Positions 1 to 52,789 of a stretch of DNA of 52,789 nt are shown here, one piece after another. The position numbers and the translations under genes were made by a program. Source of the DNA: an uncultured Calditrichaceae bacterium (GTDB taxonomy: Bacteria > Calditrichota > Calditrichia > RBG-13-44-9); the NCBI GenBank assembly GCA_964617285.1, contig CAZTXJ010000006.1, positions 1 through 52,789 on the forward strand. Direction: 5' to 3'. The first letter of the stretch is position 1. Each line of letters begins with the position of its first letter. The notes under the pieces are model-generated. The model ran no database searches. It saw only the letters and a program-made list of their open reading frames with translations, and was not told where the DNA came from.

Positions 1-789
1 CGTCCCAGGATCGTGATACTGAACTATCCGGCAAATCCGACCGGACGAACATATCCGGAAGATGAATTAAAGTCTCTGGCAAATGTGGCCCGGCAAAACC
101 GGGTGGTCCTGTTATCCGATGAAATTTATGGTGAATTGCACCATGAGGGGAAGCATATTTCCATTGCCCGCTTTTATCCGGAGGGGACTATCGTCAGTGG
201 TGGGCTCAGTAAATGGTGTGGCGCAGGCGGCTGGAGGCTGGGTACATTTGTCTTTCCCAAATCGCTTCACTGGTTAATGGATGCCATGGCAGTGGTTGCG
301 AGCGAAACTTTTACCTCCACCAGTGCACCAATTCAATATGCTGCGGTTCGGGCATTTCATGGAGGTATCCAGATCGAACGTTATCTCTGGAATTCCCGCC
401 GAATTTTAAAGGCCCTGGGAGACCATATTGCCAATAAATTGAAAACATCAGATATTAAAGTATCCTGCCCGCAGGGGGCGTTCTATTTATTTCCGGACTT
501 TAAAAAATATAAAAAGCAGTTACATAAAAGAAAGATTTTAACCAGCGATATGTTATGTGACCGGTTAATCCAGGAAGCCGGCGTGGCCATTCTTCCTGGC
601 ACCGTCTTCGGCAGAGAATCCAGCGAGTTGACTGCAAGACTTTCTTATGTTGATTTTGATGGTACACGCGCACTTGCTGCATCGGAACAGATTCCCCCGG
701 AAAAAATATTGGATGAACAATTTCTGACTCATTATTGTGGTCATACTCTTGACGCGATTGACGAGTTGATTAATTGGATTCAGAAATAG
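1..789 (+). CDS. class I/II PLP-dependent aminotransferase, 5'-truncated by the window edge
   Basis: Frame 1 is open from base 1 (RPRIVILNYPANPTG...). NYPANPTG and SKWCGAGGWRLG match the conserved N-x-P-x-N-P-T-G and SKxxxxxGxRxG (PLP lysine) regions of fold-type I aminotransferases. Stop at 787-789. Confidence 0.8.
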   Translation, partial: RPRIVILNYPANPTGRTYPEDELKSLANVARQNRVVLLSDEIYGELHHEGKHISIARFYPEGTIVSGGLSKWCGAGGWRLGTFVFPKSLHWLMDAMAVVASETFTSTSAPIQYAAVRAFHGGIQIERYLWNSRRILKALGDHIANKLKTSDIKVSCPQGAFYLFPDFKKYKKQLHKRKILTSDMLCDRLIQEAGVAILPGTVFGRESSELTARLSYVDFDGTRALAASEQIPPEKILDEQFLTHYCGHTLDAIDELINWIQK

Positions 790-896
790 CGGCATAAAAA
801 TAAAGTGAAATAAATCTGCAAATTTCCCGGTTTATCCCCGCCTTTATTGATAAAGATTCTCAATAGAGTTTTATAAAATATAAAGTTATATATTTC

Positions 897-925
897 TTGA
901 TAAAAATTTTTGCTTATAGTATATT
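897..925 (+). promoter_or_regulatory. putative sigma70-type promoter of the sdh operon
   Basis: TTGATA (897-902), a 17-nt spacer, then TATATT (920-925), about 80 nt upstream of the sdhC ATG. Pattern match only. Confidence 0.3.
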
Positions 926-1003
926 TTTCTCAAGCGACTTTTATTTTTGAGATAATCTGGTGTTTTACCACATCCTTTAAAACATAACTCAGGAGAAGTA
1001 ATT

Positions 1004-1339
1004 ATGCGATACGTAAAACATTACGGTACCTGGGGGTATATACTGCATCGTTTATCCGGTTTGGCACTTACCGGTTATATCCTCATTCACATCTATCTGG
1101 TTAGTGGTCTGCACAATAAGCCCGGTTGGCAGGATGAGATGCAGATATTCCGGCATCCGCTGCTGATGGTGCTGGAGTGGTGTCTCTTTAGTGTGGTTGT
1201 CTATCATTCGCTAAATGGTATTCGGATCTTTTTGGTTGATTACTTCAATGGAGCCCGATACCAAAAACAACTTTTAACCGGCGTTCTCGTGTTAAGTGTT
1301 ATTCTCTTCTTTGGCATGGGCGCAATCATGTTTTTATAA
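1004..1339 (+). CDS. sdhC: succinate dehydrogenase cytochrome b subunit
   Basis: 111-aa hydrophobic protein with about 3 TM segments and conserved His residues. It is the first gene of a C-D-A-B array directly upstream of the flavoprotein, with an AGGAG RBS upstream. Confidence 0.7.
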   Translation: MRYVKHYGTWGYILHRLSGLALTGYILIHIYLVSGLHNKPGWQDEMQIFRHPLLMVLEWCLFSVVVYHSLNGIRIFLVDYFNGARYQKQLLTGVLVLSVILFFGMGAIMFL

Positions 1340-1365
1340 CCACTATATCCAAAGGAGGATAGAAA

Positions 1366-1731
1366 ATGTCATTTAAATATGAAGGTTCCAGTACATCGGG
1401 CTCATTTGGCTGGTATTTCCAGAGAGTGACCGGTATTGTTTTATTTATCCAGGTCTTAGTCCATTTTTATATTGCCCATAACACCTGGGATTCCGGTCAT
1501 GATTGGGCAACTATTGTAGAGAGATTATCCAATCCATACATGCGTATGTTTTACCTGGTTTTTGTGGCCCTGGGCTTATGGCATGGTCTCAACGGATTAT
1601 GGTCGGTCATCCGGGATTACCATATGAAACCCGGTTGGCGAAAAACCATTTTTGGGGCGATTGTGGTCATAGGGGTTTTTATTGGCGTATTGGGATTTAT
1701 CACCATGCTCACTTTGCCGGAAGTCCAATAA
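1366..1731 (+). CDS. sdhD: succinate dehydrogenase hydrophobic membrane anchor subunit
   Basis: 121-aa membrane protein between sdhC and sdhA, with an AAGGAGG RBS. The call rests on position and hydrophobicity. Confidence 0.65.
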   Translation: MSFKYEGSSTSGSFGWYFQRVTGIVLFIQVLVHFYIAHNTWDSGHDWATIVERLSNPYMRMFYLVFVALGLWHGLNGLWSVIRDYHMKPGWRKTIFGAIVVIGVFIGVLGFITMLTLPEVQ

Positions 1732-1795
1732 ATGTTGAATTGTAAAAACAAAATCAATAAAAGTATGAAATTTAAATAGAGAAAAAGAGGTCGAA

Positions 1796-3526
1796 ATGAT
1801 TGTTAAACATGACGTGGTGATTGTTGGAGCAGGATTAGCCGGATTGCGGGCTGCTTTGGAAGCGTCGCACAAATACGATGTGGCAGTGATTTCCAAACTG
1901 TTTCCAACCAGATCACATAGCGGAGCAGCACAAGGCGGAATAGCGGCTTCATTGGGAAATGTTGAAGAAGATCATATCGATTGGCATTTTTTTGATACGG
2001 TAAAAGGAAGTGACTATCTGGGAGATCAGAATGCCATTGAACTACTGGTAAACGATGCACATCCTGCCATTTATGAATTGGAACATATGGGGTGCCCCTT
2101 CAGCCGCACACTCGAGGGAAAAATTAATCAGAGAAAGTTTGGTGGACACACAAAAAATTATGGTGAAGGTCCGGTATTGAGAGCCTGTTTTGCTGCCGAC
2201 CGTACGGGTCATATGATTCTGCATACGCTTTATGATCAGTGTGTCAAAAATAATGTCCGGTTCTACTCCGAATTTTATATGACCGATTTGCTGGTTAAAG
2301 ATAACGTGATTCGTGGTGCTATCGCGTACGACATGACCAATGGTCAGTATGTAACTTTCCATGCAAAAGTGGTGATGTTTGGTACCGGTGGCTATGGTCG
2401 TGCCTTCCGTATCACCTCTAATGCCCACGCCAATACCGGGGATGGTCTGGGGGTTGTTCTCCGGGCTGGGCTGGCTCTGGAAGACATGGAATTTGTTCAA
2501 TTTCACCCCACCGGTGTTTATAAATACGGCATCCTGGTTAGTGAAGGTGCGCGTGGCGAAGGCGCTTATCTCCTGAATAATGCCGGGGAAAGATTTATGG
2601 AAAAATATGCCCCGAAATTGATGGAGCTTGCCCCCCGTGATTTGGCCTCCCGTTCTATTCAAACAGAAATTAATGAGGGACGAGGAATAAATGGTGAGGG
2701 TTATGTTCACCTGGACTTGCGACATCTGGGTGAGGCGAAAATTAACGAACGTCTTCCGGAGATCAGGAGTTTTTGTCGTAAAATTATTGGTATTGACCCG
2801 GTAAAAGAACCGATTCCCATCCAACCCACTGCCCATTACTCAATGGGTGGTATTCCGGTAACAGTAGATGGGGAAGTGCTGGGGGATGGTAAAACACAAA
2901 AAGTTGAGGGTTTTTATGCGGCAGGGGAATGTTCCTGTGTTTCTGTCCATGGAGCCAATCGTCTGGGCACCAACTCATTATTAGAGGCGGTAGTGTATGG
3001 ACGACGAGCAGGGAAAGCGATCGTTCAGTTTTTAACCAAAAATGGAATTGATAAGGCAGATCTACCGGAAGAGATGCTGAAAAACCTGATTGCCCGCGTG
3101 GAGCGATTCAAACAAAAAACGGGTAATGAAAAAGTGGGAAAAATACGGCTGGAGCTTCAGGAAACGATGATGTCGAAAGTTGGTGTTTTCCGGGAAGAGA
3201 AGTCCCTGCAAGAAGCGCTGGATAAAGTTCATGAACTGGAAAAGCGGGCGGAGAATATCCAGATTGACGACAAAGGCATGAAATTCAATACCGATTTAAC
3301 CGAAGCTATGGAACTGGATAATCTTCTGCATTTTGCAGAATTAATAGTCAAGGGTGCCCTAAATAGGCAAGAGAGCAGGGGTGCACAATACCGCAGAGAT
3401 TTTCCGAAGCGGGATGATGCGAATTGGTTGAAGCATACAATAGCAGTGAAAAAAGACGGGAAGATTGAATTTGATTATAAACCCGTTGTGATCACCAAAT
3501 TTCAGCCAAAAGAAAGGAAATACTAA
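1796..3526 (+). CDS. sdhA: succinate dehydrogenase / fumarate reductase flavoprotein subunit
   Basis: [14 protein letters not shown] dinucleotide fold; [10 protein letters not shown] covalent-FAD histidine motif; HPTG and [20 protein letters not shown] motifs typical of SdhA/FrdA. 576 aa. Confidence 0.95.
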
Positions 3527-4236
3527 TGATACAGGTCAAAGTTAAAGTGTTTCGCTTCAATCCGGAGAATGGAGAGAAGAAACCACGTTTCGATGAATTT
3601 ACGGTTGAAGCCGATCCTAAAGAAAAAGTATTGGATTTACTCCACAGGATAAAATGGGAGCAGGATGGTACCCTGGCTTTTCGCAGATCATGTGCCCATG
3701 GAATTTGTGGCTCCTGTGCCATGAAGATTAATGGTGCCAATATGCTGGCCTGCGAAGCAAATTTGGCCAATTTCAGGGATCCGACCCGGATCACCGTGGA
3801 ACCATTGCAATCCCTGCCCATTCTGAAGGATCTGGTAGTGGATTTAAGGGACTTCTTCAAGAAATATGAGATTGTGAAGCCCTATCTCATCAATCGGACG
3901 CAGCCGCCTTCCCAGGAACGCTTACAATCCCCGGAGGACCGGGCATTGATAGACGAGGCCACCTGGTGTATTTTGTGTGCAGCCTGCACGACCTCCTGTC
4001 CGTCAAACTGGAAGAACCCGCAATTTTTGGGACCAGCCGCTCTGCTCAAGTCCTACCGATATTGCTTTGATACCCGGGATGAGGGCATCTCGGAGCGCAT
4101 TCATGTTTTGGACAATAACGATGGCGTCTGGCGTTGCCATACCATTTTCAACTGCGTGGAAGCATGTCCCAAGGAAATCAATATCACCTGGCATATTTCG
4201 CAGCTCAAGAAAAAATTGGTGAGCAGGGAACATTAG
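3526..4236 (+). CDS. sdhB: succinate dehydrogenase iron-sulfur subunit
   Basis: Three Cys clusters: CAHGICGSCAM (2Fe-2S), CILCAACTTSCP (4Fe-4S) and CHTIFNCVEACPK (3Fe-4S). The ATG overlaps the sdhA stop (TAATG). Confidence 0.95.
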   Translation: MIQVKVKVFRFNPENGEKKPRFDEFTVEADPKEKVLDLLHRIKWEQDGTLAFRRSCAHGICGSCAMKINGANMLACEANLANFRDPTRITVEPLQSLPILKDLVVDLRDFFKKYEIVKPYLINRTQPPSQERLQSPEDRALIDEATWCILCAACTTSCPSNWKNPQFLGPAALLKSYRYCFDTRDEGISERIHVLDNNDGVWRCHTIFNCVEACPKEINITWHISQLKKKLVSREH

Positions 4237-4257
4237 CGGATTGATTATTCCATAATG

Positions 4258-4290
4258 AAAAACCCCGGCAATAAATGACCGGGGTTTTTT
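4258..4290. terminator. bidirectional rho-independent terminator between sdhB and the convergent gene
   Basis: CCCCGG (4263-4268) pairs with CCGGGG (4279-4284), flanked by an A-run upstream and TTTTTT downstream. Confidence 0.8.
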
Positions 4291-4313
4291 ATTTCAATAT
4301 TTTAAAATTTTTA

Positions 4314-4886
4314 TTATTCAATTACAATAGATTGGGATAGCAGATTCTGATTTAAATCCACATTTATGTTTGACGCTTCATGTTTATTTATTACAAGTTT
4401 ATATCCTGCCTCGGTTTTTTGAATTCCCATAGCCACTAACGAATTTGTCACCATATTTTCATTGGTGGAAATTGTGGTCACCTGATTGTAACGGGCGCTT
4501 TCCCTGATGTTATTTATATAGTGATCCAGATCTGAAGTCAGCCAAAAAGCATTAATTTTCTTAATAATAATCTTCTTCTCCAGATTTAAGGATGGATCCA
4601 TGGGAATTTCCACAACACTGATTTTTTTATCATGCACCTTAATCTTTTTATTATCGTCAAGAGAGTTTACGATCAGATCTTTCTCATTTTCCGATAATGG
4701 GGATTGAGGATTATACAAGACTGCAATAACACAATTTTCCTTGATTTTATCTTTGATCGTATTATTCTGGTTGAGTGAAGTCAGAATTATTTTGGCCTGT
4801 TCTTTTGCTGATTCTTTATCCTGGGCAAAACCAAATGATACAAGAATGACTATGATTAATATGATGGGAACCATACGATTTATCAT
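4314..4886 (-). CDS. secreted hypothetical protein, possibly YfiR/DUF4154-like
   Basis: N-terminal signal-like hydrophobic segment (VPIILIIVILVSFGFA). Its overall pattern loosely resembles DUF4154. No catalytic motif recognised. Confidence 0.4.
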   Translation of the reverse strand: MINRMVPIILIIVILVSFGFAQDKESAKEQAKIILTSLNQNNTIKDKIKENCVIAVLYNPQSPLSENEKDLIVNSLDDNKKIKVHDKKISVVEIPMDPSLNLEKKIIIKKINAFWLTSDLDHYINNIRESARYNQVTTISTNENMVTNSLVAMGIQKTEAGYKLVINKHEASNINVDLNQNLLSQSIVIE

Positions 4887-5200
4887 TTTATTTTCCTCCT
4901 AAAGAGTTACATTTTTAAACGATAACTAAATTAATTTCCAATTTTTTCTTTTGATATTTCGCACAGGAAAAAGTTTCAGTTTTAGATAAAGGTAACTGAT
5001 TCTTTTACCTGGTCTCTGAATAAATGGCTAAGAACAAACGGGTATAAACGTTTGATTTTTCTATTTGTACCAAAGTAAATAAAATTCTTTATTAAGGCAA
5101 GTCTCAATTTGACATTTTTTATTTTTAAGGATTCTAGTCAGGATTTGCAATTTCTTTAAACTTGTTTTACCGGATCTTTGTTAATATATTTTTGCCGCAA

Positions 5201-5274
5201 GGGCGGTTAGCTCAGTTGGCTAGAGCGTTGCGCTCACATCGCAAAGGTCACTGGTTCAAATCCAGTACCGCCCA
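5201..5274 (+). tRNA. tRNA-Val (anticodon CAC)
   Basis: The cloverleaf folds by hand. Acceptor GGGCGGT/ACCGCCC, D-stem GCTC/GAGC, anticodon stem TTGCG/CGCAA with loop CT-CAC-AT, T-arm ACTGG-TTCAAAT-CCAGT, discriminator A. CCA is not encoded. Confidence 0.9.
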
Positions 5275-5369
5275 CAAAAAAACAAGATTAAAGGTAAAAG
5301 ATTAAAGATAAAAGAGTAAAAAAGAGAAAGAGTTAGAAGACACCTGCACCAAATGAAACCCTGAAAATT

Positions 5370-5500
5370 GTCCTGGCAGGTGGGGACAAAAAAACCTTTA
5401 ATACTGCCCGGTGAGGTAGTAAAGGACAAAAATGAAAAACAGAAATCGAAAAACTATCACATACAGAATGCCTTCGGTATTTTATCGGAGGCATTTTTTT
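5370..5500 (+). promoter_or_regulatory. pyr operon leader: two PyrR-binding-loop-like hairpins plus an intrinsic terminator (attenuator)
   Basis: Hairpin 1 (5370-5387) carries CCUGGCAGG. Hairpin 2 (5395-5425, stem CCTTTA/TAAAGG) carries CCGGUGAGG. Both fit CCNGNNAGG, as in the PyrR loop core UCCAGAGAGG. A strong terminator lies immediately before the pyrR start. Confidence 0.55.
5467..5500 (+). terminator. leader (attenuator) terminator upstream of pyrR
   Basis: An 11-bp stem AATGCCTTCGG / TCGGAGGCATT (with 2 G-U pairs), loop TATTTTA, followed by TTTTTTT. It ends 22 nt before the pyrR ATG. Confidence 0.8.
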
Positions 5501-5522
5501 ATTAATCACAGGAGTGATTTTT

Positions 5523-6071
5523 ATGGAAACCAAAACTAAAGCAGAATTGCTCTCCAAAGAAGATTTTAAACGTATTGTCACCCGCCTGGCCCACGAAATT
5601 CTGGAGAAGAATCGGGGTGTGGATAATCTGGTAATTATCGGGATAAGAACCAGAGGTGCCTATCTGGCCACCCGCATCGCAGAGACAATTGACCGGATCG
5701 AGAATGTTAAGATACCCACCGGGTTTTTGGATATTACCCTCTACCGGGATGATTTTCGTACCCGGTTAAAACAGCCTTCGGTGGAGGTTACCAATATCCC
5801 CTTCAAAATTGATGAAAAGAATATTGTCCTGGTTGATGATGTGCTCTATACCGGTCGAACCATTCGGTCTGCCCTTGATGCCCTGATGGATTTTGGTCGC
5901 CCAGCCCGCATATATCTGGCAGTATTGGTGGACCGTGGGCACCGGGAATTGCCAATCCGGCCGGATTTTGTCGGAAAAAATATTCCCACTTCAATTGGTG
6001 AAGAGGTTAAAGTATTGCTGGAAGAAGTGGATCTGGAAGATAAAGTGCTGTTGGTCGAACAACCAAATTAA
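5523..6071 (+). CDS. pyrR: bifunctional pyrimidine operon regulator / uracil phosphoribosyltransferase
   Basis: VLVDDVLYTGRTIRSA PRPP-binding motif and overall PyrR-like sequence, upstream of pyrB-pyrC. ATG at 5523 with an AGGAG RBS is preferred over the GTG at 5514 in the ORF track. Confidence 0.9.
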   Translation: METKTKAELLSKEDFKRIVTRLAHEILEKNRGVDNLVIIGIRTRGAYLATRIAETIDRIENVKIPTGFLDITLYRDDFRTRLKQPSVEVTNIPFKIDEKNIVLVDDVLYTGRTIRSALDALMDFGRPARIYLAVLVDRGHRELPIRPDFVGKNIPTSIGEEVKVLLEEVDLEDKVLLVEQPN

Positions 6072-6087
6072 AATAGATGGAGTTATT

Positions 6088-7020
6088 ATGACATTTCAGA
6101 GCAAACATTTACTGGGATTAGAGAGAACTTCTGCCGAGGACATTTTTACTATTCTTGATACAGCTAAATCATTTCGGGAAGTTTTGGATCGCCCCATAAA
6201 AAGATTGCCGACTTTACAGGGAAAAACTGTGGTCAATCTTTTCTACGAACCCTCCACCCGTACCCGCATTTCATTCGAATTGGCTGAAAAAAGACTTTCG
6301 GCGGATATTGTCAATTTTTCCGCTTCCACCAGTTCTGTGAAAAAGGGAGAAACACTGATTGATACGGTGAAAAATATTGAGGCCATGAAAATTGACATGG
6401 TAGTGGTGCGGCATTCGTCACCCGGTGCACCTCATTTACTTGCCCGGGTAATGAATGCAAATATTATCAATGCGGGAGACGGTGGTCACGAACATCCGAC
6501 CCAGGCACTGCTGGATATGTTTACCATTCGACAAAAACTGGGGGAGTTAAAAGGAAAAACTGTGGCGTTGGTAGGGGATATATCCCATTCCCGGGTGGCA
6601 ATGTCCAATATTCATGGTCTGAATAAATTGGGCGCAAAAGTGATTGTCTGCGGGCCTTCTACACTTATTCCCAGGGAGATCCAAAAACTCAATGTTGAGG
6701 TTTACCATAATATTGATGAAATCATTCCAAAAGTGGATGTATTGAATATATTGAGATTACAACTGGAAAGACAGAGAGAAGCGTTGTTTCCATCCTTAAG
6801 GGAATATCATAATTATTTTGGGATTACCCGGGAGCGCCTGGAGGGATCCACCAAACCGATCTTAATAATGCATCCCGGCCCGATGAACAGAGGAATTGAA
6901 ATTTCAAGTAATGTTGCGGATAGCGAACATTCGGTTATTCTGGAACAGGTGACCAATGGTGTGGCTATCCGCATGGCAGTCCTATTCTTATTGGCAGGAG
7001 GTCAAAGTGAGATTAACTAA
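6088..7020 (+). CDS. pyrB: aspartate carbamoyltransferase catalytic subunit
   Basis: FYEPSTRTRISFE (STRTR carbamoyl-phosphate motif), HPTQALLD, HPGPMNRG. Start chosen at ATG 6088 (MTFQSKHLL). The 5893 start in the ORF track overlaps pyrR and is an artefact. Confidence 0.95.
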   Translation: MTFQSKHLLGLERTSAEDIFTILDTAKSFREVLDRPIKRLPTLQGKTVVNLFYEPSTRTRISFELAEKRLSADIVNFSASTSSVKKGETLIDTVKNIEAMKIDMVVVRHSSPGAPHLLARVMNANIINAGDGGHEHPTQALLDMFTIRQKLGELKGKTVALVGDISHSRVAMSNIHGLNKLGAKVIVCGPSTLIPREIQKLNVEVYHNIDEIIPKVDVLNILRLQLERQREALFPSLREYHNYFGITRERLEGSTKPILIMHPGPMNRGIEISSNVADSEHSVILEQVTNGVAIRMAVLFLLAGGQSEIN

Positions 7021-8338
7021 AAATGTCAAAATATCCAGTAAAAGTTATCAGGCTTTACCAAAGAAGATTTTGTTAAAAGGTGGTCAGGTGGTTGATCCCT
7101 CCCAGGATTTATCGGTTGAAAAAGATATCTTGCTGGAAGGCGGGAAAATTAAGCAAGTAGGCGAGATTGATGAGAAATCTTTTGATGGAGATGTTCTGGA
7201 TTGTAAAGGAAAAATAATCTCTCCCGGTTGGATGGATATGCATGTACATCTTCGGGAACCCGGTTACGAAGGCAAGGAAACAATTGCTTCCGGGTGCCTT
7301 GCCGCAGCCAATGGTGGATTTACCGGCGTGTGCTGTATGCCTAATACCTCCCCACCAATAGATACCCAGGAAATCATTCAATATATAAAAGATCGTTCCA
7401 AAGGTTTTTTGGTAAACGTTTACCCTGTGGCGGCAATAACCAAAAAACGTGAAGGCAAAGAATTAAGCGAAATTCTGGAATTGGTTGAGCAAGGGGCAGT
7501 TGCCATATCCGATGACGGGAATCCGGTGATGAGTGCCGAGCTGATGCGAAGGGCTCTTGAGTATAGCAAAATGGTGGACATCCCGGTAATTGGTCACGAA
7601 GAAGACGCAAATATGACCGCCGGTGGAGATATGCATGAGGGATTTGTCTCTACCTGCCAGGGATTGCATGGCATGCCATCAGTGGCGGAAGAAATTATGA
7701 TTTCCCGGGATATTATGCTGGCGGAATATACCGGTGCACGATTCCATGTAGCACATATATCGACCCGAAACTCAGTTGAGCTGGTCCGGCACGCCAAGAA
7801 GAAGGGAATTCAAGTGACAGCTGAAGTAACACCTCACCATTTTATGCTCACCGATGAGGCTGTTCGAGAGTTTGATACCAATACCAAAATGAATCCTCCC
7901 CTGCGTACCGAATCGGACAGGCTGGCAATGCTGGAGGGTTTAAAAGATGGAACTATTGATGCCATCGCTACGGATCACGCACCTCATGCCTTTGAGGAAA
8001 AAGAGGCTGAGTATATTTATGCACCGTTTGGCATCGTGGGACTGGAAACAGCCCTTGGTCTGGCATTCACTGAACTTTTCCATAAAAAACTGCTTACCCT
8101 GAAAGAGATCATCTATAAATTTGCGGTCCGACCCTATGAAATATTAAATCTGGAGAAACCACAAATTAAAAAAGGAAAAATGGCCAACTTGACCCTCTTT
8201 ACCCAAAATGAAAAATGGCAGGTTACCGCATCCTCTTTTTTATCAAAGAGCCAAAATTCTCCATTTCTCGGTTGGGAGCTTTTGGGAAAACCATTTGTTG
8301 CGATTAATAATAACCAGATTTTTGTATCAAATCTTTAA
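7007..8338 (+). CDS. pyrC: dihydroorotase
   Basis: DMHVHLREPG metal-binding HxH motif and DHAPH motif. GTG at 7007 is preceded by AGGAGG (6996-7001), giving a 14-nt overlap with the pyrB end. Confidence 0.9.
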   Translation: MRLTKNVKISSKSYQALPKKILLKGGQVVDPSQDLSVEKDILLEGGKIKQVGEIDEKSFDGDVLDCKGKIISPGWMDMHVHLREPGYEGKETIASGCLAAANGGFTGVCCMPNTSPPIDTQEIIQYIKDRSKGFLVNVYPVAAITKKREGKELSEILELVEQGAVAISDDGNPVMSAELMRRALEYSKMVDIPVIGHEEDANMTAGGDMHEGFVSTCQGLHGMPSVAEEIMISRDIMLAEYTGARFHVAHISTRNSVELVRHAKKKGIQVTAEVTPHHFMLTDEAVREFDTNTKMNPPLRTESDRLAMLEGLKDGTIDAIATDHAPHAFEEKEAEYIYAPFGIVGLETALGLAFTELFHKKLLTLKEIIYKFAVRPYEILNLEKPQIKKGKMANLTLFTQNEKWQVTASSFLSKSQNSPFLGWELLGKPFVAINNNQIFVSNL

Positions 8339-8527
8339 TCTTAAGCGGCCAGGGATGGCGCTTATTTTTATAACGTTTCTGTTTAAGGATACACATCATA
8401 ATTTTTCGAAAAAGGTTTGCATACTATTTATGTAGCAAAAACGCTATACTTCCTGGTTCATTAATATTTCATTCTAGGAATCGATCTCCCAATTTTCAAA
8501 AAGAATAATTAGGTTACATCGTCGCAC

Positions 8528-8586
8528 TTTTCTCAATTAGTATGCCAATACTGGCGGTATTTCTGGCAAGTTGTCAATTGAGAAAA
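8528..8586. repeat. 11-bp perfect inverted repeat upstream of hsp20 (candidate operator)
   Basis: TTTTCTCAATT (8528-8538) and AATTGAGAAAA (8576-8586) are separated by 37 nt, about 150 nt upstream of the hsp20 ATG. Confidence 0.4.
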
Positions 8587-8735
8587 TTCACTTCCCTGAA
8601 ATTCAATACAATTTAAACCATTGAAAATCAACAAATTAATTATTGAAATAATCTTTTGGCATCATCTTTGTGTAAATAAAAGATAAGTTTGTTAAGTATA
8701 TAAAGACAAAAGATAAATATTAGGAGGATTTTAAA

Positions 8736-9122
8736 ATGTTTTCAGATGTTTACACCGGGATTCAGAAACGAGAAAATAAGAATCTTGAAAATACAAGATT
8801 GATCAAAGTTAAACCTCTGGTCAATGTTATCGAGACGGAAAATTCGGTAGTTCTACTGGCTGAAATGCCGGGAGTCCGCAAAAGCGATTTAAATGTAAAA
8901 GTAGAGAAGGGGCATCTGATATTAGAGGGTAAGAAAATTATCCGGGAAGAAGAAGGAAACTATATTTACCGCGAAACCCATGATGTCCTTTATGAAAGAG
9001 TATTCGAGATGGAAAAAGATCTGGATGTGCAAAAAGTAGAAGCTTCATACAATTCCGGTATTTTAAGAGTTGTGATTGCCAAGAAAGAAATTATGAAACC
9101 AAGAGTTATTGAAATTGGTTAA
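8736..9122 (+). CDS. Hsp20/alpha-crystallin family small heat-shock protein
   Basis: Alpha-crystallin domain pattern (PLVNVIETENSVVLLAEMPGVRKSDLNVKVEKGHLILEG ... YNSGILRVVI). AGGAGG RBS. Confidence 0.85.
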   Translation: MFSDVYTGIQKRENKNLENTRLIKVKPLVNVIETENSVVLLAEMPGVRKSDLNVKVEKGHLILEGKKIIREEEGNYIYRETHDVLYERVFEMEKDLDVQKVEASYNSGILRVVIAKKEIMKPRVIEIG

Positions 9123-9222
9123 TTATTTTTTTGGTTTGTGAAATTGAAATAAAGACATAATGATGAGAAATATTAATAAAAGTGATTTGAAATAAAGCCT
9201 TACGATAAGGAGGAAATTTAAA

Positions 9223-11154
9223 ATGGCTAAGAAAGTAATTGGGATCGATTTGGGAACGACGAATTCTGTTGTGGCAGTAATGGAAGGTGGAGAACCTGTC
9301 GTTATTCCAAATTCCGAGGGTGCCAGAACCACGCCTTCAGTTGTCGGATTTACCAAAGCCGGAGAAGTTTTGGTTGGCGCACCGGCTAAACGTCAAATGA
9401 TTACCAATCCGGAAAACACCGTTTATTCCATAAAAAGATTTATGGGCCGTCGGATGGAAGAAGTTCCTGAAGAAACGAAAATGGTTCCGTACAAGGTGAA
9501 AGCCGGAACCCATAACTTGGCAGTAACACATATTCGGGATAAAGAATATACCCCACAGGAAATATCTGCTATGATTTTGCAGAAAATGAAACAGACTGCG
9601 GAAGATTATCTGGGTGAAAAGATAACTGATGCAGTAGTTACCGTTCCGGCATATTTTAATGATAGTCAGAGAAAAGCAACTAAGGAAGCGGGAGAAATTG
9701 CCGGTTTAAATGTGCTAAGAATTATTAATGAGCCGACTGCTGCATCCCTTGCCTATGGGTTGGATAAGAAGAAAAATGAAAAGATCGCCGTGTACGACCT
9801 GGGTGGTGGCACCTTCGATATCTCCATTCTGGAGATTGGCGACGGGGTATTTGAAGTAAAGTCTACCAATGGAGATACTCACCTCGGTGGGGATAATTTT
9901 GATCAGCGTGTGGTGGATTGGATTGCTGAAGAATTTAAGAAAGAGCAGGGTATAGATCTCCGGAAAGATCCAATGGCCTTGCAGCGGTTAAGAGAAGCTG
10001 CGGAGAAAGGGAAGATCGAACTGAGCAGCACCCAGCAAACTGACATTAACTTGCCGTTTATTACCGCAGATGCCAATGGTCCGAAACATTTACAGATGAC
10101 CCTGTCACGTGCGAAATTTGAATCTCTGGTTGAGGATCAACTAACCAGAACGCTTGAACCCTGCAAAATTGCCATGAAAGAATCCGGACTTAAAATTGAT
10201 GAAATTGATGAAGTTATCCTGGTGGGTGGCTCCACCAGAATTCCTAAAGTTCAGGAACTGGTCAAGGATTTCTTCCGCAAGGAACCTCATAAGGGAATAA
10301 ATCCTGATGAAGTGGTCGCGGTCGGTGCGGCAATTCAGGGTGGAGTACTAATCGGAGATGTAAAAGATGTATTGTTGCTGGACATTACCCCGCTTTCTTT
10401 GGGTATCGAGACACTGGGAAATGTTGCTACGCGGCTGATTGAAGCCAATACTACCATACCGACCAGAAAAAGTGAAGTTTTTTCGACTGCAGCGGATAAT
10501 CAGACTTCTGTTGAAATTCATGTGATTCAGGGTGAGCGTGAATTCGCCCGGGATAACCGTACTTTAGGTCGTTTCCACCTGGATGGCATTCCACCTGCAC
10601 CGCGTGGTGTACCCAAAATAGAAGTTACCTTCGATATTGATGCGAATGGGATTCTTAACGTATCCGCCAAGGATATGGCTACCGGAAAAGAGCAGAGCAT
10701 CCGTATTGAAGCGAGTTCCGGTTTGAGCCAAAATGAAATTGATAAAATGAAGAATGATGCTAAGGATCATGCTGCTGAAGATAAGAAGCGCCGGGAAGTG
10801 ATTGATTCTCGGAATGCGGGTGATCAGTTGGTTTATCAAACCGAGAAGAATTTGAAGGATTTTGGCGATAAATTGGATAGTGCCACAAAGAATAAAATTG
10901 AGGCTGCTGTTAGTCGTCTCAAGGAGGCGATTAAGACAGAAAACCTTAATGAAATTAAATCCGCAACGGATGCGCTGAATCAGATCTGGAGCGAAGCATC
11001 TTCTCAGATGTATCAGCAGTCTTCCGGAGCTCAGGGCGCTCAGCCGGGAGCCGAAGCCGCTGATGATTCGCAGAAGACCAAAGATGAGAAAGTCGAGGAA
11101 GCGGATTATGAAGTTGTGGACGATGAAAATAATAAGGATAAAAAGGATAAATAA
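9223..11154 (+). CDS. dnaK: molecular chaperone DnaK (Hsp70)
   Basis: [26 protein letters not shown] and [14 protein letters not shown] Hsp70 signatures. 643 aa. Confidence 0.98.
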
Positions 11155-11164
11155 TGAAATGTTT

Positions 11165-11207
11165 TTGAGGCCATTAATTTTCGAAAGGAAATGGCCTCAA
11201 CATTTTT
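11165..11207 (+). terminator. rho-independent terminator after dnaK
   Basis: An 11-bp stem TTGAGGCCATT / AATGGCCTCAA followed by CATTTTT. Confidence 0.8.
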
Positions 11208-11271
11208 AAATCAGAATAATAAAAATAATCCATGTTATAATATCCAATTGTGCCAGGAGGTTTAATCAGAT

Positions 11272-11910
11272 ATGGTGGATCATAAAAAAGAGGCAAAGGA
11301 AATACCTATTGAATTCCTCGAAGATGAGGAAAAAGAACCCTCAAAGGAAGACAAGCATCAGGAAGATCTTGATGAAAAATTGACTGATGAATCTTCCAGA
11401 AAAGAAAAAAAATCGGCTGAAGAACATAAAAAGAAAAAAGACGAATATAAAATCAAATACGAAGACTTGAATGATCAATTTATGAGGCTCAGATCTGAAT
11501 TTGCCAATTACAAAAGAAGAGTTGAGCGGGAACAGCTTGAATTCGCCGATTACATAAAAGGGGAATATGTTAAGAAAATATTGCCGGTTCTGGATGATTT
11601 TGAACATATGTTATCCAAATCGAATAAGGAAGGAAATGAGGAGTCGGTCCTGGAAGGCGCCAGAATGATTTTTGGAAAGTTGGAGCAGACGCTGAAGGAA
11701 TTGGGAGTGGAAAGAATCGATGCAGTCGGAGCGGAATTCGATCCACAAATTCACGAAGCACTGATGATGCAGAAAGTATTTGATAAAAAAGAAAATGGTA
11801 AAATCATCAGCGTTTTTCAACATGGTTATAAAATAAAAGACCGGTTGATCCGACCAAGCAAAGTTATTGTTGGTGAATACGAAAAAAGTGAGCCTGAAGA
11901 AAAGAATTAG
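11272..11910 (+). CDS. grpE: nucleotide exchange factor GrpE
   Basis: A charged N-terminus followed by RLRSEFANYKRRVERE and the GrpE core (FDPQIHEALM ... GYKIKDRLIRPSKV). Confidence 0.9.
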   Translation: MVDHKKEAKEIPIEFLEDEEKEPSKEDKHQEDLDEKLTDESSRKEKKSAEEHKKKKDEYKIKYEDLNDQFMRLRSEFANYKRRVEREQLEFADYIKGEYVKKILPVLDDFEHMLSKSNKEGNEESVLEGARMIFGKLEQTLKELGVERIDAVGAEFDPQIHEALMMQKVFDKKENGKIISVFQHGYKIKDRLIRPSKVIVGEYEKSEPEEKN

Positions 11911-11946
11911 GGTATTCTTTTTGGCATAGATATTAATTGCTTAAAT

Positions 11947-11978
11947 AAAAGCAGGTTTCATTCGAAACCTGTTTTTTT
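11947..11978 (+). terminator. rho-independent terminator after grpE
   Basis: CAGGTTTC (11952-11959) pairs with GAAACCTG (11964-11971), followed by TTTTTTT. Confidence 0.8.
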
Positions 11979-12089
11979 ATTAAAATTATATTTATTTGCT
12001 TGATTCCGGCGAATAATTGGATAATCTTTAAGGGTAGAATCTCAAGAAATTTACGACTTAGATCTATTTTTAAGACCTATGAATAAATA

Positions 12090-12118
12090 TTGACTTTTTA
12101 GCGTTCATTAATTAAATT
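12090..12118 (+). promoter_or_regulatory. putative sigma70-type promoter of csrA
   Basis: TTGACT, a 17-nt spacer, then TAAATT, about 30 nt upstream of the csrA ATG. Pattern match only. Confidence 0.3.
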
Positions 12119-12147
12119 TTTAAAAAACAAACGAATGAGGTAATTCT

Positions 12148-12384
12148 ATGCTGGTATTAACAAGGAGGTTGGGCGAGTCAATCAATATTGGCGATAATAT
12201 CAAGATTACCGTCGTCGATATTGATGGCAAGCAAGTGAAAGTTGGCATTGAAGCGCCTCGTGATATTTCGATTTTCAGGGAAGAAGTATACGAAAGGATT
12301 AAACAGGAAAATATACGGGCTTCAGGCACATCCCCGGATGATGTCAAAAAAACCGCCAAGGAATTGAAAAAAGATTCCGAATAG
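12148..12384 (+). CDS. csrA: carbon storage regulator CsrA (RNA-binding translational regulator)
   Basis: [51 protein letters not shown] is a near-textbook CsrA sequence. Confidence 0.95.
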
Positions 12385-12629
12385 AATAAAGAATCTTATC
12401 TGCCAATTAAAATCCTCAATATAACCCTTTCTTTTTTTTAATCTATATTTCTTCTTTTCCGTACACCAGTTACTTCTTCTACCAGAGATTTTATTTTGTT
12501 ATTGAAAAATATGAATTAAGGTTCTATTTTTTTAGGATTTTGGGATGAAATAGAAGTATCGATACAAGGACCTTTATTTTTTCATCTTGAACAAAATAAA
12601 CTCTTATTGAAAATTTTTGCGAAAGTTAA

Positions 12630-13247
12630 ATGGTTCGTCTTCATATCCACCTAAAGAATCCGCACACTCGAATTATACACAATGCTGTAGACGTTCTCAC
12701 GGCAGGCGGGCTTATCATTTATCCGACGGATACGGTATATGGGCTGGGTTGTAGTCTGTATAACAAACATGCACTGGAAAAGATTTATTTCATAAAAGGT
12801 AAAAGCAAATTCGATCCGGTAAGCGTTATTGTAAAAGATATCAGGCAGGCCAGTTTATATGCCCGGATATCAAATTATGCATATCATGTGATGCGGCATT
12901 GTTCTCCTGGTCCATACACTTTTATCTTGCCATCCACACGAGAAATTCCCAAAATCATGTTAAGTAAACGAAAGGAAACTGGCATCCGGATTCCGGACAG
13001 CGAAGTTTGCCATGACCTCGTTGAACATTTGGGCCATCCCCTGGTAAGTACTTCGGTAAATATTGATCCGTCAGAAATTCTAAATGATCCGGATGAAATT
13101 GAAAATCGCTATAAAAATCAGGTAGACCTGATGCTGGATGCGGACTGGCTCACCGATGCGCTGGAATCTACCGTGGTCAGCCTGATCAATGACGATCTTC
13201 AGGTACTTCGTAAAGGAAAGGGTGATGTTCAAAAATTATATGAATAG
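12630..13247 (+). CDS. tsaC: L-threonylcarbamoyladenylate synthase (YrdC/Sua5 family)
   Basis: IIYPTDTVYGLGC ... TSVN motifs of the YrdC domain. 205 aa, single domain. Confidence 0.85.
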   Translation: MVRLHIHLKNPHTRIIHNAVDVLTAGGLIIYPTDTVYGLGCSLYNKHALEKIYFIKGKSKFDPVSVIVKDIRQASLYARISNYAYHVMRHCSPGPYTFILPSTREIPKIMLSKRKETGIRIPDSEVCHDLVEHLGHPLVSTSVNIDPSEILNDPDEIENRYKNQVDLMLDADWLTDALESTVVSLINDDLQVLRKGKGDVQKLYE

Positions 13248-13298
13248 TACCTGCATCTAAATACTCTGAGAATGATAAAAAATTAGGAGGAGTGCCCT

Positions 13299-13679
13299 GT
13301 GAAAAAAATCGTGAAAACTGAAAAAGCACCTGCCCCGGTTGGTCCCTATAATCAGGCGATTATATCCGGTAATTTTGTCTTTACTGCAGGACAAATACCG
13401 ATCGATCCTGAGACCGGTAATCTGGAAGCGAATGATATTAAAATTCAAACGAAGCGGGTGATTGAAAATCTCCGGGCGGTATTACAGGCATCTGGTTCGG
13501 ATTTGTCCGAAGTGGTTAAGACTACTGTCTTTTTAAAGGATATGAACGATTTTGCTTTGATGAACGAAGTTTATGCACAATATTTCAGTGATAACTCTCC
13601 GGCAAGATCGGCCGTGGAAGTTGCCCGTTTACCGAAAGACGTGTTAGTAGAGATGGAGTGTATTGCGATTCTTAAATAA
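13299..13679 (+). CDS. ridA: RidA/YjgF family reactive-intermediate deaminase
   Basis: [12 protein letters not shown] ... [23 protein letters not shown] is typical of the YjgF/RidA family. GTG start with a GGAGGAG RBS. Confidence 0.9.
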
Positions 13680-13744
13680 CGGATTCAAAAGGATTTTCCA
13701 TTTAATTTTGTTCATCAGGATTTTAAACAGCAGGAGGGATTCCT

Positions 13745-14632
13745 GTGCTGAAATATGCCTTAATTCTTAATCCGAATGCGGGGCGGGGGAAAGGGGCGAA
13801 ATTAGCGGATGAAATTGTTGATCTGGCAAAGACGGAGTTAGGAGATGTCACTCTTTTCAAAACTGAATATGTGGGTCACGCCCGAGAGATAGCCAGTAAA
13901 ATTAAAGATGAATTTGATGTTTTAATCGCTGCCGGTGGTGACGGAACAGTCCATGAGATTGTGAACGGCATGATGTTTGGCCGTGCCACTCTGGCAGCTA
14001 TACCAATTGGGAGTGGTAACGATTTTATCAAAATGCTGGACCTGACCAAAGATCCGGCCGAAGCGGTCAATGTTATAAAAAATAATGTTCGGAAGAAAAT
14101 AGATATCGGCCAGGTGAACGAACAATACTTCCCGAATGGTGTAGGAATAGGTTTCGATGCCTGGGTGGTAATCGAAAGTTCCAAAGTGAGACGCCTGCGG
14201 GGATTTTTAATTTATCTCTATTCTGTTTTGAAAACTGTTTTTGCCTATCATAATCAAAATATTCTGTTAACAGTGAATGGCAAAACCGAAGCCAGGGAGA
14301 TTTTTTTAATAGCGGTTGGGAATGGGCGTGCGATGGGCGGTGGCTTCTTTCTGACGCCGAATGCCGAAATTGATGATGGTTTATTTGATATTTGTATTAT
14401 CAGGGCATTGAAGAAACGGGAGGTGTTTCTGAATCTGCCAAAGGCTATCAAAGGTGCGCATATTAGTATAGAACAGGTGCAAATGTTAAGAGCGGATAAG
14501 CTGAAGGTTGTTTCGGAAGAAGGGATTGCCGTACATGCCGATGGTGAACTCCTGGGGGTGGATTTAAAGGAACTGGACATCAAAATTCTTCCGAAAATTT
14601 TAGAAGTTATTTACTGTGAAGCCAAGAACTGA
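13745..14632 (+). CDS. diacylglycerol-kinase-family lipid kinase (YegS/BmrU type)
   Basis: LILNPNAGRGKG ... AAGGDGTVHEIVNG ... PIGSGNDF motifs of the DAGK catalytic domain. GTG start with an AGGAGGG RBS. Confidence 0.85.
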   Translation: MLKYALILNPNAGRGKGAKLADEIVDLAKTELGDVTLFKTEYVGHAREIASKIKDEFDVLIAAGGDGTVHEIVNGMMFGRATLAAIPIGSGNDFIKMLDLTKDPAEAVNVIKNNVRKKIDIGQVNEQYFPNGVGIGFDAWVVIESSKVRRLRGFLIYLYSVLKTVFAYHNQNILLTVNGKTEAREIFLIAVGNGRAMGGGFFLTPNAEIDDGLFDICIIRALKKREVFLNLPKAIKGAHISIEQVQMLRADKLKVVSEEGIAVHADGELLGVDLKELDIKILPKILEVIYCEAKN

Positions 14633-14634
14633 TT

Positions 14635-15141
14635 ATGAAACTGATCCGAAATAAAATTACTTTTAGTTTTATTTTTATATTAGGCTTGTTTACCAGCAAT
14701 ATTCTGTGCCAGCAATATACTTCCCGTGAATTTCACAGCAGCCTCCTGGTGGAGCAAAAAATTGATACTACTTTATTGATGTCGGACCGACCGGTAAAAT
14801 CACCCTGGGGGGCTGTTGCCAGATCGGCAATACTGCCGGGGTTGGGACAAATTTATAATCATCAGTACATCAAGGCAGGGGTGGCTTTTTCCCTGAATGC
14901 ATTCCTGGCCTACCACATCTATTATTACGAAATGAAGTGGAGGGATAAAAAAAATCCGGATTTTCAGGGTAAGCGTAATCTTTACAGCTGGTATTTTGCC
15001 CTGGGGTATTTGCTTACTATGGTGGATGCCTATGTGGATGCCTATCTCTATGACTTCAATGAAGCCATACAAATTGCCCAAAATATTGAACGGAAGAACG
15101 ATCAATGGTTATTCGAATTACGATTTTCCTATCGGTTCTGA
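14635..15141 (+). CDS. DUF5683-like membrane protein
   Basis: Signal/TM N-terminus and the SAILPGLGQIYN motif characteristic of DUF5683. It starts 3 nt after the lipid kinase stop. Confidence 0.6.
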   Translation: MKLIRNKITFSFIFILGLFTSNILCQQYTSREFHSSLLVEQKIDTTLLMSDRPVKSPWGAVARSAILPGLGQIYNHQYIKAGVAFSLNAFLAYHIYYYEMKWRDKKNPDFQGKRNLYSWYFALGYLLTMVDAYVDAYLYDFNEAIQIAQNIERKNDQWLFELRFSYRF

Positions 15142-15515
15142 TTACTTATGCAGTCAGCCAGGATATCCATTCCCAAATGGTTGTGAAAAATTTTCATAAA
15201 TCATTTTTGGAAGAGGAGGACACAACTTATCAAGTAAATTTAACTCGATCCGGTAAACCGGATCGATACTTCGCTCCTGATAAAGCCAAACATTTTCTTG
15301 CAGGTATGATTACCACAATTGTTGTTTATAAGTCCTTTGAAAATCAGCTGAGCCAAAAGGAAAATCGATATTTAGCCGGAGGGGTTACCGTTTCTTTGGG
15401 TGTCCTGAAGGAAATCTATGATAAATCGAAACCGGAAAATCATTTTTCCTGGAAGGATCTTTTGGCAGATGTTTTGGGCATGGGGATAGGATTTGTGTTA
15501 GTAAACCAGCCGTAA
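15105..15515 (+). CDS. YfiM/DUF2279-like putative lipoprotein
   Basis: Signal peptide, then DKAKHFLAG ... SWKDLLADVLGMG, a pattern resembling DUF2279. It overlaps the upstream gene by 37 nt. Confidence 0.45.
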   Translation: MVIRITIFLSVLITYAVSQDIHSQMVVKNFHKSFLEEEDTTYQVNLTRSGKPDRYFAPDKAKHFLAGMITTIVVYKSFENQLSQKENRYLAGGVTVSLGVLKEIYDKSKPENHFSWKDLLADVLGMGIGFVLVNQP

Positions 15516-15531
15516 TTGGTATTGTGATAAA

Positions 15532-16470
15532 CTACCGCAGGGCAGCGGCGAGCAAGGGAATCATGATTTCATGATGTCCGATAAAGTAGTAACCCTTGCC
15601 TTCATTTTGGGTGGGACGCTGCATCACGTTCACTGTTGGCCGGTAATGACGGATCATGTCAAAAACAGCAGTATAGAATCCGAAAACCGGATAGCCCAGA
15701 TTCCGGACAACTGTTAAGGCTTTCAGGAATACTTCGGGAAGGATCACAGCGGACCCTATATTACAGACAATACTGCCTTTCTTAAGTTTGGACAGGCTGT
15801 TACTGAATACCTGAAAATCCAACAATGATTTTTCCCCAAATGCAGCGCCATTAAAATTCGGATGTTGATGAACAATTTCTGTTCCCAAGGCAGGATGCAG
15901 CGTCAGGGGAATGCCTTCGGAAAAGGCAGTGACGAGCAGACTTAAATCTTTATTTTTCGCGTTTTCCCGGACAAGTTTCTCTCCTAAGATTTCACCATAC
16001 CCCCTGTCGTTATTTTTGTTTTCCGTCAGGGATTCGTTGATGAATTCAGCTGTTTCCCTGGCCATACCGAAACTTCCGTCCAGAAGCCCGGAAGCGACGT
16101 CTTCACTGGTTTTACCCCACATGGCAATTTCCACATCATGAATAGCCCCGGCACCATTCATGGCCAGATGTGTTATTTTCTTCTCCTTCATTAGTTCGAT
16201 AATCAAAGGGTTTAGACCGCATTTTATGGTATGGGCACCGATCATCCAGATAATGGTGTTCTGTTCTTCGATGGCTTTCCGGTAGTGTTGAATGAATTCC
16301 TTTAAGTCCTTTCCGACCAGAATTTGCGGAAGTGAGTCCAAAAAATCCTTGATGCTGGATTTTGAAGAAACAGTCTTGGCAAAATCCTGAGGGGTCACTT
16401 TACTTAATCTGTCTTGTATTGAGTATGTTTTTATCTTATGAAAATCTAATTTTTTAAAACGGGATTTCAT
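15532..16470 (-). CDS. deoxyhypusine-synthase-like family protein
   Basis: By eye, GAHTIKCGLNPLIIELMKEKKITHLAMNGAGAIHDVE parallels [36 protein letters not shown] of human DHS, and IPLTLHPALGTEI parallels IPVFSPALTDGSLG. Function in bacteria is unknown. Confidence 0.5.
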   Translation of the reverse strand: MKSRFKKLDFHKIKTYSIQDRLSKVTPQDFAKTVSSKSSIKDFLDSLPQILVGKDLKEFIQHYRKAIEEQNTIIWMIGAHTIKCGLNPLIIELMKEKKITHLAMNGAGAIHDVEIAMWGKTSEDVASGLLDGSFGMARETAEFINESLTENKNNDRGYGEILGEKLVRENAKNKDLSLLVTAFSEGIPLTLHPALGTEIVHQHPNFNGAAFGEKSLLDFQVFSNSLSKLKKGSIVCNIGSAVILPEVFLKALTVVRNLGYPVFGFYTAVFDMIRHYRPTVNVMQRPTQNEGKGYYFIGHHEIMIPLLAAALR

Positions 16471-16615
16471 AAGTGCTCCTGTAGAATATTCCGGGACGTT
16501 GTTGAACTTTTAAAAATATACAATTGTTTTTATCATTTTATTATTATTTTTTGTAATATAAATTGAACCATGAATTGTTGCTTCATTCTCCAAACTACAT
16601 CAGATCCATTTGCAA

Positions 16616-18682
16616 ATGAATAGGGTACTTGAAAAATTTCAGCGCAGTATCAATTCATTTTCGTACCGTGCTTTTCTCAGATTCAGATCTACCGAACACA
16701 CCTTTATGATAATCGTGGCCATTTTCGTCGGCGTACTGGGCGGGTTGGGTGGCGTTGGCATCAAATTTATGATCAAATTATTCAATAAAATATTCTGGGG
16801 AGATTGGAATGCTCCGCTGGAGTATATCATTGGACTTCCCTTTTATGTTAAAATTCTGGCTCCTGCAGTTGGTGGTCTTTTCGTGGGAGCAATCGTTTAT
16901 TTTGTAGCTAAAGAGGCCAAGGGACACGGTGTACCAGAAGTCATGGAAGCTATTGCTTTGCGGAATGGGATTATCCGAACACGGGTGGTAATTGCCAAAC
17001 TATTTGCCTCGGCAATTTGCATCGGCTCCGGCGGTTCCACCGGTCGGGAAGGCCCGGTTATCCAGATCGGTTCATCTTTAGGTTCGATGGTTGGTCAGTT
17101 TTTAAAGGTCAATCCGCAGCGGATGAAAATATTTGTAGCCTGTGGTGCCGCAGCCGGTATTGCCGCTGCGTTTAATGCCCCGGTTGCCGGTGCCCTGTTC
17201 AGCGTGGAAATCATCCTGGGAGATTTTGGCGTGGCCCATTTTACCCCAATCGTTATTGCCTCGGTAATGGCCACTGTTGTTTCGCGACTCTTCCTGGGAG
17301 ACTTCCCTGCTTTTGAAGTACCTAAATATAATCTGGTAAGTCCGATAGAATTAATTCCCTATGCAATTTTGGGGATTCTGGCTGGCCTGGTGGCATTGCT
17401 CTTCATTAATCTACTTTACAAACTTGAAGATTATTTTGACAACCTTAAGATGAATCAGATTACCAAAACGGCTTTGGGTGGTCTCCTTGTCGGACTTATC
17501 GGTGTTTTTGTTCCGTATATTTATGGCGTTGGTTATAATTCAATGAATTTAGCCTTACTCGGTCAGCTTCCCTGGTTTATTATGTTTGCCCTTATATTTG
17601 CTAAACTAATTGCTACCAGTCTGAGTTTAGGATCAGGTGGCTCGGGTGGGATTTTTGCCCCCTCACTTTTTCTGGGCACCATGACCGGTGGATTTTTTGG
17701 TGCCCTGGTTCATCAAATTATTCCTCAATATTCGGCTTCTTCCGGAGCATATTCACTGGTGGGAATGGGGGCGGTTGTGGCCGGGGCGACGCATGCACCC
17801 ATAACGGCGATCTTAATCATCTTTGAACTAACCAACGATTATGCCATTATTTTACCGCTGATGATTTCTTCGATAATTGCTACGGTTCTGACCACCAAGC
17901 TTAAAAAAGAATCCATTTATACTTTAAAATTAATCCGGCGTGGGATCGACCTTTTTCAGGGACGGGAGATCAATATTTTACGATCTTTGAAGGTCTCGGA
18001 AGTAGTAAATAAAAATGCAGTAATTATTAGACCTGACCTTCATTTTAATGAGCTTCTGGAATTGGTAGTAAGCAGGCCGAATACCCAGTTTTTTGTAATT
18101 GATCATCAGAATAGATTTGTTGGATCGATCTCTCTGCAGGATGTGCGGCGGGTGCTTCTGGATCAGGATTATTTAACTGATTTGATTATTGCCCTGGATT
18201 TGGTGAATACTGATATCCCACGACTCAAGTTAGCAGATGATCTGGATAGTGTTATGAAAATTTTTGGTTCATATGATCTTGAGGAATTGCCGGTGGTGGA
18301 TTCCCGTGTGGAAACTAAAATAATTGGTGCGGTTAACCGAAAAGATGTCATTGATATTTATAATCGTGAACTGGTGAAAAGAAATCTGAGTAATGAGCTA
18401 TCCGGATCTGTGCATCTTCTGGAAAGAATGGAGACCATTGATTTTATTGACGACTATGTTATGTCAGAAATTTTGGTTCCGCCATCGTTTACTAATAAAA
18501 GTATTAAAGATATCGACCTGAGGGCGGTTTATGGTGTTCAGGTTCTGATGCTGAAGCGGCAAAATGAAGAGGATGAGATAAATCAAATTATTCCTTCTCC
18601 CAATGAAGTTCTTCAGATAAATGATCGTCTGGTGGTTTTGGGTAAAAATAAAGATATCGAAAAATTAAAGCATCTCGGATAA
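16616..18682 (+). CDS. ClC-family voltage-gated chloride channel/antiporter with C-terminal CBS pair and TrkA-C (RCK_C) domain
   Basis: GSGGSTGREGP, GIFAPSLFLG and GxxxAP selectivity-filter motifs, with more than 10 TM segments. The C-terminal soluble region has a CBS-like pattern and a terminal RLVVLGKNKDIEKL RCK_C-like end. Confidence 0.9.
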   Translation: MNRVLEKFQRSINSFSYRAFLRFRSTEHTFMIIVAIFVGVLGGLGGVGIKFMIKLFNKIFWGDWNAPLEYIIGLPFYVKILAPAVGGLFVGAIVYFVAKEAKGHGVPEVMEAIALRNGIIRTRVVIAKLFASAICIGSGGSTGREGPVIQIGSSLGSMVGQFLKVNPQRMKIFVACGAAAGIAAAFNAPVAGALFSVEIILGDFGVAHFTPIVIASVMATVVSRLFLGDFPAFEVPKYNLVSPIELIPYAILGILAGLVALLFINLLYKLEDYFDNLKMNQITKTALGGLLVGLIGVFVPYIYGVGYNSMNLALLGQLPWFIMFALIFAKLIATSLSLGSGGSGGIFAPSLFLGTMTGGFFGALVHQIIPQYSASSGAYSLVGMGAVVAGATHAPITAILIIFELTNDYAIILPLMISSIIATVLTTKLKKESIYTLKLIRRGIDLFQGREINILRSLKVSEVVNKNAVIIRPDLHFNELLELVVSRPNTQFFVIDHQNRFVGSISLQDVRRVLLDQDYLTDLIIALDLVNTDIPRLKLADDLDSVMKIFGSYDLEELPVVDSRVETKIIGAVNRKDVIDIYNRELVKRNLSNELSGSVHLLERMETIDFIDDYVMSEILVPPSFTNKSIKDIDLRAVYGVQVLMLKRQNEEDEINQIIPSPNEVLQINDRLVVLGKNKDIEKLKHLG

Positions 18683-18688
18683 ACATCT

Positions 18689-19459
18689 GTGCAGAATTTT
18701 ACCTATCGTGATGAGAGCAAGCAAAAGAACATTATTGAAATTATCCATTTGGATGATGCAATTCTTATCGTAAATAAGCCTGCAGGTTTGTTGGTTATCC
18801 CGGATCACTGGAATCCTGATGCACTGAATCTGATTGATCTTTTGCAAAAACAGTTGAAAAAAAATGAGGCATCCAATACTGAATTATTTGTAGTTCACCG
18901 GATCGATAAAGAAACCAGCGGCCTGGTAATGTTCGCCAGAACTTCTGAAGTCCACCGATTCCTGAATGATGAGTTCTTAAATAACAAAATAAAGAAAAGC
19001 TATTTAGCTATTGTTAACGGTGTCCCCTCGGTAAATAAAGGAAAAATTGAAGCCCCAATTCTTTATTCGGGGAAAGGCAAAGTATCAATTCATCCGGATG
19101 GCAAACCCTCTGTTACCGACTTTGTTATTCTGGAAAGATTTAAACAATTTTCACTGCTGGAGGTGCATCCTTTAACCGGACGCACGCATCAGATTCGGAT
19201 ACATCTCAAGTCTATTGGCAATCCATTGGCAATAGATCCTATTTACAGTAACCGATCCGAGTTAAACATCTTCGATATCAAATGGGGTGGCAGGAGAAGA
19301 AAGGAGGAGTATGAAACCAGTATAATGTCCCGCCTGAGCCTTCACGCCTGGAGATTGGCATTTTACCATCCTGATCTGGAAAAAATGGTCCAATTTGAAG
19401 TTGAGCCTCCTAAAGATTTTCGGGCGTTGCTGAATGCACTGAGAAAATGGGATTGTTAA
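18689..19459 (+). CDS. RluA-family pseudouridine synthase
   Basis: VVHRIDKETSGLVMFA catalytic Asp motif and TGRTHQIRIHL motif. GTG start. Confidence 0.9.
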   Translation: MQNFTYRDESKQKNIIEIIHLDDAILIVNKPAGLLVIPDHWNPDALNLIDLLQKQLKKNEASNTELFVVHRIDKETSGLVMFARTSEVHRFLNDEFLNNKIKKSYLAIVNGVPSVNKGKIEAPILYSGKGKVSIHPDGKPSVTDFVILERFKQFSLLEVHPLTGRTHQIRIHLKSIGNPLAIDPIYSNRSELNIFDIKWGGRRRKEEYETSIMSRLSLHAWRLAFYHPDLEKMVQFEVEPPKDFRALLNALRKWDC

Positions 19460-20367
19460 GCAGCATCACATTTAATTTTTGATACAAATCCTGTCTTGGT
19501 ATCAAAATAGGCATAGGCCATATATTCAGTATTATGATAGTAAGCATACGAACCGTCTTTCCTTATACCTACGACCCCTCCTAATCCATCGACCCTTTCT
19601 TTCATCAATTCTACCCCGAATTGTGCTGCCTCTTCAGCTTCCAGTCTGGAAAACGCATCACACACGGTTTTGGACAACAACACCTTAAGAATGGGCTCAC
19701 CAAAACCGGTTGCAGAAACCGCCCCTAGTTGGTTATCGGCGTAAGCTCCTGCACCAATGACCGGAGAGTCGCCTACCCGTCCCGGCAATTTTCTTGGTGT
19801 CCCGCCTGTAGATGTTGCCGCAGCAAGATTTCCATTGGTATCTAAAGCCACTGCACCAACAGTCCCTTTGGGAAATGGTTCGAATGGTTTCCTGGTGGTG
19901 AATTTGGGATCGCTTTTAATTCTGTTGTAAAATAATAATTCCCTTCTGGTGAGTAGATCTTCAGTTTTTACGGGCTTTACTCCGTTTTCGATCAGAAATT
20001 GCTGCGCTCCGGGTCCTACCAAAAAACAATGTTCACTTTTTTCCATAACTATTCGAGCTGAACTCACCGGGTAGAGTATATTTTGAATTGCAGCGACTGC
20101 CCCATAATTCAGATTGCGGCCATCGCAGATAATCGCGTCAAGCTCAACTTCACCTATGGCATTGAGGAAGGAGCCCCTGCCTGCATCAAAGGTTGGATCT
20201 TCCTCGAGAATATTTACCGCTTTTTCCACTGCATCCAGGGCGGATAGACCCTTCTCCAATTCTGGATATACTTGCTGTATGGCAGTTAGACAGCCTTCGG
20301 TGTGAGCCTGGTGTAATCGTTCAGGAATGTTCCAGGCACCGCCGTGAACAATAAGTTTTGGCATCAT
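19456..20367 (-). CDS. isoaspartyl peptidase / L-asparaginase (Ntn hydrolase)
   Basis: HGGAW N-terminus, GTVGAVALD autoprocessing Thr nucleophile and GAGAYAD motifs. It converges on the rluA-type gene with a 4-nt overlap. Confidence 0.9.
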   Translation of the reverse strand: MMPKLIVHGGAWNIPERLHQAHTEGCLTAIQQVYPELEKGLSALDAVEKAVNILEEDPTFDAGRGSFLNAIGEVELDAIICDGRNLNYGAVAAIQNILYPVSSARIVMEKSEHCFLVGPGAQQFLIENGVKPVKTEDLLTRRELLFYNRIKSDPKFTTRKPFEPFPKGTVGAVALDTNGNLAAATSTGGTPRKLPGRVGDSPVIGAGAYADNQLGAVSATGFGEPILKVLLSKTVCDAFSRLEAEEAAQFGVELMKERVDGLGGVVGIRKDGSYAYYHNTEYMAYAYFDTKTGFVSKIKCDAA

Positions 20368-20531
20368 GATTTTTTTTATTTCCTAATAAATTATTATTTG
20401 ACCAAAATTAGTTGCGGCATTTTTTCAAAATTATTGTTAAATTTAATTTCAGAATCGGGTAGAATCCTAAAACAAAATTTGTAGCTTTTTTTCTACTGGA
20501 TTATAGCGTTTCAGTCTTGGTATTGTGCTCT

Positions 20532-20894
20532 ATGCGATATTTTAAAAAATGTCAGAAATGTGGTAAAATATGGAGAACACGGGAGGAGTTCCTGGACTTG
20601 GAAGATCTAAGGCCTCTTGGTTTTCAGGCACATTTTCTGGATGGAAGCAAGAGTATCTTATTGTTTCATCACAATAATACAGATTGCAATACCACAGTTG
20701 CGATTCCACTATACGAGGTTCTTGACTTAATTCCGAATTATTTTTCCAAAGAGAGTGCAATTTTATCGGCGAGTTGCAGAGGATTGTGTCTTACCGACAG
20801 TAAACTTGAACCTTGCGATAATGCCGCCTGTCGGAATTCTCTGGTGAGGCAATATATCAGGTCCTTGTATGAGAAAAAACATACTGAGCAGTAA
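20532..20894 (+). CDS. hypothetical cysteine-rich protein
   Basis: ORF with N-terminal CQKCGK (CxxC) and 6 further Cys. No family recognised. ATG 20532 is preferred over TTG 20517. Confidence 0.4.
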   Translation: MRYFKKCQKCGKIWRTREEFLDLEDLRPLGFQAHFLDGSKSILLFHHNNTDCNTTVAIPLYEVLDLIPNYFSKESAILSASCRGLCLTDSKLEPCDNAACRNSLVRQYIRSLYEKKHTEQ

Positions 20895-21128
20895 TAGTAT
20901 ATTTATCCCTGAATTCAAGGTTGATTTTGTGATTTCAGTATTGAATGGCTGTCCAAGATATATTGCATTAGATATTCAGCTTCAGCTACAGGCTAGCTTC
21001 TGCCATTCAGATTTTTGGAACTATTCACTTGTTCAATTATAAAAATAGTGAAATGAAAATACGGGAAGCGATTTTTAAGCGGTGAATTTTGAATTTTATA
21101 TAAATCTGAAAACGCAGAGGGATGGTGA

Positions 21129-21524
21129 ATGAAAGATAATATTTATTTCAAAAGAGCAGTGAGAACCGCGGATTTAATGGTCAAAGAACAGGAGCGGGTA
21201 AAAGAAATTCTCACCCAGGCACTTGATAAAGCAAAACAAAAAAGAAATCAAATTCGGGAAGTGTTTGGCGATATTCAGGACTTAATTACCTTAGTAAAAT
21301 TTTATTTTAAGGGGGAATACACCAAAATTCCCTGGCGATTTATTATTCTCGCGTTAGCAGCAATTATCTATTTTGTAAATCCGCTGGATCTTATCCCCGA
21401 TATAATCCCGGCAATGGGATTCATGGATGATGCAACAATTGTTGCCCTGGTGATTAATGCCATGAAAGATGAGATTGATGATTTTAGAAAATACCAAATG
21501 ATAAGAAATCCGGCTGGAAATTAA
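21129..21524 (+). CDS. DUF1232 (YkvA-like) membrane protein
   Basis: INPLDLIPDIIPAMGFMDDATIVALVI is the hallmark DUF1232 segment. Confidence 0.75.
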   Translation: MKDNIYFKRAVRTADLMVKEQERVKEILTQALDKAKQKRNQIREVFGDIQDLITLVKFYFKGEYTKIPWRFIILALAAIIYFVNPLDLIPDIIPAMGFMDDATIVALVINAMKDEIDDFRKYQMIRNPAGN

Positions 21525-21559
21525 GACATCAACTTAATCTTGATAGATTTGAAATTTAA

Positions 21560-22807
21560 TTAAGATTTGAAAATTTTTGTTTCCAGTATTCTTTCATTCC
21601 ACCGTTCAAGCAAATAATATTTTTCCGCTTCAAAAATACGATTAATATTTTCCAGGTATTCTTCAGACTCCCGTGTTTCCATTCCCTGGGTATGGTTTAC
21701 AAACGAGAGCACTCGTGAATGGTAAAAGGGGATTAGAGCTTCCAGCAACAGATCGCGGTCAATCTCATTATTTTTGTAGGCCACTGCGAAGCAAAATAAT
21801 ATTCGTGCCCATAGGTTGCTGGGATAATAGAACTGATCGATCTCCTGGTTTTCTCTGAATTTCTGAATTTCAGAATAATCGGGCATACTGATAATCTTCT
21901 CCCAAAGACTACTATATTTTTTAAATCCTCTTTTGATACTTTCACAAAGTTTATTGGTATCCACATTAACTGCAGGTGGTTTTTCAACAACGCCAAGTCC
22001 GAATCCGTAAATACTGCTTGGGCGACTTTCACTGATGTATTTCCAGAGATATTCAAAATCGATCATCAGATCAAACATGGTGGATACCACCTGCTTAAAC
22101 ATCATGGTCAAATCAGCAGCAGGATCTTTTGCCCGGTGAATTTTAGGCGTTCCCAGGAATGCCTGGCAGACGTTAAAATGTCGGGCAATCGCGATGGTGG
22201 TCATCCAGATATCAATTCCGAAGTTGGCAATTTTATCATTCCATAATTTTTCCGATAGAAAAGCCCGGGCTAATTTTCCGGAGAATCCAAAATCGCCCCC
22301 GATTGGTTGTCTTACTCGTATTCCGAAAAGAGTCCGTAACAGTGGATAAGCAATATGGTTGGTAATCGTTCCGTCATATTTATGACGAGCGTAGATCGGT
22401 GTAACATAATCGAATCTCCCCATGAGGGGTTCACCCAAATAGCGAATCCAACTGGGAGTGATACTCTTCAAATCAGCATCGACAACAATAATTGCCTCGG
22501 CTCTCAATTCTACAGCTGCCTTAAAAAGATTAAGAAAGTTATTTCCTTTTCCTTTAATCCCAGGTGGAGTGGAAATGTATACTTTGGGGACTTTTGTCGG
22601 GGTATTTAAAAAGACTTCTTTTGTTCCGTCCGGGGAATGATTGTCGACATTAATAATAACTGACTTTTTGTGGGGAAAGTACTTTAATAGACCCCTGCTG
22701 GCAACATCGGTTGGAAATGCAATGCAGTCTGCTTCATTGTATGATGGGATTCCAACGATGATTTCTGCTGACTGTATTTCTTGGGGATTTTCGACAATAA
22801 CATCCAT
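21560..22807 (-). CDS. GT-A fold (family 2-like) glycosyltransferase with a roughly 200-aa C-terminal helical extension
   Basis: IVGIPSYNEADCI ... INVDNHSPDGT ... VVDADL (DxD) motifs of GT-A enzymes. Acceptor and donor not inferable. Confidence 0.7.
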   Translation of the reverse strand: MDVIVENPQEIQSAEIIVGIPSYNEADCIAFPTDVASRGLLKYFPHKKSVIINVDNHSPDGTKEVFLNTPTKVPKVYISTPPGIKGKGNNFLNLFKAAVELRAEAIIVVDADLKSITPSWIRYLGEPLMGRFDYVTPIYARHKYDGTITNHIAYPLLRTLFGIRVRQPIGGDFGFSGKLARAFLSEKLWNDKIANFGIDIWMTTIAIARHFNVCQAFLGTPKIHRAKDPAADLTMMFKQVVSTMFDLMIDFEYLWKYISESRPSSIYGFGLGVVEKPPAVNVDTNKLCESIKRGFKKYSSLWEKIISMPDYSEIQKFRENQEIDQFYYPSNLWARILFCFAVAYKNNEIDRDLLLEALIPFYHSRVLSFVNHTQGMETRESEEYLENINRIFEAEKYYLLERWNERILETKIFKS

Positions 22808-22966
22808 ATTTATTCCTTCTGCTTATATGAATGATGTATGATCAGTTTGATGCAATTTGCTATCAAAATAAAAAGTCAAAAATATATAATGTTGATTACT
22901 TTTCAAAGTTAAAATCAGAAAAATTCGATAATTAAATTGATTTTATTCTTAAAATAAGGGAGTGAA

Positions 22967-23890
22967 CTATTTGATTTGTGATGGAAGTGGAAGTTTTATG
23001 CCTTCTATTTTTGTTAATTCTGTGGTAATACTTCCCACGAATACCGCACTTTTCATTTGGACCGGGATTTTATATTTATCATCACTTAACCAGACCCATA
23101 ATTCGCCCTTTTGTTTAAATATGGCTTCTCCTCGTAATTGAGGCTGAACCATAATACATCTGAATTTTCCGGCCTTAACTTTGATAGTTTCTCTCTTTTG
23201 CACGATGACTCTCAAATCGTATACTTTTTTGTTATCGTGATTTGATAAATAAATTGGCATCCCAATTCTTAGCTTTTGTGTTCGGACATAGTAAAATGCG
23301 GCCAGTATATCCAAAACATAAGGAGGAATGTCCACGGTGAAATTTTCCTGCTTGCGAATGGTTAATGAATCATCATCATCATTATATCTGATCATATCAA
23401 CTAAGGCTTTGCCGTTGTATTGATCATAATCCACCAGCAAATCAAATTTATAGGATCCCTCCCTTAACTTCTTGTTGAATTTCCAGGAAAATAAGCCCTG
23501 GGTATCTATGTAGCTTTCCACCCTATCTCTCACCTTGAAGAAAAAGTCAAAAGTTCCGGTAGAGTTTGCGGTTGAGATTATCTCGTAGGCCTCTCGGTCC
23601 CCAATCGGTACTTTCCCTTTTACCTCCATCGTGGCTTCACCAGCCTTGATAAAGCCGTAACGCACGTTAAAACTTAATTTTTCACCCACATGAAATGCAT
23701 TATTATTTATAACGCGGTCCAGTTGTTGAGGAGGTATTATTAGCGAATCATTGTTTGGTGCGGTGGTGGTATCCTGGTTCGAAATTACCTCCGTGCTATC
23801 AGGAATCTCTGAAGCGGAGGATTTGACCATCAGAATGACCGGAAATAAAAATATTAATAATATCCAGAGATATGTTCTAAATTTAAGCAT
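22967..23890 (-). CDS. DUF3108 domain protein (secreted / outer-membrane associated)
   Basis: Signal peptide, then GEKLSFNVRYGFIKAGEATMEV, typical of DUF3108. Confidence 0.65.
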   Translation of the reverse strand: MLKFRTYLWILLIFLFPVILMVKSSASEIPDSTEVISNQDTTTAPNNDSLIIPPQQLDRVINNNAFHVGEKLSFNVRYGFIKAGEATMEVKGKVPIGDREAYEIISTANSTGTFDFFFKVRDRVESYIDTQGLFSWKFNKKLREGSYKFDLLVDYDQYNGKALVDMIRYNDDDDSLTIRKQENFTVDIPPYVLDILAAFYYVRTQKLRIGMPIYLSNHDNKKVYDLRVIVQKRETIKVKAGKFRCIMVQPQLRGEAIFKQKGELWVWLSDDKYKIPVQMKSAVFVGSITTELTKIEGIKLPLPSQIK

Positions 23891-24070
23891 AGAATTTAAA
23901 CTAACTCAGTTAAGTTCAAATAATAATCAGATTTCATCATTTACACAAGAAATAAAAAGGGTAGGTTCCGTTCCAAATAAAATATTCAGGAAGGGGGGAA
24001 TTGGTAAAATTCTTTTTTCAGTAGAAAAACCTGTAAGAAGTGATTAGAAATAAGAATGGATAAGAAACTG

Positions 24071-25501
24071 TTACTTGGAGGATAATTGATTTTTGATATC
24101 AATTATTAAATTACGGATTGCCGGATTATTTTTCATTTCCTTTTGAATTTTTCGATAGCTATGCAAAATAGCTGTATAGTGGCGGTCGCTATAATGGTAC
24201 CCTATTGATTTTAAAGATTCTCCGGTAAGTTCCTTTGAAAGGAATATTGCAATTTGTCTGGCAAATGTGACTTCTCTTTGCCGGGAATAACCGGTCAGAA
24301 TATCCACTGGAATGTTTAAATATTCAGAAACCGATTTAATGATTTTTTCAATTTTTACAGGTTGGAGGAGATGAAAGGAGCTGTTTTTTTTCGCCCAACT
24401 TACATCAATTTGGCTCAGGATTCGTTTGATATTTGCAATGGAAACTGGTTTGCCAATCAAAGAGGACTGTGCCGCAATCCTCACCATGATGGCTCTCATT
24501 TGTTGAAGACCATCAAAAATAGAGTGACTTAAGAAATCCTTAACTTCTGGTAATATCATTAGATTTGTTTTCTCACAAAAGCTATTGATCCATTGCAAGC
24601 GGGTCTCATAGCTTGGAGGAATTAAATCTATGATTAATCCCTTTTGAAAAAAGGAGAGAAGCCTGGGATCAAATCCAATGAGTTGTCCGGGTGCTTGATC
24701 GGCGGAAATGACGATTTGTTTTCGTTTCCGCTCCATTTCAGCAAAAAAGAAATACAGACCTTCCTGGGATTTTCTTTTGTTGGAAAGAAACTGAATATCA
24801 TCAATTAATAATATATCGTTTTTCTGAAAATTATTGGTTAATAAGTCCAGTTTTTTGGATTGAAGTGCGGAAATATATTCATTTAAGAAATTTTCGCTGC
24901 TTAAGTATTGAATTTTTTTTCGTTTTTTATTTTCACTGATATTATTACCAATGGCATATAACAAATGAGTTTTACCACATCCGGAAGAACCATAAATAAA
25001 GAGGGGGTTAAAATCTGTTTTGCCTGGATTTTTCGCGACAGTTTGTGCTGCCCGTAGTGCTAATTCGTTATCATTTTTAACAATGAAATTTTCGAAATGA
25101 TACCGAGAATCCAGATTTTGATCGGAATCATCTGTTTGTACATTTTTTTCTGCGATCTGATCATCCGGTGCCTGAAAATCGCTGAGTGCAGCGATGGGTT
25201 TATCCGGTGTGGAGGCGACCAGATATTCTATTTTTGTCCTTAAACCGTATATTTTTTTTACTGCTTCAAGCACTTTATCCTGATAATGTGTTTCTAACCA
25301 TTCAAAGAAAAATTGAGAGGGTACTCTTAATATGAGGATTTCATCTACAAAACTAACCGGGATAATTGGGGAGAGCCAAGTTCGAAATCCTTGAGGAGAT
25401 ATCTCATCCTTGATGAGTTCTAAACATTTCTTCCACTTTTGCTGGAGGCTATCTTGGGAGAATTCGGGATCCGTAATAGGCCGTGCTGAAGATTTCGACA
25501 T
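24071..25501 (-). CDS. dnaA: DnaA-family protein (full length, four domains) with non-canonical key residues
   Basis: Domain I FRTWLSPI; Walker A GSSGCGKTHLL; Walker B LLIDDIQFL; box VII DPRLLSFF; C-terminal HTH ...SDRHYTAILHSYRKI. See findings for the substituted Arg finger, sensor II and box-contact residues. Confidence 0.8.
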   Translation of the reverse strand: MSKSSARPITDPEFSQDSLQQKWKKCLELIKDEISPQGFRTWLSPIIPVSFVDEILILRVPSQFFFEWLETHYQDKVLEAVKKIYGLRTKIEYLVASTPDKPIAALSDFQAPDDQIAEKNVQTDDSDQNLDSRYHFENFIVKNDNELALRAAQTVAKNPGKTDFNPLFIYGSSGCGKTHLLYAIGNNISENKKRKKIQYLSSENFLNEYISALQSKKLDLLTNNFQKNDILLIDDIQFLSNKRKSQEGLYFFFAEMERKRKQIVISADQAPGQLIGFDPRLLSFFQKGLIIDLIPPSYETRLQWINSFCEKTNLMILPEVKDFLSHSIFDGLQQMRAIMVRIAAQSSLIGKPVSIANIKRILSQIDVSWAKKNSSFHLLQPVKIEKIIKSVSEYLNIPVDILTGYSRQREVTFARQIAIFLSKELTGESLKSIGYHYSDRHYTAILHSYRKIQKEMKNNPAIRNLIIDIKNQLSSK

Positions 25502-25841
25502 GAGTTACAACATTCCTCCTCTTTAACAGGTACAGTAATTCTGAATACGGCTTACAAATTTATTTGAAACCTAAATAATGGCAGACTTTAAAGAACAAAT
25601 GATACCTTCGCGGTGAAACATTGTATAAAAAAATTTTATGAAAAACAAGCGAGTTAAATAAAAAAAATCAATTTTTTAGTTTCACGTTAAACAGGAAGTT
25701 GTAAGTTCTAAGAAATCAACAGTATCAAAAAAATGTAATTTTTCTTGAAAATATTTTGTTAAAAAAAATGAAGCCATTTGGTTTAAATATTTTTAAATAT
25801 TATATTCTAAACTTATTTTTTAAATAAATGGAGTAAGACAA

Positions 25842-26036
25842 ATGGCTAAAGTATGTGAAATTTGTGGAAAGAAACCAATATACGGTAATAATGTAAGTCA
25901 CGCTAATAACAAAAGAAGACGCCGTTTCGAACCAAACCTGCAAAAAATTAGAGCGGTGATTGACGGGAAAAACAAAAGAATTACAGTTTGCACCAGTTGC
26001 ATTCAGGCTGGTAAAGTGACTAAAGCTGTACATTAA
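25842..26036 (+). CDS. rpmB: 50S ribosomal protein L28
   Basis: [34 protein letters not shown] is a typical L28 N-terminus. GGAG RBS. Confidence 0.95.
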
Positions 26037-26046
26037 TGTAAAAATT

Positions 26047-26095
26047 GGCCTCTTAATTTTTTATTTAAGATTAAATTTTTAAGAGGCCTTTTTCT
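26047..26095. terminator. rho-independent terminator after rpmB (potentially bidirectional)
   Basis: A 10-bp stem GGCCTCTTAA (26047-26056) / TTAAGAGGCC (26079-26088) followed by TTTTTCTTTT. The opposite strand has AATTTTT after the stem. Confidence 0.8.
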
Positions 26096-26381
26096 TTTAT
26101 TTCCCTCCTTATCAAGTTAAGAACAATTTTCCTACCTTCTCCTCTTTTTATAATCATATAAGATTTTAGAGTGAATAAAAATTTTTGAATTCTTTTATCA
26201 GGTTAAGTCAATAATTTTAGCACTTATTTTCCAGGTCAAAATTTTTTTTGAAATAATCTAAGATATATTTGCGATGTTAATAAATATATATTATGTTTGG
26301 CCTCGAAAAAGATAGAATGATTGCTTGGCTCGTTTTTGATTTGATGTCTGATAAAGATGCATGAAAAAAAGAAAAATCGTT

Positions 26382-26410
26382 TTGCTTAATTTTATTTCTT
26401 TTACTATAAT
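26382..26410 (+). promoter_or_regulatory. putative sigma70-type promoter
   Basis: TTGCTT (26382-26387), a 17-nt spacer, then TATAAT (26405-26410). It would give a roughly 113-nt leader for the acidic ORF. Confidence 0.35.
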
Positions 26411-26529
26411 TCGAGCCAATAATAAGGCATAATCGTTTGTAAAATAGCTGAACTAGAAAAATAGATCAGGATGAGGAGTTATTATTTTTTCGGACATGTT
26501 GACATCTCGAACTAATATTGGAGGATTTG

Positions 26530-26823
26530 ATGGAATCTAGCGGTCGCATTGGATCACGAGTGGTTGGGCAAGATGATCCAATGTTTAGAGATATATGTGA
26601 ATTATTAGAATTGGATGCTGAGAGTGTTGAATATTTGGTGATTGAAGATTTTGAAGATGTTGATTACATGATGTTTGAAGAATTTGAGGATATGGAAGCT
26701 GAAGAAGCCTGGAAACCCGAGCAAAGAGTTATCGAAATATTTTTTAATGACGGTACTCGCGATGAGATCGAAATTGATCTTGATTCAGAAATAGATGAGA
26801 TGCTGAAGCGGTTCTTAGGTTAA
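26530..26823 (+). CDS. hypothetical highly acidic small protein (97 aa)
   Basis: GGAGG lies 5 nt upstream of ATG 26530. About one third of residues are D/E (EDFEDVDYMMFEEFEDMEAEEAW). No family recognised. Confidence 0.55.
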   Translation: MESSGRIGSRVVGQDDPMFRDICELLELDAESVEYLVIEDFEDVDYMMFEEFEDMEAEEAWKPEQRVIEIFFNDGTRDEIEIDLDSEIDEMLKRFLG

Positions 26824-26961
26824 CTTTGGTACTCGCTGCAATTTAATTATCACCCCCATAGAAATACCTCTCCCGATATAAATACGAAAAATTAAATCAT
26901 TGCTTCTGTGAATGGCCTTTGGTTAAGAAGGTATAGCGGATGCCAAGTTGCCATAAAAATT

Positions 26962-28506
26962 TCAAATCCACAGTTGTCTATCAAGACTACGATATTGAAT
27001 GGCTTCACTGATATGTTCAGGCCGAATGTCTGGTAGATTTGCCAGGTCTGCAATTGTCCTTCCGACTTTAAGAATCCGATCGTATGCCCTGGCAGAAAGA
27101 CCGAGTTTGGTTATGGCATTTTTTAATAATTCCTGACTATTTTCATCTAAACTACAAAATTTTCGAATATCTTTCGCTTGCATATCAGCGTTGCAAAACA
27201 GGTGGGTTTCTTTATCAAACCGGGCATTTTGGATAATTCTTGCTTTTTGAACTCTTTCCTGGATTTGATGAGATTTTTCACCGGAGGACTGTCCGGCCAA
27301 ATCTTTATAGCGAACCGCTGGTACTTCAATTTGGATGTCAATCCGGTCTAATAGAGGTCCACTTATCCGGGAGAGATATTTTTGGATTTGTTGGGAAGTA
27401 CAGGTGCACTGTTTATTGGGATCCGTGTAATAACCGCAGGGACACGGATTCATGGCTGCGGCCAGCATAAAATTAGCTGGGTAGGTGATAGATAATACTG
27501 CCCGGGAAATGGTGACTTTGCCATCCTCCATCGGTTGTCTCATGACTTCCAGGACATTTTTCTTAAATTCTGGCAACTCATCCAAGAATAAAATTCCGTA
27601 GTGAGCTAAACTTACTTCTCCGGGTCTGGGAAGTTTTCCCCCGCCAATTAGGCCAGCGTCGCTGATCGTGTGGTGTGGGGAACGAAAAGGTCTGGTAGCA
27701 ACCAAGGCCTTATCTACCGGAAGCAAGCCTGCAACGGAATGAATCTTGGTCGTTTCCAAAGCTTCTTCCAGAGTCATTGCCGGTAAAATTGATGGTAGTC
27801 GTTTGGCAAGCATTGTCTTTCCCGAACCTGGAGGTCCAATCATTATAATATTATGGCCGCCAGCCGCGGCAACTTCCAGTGCCCGTTTAACATGTTCCTG
27901 TCCTTTTACATCGGAAAAGTCTATATCGTAAAGTTTGCTTACCTCGAATATTTTCTCCAGATCGACCTTATAGGGTTTGATATCTAATTGATTGTTAAGA
28001 AAATCTACTGCTTCGGACAGGTTGTTTATCGGATAGACTTCCAGCCCTTCTGCCATTGCGGCTTCATTGGCGTTCTCTTTTGGTAAAATTATTCCCTTTA
28101 GTCCCAACTTTCTAATCTCCCATGCAACTGATAATGCCCCGTGGATAGGACGCACAGCTCCATCCAAGGCAAGCTCTCCCAGAATCACATAGTCTTCGAG
28201 GTTTGATTCAGAAATAATACCGTTAGCCGCCAAGATTCCCAAGGCAATCGGTAGATCATATCCAGAACCTTCTTTCCGGATGTCTGCCGGAGCAAGGTTT
28301 ATGGTTATCTTCTTAATAGGAAATTCGAAGCCACTATTTTTAATAGCGGATTGAACCCGCTCACGGCTTTCTTTTACGGCAGAATCCGGTAGACCTACAG
28401 TTGCAAAACCTGGAAGCGTTTTACTTTCGATATTTGTTTCCACTTCGACGATGTACGCATCAATTCCCAGGAGTGCAGCGGATAAGATTCGGGCGACCAT
28501 GTTCAA
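26962..28506 (-). CDS. comM: YifB/ComM family Mg-chelatase-like AAA+ ATPase
   Basis: N-terminal Lon-protease-like domain ([14 protein letters not shown]), Walker [12 protein letters not shown], Walker [11 protein letters not shown], and a C-terminal [17 protein letters not shown] region. Confidence 0.9.
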
Positions 28507-28664
28507 CCTGTAATTATTTTTCTAAAATGGAATTGCAGAACTGGATTTCAGATTTAATCTTATAAAATTTGCAATCTAAAAATTATCTTGGAATCTATTT
28601 TCGCCGTGTTTTAATTTAAAATAAAAGATTCCCGATTCAATAGAAATATTATAATTTTTTGAAA

Positions 28665-29477
28665 ATGATGGAGGCTTCCTTGAATATTCCCATTGGGATT
28701 GCTAATTCGGTCTCTGCTAATTTTGGTTATGATGTATTTGATGCGCTTAAATATGAGGAACAGTCAAATTTCGATCTTATCCAGATTTTTTTGAACAGTA
28801 CGCATATCAATGATGCCATTTTTTTGAAAAAATTAAAGGATTATCTACTCGGTAGTAATGATAAACCCGTCTATTTCCACGCAGAGGGATTTCTTAACCG
28901 AGAGTTTCAGAGGAGTGAATATTCGAAGAAATTGTTCGAATTTGTCTCTAATTTTGAGCATAAGAAATTGATCATTCATTTTGATGAAACTGAACAGCTT
29001 GAAGAAATACTTGATATTATATCATATTTTTCAGATCATAAACCCATTCTCTATTTGGAAAATTATTTTCGGTTATCCGGTAAGGTAAATGCTGAAAAAA
29101 ATCTAAGGAAATATCTTGCTCTATTTACCCTGGCAAATAGCCAGCAATTTAATCTGGCCCCTGTAATAGACATCCCCCGTTTTTTTAATGCGTCATTGAA
29201 ATTTACTAACGACGAAGCGCTTCAATGGTGTTTTGAGTTATTTAATTATTTTGGGAATAGAGGAATACCCATACTATTGCATTTGATAGATGCAACCAAA
29301 CCAACCCAGGAAAGAAATACCTATTGCACCATTGGTGAGGGTTACATTCCCTTTCGGGAAATATTTCAATTCATGTTAAAAATAAAGGTACCAATAGAAG
29401 GTATTATTCTGGAATTTGAAGACAAAATTCATCCGCTTAAATCAAGGGATAATTTGATATCGTTCTTATCAAAATAA
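28665..29477 (+). CDS. hypothetical protein, possibly xylose-isomerase-like TIM barrel
   Basis: The spacing of YFHAEG, IIHFDE, LYLEN, LLHLID, GEGYIPF and ILEFE resembles the metal-binding strand ends of AP-endonuclease-2/sugar-isomerase TIM barrels. Weak, by eye only. Confidence 0.35.
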   Translation: MMEASLNIPIGIANSVSANFGYDVFDALKYEEQSNFDLIQIFLNSTHINDAIFLKKLKDYLLGSNDKPVYFHAEGFLNREFQRSEYSKKLFEFVSNFEHKKLIIHFDETEQLEEILDIISYFSDHKPILYLENYFRLSGKVNAEKNLRKYLALFTLANSQQFNLAPVIDIPRFFNASLKFTNDEALQWCFELFNYFGNRGIPILLHLIDATKPTQERNTYCTIGEGYIPFREIFQFMLKIKVPIEGIILEFEDKIHPLKSRDNLISFLSK

Positions 29478-29540
29478 AAATCCGGACTGACTTTTATAGA
29501 CAACTCGGGAAAGTTCAAAATATTGGGATTTTTGTTAATA

Positions 29541-29579
29541 AAGAAGCACCCGTGAAGAAAAATTTCCGGGTGCTTTTTA
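29541..29579. terminator. bidirectional terminator between the TIM-barrel-like gene and asnA
   Basis: AGCACCCG (29545-29552) pairs with CGGGTGCT (29567-29574), followed by TTTT and preceded by an A-rich tract. Confidence 0.75.
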
Positions 29580-29613
29580 AATTTAGAAAACAGAGTGGCT
29601 CAGTTCAAAATTT

Positions 29614-30744
29614 CTATTCCAGAACAAAGATATTTTTCTCTTTGCACATATCTTTTAAAATTTGGGGCCAAACCGTAACACTTACCTCTCCGAGGTGTGC
29701 CGTGCGGAGCAGATACATGTATGTACGCGACTGACCGATTCCGCCGCCAATGCTCAATGGTATCTCGTCATCGAGGATCATTTTGTGGTATGGTAATTTC
29801 AGGAAATCCAATTGACCAGTAATTTCCAATTGTTTTTTCAATGTTTCTTTATTAACCCGGATTCCCATGGAAGTGAGTTCATGCCGGCGTTTTGTAACGG
29901 GATTCCAGACCAGAATATCACCATTGAGGCCATGCATTGTTTGCCCATTTTTAGAAATAGTTTCGGTAACCCAATCATCATAGTCGGCCGCTCGCATCTC
30001 ATGTGGATAACCATCTTTTAAAATCCATCCTATTCCAATAATGAAGACTGCCGGATAATCTTGCAATATCCTTGTCTCTCTCTCTTTTCTTGGCAGATCA
30101 GGGTACCGTTCTAAAATTTCTTCGGCGTGTAAAAAGGTGAGCTCCTCCGGGAAATCCGGATATTTATCCGTTCTTAATTCCGGGAAATTCTCTTCGGCAT
30201 ACTCACCGGCCCCATACAGCACTCGCCATATTTTCTTAACAATCATTTTGAGAAAATCGAGGTTTCGCTGGTCCGGGGTCATCACTCTTTCCCAATCCCA
30301 CTGGTCCACGTAGCAGGAATGATCGTGATCCAGGAAATAATCCTTACGAACTGCACGCATATCGGTACAGATGCCTTCACCCACTTGACAATCGAACTGC
30401 TTTAAAGCGAATCTTTTCCATTTTGTGGCTGCCTGTACTACCTGGGCATCGATTGGATTTTTATTATAATCGTTTGATATATGAAATTCAATTGGGGTTC
30501 GGGAACCGTCCCGATCCAGATAGTCATTCATACCGCTATTACGATCAACAATCAAGGGGACCTGAACCATCTGAAGATTTAGTTCCTTGCAAATGTTTTC
30601 TTCAATATATTTTTTTACTTCAAATAGTGCCTCCATCCTCTTTTTATGCGGAAGCAATGGCAGGTAATCTTTGGGAAGTACTTTTTCGAGATCAGTGTAA
30701 TTACCAATGCCGGGACCAGCCAAATCTGCTTTTTTGTCTGACAT
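29614..30744 (-). CDS. asnA: aspartate--ammonia ligase (asparagine synthetase A)
   Basis: YVDQWDWERVM, GLNGDILVWNPV, LTSMGIRV and GGGIGQSR match E. coli AsnA blocks nearly exactly. Confidence 0.92.
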   Translation of the reverse strand: MSDKKADLAGPGIGNYTDLEKVLPKDYLPLLPHKKRMEALFEVKKYIEENICKELNLQMVQVPLIVDRNSGMNDYLDRDGSRTPIEFHISNDYNKNPIDAQVVQAATKWKRFALKQFDCQVGEGICTDMRAVRKDYFLDHDHSCYVDQWDWERVMTPDQRNLDFLKMIVKKIWRVLYGAGEYAEENFPELRTDKYPDFPEELTFLHAEEILERYPDLPRKERETRILQDYPAVFIIGIGWILKDGYPHEMRAADYDDWVTETISKNGQTMHGLNGDILVWNPVTKRRHELTSMGIRVNKETLKKQLEITGQLDFLKLPYHKMILDDEIPLSIGGGIGQSRTYMYLLRTAHLGEVSVTVWPQILKDMCKEKNIFVLE

Positions 30745-30941
30745 ATAGTGTTCTCCTAATAATTTTGTGAAATTAGTTTCTTAAGCTATTTCAATCTACC
30801 AAACACTCTTAAAAATCGCAATAATAATCTTAAAATTTGAATTTAGCAGGATTTGTTTATATTTATCATGGTTAAATTAATCTACTTATAATGCAGAAAA
30901 TTATTCGTAATAAATGATCTGATATGTGAAATAGAGTCTCC

Positions 30942-32132
30942 ATGAATAAAGATTGTATTGTTGTCCACTATTCCGAAATTGGTTTAAAAGGAAAAAACAG
31001 AGCGCAATTCGAGAACCAGCTTCGAAAAAATATTGTCAGGGTATTAAGTGATACCAGTATAGGTCCAGTGCGTCGGGACTTTGGCAGAATTGTCATTTCG
31101 CTCAAAAAGGATTCGGATTGGTTGGCTATAAGAAATCGGTTGAAAAAAGTCTTTGGTATTTCTTCTTTTTCAAAGGCCATCCTAACCGGTACAAATGAAT
31201 CGGAAATTATTTCGACCGCCATATTACTGTTTTCGAGCAGTCATATAGATTCTTTCAGAGTTAATACTAAACGGGCAGATAAAAACTTTAAGTACACTTC
31301 AATTCAGTTAAACCAAGTTGTAGGGGCGGCCATAATATCTCGATTTAAGCATTTAGTGGTCGATCTCACAAAACCAGATATTATATGTTCAATCGAGATA
31401 TTTAACGAGAAATCATTAATCTCAATCAGTCGGGAAAATGGACCTGGTGGATTACCGGTCTCCGATGGGGAAAAAGTCGTCGCCCTTATTTCTTCTGGAA
31501 TTGATTCACCAGTTGCAGCCTGGAAAGTTATGCGGCGCGGAATAGAAAATATTTTTGTTCATTTTCATACCTTACCCCTGACCTCAGAAAAATCGGTAGT
31601 AAAAACAAATCGGCTGATCGATATTTTGACCGAATATCAATTTAAATCAAAATTATACCTTATACCTTTTGTTGAGATACAGAAAATAATTGCCAAGAAT
31701 AGCCCGAATGAATATCGATTATTGCTTTTCAGAGCTGCCATGATGCGAGTTGCCGAAATAATCGCCCGTAAGCAAAGGGCCAGCGCTTTGGTAACTGGGG
31801 ATAATATTGGGCAGGTTGCATCTCAAACGTTAAGTAATATCTGTGCCATCGACCGGTTTACGAATATTCTCGTGCTTCGACCTTTGTTGGGCTTTGATAA
31901 AGAAGAGATAATTAATCTTGCCACGCAGATTGGAACTTATCCTGTATCCATTCAGCCCCACGATGACTGTTGCAGTTTATTTACTCCGAAACATCCAGAA
32001 TTACACGCTGAATTTGAAACCCTCCAACTCATTGAAAATGATCTTAAATTAAACCAGATTTATCCAACTATTTTAAATCGTATGCAGGTGAAGAATTTTA
32101 ATTGGAAAAAGAGTATTCAGATTGAACAATAG
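30942..32132 (+). CDS. thiI: tRNA 4-thiouridine(8) synthase ThiI (THUMP + PP-loop, no rhodanese domain)
   Basis: N-terminal HYSEIGLKGKNR ferredoxin-like/THUMP region and the LISSGIDSPVAAW PP-loop. Confidence 0.88.
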   Translation: MNKDCIVVHYSEIGLKGKNRAQFENQLRKNIVRVLSDTSIGPVRRDFGRIVISLKKDSDWLAIRNRLKKVFGISSFSKAILTGTNESEIISTAILLFSSSHIDSFRVNTKRADKNFKYTSIQLNQVVGAAIISRFKHLVVDLTKPDIICSIEIFNEKSLISISRENGPGGLPVSDGEKVVALISSGIDSPVAAWKVMRRGIENIFVHFHTLPLTSEKSVVKTNRLIDILTEYQFKSKLYLIPFVEIQKIIAKNSPNEYRLLLFRAAMMRVAEIIARKQRASALVTGDNIGQVASQTLSNICAIDRFTNILVLRPLLGFDKEEIINLATQIGTYPVSIQPHDDCCSLFTPKHPELHAEFETLQLIENDLKLNQIYPTILNRMQVKNFNWKKSIQIEQ

Positions 32133-32209
32133 CGTATCAAATTTTCAATCATATTTGAAGAAAAGCGATTAACAGGTTGCTTCTATTTCAGGAATTATGC
32201 AAATAAAAA

Positions 32210-32286
32210 AGGGGAGGTGCCGATTAAAGCAATGAGGAGGCACTATCCGCGGGAGGGACCCGCTTAAGTTTCAATCGGCACACCCC
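32210..32286. terminator. long imperfect hairpin between convergent genes (probable terminator of the minus-strand gene)
   Basis: GGGGAGGTGCCGATT (32210-32224) pairs with AATCGGCACACCCC (32273-32286). An inner GCGGG-AGGGA-CCCGC hairpin is present. A-run upstream on the plus strand, which is a T-run after the stem on the minus strand. Confidence 0.55.
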
Positions 32287-32445
32287 TTGTTAAATTTACC
32301 CCATTCTGGGAGGATTGTTCCGTACCTAGAATTTTATCGCCAGTTCATTAACTTTGCAGCTATTCGACAAACTTATACATTGATCTAAACTATTGAAAGG
32401 GAGAAAGTATCATTTATAAAAAGGTGTGGTAAAAATCTTATCGGC

Positions 32446-32838
32446 TTATTGACGATATGGTTCGTGTTCGAACTGTTCACATGAATCCTTGAGGTCGATT
32501 TCGACATTTCGTAGTCTGCATTTGTAGTAAAAATCCTCAACTTCCGCTTCATTTTCACTCATGTGAATGAAGGACAGCCGGTATTTACAATTTTGGCAAA
32601 TTCTGGGAGTGATCTCAGACTTAGGCTTCAGTGAAGAAGAAATCCCAACCCGGTAAAAAAATCGTGAGATACTCTCAATGTAAAACGATATTTGCTGTAA
32701 TATTTTTTTAATTCTCAGAATAACCAGAAGTTGAAACAGAAATATGGCAAATACGATGAAGATAATGACTGCCAGGGAATAGGGGTCATAAAATAATTCC
32801 ATTATCATATCCTCTGCCTTTTCTACCTTGTATACCAC
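32446..32838 (-). CDS. hypothetical membrane-anchored protein with a C-terminal Cys motif
   Basis: One strong TM helix (LAVIIFIVFAIFLFQLLVILRI), then CQNC ... C ... C. No family recognised. Confidence 0.45.
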   Translation of the reverse strand: MVYKVEKAEDMIMELFYDPYSLAVIIFIVFAIFLFQLLVILRIKKILQQISFYIESISRFFYRVGISSSLKPKSEITPRICQNCKYRLSFIHMSENEAEVEDFYYKCRLRNVEIDLKDSCEQFEHEPYRQ

Positions 32839-33016
32839 ATAAAATGAATCCGGTTTCCTGTAATTTCTCCCTTATATTTTCGGATATTTTAACTTGAAGT
32901 TGATCTGTCTGAAAATTTTTACCCGGATACTTCTTGGATTAAAATCGGGTTATTATTTTGGCTTTAGGAACCTGATTTGGCTTAAAAAATTCCGGATTTG
33001 AGTTAATATCGATGTT

Positions 33017-33793
33017 CTAAATAAAGGGGAGGATAAATCCGATACCGAGAGAGATGAAGAAGCCACTGAAATCATAGATTTCTTCCGGTGTGTAATTTGA
33101 ATCGGAGGCTTCCAATCTACCATTGGGAATTCCCGGGAAATCCTGGTCTACCGAAATTCTTCCATTCATCCGCTGTAAATTGGCCAGCCGGTAACCTGCT
33201 TCGGGAAAAAGGGAAAAATAAGGGGTCAATCGAATTTCTGCACCGCCCATAAAATTAGCGATCAGGGCGGTAGATGAATACTGTCCCGAGTTATCAACTG
33301 TATTCGTGCCATCCGTGTATTTGGTGAGTGCATCCGTCCAGCCGAAACCTACCCCTATACCGCCCCCCAAATAAAAATTGACACGTTTCCAGGTGTTGTA
33401 TCCCAGATAATATTTTAGTCCCGCGCTCGCTTCAATGTACTCGATCTGCCTTTTAAATAAAAAGTTTACTGTATTTGGAGGACCTTCCTGGAAATATTCA
33501 CTTTTGGTTTTTTCTCGAAAAAAGTAGGTATTTAAATTTAAGAAGTAGTTTTCGCCGAGGTGGTATTGAACCTGAATTCCCCATCCGTAATTACCGTTCA
33601 ATTTTTCCGGTATGAGTAGGGGTTGATCAACTATATTTCTCAATTGACCAACTCTGTTCGCGATATCCCTGTTTACATCATCCATTCGTACCTCAGAATA
33701 CGCCAGATATGGTATTACTTTGAATGATTGGGTATGTCCTGATTGATATTGGACAAAAAAAGCCAGGAAGAAGCACCAGAGGTATTTTTTCAT
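33017..33793 (-). CDS. outer-membrane beta-barrel protein
   Basis: Signal peptide MKKYLWCFFLAFFVQY, alternating aromatic/Gly-rich strands, C-terminal ...GFILPFI. Start at ATG 33793 is preferred over 33817. Confidence 0.6.
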   Translation of the reverse strand: MKKYLWCFFLAFFVQYQSGHTQSFKVIPYLAYSEVRMDDVNRDIANRVGQLRNIVDQPLLIPEKLNGNYGWGIQVQYHLGENYFLNLNTYFFREKTKSEYFQEGPPNTVNFLFKRQIEYIEASAGLKYYLGYNTWKRVNFYLGGGIGVGFGWTDALTKYTDGTNTVDNSGQYSSTALIANFMGGAEIRLTPYFSLFPEAGYRLANLQRMNGRISVDQDFPGIPNGRLEASDSNYTPEEIYDFSGFFISLGIGFILPFI

Positions 33794-33901
33794 TTGGCAA
33801 AACCCAGGATGTAACAAGTTTTTATGGTCGAATTTATTCCACAGAGAATAAACGATCGTTTATGTGATAGAAAAATTATTGAACCACCGGAAAGAAATCG
33901 A

Positions 33902-35176
33902 TTAATTAAATTCCTGATCAATATAATCCGGATGGAGATAATAATCGCCAAATCCTGTCCGGTCGATGAACACAAATATTTTCCGGACACTGTAGTAACG
34001 CCAAACTTCATAGGGGACAGAATCAATTTCGAAAGGGTGTCTCTCAATATCGTCCGGCTGGCCAAATTTGATAAAGATTCTCCCTCTGTCTGTTAGCCAT
34101 CCATCCACACTCAATGTGGAAAAATTTTCGTTGGCATAATTAACCCGGAGAAAGTACTCGTCCATCAATTCATTTTTCTGGGTTTCTTGGTTGGGATCCA
34201 TTCGGTTCCAGAAGCGGTCAAAATAGGCCCGCTTGCTCTCGTAGGGCTGTTTTAAAGCCCAGCCGATGGAATCCGCTTCCAATAAATAACGCATTTGCTC
34301 GAGCGCTTTGTCCAAATCTTTTGGTGATTGTGGACTCTCCGTCCAGTAAAAAGAAAATATTTTTCTTAATGTTATCGCCTTTCCATGATAGGTTCCGATC
34401 ACTTCCAGTTCGTATCGGCTTTGATCAAATTGATGGCGATTAATCCGGATATAGTGATTGCTTCTTTGCTCGTCTTTTACCAGAGAATATTCATTCATCT
34501 GAGCCACTGTGCCAGAGGCATTTCTGATGGTATATTTTACATTGAGAGTATCCTGAGGCTTATCGACGATTGATGAAAAATAGAAATAAAAATGCTTATT
34601 TTCCCCACTGAAATTGCTGGTCAAATTAGGTTCAAAACTGGAAATATTCCCCAAGCTGTCGGTTTGATAATCCTGGAAAAAAAGGATATCACTCAATAAG
34701 AAATCCTTTGACTTAATGTCCTCGAGTTCGAAATGAATTTTCCGGTTTACCTGCTTGTTGCTGTTTTTATCCAGGGCAGTGATAACCGCATCATAAACAT
34801 TTGGTGGTAAAGAAATGTCGGTAGTATAAGAATTCTTAATTTTACGCGAATTTGTTTCTTCGAATAAAGGAGTTTTAATTTCTTTATTAATCGTTCGATT
34901 AAAGACGAATTCTTTTTGCTGATTATTTACGTATATATCAAACTGAACTTCGGCTTCAAAGATATCATCCTTTTTTAGAAATGTCAGATCGTCATTCATA
35001 ATCTGAAAATACAAACGAACAATTCTGTTTTCACCTGCGTCATCAAAAGTTCGGAATATCCCAGCCTGAAAAAACGGGAGACCAACTCCGCTCAATTTGG
35101 GGCTGGACATATACTGAGCCGGGATATCAGAAATAAAAAGTATTGAAAAGATTAAAACTAAAGCTACTTTTTTCAT
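33902..35176 (-). CDS. GWxTD domain-containing secreted protein
   Basis: Signal peptide. C-terminal FWNRMDP ... GWLTDRGRIFIKFGQPDDIE matches the GWxTD domain signature. Confidence 0.75.
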   Translation of the reverse strand: MKKVALVLIFSILFISDIPAQYMSSPKLSGVGLPFFQAGIFRTFDDAGENRIVRLYFQIMNDDLTFLKKDDIFEAEVQFDIYVNNQQKEFVFNRTINKEIKTPLFEETNSRKIKNSYTTDISLPPNVYDAVITALDKNSNKQVNRKIHFELEDIKSKDFLLSDILFFQDYQTDSLGNISSFEPNLTSNFSGENKHFYFYFSSIVDKPQDTLNVKYTIRNASGTVAQMNEYSLVKDEQRSNHYIRINRHQFDQSRYELEVIGTYHGKAITLRKIFSFYWTESPQSPKDLDKALEQMRYLLEADSIGWALKQPYESKRAYFDRFWNRMDPNQETQKNELMDEYFLRVNYANENFSTLSVDGWLTDRGRIFIKFGQPDDIERHPFEIDSVPYEVWRYYSVRKIFVFIDRTGFGDYYLHPDYIDQEFN

Positions 35177-35178
35177 TG

Positions 35179-36504
35179 TTACTCCATAATTTGACCAAAT
35201 AATTCATATTCTAAAGTGTCAACGATTTTGACATCATAAAATGTCCCCTCAATAATATTTTGGGGAGGATTTTCAATAATTACTTCATTGTCAATCTCCG
35301 GCGAATCACCATATGTTCTGCCCACAGCAATTTTTTTGGCATCATTGATTTCGTCAATCAAGACTCTGAAAATCCGGTTTCTTTTTTCCAGATTTTTCTG
35401 AAATGAAATGTTTTGTTGCATAGCCATTATCTCATTATAACGTTCCTCAACAATACTCTGCGGAAGTGACTCAAGTCGAAAAGCAGTGGTGTTCTCTTCC
35501 GCGGAATACTGGAATACGCCCAATCGATCAAACTTAATTTCCTCTATGAAATTTCTGAGTTCGTTAAAATCCTTTTCTGTCTCCCCCGGATGGCCAACCA
35601 ATAAAGTAGTCCGTAATACCACATCGGAAATTTTATCCCGAAGGTTCTGCAAAATAGTTTTAATTTGTCGGGAGTTGCCTCCGCGTTTCATTATTTTTAG
35701 CATCCGATCCGATATATGCTGAATGGGCATATCGATGTAGTGAACAATTTTGTCACTTTTTTGAATGAGATCGATCAACCCGTCCTGGAAGGTTGTCGGG
35801 TAAGCATAATGAAGGCGAATCCATTCGATTCCGTCAATCTTCTCCAGATCTTTTAGCAAATCAATTATTCGCTGTTTTTTATACAGATCGAGTCCATAAA
35901 AGGTAGTATCCTGGGCTATCAGAATTATCTCTTTTACATCCTTTTCTGCCAGTATTTTTGTTTCCTGAACGATATCTTCCATCGGCCGGCTGCGATGACG
36001 TCCTCTCATAAGTGGTATGGCACAAAAAGCACATTTATGGTTACAACCTTCTGATATTTTCAGATAGGCAAAATGTTTCTTTTGTGAGAGGTGCCGATCT
36101 TCGTAAAGGTGCTGAGTATGAATATTATCAAGAGCCAAGAATTGGAGAATACCTGAATAATCTTCAGTGCCGAAGTAGGCATCGACTTCCGGTATTTTTT
36201 TGACCAGGGTTTGTGAGTATCTGGCCGATAAACAGCCACAAACAACTACCTGAATATTTGGATTTTCCTTTTTTAATTGACCTGCCTCAAGGATGGCCTG
36301 AATAGACTCCTGTTTTGCCGGTGTGATGAATCCGCAGGTGTTTAGAATAATCACATCCGCATTTTCGGGTTCATCGAGCAAGGTGGCACCATTGTTCAGG
36401 AGTTGCCCCATTAAAATTTCTGAATCATACAGATTTTTGGAGCACCCAAGGGTTGTAATATGAATCTTTTTCTTACCGTTTGGATTCAGTTCAGGCCGAC
36501 TCAA
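35179..36504 (-). CDS. rimO: ribosomal protein S12 methylthiotransferase RimO (radical SAM)
   Basis: N-terminal TTLGCSKNLYDSE (UPF0004), radical-SAM CNHKCAFCAIP, C-terminal TRAM domain. 441 aa. Confidence 0.85.
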   Translation of the reverse strand: MSRPELNPNGKKKIHITTLGCSKNLYDSEILMGQLLNNGATLLDEPENADVIILNTCGFITPAKQESIQAILEAGQLKKENPNIQVVVCGCLSARYSQTLVKKIPEVDAYFGTEDYSGILQFLALDNIHTQHLYEDRHLSQKKHFAYLKISEGCNHKCAFCAIPLMRGRHRSRPMEDIVQETKILAEKDVKEIILIAQDTTFYGLDLYKKQRIIDLLKDLEKIDGIEWIRLHYAYPTTFQDGLIDLIQKSDKIVHYIDMPIQHISDRMLKIMKRGGNSRQIKTILQNLRDKISDVVLRTTLLVGHPGETEKDFNELRNFIEEIKFDRLGVFQYSAEENTTAFRLESLPQSIVEERYNEIMAMQQNISFQKNLEKRNRIFRVLIDEINDAKKIAVGRTYGDSPEIDNEVIIENPPQNIIEGTFYDVKIVDTLEYELFGQIME

Positions 36505-36701
36505 TAATTACCTTCTGAAGTATTAATTAAAAGAATTAATTTAAGCATATTAAAGCTGCAATAATAATTATCTGAATCTCCGTTAAAATACAAACGTTTA
36601 TTTTTGCATACAACTTTTTATAACCATATTAAAAATTAGTTCCTGTATCAAGGAAATCTGGGCTTTGATTTTTTAAAGGACTAAAATTCCCAGGAAATCG
36701 A

Positions 36702-37484
36702 CTAAAGTCTTTTAATATATTTCTGATAAACCGGTGTCAGAAATGCAGGTGAGCTGAGGATTTTTAATTTGGTCATTTCAATTTTATTCCGGGAACCTCG
36801 GATCAGCTTTAATATGAAGGCTGAACTCGAATCAGTATTATATACGGGGAATCTTCGGATGGTAAAAGGATTTGATTTATCGGAGGCACCGTACAAATTG
36901 ACACAGGCAAAATGATAACCGGTTTTTTTTACCTGCTCCTGTATGTCTTTGTTTTGAATGCCAAATGGATATGCCATTGAGATAATTTTCTGGCCGGTTA
37001 TCTGCTCCAACGTACTTTTAGATTCGAGCAACTCCCTCCCTGCTTCGTCGCTGCTTAACCGGGTGAATGCCCGGTGAGAAATGCCATGGCTCCCGATTTC
37101 CAGATTGTTCCTGGCCAATTCCTGAATTTGCTGCCGATTTAAATGGCGGAACCGAATCCCACCCAGATTTGCATCCCATTTATTCCACTTGCCGATATAC
37201 CCGGTAATGACAAACACTACGGCAGTGAATCCAAATTCAGAAAGGGCGGGATAGGCATGTTCAAATACAGATTCATATCCATCATCAAAAGTGATTATGA
37301 CAGGGTTGGAGGGTAGTTCATTTTTAGATAGATCGCGGAAATTTATCGGGGTATAATTTTCAGTCTTCAGAAAGTGTAAATGTTCAGTAAACTTTTTTGG
37401 CGAAACGGTATTTATTCCCCATTCCCGGTTTTTAGATATTTTGTGATAAGTGAGTATCGGTATTTGCTGATAATTCATCTCCAT
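36702..37484 (-). CDS. polysaccharide deacetylase (CE4) family protein
   Basis: ITFDDGYESVFEHAYP and GSHGISH NodB-homology motifs. Confidence 0.8.
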   Translation of the reverse strand: MEMNYQQIPILTYHKISKNREWGINTVSPKKFTEHLHFLKTENYTPINFRDLSKNELPSNPVIITFDDGYESVFEHAYPALSEFGFTAVVFVITGYIGKWNKWDANLGGIRFRHLNRQQIQELARNNLEIGSHGISHRAFTRLSSDEAGRELLESKSTLEQITGQKIISMAYPFGIQNKDIQEQVKKTGYHFACVNLYGASDKSNPFTIRRFPVYNTDSSSAFILKLIRGSRNKIEMTKLKILSSPAFLTPVYQKYIKRL

Positions 37485-38617
37485 CAGGAGGTCAAAGTCA
37501 AAGATTTCATTTTTTCCTTCAGATCTGCCACTGTTACATTGGCAGCCTCCGAAAGATTTTTTTTGACAACGTGCCCCTTATAAATAGAAATCCCGTGAGC
37601 TAGACCTGGGTCATTTAATGCTGCTTTTTCAAGACCTAATTCCGAAATTTTATGAAGGTAAGGAATCAGCGCGGCAGAAAAAGCCCGGGAGGCGATGCGG
37701 GGAACGCCGGCAGTTATATTGGAAATACAGTAATGAACCACACCATCGACCACGAAGGTGGGATTATCTAAATGCGTCACCTTGCTGGTCTCAACACTTC
37801 CACCCAGATCGATATCAACGTCAACGATTACCGAACCAGCACGCATGGTTTTTACCATCTCCGGGGTAATTAATTTGGGCGTTGGTAGACCTGGCACCCG
37901 GATGCATGCGATTAAAAGATCAGTAGTTGGTAGTAGTTCCTTGATATTCTCATCGGTACTGATAAGGGTAGAAAGATTGGGAAGTCCCAGTGAATCGATT
38001 TCCAATAATTTGGAAAATTCCCGGTCCAGGATAACCACTCTGGCACCAAGGTTTGCTGCAGTTATTGCAGCCTGTCTTCCCACATTTCCGGCGCCAAGAA
38101 TCGCAACATTTGCTGGTGGTGAACCGGTGACTCTTCCCAGAACAATTCCTCTGCCACCCTGATGTTTCTGCAGATAGAAGGCCCCGTTTAAAACCGCCAT
38201 TTGCCCGGTTATTCTGCCGATAGGGAATAGAAGTGGATATTGTTTGTGTTCGTTTTCAACAAATTCATAAGAAAGACAGGTACAACCCCGACCGGCCAGG
38301 GTTTTAATTAATTCCGGATTATTGATAAAATGAAAAAATGAAAAGATGGCTTGATCCGGACGAATGAGCTCCATTTCAACAGGTTGGGGTTCTCTTATTT
38401 TTAAGACAATTTCGGCTGAAGAGTACATTTTTTCCGAAGAAGGGACAATCGTAGCGCCAACCCGTTCATATTGAGAATCGACCGCTTCACAGTACTCTCC
38501 GGCGCCGGTTTCCACAATTACCTGATGTCCGAAGCGGGTGATTTCCTTTACCAGAAATGGCAAGGCACCCACCCTCATTTCATGTGATCGTAATTCTCTC
38601 GGAATTCCAAAAATCAT
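37484..38617 (-). CDS. alanine dehydrogenase / PNT-family NAD-dependent dehydrogenase
   Basis: MIFGIPRELRSHEMRVGALP N-terminus and the ILGAGNVGRQAA Rossmann motif resemble Ald, but the substrate-loop region is divergent. Start at ATG 38617 is preferred over 38656. Confidence 0.6.
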   Translation of the reverse strand: MIFGIPRELRSHEMRVGALPFLVKEITRFGHQVIVETGAGEYCEAVDSQYERVGATIVPSSEKMYSSAEIVLKIREPQPVEMELIRPDQAIFSFFHFINNPELIKTLAGRGCTCLSYEFVENEHKQYPLLFPIGRITGQMAVLNGAFYLQKHQGGRGIVLGRVTGSPPANVAILGAGNVGRQAAITAANLGARVVILDREFSKLLEIDSLGLPNLSTLISTDENIKELLPTTDLLIACIRVPGLPTPKLITPEMVKTMRAGSVIVDVDIDLGGSVETSKVTHLDNPTFVVDGVVHYCISNITAGVPRIASRAFSAALIPYLHKISELGLEKAALNDPGLAHGISIYKGHVVKKNLSEAANVTVADLKEKMKSLTLTS

Positions 38618-38759
38618 AATTTGCCTTTCTTTATCATTTGGATAAAATCGTTTCAATATATATAGCGGCTAAAAAAAATTGCCATAAATATTTTATTTTG
38701 AAATGATTTTATATTCATATAACCATATCCGGTATATGCATAAAATAGTTTTATTGATT

Positions 38760-39995
38760 TTAATTTGGTAAGAATGCAACCTTCAGCAAACGGTCTTTAG
38801 AGAGAATACCGGTGGTAAGTTCGAATAGCTGATTCCGGGTAATTTTCTGAATATTTTCCAAAACACTGTTGATCGGATGGTATTCTTTAAGATAAATCTC
38901 CATTTTTGCCAATCGGCTCATACGCCTCATGGTACTTTCCAGGCCAAGTACAATATTCCCTTTGAGTTGGGCTTTTACCTGCTTCAGTTCAGGCTCTGAA
39001 AGTGGTTTGGAACGTAACTTTATTATCTCCTTGTCCAGCAGTTTGAGCGCCTGATCTTTTTTGTTCTTGTCAGTCCCCAGGTAAATCACCATCATACCGT
39101 TATCTTTAAAGAAATCCAGATAGGAATAGATGGAATATGCCAGTCCATAGCGCTCGCGAATGTTTTGAAACAAGCGTGAACCCATACCAACGCCCAGGGT
39201 GGTATTCAGTATCAGGAGTTCATATTTTTGGTGGTGGTTATAGGGTAATCCAACTGTTCCCAAACATATATGGGCCTGATTTACTTTTCTGGGAATGGTA
39301 AACTCTCCCCTTCCTGTTTTAACGGGAGATAAATCCACTGGATTTTCAGACGCACGGGGGAGGGTAAATTTTTTCAGACAGAGATCGACCAATTTTTCAT
39401 GCTGAATATTTCCGGCAGCAGCGATTATGATATTCTCAAAAGTGTAAAAATCGTGATAAAATTTCAGGATCTGATCGCGGGTTAAATTTTGGACCGTTTC
39501 TTTGATCCCGAGAACAGGAAATCCAAGGCTGTTATCCGGATACAATTTCTCGGTAAAAATATCCTGCAGAAGATCATCCGGCGTATCTTCCACACTTCCG
39601 ATTTCATCCAGGATCACTGTTCTCTCTTTCTCCATCTCCCCGGGAGGAAATGTAGAGTTACAAATGATATCAGCAAGAACATCTATCGCTTTTGACAGAT
39701 GTTCATCCAGAAATTCGGCATAAAAACAGGTTTGTTCTTTTCCGGTGAAGGCATTGAGGTACCCACCAATCGACTCAAGACTACGGGCGATAGTTCTGGT
39801 GGAGCGCTTTTCCGTACCCTTAAAAAGCATGTGTTCCAAAAAATGGGCTGCGCCGTTTATATCTTTTGTTTCTTGCCGGGTACCTGCTTTAACCCAGACA
39901 CCGGCAGAAACAGATCTAACGGACGGAATGTTCTCAGTGATGATAGTAAGCCCGTTTTCAAGTATTGTTTTCTGGTAGGCTTCTGTGATTATCAT
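38760..39995 (-). CDS. M16-family (insulinase/pitrilysin-like) zinc peptidase
   Basis: HFLEHMLFKGT inverted zinc motif HxxEH. 411 aa. Confidence 0.88.
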   Translation of the reverse strand: MIITEAYQKTILENGLTIITENIPSVRSVSAGVWVKAGTRQETKDINGAAHFLEHMLFKGTEKRSTRTIARSLESIGGYLNAFTGKEQTCFYAEFLDEHLSKAIDVLADIICNSTFPPGEMEKERTVILDEIGSVEDTPDDLLQDIFTEKLYPDNSLGFPVLGIKETVQNLTRDQILKFYHDFYTFENIIIAAAGNIQHEKLVDLCLKKFTLPRASENPVDLSPVKTGRGEFTIPRKVNQAHICLGTVGLPYNHHQKYELLILNTTLGVGMGSRLFQNIRERYGLAYSIYSYLDFFKDNGMMVIYLGTDKNKKDQALKLLDKEIIKLRSKPLSEPELKQVKAQLKGNIVLGLESTMRRMSRLAKMEIYLKEYHPINSVLENIQKITRNQLFELTTGILSKDRLLKVAFLPN

Positions 39996-40142
39996 TTTAT
40001 GGTTATAACCGATTTCTTATTTGTAATCTCAAACGAAAGCTATTCAAAATTAACTTAAATATATCAGGATAATATTCGGATTTTTTTGATCAAAAATTAA
40101 TTTTCTAATCTTTGCGGTTTAAGAAATTCCTGCAATTTTAAA

Positions 40143-40158
40143 AGGGGCTTTCGCCCCT
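40143..40158 (-). terminator. short GC hairpin immediately after the pnp stop
   Basis: AGGGGC-TTTC-GCCCCT with a T4 run on the minus strand. Short T-run, so moderate strength. Confidence 0.5.
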
Positions 40159-40161
40159 CTT

Positions 40162-42270
40162 TTATTCTTCTTCTATTTTTTGTTTCTTTTCCTCACGCCT
40201 TAAAAATTCTTTCCGGCTGAGGTTATAACGCCCTTCCCGGTCAACCTCTTTTAGAACAACATCCACTTTATCACCAATTTTTACTATATCTGTCACGTTG
40301 TTTACCCGCTTCAAGTCGAGTTCGGAAATGTGGATTAAACCCTCTTTTCCGGGCATGAATTCCGCAAATGCTCCGAAGTTCATGATGCGTTTTATGGTAG
40401 CATGATATACTTTACCAGTTTCCGGGACCGCAATAATTGCCTCTATCTTTTCCTTGGCTTTTTGAGCCATGTTGACATCGGGCGATGCTATAACAGTCAA
40501 ACCGGAATCATCAATATCAATTTTGGCGCCGGTTTCTTCGATAATCGCCCGGATATTTTTTCCGGATGGACCAATAATCTCGCCGATTTTATCGGTGGGG
40601 ACCATCAAAGTGAGGATTCGCGGTGCGTAGGGAGAAATATCCGCCCGTGGTTGCCCGATAGCTGCATCCATCATCTCCAATATTTTTACCCGTGCTTTAC
40701 GGGCATTCTCCAGTGCTGTTTTCATGATTTCGAAATTGATTCCCGCGAGTTTAATATCCATCTGGAAAGCGGTAATACCCTCTTTTGTCCCGGCAACCTT
40801 GAAGTCCATATCACCCAGGTGATCTTCATCTCCCAGGATATCGGTTAATATTTTTACATCGGAATTTTCCTTAATCAATCCCATGGCAATACCTGCCACA
40901 TGGCATTTAGTCGGGACTCCGGCGTCCATTAAACTTAATGAACCCGCGCACACTGTTGCCATGGACGAAGAGCCATTCGACTCCAGAATATCCGATACGA
41001 TACGGATCGTGTAAGGAAATGAATCGTCTGAAGGTAAGATCGGCTTCAAAGACCGTTCGGCCAGGTTTCCATGGCCAATTTCCCGTCGACCAGGACCCCG
41101 GAATGGCCGAACCTCACCTACGCTAAAGGGCGGGAAATTATAATGAAGCATATAACTTTTGCTGCTTTCACCTTCCAGGTTTTCAACAAGCTGTTCATCT
41201 ATTTTGGTACCCAGTGTTGTTGCAGCCAGACTTTGGGTTTGACCCCGGGTAAATAAAGCCGATCCGTGTGCCCGCGGAAGGACACCAACTTCACAGTTAA
41301 TCTCGCGGATTTCATCCATGCCCCGTCCATCCAGCCTCCGGTTTTCCTGAACAATCATTTTCCGAACTTCTTCCTTTTCGATGGTATGGAGATAGTCTTT
41401 AATGGCACTCAGGAATTCTTCGTACTCTTCACCCAGCTTTTCAATAATTTCATCACGCACCCGGTTTAACTTATCATGCCGGGACTTTTTTTCGGTTATT
41501 TGGATTGCTTCTTTGATCTGATCTCTGCCAAGTTTTTCCAATTGATCTGATAATTCCTGGGGAAATTCGGGAGCCACCACTTCCATCTTTTCCGCTGAGA
41601 GTTCGGATATAATTTCCATCTGCAAGTCAATTAATTCTTTGAGGGCATTATGACCGAACTCCAGAGCTTCGATCATATCCTGTTCTCCGATCTCATGAGC
41701 TTCCCCTTCGACCATCAGAATAGAGTCGCCTGTACCGGCTATGACCAATTCCAGATCGCTCTCATCCAGCTGGGTGAAAGTGGGATTCAGCACAAACTGA
41801 CCGGCAATCCGGCCAACCCGTACCGAGGCAATAGGACCGTTAAATGGGATATCAGAAATGGACAGCGATATTGAAGCGCCCAGAGTTCCAAGAATATCAG
41901 CATCATTTTCCTGATCGCTGCTGATCACAAATGCGGCAATCTGGGTGTCGTTCCGATAATTATCCGGAAATAATGGACGCAGGGGGCGGTCAATGAGCCG
42001 GGCGCTCAGGATTTCTTTTTCGCTCGGCCGGCCTTCACGTTTAAAAAAACCGCCCGGTATTTTACCGGCGGCATAAGTTTTTTCCTGATATTCAACTGAT
42101 AGTGGGAAAAAATCAATGTCTTCCCGAACATCTTTACTGGCGGTAGCGGTGACCAACACCATAGTATCCGCATAGCGGATTAAAGCGGATCCGTTGGCCT
42201 GCTTTGCCATGCGTCCTATTTCAACAGTAAGTGTACGTCCACCGATTTCCCGTTCTTTTCTTAAAATCAT
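40162..42270 (-). CDS. pnp: polyribonucleotide nucleotidyltransferase (PNPase)
   Basis: Two RNase PH domains plus KH (IGEIIGPSGKNIR) and S1 (GKVYHATIKRIMNFGAFAEF) domains. 702 aa. Confidence 0.97.
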   Translation of the reverse strand: MILRKEREIGGRTLTVEIGRMAKQANGSALIRYADTMVLVTATASKDVREDIDFFPLSVEYQEKTYAAGKIPGGFFKREGRPSEKEILSARLIDRPLRPLFPDNYRNDTQIAAFVISSDQENDADILGTLGASISLSISDIPFNGPIASVRVGRIAGQFVLNPTFTQLDESDLELVIAGTGDSILMVEGEAHEIGEQDMIEALEFGHNALKELIDLQMEIISELSAEKMEVVAPEFPQELSDQLEKLGRDQIKEAIQITEKKSRHDKLNRVRDEIIEKLGEEYEEFLSAIKDYLHTIEKEEVRKMIVQENRRLDGRGMDEIREINCEVGVLPRAHGSALFTRGQTQSLAATTLGTKIDEQLVENLEGESSKSYMLHYNFPPFSVGEVRPFRGPGRREIGHGNLAERSLKPILPSDDSFPYTIRIVSDILESNGSSSMATVCAGSLSLMDAGVPTKCHVAGIAMGLIKENSDVKILTDILGDEDHLGDMDFKVAGTKEGITAFQMDIKLAGINFEIMKTALENARKARVKILEMMDAAIGQPRADISPYAPRILTLMVPTDKIGEIIGPSGKNIRAIIEETGAKIDIDDSGLTVIASPDVNMAQKAKEKIEAIIAVPETGKVYHATIKRIMNFGAFAEFMPGKEGLIHISELDLKRVNNVTDIVKIGDKVDVVLKEVDREGRYNLSRKEFLRREEKKQKIEEE

Positions 42271-42291
42271 TATATACCCTAACTCCTAAGT

Positions 42292-42561
42292 TTATCTTCT
42301 TAATCCAAGTTCATTGATCAGAGAGCGGTATCGTTCAATGTCCTTTTTCATCAGGTAATTCAACAACCGTCTGCGTTGACCAACCAGTTTTAATAGTCCC
42401 CGTCTGGAATGATGATCTTTCGAATTGCTTTTTAAGTGTTCCGTCAGGTCAACAATGCGACGGGTGATCAGTGCCACCTGAACTTCTGTTTTGCCCGAGT
42501 TTTTCTCTTCTCCACCAAATTTTTTGATGATCTCGTGCTTTTCTTCTTTGGTTAATGACAT
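42292..42561 (-). CDS. rpsO: 30S ribosomal protein S15
   Basis: [22 protein letters not shown] ... [23 protein letters not shown] is canonical S15. Confidence 0.97.
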
Positions 42562-42574
42562 TCATGCCTCCAAA

Positions 42575-43501
42575 CTATATTTTCATACAAATTTTTTTAT
42601 CTAATAACATCTGCTTTTTTAAGGCTTCCGAATTTTCAAACTTTACTTCTTCACGAATGAATTTTTTAAAAAAAATTTTCAATTCATCGCCGTAAATAGA
42701 GCCGGAAAAATTAAATATATGTACTTCTAAAGTCAAGGGATCAAAATTAAAGGTCGGTCGATTACCGATATTCATCATCCCTTTATAAATTTTTTGCTGA
42801 TGCTCCACATCTACCGCATATACCCCTTTGTGAGGAATGAGTTTATGCGGATTTTTAATTTCCAGATTTGCGGTTGGGTATCCTAATTCGCGACCGCGAT
42901 GATCTCCCTTTTCCACGGCGCCCGATAAACTGTAAGGTCTTCCCAGTAATTTTCCGGCAGTGGAGACATCTCCCTTTTTTAGCAAATTCCGAATTGCTGA
43001 ACTGCTTACAATTTCACCATCCAGATAAAAGGGATCTAATACCGTCACTGAAAAGCCAAATTCACTTCCCAATTGCTTTAACTGGGCTGGATGGCCTTCC
43101 CGATTTTTGCCAAAGGCATGATCGTGCCCGACGACCATCTTTTTAATTCTTAACTTTTCAACCAGTATGTTTTTCACAAAATCTTTGTAGTTCATTTGGG
43201 AAAATTCACGAGTAAAGGGGATTATCAATACAGCCGGAAGCCCCAGATCACGGAGCACTTCCAGTTTTTCCTCCAGAGGAGTTAAAATTTCAATTGGATG
43301 ATCTTTAGGATTTCCGATCACTTCTTTTGGATGGGGATGAAAGGTAATGAGAATCTCCAGACAATCGCAGTCTTCCCTGGCCTGCCGGTTCAGTTCCTTC
43401 AGGATTTGCTGGTGTCCCAGATGAAAGCCGTCAAACGAACCGACGGTTACCACGGTTCTTTGATCCAAATGAATTTCATCAACTGTGCGAAATATCTTCA
43501 T
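42575..43501 (-). CDS. ribF: bifunctional riboflavin kinase / FMN adenylyltransferase
   Basis: VVTVGSFDGFHLGHQ nucleotidyltransferase motif and a C-terminal GRELGYPTANL kinase motif. Start ATG 43501 (MKIFRT) is preferred over 43573. Confidence 0.9.
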   Translation of the reverse strand: MKIFRTVDEIHLDQRTVVTVGSFDGFHLGHQQILKELNRQAREDCDCLEILITFHPHPKEVIGNPKDHPIEILTPLEEKLEVLRDLGLPAVLIIPFTREFSQMNYKDFVKNILVEKLRIKKMVVGHDHAFGKNREGHPAQLKQLGSEFGFSVTVLDPFYLDGEIVSSSAIRNLLKKGDVSTAGKLLGRPYSLSGAVEKGDHRGRELGYPTANLEIKNPHKLIPHKGVYAVDVEHQQKIYKGMMNIGNRPTFNFDPLTLEVHIFNFSGSIYGDELKIFFKKFIREEVKFENSEALKKQMLLDKKICMKI

Positions 43502-44273
43502 TGCGATGCGTCTGCTTCCACTGTTTTTCAAATTCCGATATAGTGAGCGATTCCGAAATATCAAAATCTCCAATACTGGTTCGGGTTAAATCGGACAAAT
43601 AACCAACCGTACCCAGTTTCTTTGCAATATCATAAGCCAGCACCCGAACATAAGTTCCACGACTGCATTTTACCCTGAACTGTAAAATATTACTCTGAAA
43701 AGAATCCCGCTGCAGATTATATACTTGCACAGTTTTGTAGCTTACCGGAATTTCCTTTCCCTTACGGGCTAATTTGTAACGGCGCTGTCCTTTAATTTTG
43801 GCTGCTGAATAATCAGGAATTTTCTGCTTAATCTTCCCCAGAAAATGTACCAGAGTGTCATCAATTTGTTTTGGTGAAAGTGGAGGAATATTTTTTTCCA
43901 GATCTACTTTGCCGGTTTTATCCAGCGTATCGGTAGAAATTCCAAGAACCATTGTCGCATTGTATTCCTTGGGTAATTCCATCAGCCGACTGACTTCTTT
44001 GGTTGCTTTTCCGGCACAGATCAATAAAACTCCTTCTGCAAATGGATCGAGGGTTCCGGCATGACCGATTTTTTTTATTCGGGTAATACCCCGGATTTTT
44101 TTTACCACGTCAAAAGAAGACCAGTCCACCGGCTTATAGATATTGGCGATAAATCCGCCGTTTATATGTTGAATTGACCTGATGTCTATAGAATCGGTTT
44201 GAGTTGCCTTCATAAGTTTATCTAAATGAAGAAAAGAATCGCGGTATGGAACAGGACTGATTAAAGTAAACAA
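43479..44273 (-). CDS. truB: tRNA pseudouridine(55) synthase TruB
   Basis: HAGTLDPFAEGVLLI catalytic Asp motif. The true start may be the internal Met at 44213. Confidence 0.88.
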   Translation of the reverse strand: MFTLISPVPYRDSFLHLDKLMKATQTDSIDIRSIQHINGGFIANIYKPVDWSSFDVVKKIRGITRIKKIGHAGTLDPFAEGVLLICAGKATKEVSRLMELPKEYNATMVLGISTDTLDKTGKVDLEKNIPPLSPKQIDDTLVHFLGKIKQKIPDYSAAKIKGQRRYKLARKGKEIPVSYKTVQVYNLQRDSFQSNILQFRVKCSRGTYVRVLAYDIAKKLGTVGYLSDLTRTSIGDFDISESLTISEFEKQWKQTHRNEDISHS

Positions 44274-44298
44274 TTTTCTTCGTAAGATTGATGATATG

Positions 44299-44667
44299 CT
44301 AATTATCCCCTTTACCGGTATCCGATTTTATCCTTCGTAAAATATCATTTATATGTTCTGAGTAATCCAGAGAATCGTCATAAAAAAAACGTAATTCGGG
44401 TACGAACCTCATCTTCAGGATATTGGATAATTCACTTCGAATAAAATTTTTTGAATGTTCCAGAGCTTCAGCCGATCTTTTCCGCTGATCCTCTTCTCCC
44501 AGAACGGTATAATAGACGAATGCAATTCGTAAATCGCCGCTCACTTTTACCTGGGTGATCGTGATAAATCCTTTTCTGGGATCTTTTAATTTGTATTCTA
44601 AAGTTGTACTGACTTCTTTTTTTATCAAATCCGCCAGCTTGCGTTGCCTGATGGTTTCTCTTTTCAT
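44299..44667 (-). CDS. rbfA: ribosome-binding factor A
   Basis: RKLADLIKKEVS ... ITITQVKVSGDLRIAFVYY ... FVPELRFFYDDS is a typical RbfA pattern. Confidence 0.9.
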   Translation of the reverse strand: MKRETIRQRKLADLIKKEVSTTLEYKLKDPRKGFITITQVKVSGDLRIAFVYYTVLGEEDQRKRSAEALEHSKNFIRSELSNILKMRFVPELRFFYDDSLDYSEHINDILRRIKSDTGKGDN

Positions 44668-44673
44668 AAGTCT

Positions 44674-44961
44674 TTACATATATTCCAGATTATGTTCCAC
44701 TATTTCGCAAATGCCGTTTGCCTCAATCAGGGTAAATATTGCGGTCATGTTTTTTTCAATAAAACTGTAGCTGTTACCCACCTGAACCACAGCCAGTCTG
44801 GCACGCTGCCATTTATCCAGAAAATCTACTTCGGCAATCGAAACATTAAATTTATGTCGGATTTTATCTTTAATTGCTTTTATCACCATCCGTTTTTCTT
44901 TTAAAGATCCGGAAGCGGGCAGAAATAAATCAACTGTTAGTAATCCTATTATCAATTGCAT
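44674..44961 (-). CDS. DUF503 (YlxP-like) protein
   Basis: LFLPASGSLKEKRMVIKAIKDKIRHKFNVSIAEV matches DUF503. It sits in the conserved position between infB and rbfA. Confidence 0.8.
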   Translation of the reverse strand: MQLIIGLLTVDLFLPASGSLKEKRMVIKAIKDKIRHKFNVSIAEVDFLDKWQRARLAVVQVGNSYSFIEKNMTAIFTLIEANGICEIVEHNLEYM

Positions 44962-44991
44962 AATACATCATCCGGATAATGAGGAATGGTA

Positions 44992-47868
44992 TCAGGCTTC
45001 GAGTTTGCGTTTTTCTTTCACGACCTCGTAAGCTTCAATCTGATCACCTACTTTTATATCGTTGTAATTTTCGATCATAATACCACATTCATAGCCCGTC
45101 TGGACTTCCCGCACGTCATCTTTAAATCGTTTCAGGGAAGAAAGTTTACCATCATAAATTTCGACATCATTACGAATGAGGCGAATATGTGAATTTCTGT
45201 TTATTTTACCCTGCAAGACATAACAGCCGGCAACCGTTCCTAAACGGGAAACTTTAAACGTTTCGCGGACCTCTGCCATACCAACTGATTCTTCTCTTTC
45301 GGTGGGCGCCAGAATTCCTTCCAGCGCTTTTTTCACATCATCAATCGCATCATAAATAACTTTATAAATGCGAATATCAACCGATTCTTCTTCGGCCAGT
45401 TCACGGGCATTGAGGGTGGGACGGATGTGAAAACCAATAATAATCGCCTGCGAGGCTGCTGCCAGCATCACATCAGATTCGGTAATCGGGCCGACTGCCC
45501 GGCGGACAACCTTTACCCCTACCTCACCGGTCGAGATTTTCTGTAACGCATCGGTCAGTGCCTGGGCAGAACCATCCACGTCCGCCTTGACGATCACATT
45601 TAATTCCTGAACCTTGCCTTCCCGGATCTGGCGGCTGATGTCATCCAGGGTAAGCAATTTGATCTGCCGGAAATCCTGTTCCCGTTTCAGCTGCTGACGC
45701 TGGTAGGCAATTTCCTTGACCTTTCTTTCATCGGGCATCACTATCAGTTTATCGCCGGCTTCCGGAACACCGTCAATTCCTAAAACCTGAACCGGATATC
45801 CCGGTCCGGCTTCTTCCAGTGTCTGATTTCTTTCATTCATCAAACCACGCACCCGTCCGTAATATTGTCCGACGATGAAGTCGTCGCCTACTTTCAACTG
45901 ACCCTGCTGGATCAGTATGGTAGCCACCGGGCCCTTCCCTTTATCCAGTCGTGATTCCACCACTACGCCGGTTGCCCGTATTTTTGCATTTGCTTTCAAC
46001 TCCAGGATTTCAGCTTCCAGGATAATTTTTTCCAGCAGGTCCTGAATCCCCTGGCCGGTTTTGGCGGATACTTCCACTACCTGATACTTACCACCCCAAT
46101 CTTCCACCAGAATATTGCGGTCTGCCAGCTGTTTACGGATGGCTTGAGGATCTGCCCCCGGTTTATCAATTTTATTGATGGCGATAATGATCGGTACACC
46201 GGCCGCCCGCGCATGGTCAATTGCCTCTTCGGTCTGGGGCATCACTTTATCGTCTGCGGCAATCACCAAAACCACGATATCTGTAACCTGGGCCCCTCTG
46301 GACCTCATAGCGGTGAAGGCCTCGTGGCCGGGGGTATCCAAAAAGGTAATCTTATGTTCCGGATCGAGCTCTACCACATATGCACCAATATGTTGGGTAA
46401 TACCACCGGACTCACCGGCTACCACATTGGTATGTCTGATATAATCCAGTAGTGAGGTCTTACCGTGGTCAACATGACCCATAATGGTGACCACCGGATG
46501 GCGGTCTTCCCGATCTTCCGGTTTATCTTCTTCTTCGGCAATATCCTCCAAATATTCGGAACCAAATTCCTCTTCCTCTTTCACTGTGTAACCATAATCT
46601 TCGGCCAGCAACTTAATCATATCCATTTCCAGACGCTGGTTAATGGTGACCATTTGGCCCAGATCCAAACATTTTTTCAGAAGTTCCGGCACAGTCACTT
46701 TCATCAAATTTGCCAGGTTCTGTACCGTGATGAATTCGGTCACATAGATAACATTTTCTTCACCCTCAGCAGCTTCACCTTCCAGTTGTTTCGCTTTTTT
46801 CCGTCGCTTCCGTCCGGTTCCGGTTTCTTGCATACTGGCAAGTGTTTTCTTCAATGTGTCCTGAACCTCCTGTTGGTCCACTTCCTTTTTCTTTTTGGAA
46901 CGTTTTCTCCGACCTTCTCTCTCGACGACTTCTTCTTCCCCCTCTATCTCAAGATCAGTCGGCATGATTTTCGTTCTTCGGCCTTCCTTACGGATCATTT
47001 CAAAAGCTTTCCGGCGTCTTATCTCTTTATCACTCAGCTCTTCTTCCAGATCTTTCTTTCGCTTTTTCTCTTTTTTCCGTCGGTGTTGTTCTTCTTCGTC
47101 CTCTATTTCGGCAGGTGTTGGTTTGGCTTCTTCCGCTTCTTCTTTTTCCATAGCACGGATTCTTCTGGGAACAATATCTTCTTCCGTTTCAGCTTTCTCT
47201 AAGGTCTCTTCCTTTTCAACTGCTTTAGATTTATCTTTAATTTTTTGGAGCTGCTTTTTCTTACGCTCCTGTTTTTTCTTTTCCTTTTCAGCTTCCTGAT
47301 CTAAAAACTTTTTTGCCAGAGGATGGTCAATTATATCGCCAATTTCAGGTTTGGCCTCTTTTACTTCTTTAATTTTTGCGGCCTTTGAGGATACATCTTC
47401 CTTTTCTTCGGCAATTGTTTTATCTTCTGCCTTCTCTTCAGCTTGGGCTATTTCCTCTTCCGGTTGGGTTTCAACCTCATCGGCTTTTACTTCAGAAACT
47501 TGTTCTACTTCAGAGAGTTCTTTCTTTTTTGTTTTTGGTTTAATCTCTTCCGGTTCAACTTCCTGGACCGGGGCAGATTCAGCAGTTTCTTCAGAAGTTT
47601 CTATCTCTTCGGCAGGAGCTTCGTGAGCTTCTTCCGCTAACTGTTCTTCTTTTATTATCTCCTGACGTCGCTTGGCCAGTTTATCTGCTTTAACTTTTTC
47701 TTGCGAAAACCGCTGAAGGATGGCATCATGCATTTCATCCGTAATTGGCGTATTCAATCCGGAGACGTCATAACCCTTCTTCTGGAGAAATTCACTGATT
47801 GTCTCATGCGATAGATTTAATTCTTTAGCGACTTTGAATAGTTTTCGCCTGGATTTCTTTTCAACCAT
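44992..47868 (-). CDS. infB: translation initiation factor IF-2
   Basis: Long K/E-rich N-terminal region, then the GTPase domain ([29 protein letters not shown]) and C-terminal IF-2 domains. 958 aa. Confidence 0.97.
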
Positions 47869-48194
47869 TAATGCTCCTGCTTTAGAATTTTTAAAATGTT
47901 ACTACCGATCTCTCCCTTGAGAACACCTAATATTTTCTTATTCTCAATTCCCCAGGATTCTTTCCAGATGGTACCGGAAGTTGTTTTAAAAACCGGTACA
48001 TTAGTTTTTCTGCTGAGTTGATATATTTTTTTTTGAGTGTTCTCTGAAATATCGTTGTTGATCAAAATTAAAGACAATCTATGCCTGATCAGCTCATTTC
48101 GAATGGCTTCATATCCGGCAACGAACTTCCCGGATTTCAGGGCAAAGCCGACCATAGATGTCATTTTTTGATCAGGTGTAATATTTTGTATCAT
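47868..48194 (-). CDS. L7Ae/L30e-family RNA-binding protein (YlxQ-like)
   Basis: GFALKSGKFVAGYEAI pattern and the conserved position between nusA and infB, as in the B. subtilis ylxR-ylxQ arrangement. Its stop overlaps the infB ATG (TAATG). Confidence 0.7.
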   Translation of the reverse strand: MIQNITPDQKMTSMVGFALKSGKFVAGYEAIRNELIRHRLSLILINNDISENTQKKIYQLSRKTNVPVFKTTSGTIWKESWGIENKKILGVLKGEIGSNILKILKQEH

Positions 48195-48255
48195 AACCTT
48201 TTGCCCCGAAAACTTTTTAGTTCCGACCCCTTCTAAAAATTTATTTCCATCAATT

Positions 48256-48337
48256 TGTCATTCTGTCCAGCAGCTGCGGGATCAGAATCCATAATTTACA
48301 TATACTTTTGAGATTCCGAAATAAATTCGGAATGACA
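48256..48337. repeat. nested inverted repeats / two hairpins in the nusA-ylxQ spacer
   Basis: Outer IR TGTCATTC (48256-48263) / GAATGACA (48330-48337). Hairpin A is ATTCTG...CAGAAT (48260-48288). Hairpin B is ATTCCGAA-ATAAA-TTCGGAAT (48313-48333). Confidence 0.6.
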
Positions 48338-48396
48338 TTATCCTTTCTTTTTAGAACGGGTCATTTCTGTCTATACCTTTAATCATCTTGTTCAAT

Positions 48397-49671
48397 TTAA
48401 ATATTCAACAATTGTAATATTTTTTGTGCCGTCTTCTGACCAATTCCCGGTACTTCCAAAAGACCCTGCAAACCAAGATTTTTTAATTCTTCAACTGTAT
48501 TTATATCCGCATCCTTCAGGCGGCTGACCATGGATGGGGTAATTCCGGGAATTTCTTCGATGTCAATTTCTTCTTCCATGGATTTTTGATAATATTCCGA
48601 TTCCTTGATAAGCTCGATATTCCACCCGGTTATTCTTTGTGCCAGTTCTTTATTGACCTCACCCCGGCCCAGAGCCAGACCCATGTCTTTATCCGGAATA
48701 ATGGCCACTGCCAGTTTTTCATCCTGGTTCATGATAACCCGGATCGGTTTGGCCGGTGTCAGCGCTCGCATAATGAATATTTCCGGTTCGGATGAATAAG
48801 AGATCACATCGATCTTCTCACCATTCAATTCCCTTACTACAGATTGAATCCGGACGCCCCTCATGCCAACACAGGCACCCACCGGGTCAATCCGTTTGTC
48901 CATGGATTCCACGGCGATTTTTGCCCGTTCTCCCGGTTTGCGGGTGATCTTTTTAATTTCCACGATCCCATCAAATATTTCGGGGACTTCAATTTCGAAC
49001 AGTCGGATCATAAACTGATTATCTGCGCGTGAAACGATAATATCCGGGCCGCTGCGGGCACGTTTCTTTCTGGAACGATCATCATCTTCTTCAATTTCAA
49101 TATTATCCGGTTCAATCACTTTCTTGATCAATGCCCGTACACTATCGCCCCTTCTTAATTCTTCCCGGGGAATGGCTTCTGACCGGGGCATGAACATTTC
49201 GGTTTTATCGACCACCAGAAAATATCCTGCCCGGGTAACCTGATGGACATCGCCAATTATGATCTCTCCAACCCGGTTGCTGTACTCGTTAAATATTTTC
49301 CGCTTTTCATATTCCCGGATTCTTTGAAGCAGGGTCTGCTTGGCAATATTGATAAGCCGTCTGCCAAACTGCTCGGGCTTAACCACTTCCACGAAATCTT
49401 CACCCATTTCGATTTCCGGATCAATTTTCCGTGCATCTTCCAGCAGAATTTGGAGGATTGGATCTTCTACATGATCAACCACAACTTTTTCTACAAATAT
49501 TTCCACATCTCCCCGGTCCATGTTAACAATCACATCAAACCGATCCGATTCCCCATATTTTTTCTTGATCAGCGTGACAAAAATATCTTCCAATATGTCT
49601 CTGAGTTCATCTTTATCGATTCTTTTTTCTCGAGCAATCAGATTAACAGCTTCAACTATTTCGCTGCGCAT
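48397..49671 (-). CDS. nusA: transcription termination/antitermination factor NusA
   Basis: N-terminal domain, S1 (IIGDVHQVTRAGYFLV), two KH domains (GACVGMRGVRIQSVVREL) and a C-terminal HhH repeat. 424 aa. Confidence 0.96.
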   Translation of the reverse strand: MRSEIVEAVNLIAREKRIDKDELRDILEDIFVTLIKKKYGESDRFDVIVNMDRGDVEIFVEKVVVDHVEDPILQILLEDARKIDPEIEMGEDFVEVVKPEQFGRRLINIAKQTLLQRIREYEKRKIFNEYSNRVGEIIIGDVHQVTRAGYFLVVDKTEMFMPRSEAIPREELRRGDSVRALIKKVIEPDNIEIEEDDDRSRKKRARSGPDIIVSRADNQFMIRLFEIEVPEIFDGIVEIKKITRKPGERAKIAVESMDKRIDPVGACVGMRGVRIQSVVRELNGEKIDVISYSSEPEIFIMRALTPAKPIRVIMNQDEKLAVAIIPDKDMGLALGRGEVNKELAQRITGWNIELIKESEYYQKSMEEEIDIEEIPGITPSMVSRLKDADINTVEELKNLGLQGLLEVPGIGQKTAQKILQLLNI

Positions 49672-49698
49672 ATGTCTTTTTATCCTCCAGTAATTTAT

Positions 49699-50151
49699 TT
49701 ACCAATTAATTTTGACAACGGCTTTTTTTATTGCCTCAAAAGGTATTTTTGTTTCTTTGTTTTTATTTTTTATGGTTATTTCTTTTTCGCTCACCCCGGT
49801 TAATTCTCCGATCACTTCCTTATGTTCACCTTCAAACTTATAGTCCACCTGGAGTTTGCGATTTATGTTTTTGCGAAACTGCCAAATTTCTTTTATCGGT
49901 CTGTCTATTCCCGGTGAAGAAACATCCAGTCTATATTTTCCCGGAATCGGATTTTCCAGATCCAGAATATCTTCAATTTCTCTGGTTAAATCGGTAATCT
50001 CCTGTAGAGAAATTCCGGTATCAGTATCTGCATAAACGGATAGTACCTGACTGTTTATGTGACCGCGCAATTCCAAATCCACCAGGTGGATATTCATCCG
50101 CTCGAAGACCGGTGAAATCAGTTCCTTTATTTTATCCAATTGTTCCTGCAT
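49699..50151 (-). CDS. rimP: ribosome maturation factor RimP
   Basis: VDLELRGH ... RLDVSSPGIDRPI RimP motif. Start at ATG 50151 (MQEQLDK, GAAGG RBS) is preferred because the 50193 start lies inside a terminator hairpin. Confidence 0.88.
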   Translation of the reverse strand: MQEQLDKIKELISPVFERMNIHLVDLELRGHINSQVLSVYADTDTGISLQEITDLTREIEDILDLENPIPGKYRLDVSSPGIDRPIKEIWQFRKNINRKLQVDYKFEGEHKEVIGELTGVSEKEITIKNKNKETKIPFEAIKKAVVKINW

Positions 50152-50164
50152 AAAACCTTCTGCC

Positions 50165-50200
50165 CATAAAAATAAAAAAGTGGGTTTTGTCAACCCACTT
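50165..50200 (-). terminator. intrinsic-terminator-like hairpin in the rimP-nusA leader
   Basis: On the minus strand, AAGTGGGTT-GACAA-AACCCACTT (50178-50200) is followed by TTTTTTATTTTTA. It ends about 15 nt upstream of the rimP ATG. Confidence 0.7.
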
Positions 50201-50472
50201 AGCCGGGCAAAATATACAAAATGGGATTTAATTATGCAAGCTATTTAAAGGTTTATGATTTAAGGGTAATTTGACGAAATGTTGGTGTCAATCATTCAAT
50301 TCATCACCAATTTTGGATTGAGATAAAATATCCGGTTAATCTTTTGTTTCTTTGAATTATGAATGCAAAAAATATTTGTTGATAGAATTAATTTTTATTT
50401 GTAATAGCTCTCAATCCATTTTAACATTATGCCTTAATAAAAGAGCAATGATGCCAATCCGGACTGTGTTTC

Positions 50473-51543
50473 ATGATTGAAAATTATCGAGAAATAGTGG
50501 GGTGTATCCACATACATTCGGTTTACTCGGACGGAACCGGAACCATAGCCGGAATTTCCAAAACGGCGGAGCAATCCGGATTAGATTATATTATGATGAC
50601 CGACCATAATAATCTCAAGGCCCTCAAGAATGGAGAGGAGAGATGGTATGGTCCGGTGCTTACCATTATTGGTTATGAAATAAATGATATTGATGATGCC
50701 AACCATTATCTGGCTTTTGGACTGCAGGAAGAGGTTGATAAAAATTTGCCCGCACCGGAGTATGTCAGGCGGGTGGGAAAGGATGGCGGATTTGGCATTA
50801 TTGCCCATCCCGACGAAAAAAGGCACCGGATGCCGGAACATCCATCTTATCCCTGGACGGCCTGGGACAGTGAGGAATTTCAGGGTATAGAGATCTGGAA
50901 CCAAATGTCCGAATGGATGGAAGGCTTAACGCCCTGGAACAAGCTCTGGCGATTCATTAACCCGCGAAAATCAATTGTGGCGCCTTATCCCGAAACTTTG
51001 AAGCGTTGGGATTCGGTAAACCGGGAGCGAAAGGTGATCGGAATCGGGGGGGTCGATGCCCATGCTCATAAACACAAAATGTTTGGCGGACTGATCCGGG
51101 TAACCATATTTAAATATAAGGTTCAGTTTAAATCCGTCCGGACTCATTTGCTTGTCGATAAATCCTTTAAAAAAGAAATGGAACTTGACCACGCTAAAAA
51201 TCTGATTTATGAGGCAATCCTGAATTCACGGGCTTATGTCTCGAATTATTTCAATGGTGATGCCCGCGGACTCAGATGTGTTGCTGAAAATGGTTCGGAG
51301 CAGGTTACCCTGGGAGAGGAGCTCCAGCTCAAATCGAATACTACCATCCGGCTGGATTTACCCGGTGAAGGGGTAATGCGATTAATCCGCAATGGTCAAC
51401 CAGTGGTGGAAACTGAAGCCAAGAGTGCACAATTTCCAGTGGAAGAGCCCGGACTATACCGTTTTGAGGTTTTCCGGAATAAAAGGGCCTGGATCTATAC
51501 CAATCATATCAGGATTTTGAATGAGCAGAATGAATTGGATTAA
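50473..51543 (+). CDS. PHP-domain (CehA/McbA-like) metallohydrolase
   Basis: CIHIHSVYSDGTG ... MMTDHNN ... IAHPD ... GGVDAHAH, the histidine motifs of the PHP fold. Confidence 0.7.
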   Translation: MIENYREIVGCIHIHSVYSDGTGTIAGISKTAEQSGLDYIMMTDHNNLKALKNGEERWYGPVLTIIGYEINDIDDANHYLAFGLQEEVDKNLPAPEYVRRVGKDGGFGIIAHPDEKRHRMPEHPSYPWTAWDSEEFQGIEIWNQMSEWMEGLTPWNKLWRFINPRKSIVAPYPETLKRWDSVNRERKVIGIGGVDAHAHKHKMFGGLIRVTIFKYKVQFKSVRTHLLVDKSFKKEMELDHAKNLIYEAILNSRAYVSNYFNGDARGLRCVAENGSEQVTLGEELQLKSNTTIRLDLPGEGVMRLIRNGQPVVETEAKSAQFPVEEPGLYRFEVFRNKRAWIYTNHIRILNEQNELD

Positions 51544-52486
51544 ATCCTTCGATTTTTTTTTCCTGATGCGGCCCATGTTATTCTTTCCCGGCTGGAACAC
51601 CCTGTTGGCCGGCTACCTGGTTGCCCAAAGTGACGTACAGATATTTGATCAAATCAGAAATTCGATGTATCAATATTACCTTTGGGTTGGAGATGTTGCT
51701 CTGGTAATGCTGGCCTTCATGGCTGCCATGGGTGGCTGCTTTATCCTGAATCAGTTAAAAGATGTAAAAACAGACCAGAAAAACAGGAAACTTTTTCTGC
51801 TGGGGGAAAATCATGTCTCTTATTTTTGGGCCTGGGTGGAAAGTATTGTCCTGCTGCTGGCATCTCTGTTGATCGGCTGGATGGTAAATTTCAGGATTAC
51901 CCTGATTCTGGCGGTTTTTATATCAGTAACCGGCTACTTCTATAATTTTAAACCATTTAAACTAAAGGACAGGCCCATCGCCGGGTTGTTTGCCAATATG
52001 TTGATGGGATGGTTTGCCTTTGCCATCGGTTGGTTGGCCGTTCAGAATTTTAATCTGAATCTGATTATCGGATCTCTGCCATATTTTTTTCTGAATTCAG
52101 CACTCTATTTACTGACCACGATACCGGATGCGGCGGGGGACAGGACTTCAAAAAAAATAACCTTTTGTGTTCGTTTTGGGGAACGATTAACCATTCGCCT
52201 GAGCCTGCTTTTTTATCTGATTTCTCTGATTCTGGCCATGGTGCTGAATGATCAGATAATACTGATTATCGACTTGCTGGCCTTAACCTGGATGATTCGT
52301 CTTGCCCTAACCTTATCCCAGGAAAATTCAATAAAGGCAATTAAGATGGCCATTCTGTTTTTCTCGTTGATAATCTGTTTAAAATTTCCCCTGTATTTTG
52401 TTGTGATGGTCATCGTTTTCTATTTGACCAAATATTACTACCGGGTGAGGTTTCAATACGATTATCCGAATTTTAAAGGAGAGTAA
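51521..52486 (+). CDS. divergent UbiA-superfamily prenyltransferase
   Basis: About 8-9 TM helices. First Asp-rich motif NQLKDVKTD (NxxxDxxxD), YNFKPFKLKDRP, and second motif DAAGD (DxxxD). It overlaps the PHP gene by 23 nt. Confidence 0.75.
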   Translation: MSRMNWIKSFDFFFLMRPMLFFPGWNTLLAGYLVAQSDVQIFDQIRNSMYQYYLWVGDVALVMLAFMAAMGGCFILNQLKDVKTDQKNRKLFLLGENHVSYFWAWVESIVLLLASLLIGWMVNFRITLILAVFISVTGYFYNFKPFKLKDRPIAGLFANMLMGWFAFAIGWLAVQNFNLNLIIGSLPYFFLNSALYLLTTIPDAAGDRTSKKITFCVRFGERLTIRLSLLFYLISLILAMVLNDQIILIIDLLALTWMIRLALTLSQENSIKAIKMAILFFSLIICLKFPLYFVVMVIVFYLTKYYYRVRFQYDYPNFKGE

Positions 52487-52489
52487 AGA

Positions 52490-52789
52490 TTGTACGTTTC
52501 CTCGCAATTTAAAAACGAATACGACATGATTGTAGTCGGCGCCGGTCCGGCCGGATCAATGGCTGCCTGGCAGGCCGCCCGGGCAGGAATTCAAGTATTA
52601 TTGCTTGAAAAAGACCGCGAGGTGGGAACGCCGGTTCGTTGTGCGGAGGGCGTGGCAAAAAAGGATCTGGAAAAATTACTCGAGGAATCGGTTCCTTCCG
52701 GATGCATTGCTGCAGAAATAAGCAAATTTCGCTTAATTGCACCGGATGGTACCCCGGTTTTTGTAAACATTGATGAGACCGGATACGTG
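52490..52789 (+). CDS. geranylgeranyl-reductase-family FAD-dependent oxidoreductase, 3'-truncated by the window edge
   Basis: The frame is open to the window end. YDMIVVGAGPAGSMAAWQAARAGIQVLLLEKDREVGTPVRCAEG matches the GGR/ChlP N-terminus (GxGxxG ... PVRCGEG). TTG start 7 nt after AGGAG; the alternative ATG is at 52526. Confidence 0.75.
   Translation, partial: MYVSSQFKNEYDMIVVGAGPAGSMAAWQAARAGIQVLLLEKDREVGTPVRCAEGVAKKDLEKLLEESVPSGCIAAEISKFRLIAPDGTPVFVNIDETGYV

Follow-up and report, generated by a model that had tools for sequence, protein, structure and literature searches.

The locus examined here raises the question of whether a full-length DnaA homologue that lacks the arginines used to sense and hydrolyse ATP can be the replication initiator of its host. 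The gene lies in a window of 52,789 nucleotides, the whole stretch of DNA that was analysed, from an uncultured Calditrichaceae bacterium (GCA_964617285.1, contig CAZTXJ010000006.1). An initial annotation, made from the sequence alone, had noted the absence of the arginine finger, of the sensor-II arginine and of half of the DnaA-box base-contact residues. It proposed either an initiator with a non-canonical box and a non-canonical ATP switch, or a DnaA paralogue recruited to another function. We find that the observation is correct, and that the interpretation is partly supported, with the evidence favouring the first alternative. Coordinates of the features discussed below are collected in Table 1.

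Table 1. Features of the dnaA region, with positions given in the window
Feature	Position	Strand	Description
dnaA	24071-25501	-	Coding sequence, 476 aa, four domains
Domain I	25217-25447	-	aa 19-95, followed by an unstructured linker
Domain III	24407-25114	-	AAA+ domain, aa 130-365
Domain IV	24074-24352	-	DNA-binding domain, aa 384-476
Walker A	24968-24991	-	P-loop G171-T178 (GSSGCGKT), intact
Walker B	24797-24802	-	D234 and D235
Box VII helix	24650-24664	-	R280 (Ec R281, retained) to F284 (Ec R285, arginine-finger position)
Start of sensor-II helix	24494-24505	-	Q333 (Ec R334 column) and, one turn later, R336 (Ec E337 column)
DnaA signature of the helix-turn-helix	24161-24181	-	H441-Y442-T443...H447, where E. 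coli has D433-H434-T435...H439
Imperfect palindrome	25679-25692	-	GTTTAACGTGAAAC, 178 bp upstream of the dnaA start codon
Putative dnaA promoter (inference only)	25620-25648	-	TTGTTT (25643-25648), 17 nt spacer, TACAAT (25620-25625)
DUF3108 gene	22967-23890	-	Protein with a signal-peptide-like N-terminus, downstream neighbour of dnaA
rpmB	25842-26036	+	Ribosomal protein L28, divergent from dnaA

Identity of the protein and its altered residues

To establish the identity of the protein, it was compared with curated profiles and known structures. Pfam DnaA_N, Bac_DnaA and Bac_DnaA_C (PF11638, PF00308 and PF08299) all match full length, and TIGR00362 scores 393.7 bits against a cut-off of 343.9. 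The best PDB matches by sequence and by fold are all DnaA, and domain III of an AF2 model (pLDDT 79.9) superposes on domain III of T. maritima and B. subtilis DnaA with TM 0.92–0.93 and rmsd 1.7–1.9 Å. Related AAA+ initiator/loader families gave only weak hits, with scores far below their cut-offs: 86.5 against 194.8 bits for Hda (TIGR03420), the DnaA-related RIDA factor, 54.2 against 200 for IstB (NF038214) and 22.3 against 357 for DnaC (NF005931). These proteins share the fold of the clade but lack domains I and IV, which are present here.

The altered positions were then located in a MAFFT alignment with E. coli K-12 DnaA (from NC_000913) and 120 homologues. Here Ec R281 = R280, R285 = F284, R334 = Q333, E337 = R336, R399 = R407, P423 = K431, D433 = H441, H434 = Y442, T435 = T443 and H439 = H447, so that every residue number in the initial annotation is right; codon positions were also checked. 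A phmmer alignment to B. subtilis DnaA (8btg) has no gaps in these regions, pairing 'rlrsrf' with 'rllsff', 'nirelega' with 'glqqmrai' and 'ggrdhttvih' with 'sdrhytailh'. Walker A (GSSGCGKTHLL, 171–181), Walker B (LLIDDIQF) and the domain I motif FRTWLSPI are present, as the initial annotation had stated. The AF2 model places helices at residues 279–287 (box VII) and 332–349 (sensor II).

We considered whether the substitutions could be an artefact of misalignment, sequencing error or pseudogene decay, and found nothing in favour of this. Three independent alignments agree without gaps at the motifs, the same residues recur in over 100 sequence clusters from independent samples, and the identical protein is found on four other contigs. 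The reading frame is intact, with 65% mean column identity across the core family. This explanation is therefore refuted.

Two refinements to the initial annotation are needed. Of the six base-specific DnaA-box contacts (R399, P423, D433, H434, T435 and H439; PMC2533591 and PMC7561715, citing Fujikawa 2003), it counted three as changed. However, Lys at Ec P423 is the normal residue in canonical DnaAs of the FCB group (61 of 63), so relative to its relatives the protein differs at two positions, not three, and R399, T435 and H439 are kept. D433H alone also occurs in 12 of 118 canonical DnaAs. Secondly, further family-specific losses had been missed, namely Ec K273, K309 and K397 and, in most relatives, the sensor-I Asp (Ec D269), which gives tight ATP/ADP affinity and which the window protein retains as D268.

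Distribution of the substitutions

To determine whether the substitutions are peculiar to this protein, 115 related sequences (51 core and 64 deep members) were compared with 118 canonical DnaAs. At the arginine-finger column the family has F 89, L 13, I 7, T 4, S 1 and V 1, with no Arg, and at sensor II it has H 85 and Q 30; both columns are Arg in 118 of 118 canonical DnaAs. At the sensor-I column only 12 of 115 keep Asp (N 75, S 15), against 118 of 118. A further 77 DnaAs translated from genome loci are likewise 100% R, R and D at these three positions. The Ec E337 column is R or K in 51 of 51 core members, variable in deep members and E in 117 of 118 canonical DnaAs, the Arg found here being specific to the core sub-family. 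In the DNA-binding signature, H-Y occurs in 51 of 51 core members and [HTNS]-H in deep members, whereas canonical DnaAs have D-H in 103 of 118 and none has Tyr at 434.

Other functional residues are retained. The P-loop Lys (Ec K178) is present in 115 of 115 family members and T179 is T or S. Ec D235 is D in 107 and E in 8, and D236 is D in 105 and N in 10, these Walker B changes occurring only in the family. Domain I W6 and F46, the initiator-specific ssDNA-binding residues V/I211 (H motif) and K/R245 (B motif), K243, AID-2 L290, and R399, R407 and Q408 (Ec numbering) are kept at canonical frequencies; the window protein has I210, K244, K242 and L289 at the corresponding positions of domain III. 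The overall signature is that of relaxed hydrolysis with binding kept, as inferred from sequence. Five conserved basic residues were lost across the family against three gained, the latter being columns that became K/R in 86–97% of the family and are 0–6% K/R in canonical DnaAs.

In an NJ tree the family is monophyletic with no canonical sequence inside it, with a stem length of 0.33 and tips about twice as long as those of the sister group. An exhaustive profile search of 1.84 billion representatives found 12 representatives, all finger-less, followed by a drop to canonical DnaAs. The named canonical sequences are Marinimicrobia/Neomarinimicrobiota, the Bacteroidetes/Chlorobi group and Eisenibacter, i.e. 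FCB neighbours, as vertical descent predicts. Marinimicrobia/Neomarinimicrobiota and other FCB-group DnaAs score highest among canonical sequences (445 bits) and have Lys at Ec P423. They share the box-VII context 'SRFQSGLVVD' where the family has 'SFFQKGLIIDL', the 'FQSGLVVD' context of Marinimicrobia DnaA being derived. They nevertheless keep R285, R334, D269, K309, K397 and D433-H434, and at 31–35% identity are no closer to the family than any other canonical DnaAs. A singleton, P0236, with a family-like domain IV but both arginines, looked like an intermediate but is equidistant (about 35%) from the family and from canonical DnaAs.

Every named family member is Calditrichota, Calditrichia, Calditrichaceae or Caldithrix sp., and no canonical hit carries such a name. 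The cultured type species, Caldithrix abyssi, never appeared by name or with a UniRef source among the family hits, so the trait is not shown for the isolate. A search through the conserved DUF3108 neighbour yielded a 'Calditrichaceae bacterium' MAG with a finger-less DnaA and the palindrome described below, but not C. abyssi. Literature searches for Calditrichota or Caldithrix combined with dnaA or origin, and for natural finger-less DnaAs, found nothing relevant.

Genomic context

The gene sits in one conserved chromosomal position. A DUF3108 gene (Pfam, E = 7.5e-47 in the window) lies directly downstream of dnaA in every family locus, core and deep, that extends past the 3′ end of dnaA. In the core loci the arrangement is comM – acidic ORF – rpmB – dnaA, and rpmB (Pfam Ribosomal_L28) is also conserved upstream of dnaA in two further loci, L089 and L215. 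Between the same genome pairs the DUF3108 protein is 52–72% identical where DnaA is only 35–64%, with DnaA diverging faster in all 21 pairs compared. No synteny was found with the closest canonical DnaA (P0179). DUF3108 lies about 2.5 kb downstream of canonical dnaA in three loci from Cytophagales-type MAGs (Aquirufa, Flectobacillus, Spirosomataceae), which is too weak to argue positional orthology, and no shared genes flank the canonical loci that would assign them taxonomically. A scan of a genome collection with peptide patterns from the family alignment, which also match Bacteroidota, returned at least 3 family loci.

The gene evolves unusually fast for a DnaA, which speaks for the possibility that it is a second, specialised paralogue, for example a transcription factor or regulator of initiation, coexisting with a canonical DnaA that is the real initiator. 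PGAP names some members only 'DnaA/Hda family protein' or 'ATP-binding protein'. However, all 10 or more DnaA-type proteins with a Calditrichota-type name are finger-less, the nearest canonical DnaAs come from sister phyla and not from the same phylum, and the retained features needed for helicase recruitment and ssDNA binding would not be required by a pure transcription factor. No second DnaA lies within 10 kb in any locus or in the window, and genomes with two dnaA genes are rare. As these comparisons rest on loci rather than complete genomes (one family locus, L006, comprises 21 kb of a 4.06 Mb MAG chromosome, CP070707.1, which carries the family gene at about 1.537 Mb), the paralogue reading is unlikely but not excluded.

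Upstream sequences and the search for an origin

The initial annotation had specified that its reading would fail if all DnaA proteins of the lineage shared these residues and still used TTATCCACA boxes. The first part of this condition holds, but the second finds no support. Allowing at most 1 mismatch, TTATCCACA occurs upstream of dnaA at 1.27 per kb in 74 canonical loci against a background of 0.32 per kb, a 4-fold enrichment, whereas in 10 family loci it occurs at 0.18 per kb against 0.32. In the window there are 18 hits against 16.4 expected, with none between dnaA and comM. A candidate box identified by eye, TTATCARGTTAAG, in the gap between rpmB and the acidic ORF is not conserved in other loci, the conserved part of that gap being only a sigma70-like promoter for the acidic ORF.

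No origin was found in the window or in 12 related loci. Repeat and k-mer searches of all upstream gaps found no repeated boxes of any kind near dnaA, and Rfam and tRNA scans of the intergenic regions gave nothing. None of the 10 family loci shows an origin-type GC-skew switch at dnaA, against 26% of canonical loci, and in the window the genes converge on the dnaA region. The lack of a recognisable origin, with no box clusters and no origin-type skew or gene-orientation switch, is in keeping with the paralogue reading.

The only over-represented k-mer in the upstream gaps (z up to 15) is a single-copy, invariant 14-mer, GTTTWACGTGAAAC, without clusters of its half-sites. It occurs exactly once, in the dnaA orientation, ~170–260 bp upstream of dnaA in all 14 family loci that include upstream DNA and in 0 of 80 other loci, and is also present in L215 (169 bp upstream) and in locus L172. 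A metagenome scan for TGTTTAACGTGAAACT was uninformative: at least 78 loci were chance matches of mixed GC content and at least 2 were family dnaA loci. The putative dnaA promoter would place the palindrome centre at about −72. CTTG..TTT and a TATAMT-like hexamer are conserved in an alignment of seven dnaA–rpmB intergenic regions, although a generic promoter scan did not single out this site.

Interpretation

We consider, with moderate confidence, that this gene is the orthologous chromosomal dnaA of a Calditrichota bacterium, in a lineage whose DnaA has kept its architecture and DNA-handling parts (domain I, the P-loop, the ssDNA-binding motifs, part of the oligomer interface and most helix-turn-helix backbone contacts) but has lost residues that couple oligomerisation and turnover to the γ-phosphate of ATP. 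These bacteria would thus probably start replication without the classical DnaA-ATP switch. In the most likely mechanism, the protein would still bind nucleotide but would no longer read ATP versus ADP between protomers, and would hydrolyse ATP poorly or not at all. Filament assembly at the origin would then rely on nucleotide-independent, partly hydrophobic AAA+ contacts and on the DNA sites, with initiation controlled by something other than the DnaA-ATP/ADP cycle, for example the level of DnaA. A strictly conserved operator-like palindrome upstream of dnaA fits control at that level, and the His-Tyr signature predicts a box that differs from TTATCCACA. The analysis itself demonstrates the substitutions, their fixation across the lineage, the conserved synteny, the retention of other functional motifs and the absence of canonical box clusters near dnaA; everything concerning biochemistry, including nucleotide handling, box binding and origin unwinding, is inferred, as is the status of this gene as the only dnaA in the genome.

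There is precedent for both arginine losses in E. coli. The lethality of DnaA(R285A) is suppressed when the low-affinity oriC sites are converted to bind either nucleotide form (oriC-allADP), so that they no longer need ATP-dependent cooperative binding (PMC6727663). R334 is needed for ATP hydrolysis (intrinsic, RIDA and DDAH) but is dispensable for forming functional initiation complexes (PMC5742627). Those are engineered single mutants in a genome that otherwise depends on the switch, whereas here both losses, and more, are fixed naturally across a lineage, and the finger is replaced by a conserved hydrophobic residue and not by Ala. On the other hand, in four species from different phyla alanine substitution of the finger abolished strand separation even where ATP was not needed (PMC8287927), which favours the paralogue reading; a finger-less initiator would need compensation, for which no source has been identified.

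It is also possible, though unlikely, that the protein is the sole initiator and still runs an ATP switch with relocated or substitute residues. His or Gln at sensor II, both able to hydrogen-bond to phosphate, or R336 one helical turn later, would read the γ-phosphate in cis, and another basic residue (K287, R150 or R258, which with R336 are family-specific) would act in trans. The strong constraint on the P-loop Lys and Walker B, the restriction of the sensor-II column to two residues, the K or R at the R336 column throughout the core and the three gained basic columns speak for this. Against it, none of the candidates in or next to box VII or the sensor-II helix is conserved across the whole family, R336 and K287 being variable in the 64 deep members. 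The finger column is described as strictly hydrophobic (4 Thr and 1 Ser aside), Walker B D236N, the classical hydrolysis-dead type of change, arose repeatedly, and more conserved basic residues were lost than gained.

The DnaA-ATP/ADP switch and its arginine finger, called invariant in the literature (PMC8287927), are treated as universal features of bacterial replication initiation. A lineage that has replaced the finger, mostly by Phe, and has also lost sensor II, three conserved lysines and, in most members, the sensor-I Asp, while keeping the rest of the initiator, is a natural experiment bearing on what DnaA-ATP is actually needed for, a question that reviews still debate (PMC6727663). 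In practical terms, annotation pipelines already downgrade some members, and origin predictors that look for TTATCCACA clusters next to dnaA are likely to fail in this phylum. More tentatively, Calditrichota would be a free-living bacterial lineage whose only DnaA initiates replication with no ATP-sensing arginine finger and no sensor-II arginine, a natural initiator free of the ATP switch, its filament held by hydrophobic contacts, recognising a new DnaA box, and its timing set by DnaA abundance through the GTTTWACGTGAAAC operator and not by a DnaA-ATP/ADP cycle. If this is the only dnaA in these genomes, the ATP switch is dispensable in nature, and the lineage would also point to an alternative oligomer interface, an alternative DnaA box and an alternative way of timing initiation.

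Identification and domain composition of the DnaA homologue

The ORF on the minus strand encodes a protein of 476 aa, in which Pfam models identified DnaA_N (aa 21-82), Bac_DnaA (aa 130-292, full length), and Bac_DnaA_C (aa 384-452, full length). The NCBIfam DnaA equivalog, TIGR00362, scored 393.7 bits against a cut-off of 343.9, whereas the Hda, IstB, and DnaC models fell far below their cut-offs. The best matches by sequence in the PDB were all DnaA proteins, from B. subtilis (8btg, 1e-73), T. maritima, and A. aeolicus. In an AlphaFold2 model (pLDDT 79.9), domains I, III, and IV were predicted with confidence, and the predicted domain III could be superposed on domain III of T. maritima and B. 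subtilis DnaA with TM 0.92-0.93 and rmsd 1.7-1.9 A. The coordinates of this gene and of the surrounding features are collected below.

Coordinates of dnaA and associated features in the window and in related loci
Feature	Location	Coordinates	Strand
dnaA	window	24071-25501	-
DUF3108 gene	window	22967-23890	-
14-mer imperfect palindrome	window	25679-25692	-
Acidic ORF, 101 aa	window	26518-26823	+
TTGCTT-17-TATAAT promoter of the acidic ORF	window	about 26384-26412
14-mer imperfect palindrome	locus L006	9809-9822
14-mer imperfect palindrome	locus L086	9727-9740
14-mer imperfect palindrome	locus L089	9822-9835
14-mer imperfect palindrome	locus L090	9819-9832
14-mer imperfect palindrome	locus L094	9745-9758
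14-mer imperfect palindrome	locus L215	8153-8166

Residues at the ATPase and DNA-binding positions

The initial annotation had described a full-length DnaA homologue lacking the arginine finger, the sensor-II arginine, and half of the residues that contact the bases of the DnaA box. To examine this, E. coli K-12 DnaA was taken from NC_000913 and aligned with the window protein and 120 homologues. Every residue assignment that had been made was found to hold, and the codons were verified. A phmmer alignment to B. subtilis DnaA likewise contained no gaps around the three motifs, and the sensor-II block is anchored on both sides (I..., R-[VI], SSL), so Q333 cannot be shifted onto an Arg.

Equivalent residues in E. 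coli DnaA and the window protein
E. coli residue	Window protein
R281	R280
R285	F284
R334	Q333
E337	R336
R399	R407
P423	K431
D433	H441
H434	Y442
T435	T443
H439	H447

Published work confirms that R399, P423, D433, H434, T435, and H439 are the base-specific contacts (PMC2533591, PMC7561715). One correction to the initial annotation is needed, however, because Lys at the position of E. coli P423 is the normal residue in canonical DnaAs of the FCB group (61 of 63). D433H alone occurs in 12 of 118 canonical DnaAs, whereas Tyr at the position of H434 occurs in none. A group of otherwise canonical DnaAs (proteins P0207, P0211, P0212, P0218, P0221, P0222, P0225, P0228, P0230, and P0232 of our search set), with R285 and R334 intact, carries R399N together with D433H in domain IV and represents another natural variant of the part of DnaA that reads the box.

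Distribution of finger-less DnaA across a lineage

To establish whether these substitutions were confined to a single gene, protein databases were searched with the window protein. The first search returned 58 relatives (36-99% identity), all of which lack both arginines, followed by canonical DnaAs at about 34% identity. A profile built from the most distant members found about 45 more clusters, again all finger-less, with a sharp break to canonical sequences. Residue counts were then made over 115 family and 118 other full-length sequences.

Residues at three ATPase columns in the family and in other DnaAs
E. coli column	Family (115)	Other DnaAs (118)
R285	F 89, L 13, I 7, T 4, S 1, V 1	R 118
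R334	H 85, Q 30	R 118
D269	N 75, S 15, D 12, and others	D 118

DnaAs translated from 77 non-family genome loci likewise all carry Arg, Arg, and Asp at these columns, and those of 14 family loci are all finger-less. An exhaustive HMMER search of 1.84 billion cluster representatives gave 12 family representatives (479-685 bits), all finger-less, and then canonical DnaAs. P0252 (673 aa, from an ENA contig of 2.7 kb) is a longer DnaA-like protein with Leu at the arginine-finger column and Ser at Walker-B D236 but with Arg at sensor II, and may be an independent finger-less DnaA homologue outside the Calditrichota family. P0236 (484 aa, from a Logan contig of 5.7 kb) is a singleton that keeps both arginines but has Leu at sensor I, Glu at the position of E. 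coli R281, and a family-like S-H-A-F..Y signature; it is about 35% identical to both the family and canonical DnaAs.

In an NJ tree, the 113 finger-less full-length sequences (≥420 aa) that were used are monophyletic, with nothing canonical inside; the stem is 0.33, and the tips are about twice as long as those of the sister group. The H-Y "core" group, which contains the window protein, is a monophyletic subclade of 51. The order of events can be read from the deep members, which already lack R285, R334, and mostly D269 but still have His at the E. coli 434 column. The core group then fixed F285, H433-Y434, and Arg at the E. coli 337 column.

Wherever a source gives a name, it is Calditrichota, Calditrichaeota, Calditrichia, Calditrichaceae, or "Caldithrix sp. 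RBG_13_44_9," with one exception. A deep-family finger-less DnaA (P0143) and a DUF3108 protein (P0522) both list a longest contig of 55,742 bp and so appear to lie on one contig, and the DUF3108 hit comes from a MAG labelled Aliifodinibius sp. (Balneolales) at NCBI. Either this bin is mislabelled, which is probable, or the family extends beyond Calditrichota. Several family members (P0175, P0419, P0420, and P0422) are named only "DnaA/Hda family protein" or "ATP-binding protein" by the NCBI pipeline, and in those MAGs no gene may be annotated as dnaA at all.

Genomic context and probable orthology

The initial annotation had left two alternatives, namely an initiator with a non-canonical box and ATP switch or a DnaA paralogue recruited to another function, and these were examined first by synteny. 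The arrangement comM, then a 97-aa acidic ORF, then rpmB, then dnaA, then DUF3108 is found in the window and in five core loci (L086, L087, L088, L091, and L092); in L006, the comM gene was not detected by the same search. In four deep loci, including that of a "Calditrichaceae bacterium" MAG, the order is a GWxTD protein (with or without rpmB), then dnaA, then DUF3108. The acidic ORF is extremely acidic, has no Pfam match, and is conserved between comM and rpmB in the core-family loci that include that region; in the window it has its own strong promoter, and its fixed position near dnaA may be coincidental. The DUF3108 protein, which has a signal-peptide-like N-terminus, is the constant neighbour directly downstream of dnaA across the whole lineage, in all family loci that extend past the 3' end of dnaA. 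A DUF3108 gene also lies about 2.5 kb downstream of canonical dnaA in three loci from Cytophagales-type MAGs (Aquirufa, Flectobacillus, and Spirosomataceae: L067, L068, and L075).

The nearest canonical DnaAs in the exhaustive search are from Marinimicrobia/Neomarinimicrobiota, a "Bacteroidetes/Chlorobi group bacterium," and Eisenibacter. These are FCB neighbours, as expected for vertical descent, and the Marinimicrobia protein shares the derived box-VII context. No canonical hit carries a Calditrichota name, and no second dnaA lies in the window or within 10 kb in any locus. These points, with the conserved synteny, favour orthology, but they do not prove that the genomes lack a second dnaA, and the isolate Caldithrix abyssi never surfaced among the family hits. 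Also in favour of orthology, features needed by an initiator but not by a mere DNA-binding regulator are kept at canonical frequencies, namely W6 and F46 of domain I, V/I211 and K/R245 (ssDNA binding), K243, and L290 (roles from PMC5742627).

Changes in the ATPase

In addition to R285, R334, and D269, the family has lost three basic residues that are conserved in other DnaAs: E. coli K273 (86% Lys/Arg elsewhere), K309 (100%), and K397 (91%). It has gained Lys/Arg at three columns where canonical DnaAs almost never have it, E. coli 41, 152, and 259, which correspond to R59, R150, and R258 in the window protein. Walker A position 2 changes from Gly to Asp, Glu, or Ser, and Leu176 changes to Cys. 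Walker-B D236N (10 of 115) and D235E (8 of 115) occur only in the family, whereas the P-loop Lys is invariant, and R281 is kept in 75%. This is the pattern expected when nucleotide binding is retained but gamma-phosphate sensing and hydrolysis are no longer under selection.

DnaA also evolves faster than its DUF3108 neighbour in all 21 genome pairs compared (35-64% against 52-72% identity, for example 37% against 62%). Divergence within the family equals that among canonical DnaAs drawn from many different taxa (mean distance 0.90 against 0.91).

DNA recognition and the origin

Canonical boxes are not clustered anywhere in the window. As a control, 74 canonical loci were examined, in which TTATCCACA (at most 1 mismatch) is 4-fold enriched in the 1.1 kb upstream of dnaA (1.27 per kb against 0.32 per kb), with 19 loci holding two or more. 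In 10 family loci it is not enriched (0.18 against 0.32 per kb), and none holds two or more. Because 74% of canonical loci also have one box or none, the contrast is only about p = 0.05.

None of the 10 family loci shows an origin-type GC-skew switch at dnaA, against 26% of canonical loci. Across the window (1-52789), cumulative GC skew rises to about 27-29 kb and then falls, and genes on both sides point towards the dnaA-comM region, which is a terminus-like or purely transcriptional pattern and not an origin-like one. The origin is therefore probably elsewhere in the genome. The gene content of the window is otherwise ordinary housekeeping (sdhAB, pyrRBC, dnaK-grpE, asnA, thiI, pnp, ribF, truB, infB, nusA, and rimP), with no dnaN.

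A conserved element upstream of dnaA

The 14-mer GTTTWACGTGAAAC occurs once, in the dnaA orientation, ~170-260 bp upstream of the start codon. It is present in all 14 family loci with upstream DNA, across protein divergence down to about 36%, and in none of 80 other loci; it was also found in the family loci L215 and L172. It is the only over-represented word in the upstream gaps. The element is an imperfect palindrome (12 of 14 positions) lying about 37 bp upstream of a conserved TTGTTT-17-TACAAT promoter-like pair. From its sequence and position alone, it has the look of an operator for a dimeric regulator, although binding by DnaA itself, as a site for autoregulation, is possible. It is single-copy, and its half-sites are not clustered anywhere.

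Implications for initiation

The observation made in the initial annotation is thus confirmed and is extended from one protein to a lineage. Its interpretation was supported in part: the first of its two alternatives, a non-canonical initiator, is the better supported, whereas a paralogue remains open but unlikely. No report of such a DnaA was found in the searchable literature, and the finding is of real interest to the replication-initiation field.

In E. coli, R285 links protomers through bound ATP and is essential for ATP-dependent activation, R334 drives hydrolysis but is dispensable for building the initiation complex, and sensor I gives the tight nucleotide affinity (PMC5742627). DnaA(R285A) becomes viable when the low-affinity oriC sites are converted into sites that bind either nucleotide form (PMC6727663). 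On the other hand, arginine-finger alanine variants of B. subtilis, S. elongatus, H. pylori, and D. radiodurans DnaA fail in strand separation even where ATP is not required, and the finger is described as invariant (PMC8287927).

The substitutions, their fixation across the lineage, the conserved synteny, the retention of other functional motifs, and the absence of canonical box clusters near dnaA are what the analysis demonstrates, whereas nucleotide handling, oligomerization, DNA binding, the role in initiation, and that this is the only dnaA in the genome are inferred. His or Gln at sensor II, R336, and the new basic residues leave room for a residual or relocated ATP sensor, but none of the candidates near box VII or sensor II is conserved in the deep half of the family. 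In view of the published mutants, the Calditrichota protein most plausibly assembles through a remodelled interface that does not depend on nucleotide, with a conserved hydrophobic residue where the finger was. It would act on an origin whose sites do not need ATP-dependent cooperativity, and initiation would be controlled by other means.
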